Notes: generated by a model from the sequence alone, not told the origin. Counted from the first letter of the stretch, positions 1-8,663 are shown. The stretch: DNA of 8,663 bases from Paraphysomonas bandaiensis (GCA_965644295.1 CBFFRP010000621.1:1-8663); one strand, 5' to 3'. Numbers and translations are program-made.

Positions 1-3000
1 TGCTACCACGAGAACCATAACCACTTACAATTGTCAAACGGCCACCACTCTGGGAAGATGAAGTACCAGCAGACAATGCCAACTCACCACCAGAACCACT
101 GTTGCCAGATCCTACTGTCACATACACTGAACCACCACGACCACTTGAACCAGATCCACTGCCAATGTACAACGAACCACTGTTGCCTCGACTAGAAGTA
201 CCAGTACTCAACACCAATTGACCACTCACACCAGATGATCCAGCATTAGCAGTCAGCAAAGACAACGCTCCACTGGATCGCTCTGAACTGAAACCAGTAA
301 CTATTGCCAAACGACCACCACTCTGGGAAGATGAAGTACCAGCAGATAATGCCAACTCACCACCTGATCCACTGTTGCCAGATCCTACTGTCACATACAC
401 TGAACCACCACGACCACTTGCACCAGATCCACTGCCAATGTACAACGAACCACTGTTGCCTCGACTAGAAGTACCAGTACTCAACACCAATTGACCACTC
501 ACACCAGATGATCCTGCATTAGCAGTCAACAAAGACAATGCTCCACTACTGCCACGAGAACCATAACCACTTACAATTGTCAAACGACCACCACTCTGGG
601 AAGATGAAGTACCAGCAGATAATGCCAACTCACCACCTGATCCACTGTTGCCAGATCCTACTGTCACATACACTGAACCACCACGACCACTTGATGCAGA
701 TCCACTACCAATATACAACGAACCACTGTTGCCTCGACTAGAAGTACCAGTACTCAACACCAATTGACCACTCACACCAGATGATCCAGCATTAGCAGTC
801 AACAAAGACAATGCTCCACTACTTCCCACAGCTCCAGAACCAGTAACTATTGTCAAACGACCACCACTCTCCGATGATGACTCGCCAGCTGACAACATCA
901 ACTCACCACCAGAACCACTGTTGCCGGATCCTACTGTCACATACACTGAACCACCACGACCACTTGATGCAGATCCACTGCCAATGTACAATGAACCACT
1001 GTTGCCTCGACTAGAAGTACCAGTACTCAACACCAATTGACCACTCACACCAGATGATCCAGCATTAGCAGTCAACAAAGACAATGATCCACTGGATCGC
1101 TCCGAACTATAACCAGTGACAATTGTCAAACGACCACCACTCTCCGATGATGACTCGCCAGCAGACAACATCAACTCACCACCTGATCCACTGTTGCCTG
1201 ATCCTACTGTCACATACACTGAACCACCACGACCACTTGCACCAGATCCACTGCCAATGTACAATGAACCACTGTTGCCTCGACTAGAAGTACCAGTACT
1301 CAACACCAATTGACCACTCACACCAGATGATCCAGCATTAGCAGTCAACAAAGACAGCGCTCCACTACTACCCACAGATCCAGAACCAGTTACAATTGTC
1401 AAGCGACCACCACTCTCCGATGATGACTCGCCAGCTGACAACATCAACTCACCACCTGATCCACTGTCACCTGATCCTACTGTCACATACACTGAACCAC
1501 CACGACCACTTGATGCAGATCCACTGCCAATGTACAACGAACCACTGTTGCCCTTACTAGAAGTACCAGTACTCAACACCAATTGACCACTCACACCAGA
1601 TGATCCAGCATTAGCAGTCAACAAAGACAATGCTCCACTACTACCCACAGATCCAGAACCAGTTACAATTGTCAAACGACCACCACTCTCCGATGATGTC
1701 TCGCCAGCTGACAACATCAACTCACCACCTGATCCACTGTTGCCGGATCCTACTGTCACATACACTGAACCACCACGACCACTTGCACCAGATCCACTAC
1801 CAATGTACAACGAACCACTGTTGCCTCTACTAGAAGTACCAGTACTCAACACCAATTGACCACTCACACCAGATAATCCAGCATTAGCAGTCAACAAGGA
1901 CAATGCTCCACTACTTCCCTCAGACCCAGAACCAGTAACAATTGTCAAACGACCGCCACTCTCCGATGATGACTCGCCAGCTGACAACATCAACTCACCA
2001 CCTGATCCACTGTTGCCAGATCCTACTGTCACATACACTGAACCACCACGACCACTTGATGCAGATCCACTACCAATGTACAACGAACCACTGTTGCCTC
2101 GACTAGAAGTACCAGTACTCAACACCAATTGACCACTCACACCAGATGATCCAGCATTAGCAGTCAACAAAGACAATGCTCCACTGCTACCACGAGAACC
2201 ATATCCACTTACAACTGTCAAACGACCACCACTCTCCGAGGATGACTCGCCAGCTGACAACATCAACTCACCACCTGATCCACTGTCACCTGATCCTACT
2301 GTCACATACACTGAACCACCACGACCACTTGCACCAGATCCACTGCCAATGTACAACGAACCACTGTTGCCCTTACTAGAAGTACCAGTACTCAACACCA
2401 ATTGACCACTCACACCAGATGATCCAGCATTAGCAGTCAACAAGGACAATGATCCACTGGATCGCTCTGAACTGAAACCAGTTACAATTGTCAAACGACC
2501 ACCACTCTGGGAAGATGAAGTACCTGCAGATAATGCCAACTCACCACCTGATCCACTGTTGCCAGATCCTACTGTCACATACACTGAACCACCACGACCA
2601 CTTGCACCAGATCCACTACCAATGTACAACGAACCACTGTTGCCTCGACTAGAAGTTCCAGTACTCAACACCAATTGACCACTCACACCAGATGATCCAG
2701 CATTAGCAGTCAACAAAGACAATGCTCCACTGCTGCCACGAGAACCATAACCAGAAACAATTGTCAAACGACCACCACTCTGGGAAGATGAAGTACCAGC
2801 AGATAATGCCAACTCACCACCTGATCCACTGTTGCCAGATCCTACTGTCACATACACTGAACCACCACGACCACTTGATGCAGATCCACTACCAATATAC
2901 AACGAACCACTGTTGCCTCGACTAGAAGTACCAGTACTCAACACCAATTGACCACTCACACCAGATGATCCTGCATTAGCAGTCAACAAAGACAATGCTC

Positions 3001-6000
3001 CACTACTTCCCACAGCTCCAGAACCAGTAACTATTGTCAAACGACCACCACTCTCCGATGATGACTCGCCAGCTGACAACATCAACTCACCACCTGATCC
3101 ACTGTTGCCGGATCCTACTGTCACATACACTGAACCACCACGACCACTTGATGCAGATCCACTACCAATATACAACGAACCACTGTTGCCCTTACTAGCA
3201 GTTCCAGTACTCAACACCAATTGACCACTCACACCTGATGATCCAGCATTAGCAGTCAACAAAGACAATGCTCCACTAGATCGCTCTGAACTGAAACCAG
3301 TAACTATTGTCAAACGACCACCACTCTCCGATGATGACTCGCCAGCTGACAACATCAACTCTCCACCTGATCCACTGTTGCCAGATCCTACTGTCACATA
3401 CACTGAACCACCACGACCACTTGATGCAGATCCACTGCCAATGTACAACGAACCACTGTTGCCTCGACTAGAAGTTCCAGTACTCAACACCAATTGACCA
3501 CTCACACCAGATGATCCAGCATTAGCAGTCAACAAAGACAATGCTCCACTGCTGCCACGAGAACCATAACCAGAAACAATTGTCAAACGACCACCACTCT
3601 GGGAAGATGAAGTACCAGCAGATAATGCCAACTCACCACCTGATCCACTGTTGCCAGATCCTACTGTCACATACACTGACCCACCACGACCACTTGATGC
3701 AGATCCACTACCAATATACAACGAACCACTGTTGCCTCGACTAGAAGTACCGGTACTCAACACCAATTGACCACTCACACCAGATGATCCAGCATTAGCA
3801 GTCAACAAAGACAACGCTCCACTACTTCCCACAGACCCAGAACCAGTTACTATTGTCAAACGACCACCACTCTCCGATGATGACTCGCCAGCTGACAACA
3901 TCAACTCACCACCTGATCCACTGTTGCCAGATCCTACTGTCACATACACTGAACCACCACGACCACTTGCACCAGATCCACTGCCAATGTACAACGAACC
4001 ACTGTTGCCCTTACTAGAAGTACCAGTACTCAACACCAATTGACCACTCACACCAGATGATCCAGCATTGGCAGTCAACAAGGACAATGCTCCACTGGAT
4101 CGCTCTGAACTGTAACCAGTTACAATTGTCAAACGACCACCACTCTCCGATGATGACTCGCCAGCTGACAACATCAACTCACCACCTGATCCACTGTTGC
4201 CAGATCCTACTGTCACATACACTGAACCACCACGACCACTTGCACCAGATCCACTACCAATGTACAACGAACCACTGTTGCCTCTACTAGAAGTACCAGT
4301 ACTCAACACCAATTGACCACTCACACCAGATGATCCAGCATTGGCAGTCAACAAGGACAATGCTCCACTGGATCGCTCTGAACTGTAACCAGTTACAATT
4401 GTCAAACGACCACCACTCTCCGAGGATGACTCGCCAGCTGACAACATCAACTCACCACCTGATCCACTGTTGCCGGATCCTACTGTCACATACACTGAAC
4501 CACCACGACCACTTGCACCAGATCCACTACCAATGTACAACGAACCACTGTTGCCTCGACTAGAAGTACCAGTACTCAACACCAATTGACCACTCACACC
4601 AGATGATCCAGCATTAGCAGTCAACAAGGACAATGCTCCACTACTTCCCACAGATCCAGAACCAGTAACAATTGTCAAACGACCACCACTCTCCGATGAT
4701 GACTCGCCAGCTGACAACATCAACTCACCACCTGATCCACTGTTGCCAGATCCTACTGTCACATACACTGAACCACCACGTCCACTTGCACCAGATCCAC
4801 TGCCAATGTACAACGAACCACTGTTGCCTCGACTAGAAGTACCAGTACTCAACACCAATTGACCACTCACACCAGATGATCCAGCATTAGCAGTAAACAG
4901 GGACAACGATCCACTGCTGCCACGTGTTCCTGAACCAGTTACAATTGTCAAACGACCACCACTCTCCGATGATGTCTCGCCAGCTGACAACATCAACTCT
5001 CCACCTGATCCACTGTTGCCTGATCCTACTGTCACATACACTGAACCACCACGACCACTTGCACCAGATCCACTGCCAATGTACAACGAACCACTGTTGC
5101 CCTTACTAGAAGTACCAGTACTCAACACCAATTGACCACTCACACCAGATGATCCCGCATTAGCAGTCAACAAGGACAATGCTCCACTGGATCGCTCTGA
5201 ACTATAACCAGTTACAATTGTCAAACGACCACCACTCTCCGATGATGACTCGCCAGCTGACAACATCAACTCACCACCTGATCCACTGTTGCCAGATCCT
5301 ACTGTCACATACACTGAACCACCACGGCCACTTGCACCAGATCCACTGCCAATGTACAATGAACCACTGTTGCCTCGACTAGAAGTACCAGTACTCAACA
5401 CCAATTGACCACTCACACCAGATGATCCAGCATTAGCAGTCAACAAGGACAATGCTCCACTGGATCGCTCTGAACTGAAACCAGTTACAATTGTCAAACG
5501 ACCACCACTCTCCGAGGATGACTCGCCAGCTGACAACATCAACTCACCACCTGATCCACTGTTGCCAGATCCTACTGTCACATACACTGAACCACCACGA
5601 CCACTTGCACCAGATCCACTGCCAATGTACAACGAACCACTGTTGCCTCGACTAGAAGTACCAGTACTCAACACCAATTGACCACTCACACCAGATGATC
5701 CCGCATTAGCAGTCAACAAGGACAATGCTCCACTGGATCGCTCTGAACTATAACCAGTTACAATTGTCAAACGACCACCACTCTCCGAGGATGACTCGCC
5801 AGCTGACAACATCAACTCACCACCTGATCCACTGTTGCCAGATCCTACTGTCACATACACTGAACCACCACGACCACTTGCACCAGATCCACTGCCAATG
5901 TACAACGAACCACTGTTGCCCTTACTAGAAGTACCAGTACTCAACACCAATTGACCACTCACACCAGATGATCCAGCATTAGCAGTCAACAAAGACAATG

Positions 6001-8628
6001 CTCCACTACTACCCACAGATCCAGAACCAGTAACTATTGTCAAACGACCACCACTCTCCGATGATGACTCGCCAGCTGACAACATCAACTCACCACCTGA
6101 TCCACTGTTGCCAGATCCTACTGTCACATACACTGAACCACCACGACCACTTGCACCAGATCCACTGCCAATGTACAACGAACCACTGTTGCCTCGACTA
6201 GAAGTACCAGTACTCAACACCAATTGACCACTCACACCAGATGATCCAGCATTAGCAGTCAACAAGGACAATGCTCCACTGGATCGCTCTGAACTATAAC
6301 CAGTAACAATTGTCAAACGACCACCACTCTCCGAGGATGACTCGCCAGCTGACAACATCAACTCACCACCTGATCCACTGTTGCCAGATCCTACTGTCAC
6401 ATACACTGAACCACCACGACCACTTGATGCAGATCCACTGCCAATGTACAACGAACCACTGTTGCCTCGACTAGAAGTACCAGTACTCAACACCAATTGA
6501 CCACTCACACCAGATGATCCAGCATTAGCAGTCAACAAGGACAATGCTCCACTGGATCGCTCTGAACTATAACCAGTAACAATTGTCAAACGACCACCAC
6601 TCTCCGAGGATGACTCGCCAGCTGACAACATCAACTCACCACCTGATCCACTGTTGCCAGATCCTACTGTCACATACACTGAACCACCACGACCACTGGA
6701 TGCAGATCCACTGCCAATGTACAACGAACCACTGTTGCCTCGACTAGAAGTACCAGTACTCAACACCAATTGACCACTCACACCAGATGATCCAGCATTA
6801 GCAGTCAACAAAGACAATGCTCCACTGGATCGCTCTGAACTGTAACCAGTTACAATTGTCAAACGACCACCACTCTCCGATGATGACTCGCCAGCTGACA
6901 ACATCAACTCACCACCTGATCCACTGTTGCCTGATCCTACTGTCACATACACTGAACCACCACGGCCACTTGCACCAGATCCACTGCCAATGTACAACGA
7001 ACCACTGTTACCCTTACTAGAAGTACCAGTACTCAACACCAATTGACCACTCACACCAGATGATCCCGCATTAGCAGTCAACAGGGACAATGCTCCACTG
7101 CTGCCACGTGTTCCTGAACCAGTTACAATTGTCAAACGACCACCACTCTCCGATGATGTCTCGCCAGCTGACAACATCAACTCACCACCTGATCCACTGT
7201 TGCCAGATCCTACTGTCACATACACTGAACCACCACGACCACTTGCACCAGATCCACTGCCAATGTACAACGAACCACTGTTGCCTCGACTAGAAGTACC
7301 AGTACTCAACACCAATTGACCACTCACACCAGATGATCCAGCATTAGCAGTCAACAAGGACAATGCTCCACTGGATCGCTCTGAACTATAACCAGTTACA
7401 ATTGTCAAACGACCACCACTCTCCGAGGATGACTCGCCAGCTGACAACATCAACTCACCACCTGATCCACTGTTGCCGGATCCCACTGTCACATACACTG
7501 AACCACCACGACCACTTGCACCAGATCCACTGCCAATATACAACGAACCACTGTTGCCTCGACTAGAAGTACCAGTACTCAACACCAATTGACCACTCAC
7601 ACCAGATGATCCCGCATTAGCAGTCAACAAGGACAATGCTCCACTGGATCGCTCTGAACTGAAACCAGTAACAATTGCCAAACGACCACCACTCTCCGAT
7701 GATGACTCGCCAGCTGACAACATCAACTCACCACCTGATCCACTGTTGCCAGATCCTACTGTCACATACACTGAACCACCACGACCACTTGCACCAGATC
7801 CACTGCCAATGTACAATGAACCACTGTTGCCTCGACTAGAAGTACCAGTACTCAACACCAATTGACCACTCACACCAGATGATCCAGCATTGGCAGTCAA
7901 CAAGGACAATGCTCCACTGGATCGCTCTGAACTATAACCAGTGACAATTGTCAAACGACCACCACTCTCCGATGATGACTCGCCAGCTGACAACATCAAC
8001 TCACCACCTGATCCACTGTTGCCAGATCCTACTGTCACATACACTGAACCACCACGTCCACTTGCACCAGATCCACTGCCAATGTACAACGAACCACTGT
8101 TGCCTCGACTAGAAGTACCAGTACTCATCACCAATTGACCACTCACACCTGATGATCCTGCATTAGCAGTAAACAGGGACAACGATCCACTGCTGCCACG
8201 TGTTCCAGAACCAGTTACAATTGTCAAACGACCACCACTCTCCGATGATGACTCGCCAGCTGACAACATCAACTCACCACCTGATCCACTGTTGCCAGAT
8301 CCTACTGTCACATACACTGAACCACCACGACCACTTGCACCAGATCCACTGCCAATGTACAACGAACCACTGTTGCCTCGACTAGAAGTACCAGTACTCA
8401 ACACCAATTGACCACTCACACCAGATGATCCCGCATTAGCAGTCAACAAGGACAATGCTCCACTGCTGCCACGCGTTCCTGAACCAGTAACAATTGTCAA
8501 ACGACCACCACTCTCCGATGATGACTCGCCAGCTGACAACATCAACTCACCACCTGATCCACTGTTGCCGGATCCTACTGTCACATACACTGAACCACCA
8601 CGGCCACTTGCACCAGATCCACTGCCAA
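1..8628. repeat. Coding tandem repeat array, 273-bp unit, about 31.6 copies; runs off the left edge of the window
   Basis: CAATTGACC starts at 215, 488, 761, 1034 ... 8132, 8405 (constant 273 spacing, 31 occurrences). Similarity to the consensus ends at 8628 (ACTGCCAA then CAGTAAC instead of TGTACAAC). Confidence 0.99.
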
Positions 8629-8662
8629 CAGTAACATGCAACTGAAACGAAGTACAAGGAAT
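2..8662 (-). CDS. Partial CDS (no stop and no convincing start in window) of a giant Gly/Ser-rich tandem-repeat protein with a 91-aa unit; predicted beta-solenoid or fibrous protein of unknown function. The coding exon may begin at 8641 if 8642-8663 is intron.
   Basis: Manual translation of the reverse complement from 8662 gives IPCTSFQLHVTVGSGSGASGRGGSVYVTVGSGNSGSGGELMLSAGESSSESGGRLTIVTGSGTRGSSGALSLLTANAGSSGVSGQLVLSTGTSSRGNSGSLYIGSGSGAS..., ending ...IVSGYGSRGS at position 2 in the same frame. The unit length is 273 = 91 codons with no indels. No stop was found in the consensus or in the variants I inspected. Most differences between units fall at third codon positions. The hydrophobic/Gly pattern is protein-like. 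Confidence 0.92.
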   Translation of the reverse strand, partial: MPCTSFQLHVTVGSGSGASGRGGSVYVTVGSGNSGSGGELMLSAGESSSESGGRLTIVTGSGTRGSSGALSLLTANAGSSGVSGQLVLSTGTSSRGNSGSLYIGSGSGASGRGGSVYVTVGSGNSGSGGELMLSAGESSSESGGRLTIVTGSGTRGSSGSLSLFTANAGSSGVSGQLVMSTGTSSRGNSGSLYIGSGSGASGRGGSVYVTVGSGNSGSGGELMLSAGESSSESGGRLTIVTGYSSERSSGALSLLTANAGSSGVSGQLVLSTGTSSRGNSGSLYIGSGSGASGRGGSVYVTVGSGNSGSGGELMLSAGESSSESGGRLAIVTGFSSERSSGALSLLTANAGSSGVSGQLVLSTGTSSRGNSGSLYIGSGSGASGRGGSVYVTVGSGNSGSGGELMLSAGESSSESGGRLTIVTGYSSERSSGALSLLTANAGSSGVSGQLVLSTGTSSRGNSGSLYIGSGSGASGRGGSVYVTVGSGNSGSGGELMLSAGETSSESGGRLTIVTGSGTRGSSGALSLLTANAGSSGVSGQLVLSTGTSSKGNSGSLYIGSGSGASGRGGSVYVTVGSGNSGSGGELMLSAGESSSESGGRLTIVTGYSSERSSGALSLLTANAGSSGVSGQLVLSTGTSSRGNSGSLYIGSGSASSGRGGSVYVTVGSGNSGSGGELMLSAGESSSESGGRLTIVTGYSSERSSGALSLLTANAGSSGVSGQLVLSTGTSSRGNSGSLYIGSGSASSGRGGSVYVTVGSGNSGSGGELMLSAGESSSESGGRLTIVTGYSSERSSGALSLLTANAGSSGVSGQLVLSTGTSSRGNSGSLYIGSGSGASGRGGSVYVTVGSGNSGSGGELMLSAGESSSESGGRLTIVTGSGSVGSSGALSLLTANAGSSGVSGQLVLSTGTSSKGNSGSLYIGSGSGASGRGGSVYVTVGSGNSGSGGELMLSAGESSSESGGRLTIVTGYSSERSSGALSLLTANAGSSGVSGQLVLSTGTSSRGNSGSLYIGSGSGASGRGGSVYVTVGSGNSGSGGELMLSAGESSSESGGRLTIVTGFSSERSSGALSLLTANAGSSGVSGQLVLSTGTSSRGNSGSLYIGSGSGASGRGGSVYVTVGSGNSGSGGELMLSAGESSSESGGRLTIVTGYSSERSSGALSLLTANAGSSGVSGQLVLSTGTSSKGNSGSLYIGSGSGASGRGGSVYVTVGSGNSGSGGELMLSAGETSSESGGRLTIVTGSGTRGSSGSLSLFTANAGSSGVSGQLVLSTGTSSRGNSGSLYIGSGSGASGRGGSVYVTVGSGNSGSGGELMLSAGESSSESGGRLTIVTGSGSVGSSGALSLLTANAGSSGVSGQLVLSTGTSSRGNSGSLYIGSGSGASGRGGSVYVTVGSGNSGSGGELMLSAGESSSESGGRLTIVTGYSSERSSGALSLLTANAGSSGVSGQLVLSTGTSSRGNSGSLYIGSGSGASGRGGSVYVTVGSGNSGSGGELMLSAGESSSESGGRLTIVTGYSSERSSGALSLLTANAGSSGVSGQLVLSTGTSSKGNSGSLYIGSGSGASGRGGSVYVTVGSGNSGSGGELMLSAGESSSESGGRLTIVTGSGSVGSSGALSLLTANAGSSGVSGQLVLSTGTSSRGNSGSLYIGSGSASSGRGGSVYVTVGSGNSGSGGELALSAGTSSSQSGGRLTIVSGYGSRGSSGALSLLTANAGSSGVSGQLVLSTGTSSRGNSGSLYIGSGSASSGRGGSVYVTVGSGNSGSGGELMLSAGESSSESGGRLTIVTGFSSERSSGALSLLTANAGSSGVSGQLVLSTGTASKGNSGSLYIGSGSASSGRGGSVYVTVGSGNSGSGGELMLSAGESSSESGGRLTIVTGSGAVGSSGALSLLTANAGSSGVSGQLVLSTGTSSRGNSGSLYIGSGSASSGRGGSVYVTVGSGNSGSGGELALSAGTSSSQSGGRLTIVSGYGSRGSSGALSLLTANAGSSGVSGQLVLSTGTSSRGNSGSLYIGSGSGASGRGGSVYVTVGSGNSGSGGELALSAGTSSSQSGGRLTIVTGFSSERSSGSLSLLTANAGSSGVSGQLVLSTGTSSKGNSGSLYIGSGSGASGRGGSVYVTVGSGDSGSGGELMLSAGESSSESGGRLTVVSGYGSRGSSGALSLLTANAGSSGVSGQLVLSTGTSSRGNSGSLYIGSGSASSGRGGSVYVTVGSGNSGSGGELMLSAGESSSESGGRLTIVTGSGSEGSSGALSLLTANAGLSGVSGQLVLSTGTSSRGNSGSLYIGSGSGASGRGGSVYVTVGSGNSGSGGELMLSAGETSSESGGRLTIVTGSGSVGSSGALSLLTANAGSSGVSGQLVLSTGTSSKGNSGSLYIGSGSASSGRGGSVYVTVGSGDSGSGGELMLSAGESSSESGGRLTIVTGSGSVGSSGALSLLTANAGSSGVSGQLVLSTGTSSRGNSGSLYIGSGSGASGRGGSVYVTVGSGNSGSGGELMLSAGESSSESGGRLTIVTGYSSERSSGSLSLLTANAGSSGVSGQLVLSTGTSSRGNSGSLYIGSGSASSGRGGSVYVTVGSGNSGSGGELMLSAGESSSESGGRLTIVTGSGAVGSSGALSLLTANAGSSGVSGQLVLSTGTSSRGNSGSLYIGSGSASSGRGGSVYVTVGSGNSGSGGELALSAGTSSSQSGGRLTIVSGYGSRGSSGALSLLTANAGSSGVSGQLVLSTGTSSRGNSGSLYIGSGSGASGRGGSVYVTVGSGNSGSGGELALSAGTSSSQSGGRLAIVTGFSSERSSGALSLLTANAGSSGVSGQLVLSTGTSSRGNSGSLYIGSGSGSSGRGGSVYVTVGSGNSGSGGELALSAGTSSSQSGGRLTIVSGYGSRGS

Positions 8663-8663
8663 T
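8642..8663 (-). other. Putative intron 3' end (polypyrimidine tract plus CAG acceptor, phase 0)
   Basis: The minus strand reads AATTCCTTGTACTTCGTTTCAG|TTGCATGTTACTGTTGGC: a pyrimidine-rich tract ending in TTTCAG, 13 nt before the repeat array starts. In-frame translation of the tract (IPCTSFQ) contains Pro and Cys, which are absent from the repeat. Only 22 nt are visible. Confidence 0.45.

What the first reader, a model, noticed from the sequence alone, without database searches (positions are those of the whole stretch)
2..8662. Hidden ~2,880-aa uninterrupted minus-strand ORF missed by the ORF track: giant Gly/Ser repeat protein
Seen: a single stop-free frame across the whole window. The unit is about 53% Gly+Ser (24 G and 24 S of 91 in the SGTRG-type unit) and has no Pro, Cys, Trp or His. 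None of the supplied ORFs corresponds to it. Inference: this is a fragment of a very large structural or extracellular protein of unknown function that continues past position 1.
Basis: partly seen in the sequence, partly recalled or inferred. Interest (0 to 1): 0.8.

Follow-up and report, generated by a model that had tools for sequence, protein, structure and literature searches.

The report
Giant fibre-shaft repeat protein fragment
The whole window is one real coding exon made of about 32 copies of a 91-residue Gly/Ser-rich unit, most likely the hugely expanded shaft of a secreted, phage-tail-fibre-like trimeric filament of a marine protist.

Summary
The minus-strand frame 8662->2 has 0 stops in 2,887 codons, while the other five frames have 46-234. 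It lies on a 273-bp x 31.6 tandem array with no indels. The ORF track missed it only because ORFs that run off both ends are not listed.

It is genuinely coding. Of 84 distinct variants, 50 are synonymous (27% expected, p=2e-10), and pN/pS is 0.28. The repeat also occurs in contigs of transcriptome and polyA metatranscriptome runs.

Pfam and NCBIfam have no family for the unit. The same 91-aa unit, in the same register, does occur in uncharacterised protist proteins. Complete ones read: signal peptide, EGF-like head, beta-repeats, 4-5 units, more beta-repeats, Peptidase_S74 (self-cleaving intramolecular chaperone of phage tail fibres), coiled coil.

An AlphaFold model of three units (pLDDT 79.5) has no intrachain strands. 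It matches S74-protein models (TM 0.92-0.94). In the PDB it weakly matches only phage triple-stranded beta-helix fibres.

Best reading: the shaft of a homotrimeric fibre, here expanded to at least 2,875 aa (roughly 0.2 um). The S74 tail, the head and the trimer are inferred, not seen in the window.

The scan noted this same stretch three times, and S74 fibre genes on other DNA of this genome.

The parts
2..8662 (-). Stop-free reading frame, 2,887 codons, open at both ends of the window
   Evidence: 0 stops here, 46-234 stops in the other five frames
12..8628 (.). Tandem array, period 273 bp (91 codons), 31.6 copies, 93% matches, no indels
146..8608 (-). 31 complete 91-aa units in the register SGRGG...GSGSGA. 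Each is six sub-repeats (five 15-mers and one 16-mer) of pattern G-x-h-x-h-x-s-G followed by a Gly/Ser-rich turn
   Evidence: The unit HMM hits homologues over model positions 2-90
2..145 (-). Partial 32nd unit (48 aa), cut by the end of the window; the gene continues beyond position 1
8629..8641 (-). Degenerate lead-in to the array (L-H-V-T, then VGSGSGA...). Possible first codons of the exon
   Evidence: lies outside the TRF array
8642..8663 (-). Possible 3' end of an intron: pyrimidine-rich tract ending in ...tttcag, with AG at 8643-8642 and the exon starting in phase 0 at 8641. Inference only
   Evidence: sequence. Not testable: zero depth at 8630-8663 in all four runs laid, and the junction 28-mer is absent from metagenome contigs
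8468..8482 (-). Five-codon variable cassette (unit positions 43-47), shown here for unit 1; it recurs every 273 bp. Seven alleles: YSSER x10, FSSER x5, SGSVG x5, SGTRG x4, YGSRG x4, SGAVG x2, SGSEG x1
   Evidence: Cassette pS 0.54, pN 0.31. Whole units cluster by cassette type, so the cassette marks old unit lineages rather than local hypermutation
146..964 (-). Units 29-31, a three-unit block that duplicates units 21-23 (window 2330-3148), with 3, 7 and 12 mismatches per 273 bp
   Evidence: mismatch matrix, lowest mean at lag 8

Best explanation
The window is part of one long exon of a nuclear gene of a marine protist; other notes of this scan call it an apparent stramenopile. The exon encodes the shaft of a secreted, fibrous protein.

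The shaft is built from a conserved 91-residue unit made of six 15/16-residue sub-repeats. Each sub-repeat has one short strand with alternating hydrophobic residues and one Gly/Ser-rich turn. In relatives, 4 to 12 such units lie between an N-terminal signal peptide plus EGF-like head and a C-terminal Peptidase_S74 (ICA) domain with a coiled coil. Here the unit has been amplified to at least 31.6 copies (at least 2,875 aa).

Proposed mechanism, by analogy with phage tail fibres, endosialidase and MYRF. Three chains are brought into register by the C-terminal chaperone domain. They zip up into an intertwined triple-stranded beta-helix with the hydrophobic strand residues in the core. The chaperone then cuts itself off at its Ser-Lys site (S-D-x-R-L/I-K in the relatives). 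This would leave a thin, stiff extracellular filament of roughly 0.2 um. Its surface is 34% Ser/Thr and therefore probably O-glycosylated.

Shown: the open frame, purifying selection, conservation of the unit in other organisms, the association of the unit with S74 and with signal peptides in those relatives, and the repeat's presence in RNA libraries.

Inferred: that this particular gene ends in an S74 domain and starts with a head, trimerisation, the triple beta-helix, glycosylation, length and cellular location.
For: Coding:
- 0 stops against 46-234 in the other frames.
- 50 synonymous of 84 variants, p=2.4e-10, with a third-position excess.
- Pairwise pN/pS is 0.28 overall and 0.22 outside the cassette.
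- No indels.

Homologues:
- 17 short and 16 long proteins match.
- The 91-aa unit HMM matches them end to end in the same register: P0001, P0002, P0006, P0007, P0019, P0020, P0021, P0023 (alignment A1).
- P0020 aligns at 42% identity over 254-272 aa, E about 1e-42.

S74 link:
- PF13884 is found in P0001, P0006, P0010, P0011, P0016, P0019 (x3), P0020, P0022 (x3), P0026 and P0027.
- A conserved S-D-x-R-L-K motif shows in alignment A2.
- The C-terminus of P0006 hits phage tail-fibre PHROGs at E=4.5e-22.

Secretion: P0021 and P0023 have N-terminal signal peptides followed by EGF domains and no TM segment.

Closest DNA relative: L002, at 63% identity, has at least 11.5 units, then a Pro/Ser linker, a neck and GGLxV repeats. 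That order is exactly what precedes S74 in P0006.

Fold:
- The AF2 model of 3 units with an alignment has pLDDT 79.5 and pTM 0.69, and DSSP assigns no intrachain secondary structure. DSSP does assign strands and helices in the control model of P0006.
- The ESM Atlas shape search gives TM 0.92-0.94 to clusters named 'Peptidase S74 domain-containing protein', and TM 0.81 to a phage cluster in which 98% carry PF13884.
- Of 48,161 PDB chains, only five reach Z>=2. Four are hyaluronidase chains (three from streptococcal phage tail fibres, HylP1 2c3f/6wv2 at Z about 4 and HylP3 2wb3; plus Streptomyces Hyal_Sk 4ufq) and one is a phage tailspike depolymerase (Solidus gp83).

Expression: the repeat occurs in contigs of organism-C transcriptomes and of polyA-selected marine metatranscriptomes.

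Precedent: the TLP-12 glycofibril is a trimeric triple beta-helix of O-glycosylated Gly/Ser repeats. Its roughly 20,000-aa candidate proteins end in an ICA domain (bioRxiv 10.1101/2025.09.30.679562).
Against: No S74 domain, head, signal peptide or stop lies in the window, so this gene's architecture rests wholly on relatives.

Some relatives with the unit have no detectable S74 (P0018, P0024, P0025), though most of these are truncated or possibly fused gene models.

The PDB matches are weak (Z about 4, rmsd 5-7 A), Foldseek finds nothing in the PDB, and only a monomer could be modelled. In the second model the same unit in P0006 is poorly predicted (pLDDT about 50).

RNA evidence is from assembled contigs. 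These show neither the strand nor that the signal is RNA rather than carried-over DNA.

The window end 8629-8663 is not covered by any run laid, including the DNA run that holds 83% of the sampled words.
Confidence: 0.66

Rival explanations
1. The protein is real, but each chain folds on its own into a single-chain beta-solenoid rod of about 190 coils of 15-16 residues, like insect antifreeze proteins or bacterial adhesins. It is not a trimer and needs no S74 chaperone.
For: The regular 15/16-residue sub-repeat has one hydrophobic strand and Gly at the turns. 15-residue coils exist in known left-handed beta-helices (own knowledge: spruce budworm antifreeze protein). Some relatives show no S74 domain.
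Against: The AF2 monomer model at pLDDT 79.5 has no intrachain strands at all. In the same pipeline the GGLxV repeats of P0006 fold into intrachain strands at pLDDT 80-92. There is only one clearly hydrophobic strand per 15 residues, too little to fill a solenoid core alone. The only PDB shapes matched are chains of trimeric fibres. The unit is repeatedly found with S74.
Confidence: 0.14
2. The gene is not a cellular gene. It is the fibre gene of an integrated or co-assembled eukaryotic virus: a polinton-like virus, virophage or giant virus. Such viruses are known to carry long repeat proteins ending in Peptidase_S74.
For: S74-terminated modular fibre proteins of up to 3.9 k aa are common in polinton-like viruses (PMC12220804). 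They also occur in Heterosigma akashiwo virus, a stramenopile virus (PMC13659346). Atlas neighbours include phage clusters.
Against: No relative of the unit turns up in IMG/VR viral contigs or in 50,697 phage records. Complete relatives carry a eukaryotic signal peptide and an EGF head that is homologous at E down to 1e-134 to cellular proteins across stramenopiles. P0021 and P0019 lie among cellular-type genes: Kelch, Methyltransf_16, rhomboid, HSP70, Zip. [quoted passage not shown] The window may start with an intron acceptor.
Confidence: 0.07
3. The protein is a largely disordered or silk/mucin-like Gly/Ser-rich secreted polymer, such as an adhesive or a glycan carrier, without a defined rod fold.
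For: 52.7% Gly+Ser and 34% Ser+Thr. The atlas recognition score is low (859). There is no Pfam family.
Against: Hydrophobic i/i+2 positions and Gly at the sub-repeat boundaries are strictly conserved across distant homologues (invariant Gly columns in A1). pN/pS is 0.22 outside the cassette. The AF2 model is confident and has a definite shape shared with other models at TM 0.94.
Confidence: 0.08
4. The array is a non-coding satellite whose open frame is a by-product of copying one stop-free unit.
For: One open 91-codon unit copied 32 times gives a long ORF automatically.
Against: There is a synonymous excess with p=2.4e-10, no stop among 84 variants, and no indels. Protein-level homologues at 42-63% identity occur in other taxa. 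The repeat is present in polyA RNA libraries.
Confidence: 0.02

Closest known systems
TLP-12 glycofibril and its candidate Amoebophrya proteins (CryoSeek, bioRxiv 10.1101/2025.09.30.679562)
   Same: A giant protist protein made almost wholly of short Gly/Ser-rich repeats. The family is linked to a C-terminal ICA/Peptidase_S74 domain. It forms a homotrimeric triple beta-helix stem (solved for TLP-12, inferred here) with a Ser-rich surface that is O-glycosylated in TLP-12.
   Different: TLP-12 has a 12-residue G-S-x-x-S-x7 repeat and is found in alveolates. Here the sub-repeat is 15/16 residues, organised in a conserved 91-residue super-unit, and the relatives are stramenopiles and a green alga. 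No sequence relationship was shown. Glycosylation and trimer state are untested here.
Phage tail fibres and tailspikes with a C-terminal intramolecular chaperone (endosialidase-type Peptidase_S74, PF13884), including streptococcal phage hyaluronidase HylP1/HylP3
   Same: Relatives of the window protein carry PF13884 with the S-D-x-R-L-K motif, and their C-termini hit phage tail-fibre PHROGs. The modelled chain shape matches only chains of such trimeric fibres in the PDB.
   Different: This is a eukaryotic cellular context with signal peptide, EGF head and probable intron. The unit itself has no hit in phage records, in Pfam or in PDB sequences. It is far longer than phage fibres.
MYRF / MrfA (eukaryotic ICA-domain proteins)
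   Same: A eukaryotic use of the phage ICA domain with an upstream triple-beta-helix stalk for trimerisation and self-cleavage (PMC8326128 and PMC3742443, listed).
   Different: [quoted passage not shown] The family here is secreted, has no TM segment or DNA-binding domain, and has a shaft of thousands of residues.
EGF-head / S74-tail fibre proteins P0020, P0021 and P0023 (uncharacterised metagenomic proteins) and the array on L002
   Same: They carry the same 91-aa unit in the same register at 40-63% identity, repeated 4-12 times.
   Different: The window has at least 31.6 units of much higher mutual identity (93%), so the amplification is recent and lineage-specific. Head and tail are not in the window.

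Membership tests
Unnamed 91-aa Gly/Ser unit family (protist fibre shafts) | 91-aa unit of six 15/16-aa sub-repeats in a fixed order, with Gly at the sub-repeat boundaries | tested here: met
   An HMM of the window's units matches P0001, P0002, P0006, P0007, P0019, P0020, P0021 and P0023 over model positions about 2-90. Invariant Gly columns appear in A1. BLASTP against P0020 gives 42% identity, E about 1e-42.
Peptidase_S74 / ICA-chaperoned trimeric fibres | C-terminal PF13884 domain with the catalytic Ser-Lys motif | not testable with these tools
   The window ends inside the array, so this gene's C-terminus is unavailable. In relatives the domain is present: PF13884 at E 1e-6 to 1e-30, with S-D-x-R-L/I-K conserved.
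Peptidase_S74 / ICA-chaperoned trimeric fibres | Triple-stranded beta-helix (or other intertwined trimer) upstream of the chaperone | tested here: inconclusive
   The monomer AF2 model has no intrachain strands. It reaches TM 0.92-0.94 to S74-protein models. The PDB matches are almost all phage tail-fibre or tailspike chains, but only at Z about 4. No multimer prediction was available.
TLP-12-type glycofibril | Dodecapeptide G-S-x-x-S-x7 repeat | tested here: not met
   The sub-repeat period is 15/16 residues, not 12. G-S-x-x-S appears in only one of the six turns (GSGNS).
TLP-12-type glycofibril | Dense O-glycosylation of repeat serines | not testable with these tools
   Only composition is available: 34% Ser+Thr and no N-x-S/T sequon in 2,875 aa.
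Single-chain beta-solenoid (antifreeze or adhesin type) | Intrachain parallel beta-sheets stacking successive coils | tested here: not met
   DSSP assigns no strand in the 273-residue model at pLDDT 79.5. The control model shows DSSP working and intrachain strands in the GGLxV repeats. This is a prediction only.
Stramenopile mastigoneme proteins (Mas/Ocm/SIG1, EGF-like) | Homology of the head to proteins localised on flagellar hairs | not tested
   The head of relative P0021 is homologous to EGF-like proteins of Paraphysomonas, Ectocarpus, Aphanomyces, Pythium and Hydrurales/Ochromonas. None of these is named or documented as a mastigoneme protein in the sources, and there is no head in the window.
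Viral (PLV or giant virus) S74 fibre genes | Location in a viral genome or element | tested here: not met
   No relative was found in IMG/VR or phage records. Relatives lie among cellular-type genes. The window itself has no flanks.

The most novel reading that the evidence does not exclude
The window encodes the shaft of a previously unrecognised class of eukaryotic cell-surface filament. In this reading stramenopiles and some green algae build sub-micron extracellular hairs the way phages build tail fibres. Candidates are the thin terminal filaments of tripartite flagellar hairs, or a free glycofibril. The hair would have an EGF-like head of the stramenopile-wide secreted EGF family and a triple-beta-helix shaft whose length is set by the copy number of a 91-aa unit, and it would be folded and released by a self-cleaving S74/ICA chaperone. 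Unit-number changes and the seven cassette alleles would then tune filament length and surface pattern between strains.
Probability: 0.12. Interest if true: 0.85.

Novelty: new variant of a known kind. Interest (0 to 1): 0.55.

Why it matters
If this reading is right, a protist uses the phage tail-fibre construction principle (an intertwined trimer folded by a self-cleaving C-terminal chaperone) to make a very long extracellular filament from a simple, easily amplified 91-residue module.

It would add a second, sequence-unrelated eukaryotic example next to the TLP-12 glycofibrils seen by cryo-EM in pond water. It would also give that kind of orphan environmental fibril a candidate gene family in stramenopiles and green algae.

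On the practical side, it shows that contigs made only of tandem repeats can hide the largest genes of a genome from ORF callers that ignore open-ended frames.

For this window alone the result is solid but modest. It is a real gene fragment of an uncharacterised, conserved fibre family, and its head, tail and function are still to be found.

Tried and rejected
- Pfam and NCBIfam scans of the unit gave nothing above noise.
- A PDB sequence search gave no hit even at E<=10. Foldseek against the PDB gave none. BFVD gave only weak uncultured-phage hits.
- PHROGs on the unit gave one marginal hit, E=0.009.
- tblastn against phage records found nothing, and IMG/VR held no relative. The BLAST low-complexity filter may hide weak matches.
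- I tried to confirm the putative intron acceptor at 8642 and extend the gene upstream. Reads and contigs of four runs leave 8630-8663 uncovered, and the junction 28-mer is absent from metagenome contigs.
- I tried to tie the EGF head of relatives to named mastigoneme proteins. No source name and no paper mentions the accessions, and a Phytophthora paper on mastigonemes does not mention S74. This remains a lead only.
- The 'hypervariable cassette under diversifying selection' idea is rejected. The cassette has high pS (0.54) as well as pN (0.31), and whole units cluster by cassette type.


Full report
OBSERVATION

Translating the reverse complement from 8662 to 2 gives 2,887 codons without a stop. 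The other five frames contain 46 to 234 stops. The sequence is a single tandem array at 12-8628, with period 273 bp, 31.6 copies, 93% matches and no indels. Composition is even: GC 0.48-0.50 and strong strand asymmetry throughout.

The SGTRG-type unit has 24 Gly and 24 Ser of 91. The 2,875-residue repeat body has no Pro, Cys, Trp or His and is 52.7% Gly+Ser.

The ORF list holds only 61-77-aa plus-strand ORFs, spaced by whole multiples of 273 bp. The tool states that ORFs running off either end are not listed. That is the whole reason the frame was 'hidden'.

IS IT MORE THAN A COPIED OPEN UNIT?

A tandem array inherits an open frame from one open unit, so the length alone is weak evidence. The variation between copies is the real test.
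- Against the consensus there are 84 distinct variants in 72 variable columns, distributed 21/9/42 over codon positions 1/2/3.
- In the open frame 50 of them are synonymous, against 27% expected from all possible single changes (binomial p=2.4e-10).
- None leaves a stop in the real sequence, where 4.4 stop-creating variants would be expected.
- Every other frame shows mostly non-synonymous changes, apart from the wobble-aligned antisense frame.
- Nei-Gojobori pairwise estimates give pS 0.156, pN 0.044 and pN/pS 0.28, or 0.22 outside a five-codon cassette.

The frame is under purifying selection, so this is coding sequence.

ANATOMY

In the register SGRGG...GSGSGA there are 31 complete units (window 146-8608) and a 48-residue partial unit at 2-145. 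Each unit is six sub-repeats, five of 15 residues and one of 16. Each sub-repeat is G-x-h-x-h-x-small-G followed by a Gly/Ser-rich turn.

Amino-acid variation is concentrated at unit positions 43-47, with seven alleles. That cassette has high synonymous as well as non-synonymous divergence (pS 0.54, pN 0.31). Units with the same cassette are also similar over their whole length. The cassette therefore marks old unit lineages that have been shuffled and re-amplified, not a hypermutable loop. One example is units 21-23, which recur as units 29-31 with 3-12 mismatches.

At the upstream end (minus strand) the last 22 bases, 8663-8642, are pyrimidine-rich and end in tttcag. The repeat starts in phase just after this. 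That looks like an intron acceptor, but I could not test it. No contig of the four runs covers 8630-8663, and the junction is absent from the metagenome collection.

RELATIVES

Pfam, NCBIfam and PDB sequences have nothing for the unit. The word-based protein search found 17 short and 16 long relatives.

An HMM of the window's units matches many of them over the full unit, in the same register. Alignment A1 shows the boundary glycines invariant across proteins that are only 40-60% identical.

Many relatives carry Peptidase_S74 (PF13884), the intramolecular chaperone and auto-protease of endosialidase and other phage tail fibres.

The complete proteins P0021 and P0023, and the N-terminally truncated P0020, share this order:
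1. signal peptide;
2. EGF-like Cys-rich head;
3. GGLxV-type beta repeats;
4. four to five 91-aa units (P0020 residues 670-1066, 42% identity to the window, E about 1e-42);
5. further beta repeats;
6. S74;
7. coiled coil.

P0021 is a single 6.8-kb ORF on a 26-kb contig among Kelch, methyltransferase and rhomboid genes. P0019 lies in an NCBI genome assembly next to HSP70 and Zip genes and has three S74 domains.

In the short relatives P0001/P0034, P0006, P0011 and P0014 the unit lies 100-250 residues upstream of S74, whose S-D-x-R-L-K motif is conserved. P0006's tail hits phage tail-fibre PHROGs at E=4.5e-22.

The closest DNA-level relative is L002, a 3.8-kb metagenome contig at 63% identity. 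It has at least 11.5 units in a two-unit period, followed by a Pro/Ser linker, a neck and GGLxV repeats. These align with the pre-S74 region of P0006.

Named sources of relatives include Tribonema minus, Lagenidium giganteum, Nephroselmis pyriformis (taxid 156128) and a Tara-derived marine eukaryote catalogue.

FOLD

AlphaFold2 on three units with alignment A1 gave pLDDT 79.5 and pTM 0.69, with no DSSP secondary structure at all.

As a control, the model of P0006 shows that DSSP works. There the GGLxV repeats form intrachain strands at pLDDT 80-92, while the 91-aa unit region again has none and is poorly predicted (pLDDT about 50).

The shape of the three-unit model matches ESM Atlas models of clusters named 'Peptidase S74 domain-containing protein' at TM 0.92-0.94. 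It matches a phage cluster in which 98% carry PF13884 at TM 0.81.

An exhaustive structural comparison with 48,161 PDB chains returned only five chains at Z>=2. Four are hyaluronidase chains: three from streptococcal phage tail fibres (HylP1 2c3f/6wv2 at Z about 4, and HylP3) plus Streptomyces Hyal_Sk. The fifth is a phage tailspike depolymerase, Solidus gp83. From my own knowledge, HylP1 is a triple-stranded beta-helix.

The scores are low and only a monomer could be modelled. The fold is therefore 'consistent with one chain of an intertwined trimer', not shown.

EXPRESSION

The repeat's 31-mers occur in 20 public runs of 12 studies. Eight are recorded as RNA, including transcriptomes of one organism and polyA-selected marine metatranscriptomes.

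Laid on 8370-8663, contigs of those RNA runs cover the repeat at 95-100% identity and bridge unit junctions. Contigs cannot show strand or exclude carried-over DNA.

MECHANISM PROPOSED

By established knowledge of ICA/S74 proteins (Schwarzer 2007 and Schulz 2010, as cited; MYRF papers PMC3742443 and PMC8326128), the C-terminal chaperone trimerises, templates the folding of the upstream triple beta-helix and then cleaves itself off.

Applied here, three chains of at least 2,875 residues would form a thin rod. The two or three hydrophobic residues of each 15-residue sub-repeat would sit in the core, and a Ser/Thr-rich surface would be exposed.

Using the rise per residue of the solved TLP-12 trimer (216 residues per chain per 14 nm), the part in the window alone would be about 0.19 um long. 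This is a rough figure.

TLP-12 is the closest functional precedent. It is a pond-water glycofibril whose trimeric triple-beta-helix stem is made of O-glycosylated G-S-x-x-S-x7 repeats. Its candidate roughly 20,000-aa Amoebophrya proteins end in an ICA domain. The window's repeat differs in period (15/16 against 12), in super-unit organisation and in taxon, so it is not a member of that family.

RIVALS

- A monomeric solenoid (0.14) is disfavoured by the models and by the S74 association.
- A viral fibre gene (0.07) is plausible in principle, since polinton-like and giant viruses carry S74 fibres. It is disfavoured by signal peptides, cellular-type neighbours, the stramenopile-wide EGF head family and the absence of viral hits.
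- A disordered Gly/Ser polymer (0.08) and a non-coding satellite (0.02) are contradicted by the conservation pattern.

NOVELTY AND SCORE

The construction principle is known in phages, MYRF and, very recently, protist glycofibrils. The 91-aa unit family, with its EGF head and S74 tail in stramenopiles and green algae, is not in Pfam, and I found no paper on it. I rate it a new variant of a known kind.

Other notes of this scan already flagged S74 fibre genes on other DNA of the same genome, and this same stretch was noted three times. For this window the head, tail, trimer state, location and function are all inferred. Interest: 0.55.

Noticed in passing
window 8629-8663: The last 35 bases at the upstream end have zero depth in all four runs laid, including the DNA run that holds 83% of the sampled words. 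At 8628 the contigs only continue into the next repeat unit. The unique boundary may be strain-specific, filtered out, or an assembly end artefact.
   Followed up: partly
L002:3590-3640: In the related metagenome contig the reading frame shifts by one base at a run of six G. The same GGLxV-type repeats continue in the next frame, so this is probably a homopolymer sequencing error rather than a real stop.
   Followed up: partly
P0019 and P0022 (L003:10001-22648): Relatives with three internal Peptidase_S74 domains, each followed by more 91-aa-type units. The adjacent called genes abut in the same direction. These look like giant fibre polyproteins that would be cut into several fibres.
   Followed up: partly
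P0002 (359 aa, 2.3-kb ENA contig): The N-terminal 160 residues are 91-aa units. The C-terminal half has cytosine-5 DNA methyltransferase-like motifs (PPCQ, ENV). This may be a chimeric contig, a read-through gene call or a real fusion.
   Followed up: no
P0024 (Lagenidium giganteum, 1705 aa): About 490 residues of units at the N-terminus are fused to transportin/importin-13-like TPR domains. This is probably a merged gene model.
   Followed up: no
window 146-8608: There is no N-x-S/T sequon in 2,875 residues despite 92 Asn and 34% Ser/Thr. All three Asn of the unit are followed by x-Gly. Any glycosylation would therefore have to be O-linked.
   Followed up: partly
window 146-3694 versus 3695-8608: The downstream 13 units (19-31) are more diverged from the consensus (90-96% identity) and carry the YGSRG/SGAVG/SGSEG cassettes and the A23/T28/Q32 variant. 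The upstream 18 units are 93-97% identical to the consensus. The array seems to have grown by recent amplification at its 5' side.
   Followed up: partly
P0013 (591 aa, Logan contig): A signal-peptide protein with about 20 similar 15-residue 'G-N-S-G-x-h-x-h-x-T-G' repeats, 33% identity over 87% of the query, no S74 and a different C-terminal domain. It may represent a separate lineage that uses the same sub-repeat.
   Followed up: no

What the first reader, a model, noticed from the sequence alone, without database searches (positions are those of the whole stretch)
2..8641. Nested periodicity: each 91-aa unit is six 15/16-aa coils, predicting a ~190-coil beta-solenoid rod
Seen: the unit splits 15+15+15+16+15+15. 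Each part has a short alternating hydrophobic strand (SVYVTV, ELMLSA, RLTIVT, ALSLLT, QLVLST, SLYIGS), then a Gly (Ala in coil 4) and a Ser/Gly segment ending in GG or SG. Established: Pro-free short repeats with x-L-x-L-x strands and Gly turns are typical of parallel beta-helix/beta-roll folds, with about 4.8 A rise per coil. Inference: about 190 coils would give a rod of roughly 90 nm from this window alone, if it is a single chain with one coil per sub-repeat. The ancestral 45-bp repeat diverged long ago and the 273-bp hexamer was amplified recently.
Basis: partly seen in the sequence, partly recalled or inferred. Interest (0 to 1): 0.75.

Follow-up and report, generated by a model that had tools for sequence, protein, structure and literature searches.

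The report
Giant three-chain fibre shaft, nested repeats
The window is part of a gene for a giant fibre protein of a marine protist; its 91-residue modules are indeed each built from six 15/16-residue repeats, but the evidence favours a rope of three intertwined chains, like phage tail fibres, over the proposed single-chain coil.

Summary
The minus strand is one open frame of 2,887 codons. It holds 31.7 copies of a 273-bp/91-aa unit, and each unit splits 15+15+15+16+15+15 (shift-15 autocorrelation z 7.3).

- **Relatives:** they are 35-63% identical and include oomycete proteins. They keep the same six sub-repeat types in the same order (rank 1 of 120 orders), so the hexamer is old. Only its amplification here is recent.
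- **Domain context:** many relatives carry the phage-type self-cleaving intramolecular chaperone (Pfam PF13884), which folds trimeric triple-stranded beta-helices.
- **Predicted structure:** AlphaFold2 with 32 sequences gives a confident model (pLDDT 87.6) with no intra-chain strands. Foldseek finds no solved match. Only 3 of 48,161 solved chains resemble it, all triple-stranded beta-helix hyaluronate lyases, and weakly (Z 3.6-4.0).

The best reading is the shaft of a homotrimeric fibre, akin to the recently described TLP-12 protist glycofibril. It is not a closed single-chain solenoid. Its length cannot be fixed, with a range of 90-270 nm; I favour 150-180 nm.

The window contains neither end of the gene.

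The parts
2..8662 (-). Open reading frame of 2,887 codons without a stop, cut by both ends of the window. It is an internal fragment of a giant Ser/Gly-rich fibre protein.
   Evidence: Six-frame stop counts; translation in rows of 91; dN/dS 0.26 and an excess of third-position variable sites.
12..8628 (-). Tandem array of 31.6 copies of a 273-bp (91-aa) unit.
   Evidence: Tandem Repeats Finder: 93% matches, 0% indels, score 14,159.
7775..8047 (-). One representative 91-aa unit, made of six sub-repeats in the fixed order c1 to c6.
   Evidence: Translation checked. A profile of the unit matches relatives in register over positions 1-91. The native coil order ranks 1 of 120.
8003..8047 (-). Sub-repeat c1 (15 aa, strand SVYVTV).
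   Evidence: period 15 confirmed.
7958..8002 (-). Sub-repeat c2 (15 aa, strand ELMLSA).
7913..7957 (-). Sub-repeat c3 (15 aa, strand RLTIVT). It holds the variable five-codon cassette at 7922-7936.
7865..7912 (-). Sub-repeat c4, the only 16-aa one (strand ALSLLT, Ala in place of the Gly after the strand).
   Evidence: the family consensus keeps the 16-aa c4.
7820..7864 (-). Sub-repeat c5 (15 aa, strand QLVLST).
7775..7819 (-). Sub-repeat c6 (15 aa, strand SLYIGS).
8629..8663 (-). The upstream end in coding direction departs from the repeat (9 odd residues). Its first 22 bases are a pyrimidine-rich run ending in CAG, which looks like a splice acceptor. It may be an intron/exon edge or an assembly end.
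   Evidence: Sequence and alignment to two in-register units. This is a reading by eye only.

Best explanation
The window is an internal piece of a gene for a giant, probably secreted, fibre protein of a stramenopile protist. Earlier notes of this scan name the organism as the chrysophyte Paraphysomonas; I did not test that.

The shaft is built of 91-residue modules. Each module holds six 15/16-residue sub-repeats with the pattern x-h-x-h-x-s-G-x-s-x-x-G-x-s-G, where h is hydrophobic and s is small.

The most likely fold is a homotrimeric, intertwined triple-stranded beta-helix. Three parallel chains wind around one axis, and each face of a triangular prism is a sheet whose neighbouring strands come from different chains. 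In relatives this fold is set by a self-cleaving intramolecular chaperone (ICA, Pfam Peptidase_S74), as in phage tail fibres, endosialidase tailspikes, MYRF and the TLP-12 protist glycofibril.

I infer, but have not shown, that each sub-repeat spans two sides of the triangle.
- The corners would be Gly7 and Gly14-15.
- Layers of Leu/Ile/Val would then alternate with layers of small residues in the core.
- The outward Ser/Thr would probably be O-glycosylated.
- The window alone would give a rod of about 150-180 nm.

The length of the rod is set by recent, lineage-specific amplification of the old six-coil module.

The function is inferred only by analogy: a long, stiff extracellular fibre. It could be a cell-surface fibre or, as the scan's earlier notes propose for EGF-headed relatives, the thin filaments of flagellar hairs.
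For: Shown:
- Open frame, 273-bp array and 15-aa inner period.
- Purifying selection.
- 45 relatives from three word searches. They include Lagenidium giganteum and Aphanomyces euteiches proteins and Tara-type marine eukaryote transcripts.
- PF13884 scores above Pfam's cut-off in P0017, P0008, P0022, P0020 and P0027, with 3 copies in P0020.
- The Ser and Lys of the SDxRxK site are kept, and they align to the phage S16 tail fibre 6f45. A profile of the alignment also hits MYRF 7dc3.
- The C-terminus of P0017 matches phage tail-fibre PHROGs, down to E 4e-30.
- P0022 has an N-terminus that looks like a signal peptide by eye, teneurin-type EGF domains, about 7-aa GGLxV repeats, four to five diverged 91-aa modules, more GGLxV repeats, PF13884 and a coiled coil.
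- The closest relative, L001, is 63% identical. Its array ends and runs collinearly into the linker and GGLxV repeats of P0008, which ends in PF13884.
- AlphaFold2 on three units with 32 rows: pLDDT 87.6, pTM 0.73, four of five models at 84-88, and no DSSP strand.
- Foldseek against the PDB finds nothing.
- VIA-align against 48,161 chains leaves only 6wv2_A (Z 4.0, 186 aa aligned, rmsd 5.3), 4ufq_B (Z 3.7) and 2c3f_A (Z 3.6). All are PL16 lyases made of three interwoven chains forming a triple-stranded beta-helix (PMC11669647).
- BFVD: uncultured tailed-phage proteins at E 5e-6 and 25% identity.

Precedent: TLP-12 is a trimer of 12-aa repeats, each spanning two sides of a triangle. It carries dense O-glycans on Ser, and its candidate giant proteins end in an ICA domain (bioRxiv 10.1101/2025.09.30.679562).

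Family pattern, from 67 modules in 33 relatives: position 2 is hydrophobic in 96% and position 4 in 97%. G7 is at 80%, position 9 is small in 92%, position 14 is small in 97%, and G15 is at 95%.
Against: - The window holds no ICA domain, signal peptide or head. Its place in the family rests on homology of the repeat alone.
- The structural matches are weak (Z 3.6-4.0, rmsd 5-6 A).
- Only a monomer could be predicted. A monomer model cannot show a trimer.
- 'DSSP gave nothing' could in principle be a technical failure.
- Model coordinates are not exposed, so I could not measure pitch, handedness or sides per sub-repeat.
- Three conserved Gly sites (7, 12, 15) would also suit a small closed triangular coil.
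- Phage tailspikes such as P22 show that a trimer with a C-terminal assembly domain can still hold three separate single-chain beta-helices (own knowledge).
- Glycosylation and function are untested.
Confidence: 0.6

Rival explanations
1. This is the first reader's model: each chain folds on its own into a closed parallel beta-solenoid with one 15/16-aa coil per 4.8 A. The result is a rod of about 90 nm, possibly with three such rods side by side in a trimer, as in the P22 tailspike.
For: - The 15-aa period with one x-h-x-h-x strand, and conserved Gly at 7, 12 and 15.
- Coils of 15-16 aa exist in spruce budworm antifreeze protein and bacterial ice-nucleation proteins (own knowledge).
- The low-confidence single-sequence model stacked the hydrophobic strands about every 15 aa into a sheet (pLDDT 43).
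Against: - The confident alignment-based model has no intra-chain strands.
- Foldseek finds no solved match, and no beta-solenoid is among the three VIA-align chains at Z 2 or more of 48,161. Closed solenoids normally find many.
- There is no Pfam solenoid or ice-nucleation family hit.
- Relatives carry the chaperone that folds intertwined trimers.
Confidence: 0.2
2. The gene belongs to a virus or an integrated viral element (a polinton-like virus, a giant virus or a phage contaminant) and encodes a virion fibre. It would then not be a cellular protein.
For: [quoted passage not shown]
- The best predicted-structure neighbours are tailed-phage proteins.
- The top look-alike cluster in the ESM Atlas is partly viral, a weak lead.
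Against: - A scan of IMG/VR for close relatives of three units, using the peptide patterns ELMLSAGE and GNSGSLYI, found none. This is a narrow test.
- Relatives have an N-terminus that looks like a signal peptide by eye, EGF heads and VWA/VIT domains. They occur in oomycete genome records and on contigs of 25-137 kb.
- That paper found the domain in polinton-like viruses of most groups but not of ochrophytes.
- A fragment of at least 8.6 kb would be a large part of a 14-40 kb element.
Confidence: 0.1
3. The protein has no regular rod. It would be a flexible, mucin-like Ser/Gly-rich spacer, or a string of small six-stranded beta domains, one per 91-aa unit.
For: - 59% of residues are Ser, Thr or Gly.
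- There is no Pfam family.
- The single-sequence model was poor.
Against: - Hydrophobic positions 2 and 4 are kept in 96-97% of sub-repeats across the family.
- dN/dS is 0.26.
- pLDDT is 87.6 with an alignment.
- The equal 15-aa spacing of all six strands argues against a globular six-stranded domain.
Confidence: 0.05

Closest known systems
TLP-12 glycofibril and its candidate giant proteins of Amoebophrya and other alveolates (CryoSeek, bioRxiv 10.1101/2025.09.30.679562)
   Same: - It is a giant protist protein made almost wholly of short Gly/Ser-rich tandem repeats.
- It forms a trimeric triple beta-helix with a triangular section.
- The family has an ICA domain at the C-terminus.
- Many outward Ser residues could carry O-glycans.
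   Different: - The repeat here is 15/16 aa, nested in a conserved 91-aa six-type module. It is not a uniform 12-aa GSxxSx7 repeat, and there is no period-12 signal.
- It is stramenopile, not alveolate.
- The trimer, the glycans and the presence of an ICA domain in this very gene are not shown.
Phage tail fibres and tailspikes with a C-terminal intramolecular chaperone (K1F endosialidase, phage S16 long tail fibre 6f45), and animal MYRF (7dc3)
   Same: - Relatives of the window carry PF13884 with the Ser/Lys cleavage motif.
- The domain is preceded by short Gly-rich beta-helix repeats.
   Different: - These are eukaryotic proteins with EGF heads.
- The shafts are thousands of residues long.
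- Some relatives have several internal ICA domains (P0020, P0024).
- The 15-aa repeat itself matches no PHROG tail family convincingly; the only hit is phrog_19856 at E 8e-4.
PL16 hyaluronate lyases HylP, HylP1 and Hyal_Sk (6wv2, 2c3f, 4ufq): triple-stranded beta-helix
   Same: They are the only solved chains that resemble the predicted chain, covering 164-186 of 273 residues.
   Different: - The similarity is weak (Z 3.6-4.0) and sequence identity is 10-13%.
- There is no sign of lyase residues, and none was tested.
- These enzymes have no tandem repeats.
Single-chain beta-solenoids with 15-16-residue coils (spruce budworm antifreeze protein, bacterial ice-nucleation proteins; own knowledge)
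   Same: The repeat length is similar, as are the Thr/Ser/Gly-rich composition and the nested higher-order period.
   Different: - There is no Pfam hit.
- The predicted chain is open, not closed.
- The family context is trimerising fibres.
Stramenopile mastigoneme (flagellar hair) proteins PnMas1-3 with EGF-like domains (bioRxiv 10.64898/2026.09.11.750887)
   Same: Relatives P0021-23 and P0034 begin with Cys-rich EGF-type heads, and the family is stramenopile.
   Different: - The window has no head.
- I did not test similarity of those heads to PnMas or Ocm proteins.
- The known mastigoneme proteins lie in the tubular shaft and have no such repeats, as far as the paper says.

Membership tests
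   Period 15 at z 7.3. Positions 2 and 4 are hydrophobic in 96-97% of sub-repeats; G7 is at 80% and G15 at 95%.
   The model at pLDDT 87.6 has no DSSP strand. Foldseek finds nothing, and no solenoid is among the three VIA-align chains at Z 2 or more. This rests on a prediction only, not a measurement.
   Pfam and NCBIfam give nothing below E 0.9. A PDB sequence search gives nothing.
Triple-stranded beta-helix fibre with ICA / Peptidase_S74 chaperone | A PF13884 domain with the Ser-Lys cleavage dyad, C-terminal to the shaft. | tested here: inconclusive
   The domain is absent from the window, whose frame runs off both ends. It is present above the cut-off in relatives with the same repeats, with the SDxRxK motif kept. 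The closest relative, L001, leads collinearly into P0008's pre-ICA region.
Triple-stranded beta-helix fibre with ICA / Peptidase_S74 chaperone | The chain follows an open spiral like one strand of a solved triple-stranded beta-helix. | tested here: inconclusive
   The only three structural neighbours are such chains, but at Z 3.6-4.0 and rmsd 5-6 A.
Triple-stranded beta-helix fibre with ICA / Peptidase_S74 chaperone | A homotrimer with inter-chain sheets. | not testable with these tools
   Only monomer prediction is offered, and model coordinates are not exposed.
TLP-12-type glycofibril | A dodecapeptide repeat, GSxxSx7. | tested here: not met
   There is no period-12 signal (z -0.4). The period here is 15/16.
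TLP-12-type glycofibril | Dense O-glycans on the repeat's Ser residues. | not testable with these tools
   Ser+Thr make up 34% and there is no N-glycosylation sequon. This is inference only.
Stramenopile mastigoneme proteins | A Cys-rich EGF-like head homologous to PnMas, Ocm or Sig1. | not tested
   The window has none. Relatives have teneurin-type EGF hits. No reference mastigoneme sequence was at hand.

The most novel reading that the evidence does not exclude
The 15-aa repeat is a new kind of triple-stranded beta-helix. Each sub-repeat would give one hydrophobic and one all-small side, so the core alternates bulky and small layers. A conserved six-type, 91-aa module would act as a ruler whose copy number sets fibre length. 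This family would form the so far unassigned thin filaments of stramenopile flagellar hairs, or a comparable surface fibre.
Probability: 0.15. Interest if true: 0.7.

Novelty: new variant of a known kind. Interest (0 to 1): 0.5.

Why it matters
Giant protist proteins built like phage tail fibres were first tied to real, glycan-coated fibrils only in a 2025 preprint, and for one repeat type in alveolates. This window shows a second, well-ordered repeat design in stramenopiles: 15/16-aa sub-repeats in a conserved six-part module. No family model covers it and I found no study of it.

If the trimer model holds, it gives a simple rule for building rods of set length from one module. It also gives a concrete candidate for unidentified extracellular filaments of heterotrophic flagellates, which are major grazers in the sea.

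For the scan, the result is a caution. A repeat pattern that looks like a solenoid does not show whether one chain or three form the helix.

Tried and rejected
- **Family and sequence searches on the repeat:** Pfam, NCBIfam and a PDB sequence search gave nothing. PHROGs gave only phrog_19856 (unknown function, E 8e-4).
- **Own genome:** none is held.
- **ESM Atlas:** two calls gave only unnamed look-alikes or low scores.
- **Single-sequence AlphaFold2:** pLDDT 43, unusable.
- **Structure searches:** Foldseek against the PDB gave no match, and the second-look run had nothing to compare.
- **The look-up of encoding contigs:** closed, so the genomic context of relatives could not be read.
- **The search for related loci:** With the protein, IMG/VR gave no relative.
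- **The listing of cluster members:** gave no organism names.
- **HylP1 structure paper:** the original paper is not held, so I could not take the dimensions of that helix.
- **Simpler ancestry of the six coil types:** I looked for period 2 or 3 among them by profile similarity and found none.
- **One full turn per 15 aa:** I reject this as unlikely. Threefold symmetry needs equal sides, and the Gly spacing 7/5/3 does not give them (inference).
- It was rerun with the consensus read from file.
- **Big protein search:** The search of protein representatives was not used, because the word searches had already given relatives.


Full report
**1.

Only the minus-strand frame with codon starts at window positions that leave remainder 1 when divided by 3 is free of stops. 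It runs 2,887 codons and off both ends of the window. The other five frames hold 46 to 234 stops. That is why ORF listing shows nothing.

Tandem Repeats Finder reports a 273-bp period with 31.6 copies, 93% matches and no indels over 12-8628. Printed in rows of 91, the translation is a near-perfect array.

I verified the coordinates of one unit (7775-8047, minus strand) and its six parts.

The inner period is far beyond chance. Circular autocorrelation of the consensus unit gives z 7.3 at shift 15, and none of 2,000 shuffles reaches it. Lesser peaks fall at 30/31 and 45, and there is none at 12.

The repeat contains no Pro, Cys, His or Trp. Ser+Thr make up 34% and Gly 25%, and there is no N-x-S/T sequon.

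The 31 full units are 92.6% identical pairwise in DNA, with a range of 85.7-99.3%. Variable sites fall 21/9/42 by codon position. dN/dS is 0.26, or 0.17 without a five-codon cassette. This is a real coding sequence under purifying selection.

I could not check whether the assembler got the copy number of such similar repeats right.

**2. What it belongs to.**

Pfam and NCBIfam do not recognise the repeat. No whole genome is held for the window. Earlier notes of this scan say the source is a marine stramenopile, Paraphysomonas. I did not test that.

Three word searches with queries of different lengths found 45 relatives. They include proteins of the oomycetes Lagenidium giganteum and Aphanomyces euteiches and marine eukaryote transcript catalogues.

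Many relatives carry Pfam PF13884 (Peptidase_S74), the self-cleaving intramolecular chaperone (ICA) of endosialidase tailspikes and phage tail fibres. Rescanning confirms it above Pfam's cut-off in five of them.
- P0017 and P0008: one copy at the C-terminus.
- P0022: one copy at the C-terminus. It follows an N-terminus that looks like a signal peptide by eye, teneurin-type EGF domains, about 7-aa GGLxV repeats, four to five diverged 91-aa modules and a long second run of GGLxV repeats.
- P0020: three internal copies.
- P0027: one copy.

The SDxRxK cleavage motif is kept. It aligns residue for residue with the phage S16 long tail fibre 6f45. A profile of the alignment also finds MYRF's ICA domain, 7dc3. 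The C-terminus of P0017 matches phage tail-fibre PHROGs down to E 4e-30.

The closest relative is a metagenome contig, L001, at 63% identity. It has the same repeats in a 184-aa double unit. Its array then ends and runs through a Pro/Ser linker into GGLxV repeats. This stretch is collinear with P0008 (39% identity over 197 aa, E 4e-20), and P0008 ends in PF13884.

By homology, then, the window is shaft from this fibre family. It contains no head and no ICA domain itself.

**3. The nested repeat is old.**

A profile built from the window's 31 units matches relatives in register over profile positions about 1-91. The matches lie in tandem every 85-95 residues, for example in P0021, P0022, P0023, P0034, P0036, P0020 and P0026.

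I rebuilt the profile for all 120 cyclic orders of the six sub-repeats and searched the 45 relatives with each. The native order ranks first (z 4.9).

So the six types and their order predate the split of these proteins, which are 35-63% identical to the window. Only the near-identical copies are recent, and amplification was lineage-specific: L001 amplified a 12-coil double unit.

Pooled over 67 modules of 33 relatives, the 15-residue pattern is as follows:
- position 2 is hydrophobic in 96%;
- position 4 is hydrophobic in 97%;
- position 6 is small in 86%;
- position 7 is Gly in 80%;
- position 9 is small in 92%;
- position 12 is Gly in 56%;
- position 14 is small in 97%;
- position 15 is Gly in 95%.

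**4. The fold.**

AlphaFold2 without an alignment was useless (pLDDT 43).

With a 32-row alignment of relatives, 20-32 rows deep over the query, three units gave a confident model. Its pLDDT is 87.6 and pTM 0.73, and four of five models score 84-88. DSSP assigns no strand or helix to any residue.

A closed solenoid has intra-chain parallel sheets, so this model is not one.

Foldseek finds no solved structure at all. An exhaustive alignment to 48,161 representative chains leaves only three at Z 2 or more:
- 6wv2_A: Z 4.0, 186 residues aligned, rmsd 5.3 A;
- 4ufq_B: Z 3.7;
- 2c3f_A: Z 3.6.

All three are PL16 hyaluronate lyases. These consist of three interwoven chains forming a triple-stranded beta-helix (PMC11669647).

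Among predicted viral structures, the best matches are uncharacterised proteins of tailed phages (E 5e-6, 25% identity).

The scores are weak. But the complete absence of solenoid matches, the open chain and the ICA context all point the same way. AlphaFold has drawn one chain of an intertwined trimer.

A direct precedent exists. The TLP-12 glycofibril, solved by cryo-EM, is a trimer of 12-residue Gly/Ser repeats. [quoted passage not shown] Its candidate proteins, up to 19,853 aa, end in an ICA domain (bioRxiv 10.1101/2025.09.30.679562).

**5. Geometry and length (inference).**

The tools do not expose model coordinates, and only monomers can be predicted. So I could not measure the pitch.

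In a triple-stranded helix, each side a chain crosses lifts it by one beta layer. A sub-repeat spanning one, two or three sides gives about 4.8, 9.6 or 14.4 A. For 190 sub-repeats that is 90, 180 or 270 nm.

I favour two sides, for four reasons.
- Threefold symmetry needs equal sides.
- The best-kept Gly sites (7 and 14-15) are 7-8 residues apart.
- The neighbouring GGLxV repeats of relatives have a period of about 7.
- TLP-12 is built this way.

With TLP-12's measured 7.8 A per two-sided repeat, the figure is about 150 nm.

The core would then alternate layers of six Leu/Ile/Val residues with layers of small residues.

Why six types are kept is unexplained. Three sub-repeats would already bring a chain back to the same face.

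**6. Function.**

Nothing here tests function.

The family's likely signal peptides, EGF, VWA and VIT domains and its fibre design point to an extracellular fibre. Earlier notes of this scan propose EGF-headed members as the thin filaments of flagellar hairs. The known mastigoneme proteins, PnMas1-3, have EGF-like domains and sit in the tubular shaft. I did not compare the heads. For this window the proposal stays a lead.

A viral origin is a rival, because polinton-like viruses of protists also carry PF13884 fibres (PMC12220804). I rate it low, for two reasons.
- Relatives have cellular-type heads and lie in oomycete genome records.
- IMG/VR holds no close relative.

**7. Limits.**

The large representative search was not used, because the word searches had already given relatives.

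The scan has noted the same class of fibre on other pieces of this genome.

Noticed in passing
window 7922-7936 (-) and the same five codons of every unit: Residues 38-42 of the unit, in sub-repeat c3, come in seven recurring versions: YSSER x10, FSSER x5, SGSVG x5, SGTRG x4, YGSRG x4, SGAVG x2 and SGSEG x1. There is no simple order along the array. Without this cassette dN/dS falls from 0.26 to 0.17.
   Followed up: partly
window 8629-8663 (-): The upstream end of the frame leaves the repeat. It holds nine odd residues with the only Pro, Cys and His of the protein. They are preceded by a pyrimidine-rich run ending in CAG, which looks like a splice acceptor. This may be the true start of the array's exon or an assembly end.
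   Followed up: partly
L001 2-3613 and 3614-3811: The closest relative is 63% identical (metagenome contig Ga0157538_150128). It amplified a 184-aa double unit of two alternating module types. After a stop at 3614-3616, the GGLxV repeats go on in another frame, which suggests a frameshift or a very short intron.
   Followed up: partly
P0020, P0024, P0027 (relatives): P0020 has three internal Peptidase_S74 domains by Pfam. P0024 shows the same repeated arrangement in its sequence. P0027 has one by Pfam. In all of these the domains are interspersed with repeat blocks, as if one chain were cut into several fibre pieces or clamped at intervals.
   Followed up: no
P0038 (relative): One relative joins VIT and von Willebrand A domains to one and a half 91-aa modules at its C-terminus. 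The module is therefore also used outside the EGF-head/ICA design.
   Followed up: no
P0003 (relative): After one and a half modules, this 359-aa protein continues into an unrelated globular-looking sequence. It is probably a chimeric or frame-shifted gene call.
   Followed up: no
window, whole array: Six coil types are conserved, although a three-sub-repeat period would satisfy the geometry of a two-sided triple helix. Profile similarity among the six types shows no 2x3 or 3x2 ancestry. The reason for a six-part module is unexplained.
   Followed up: partly
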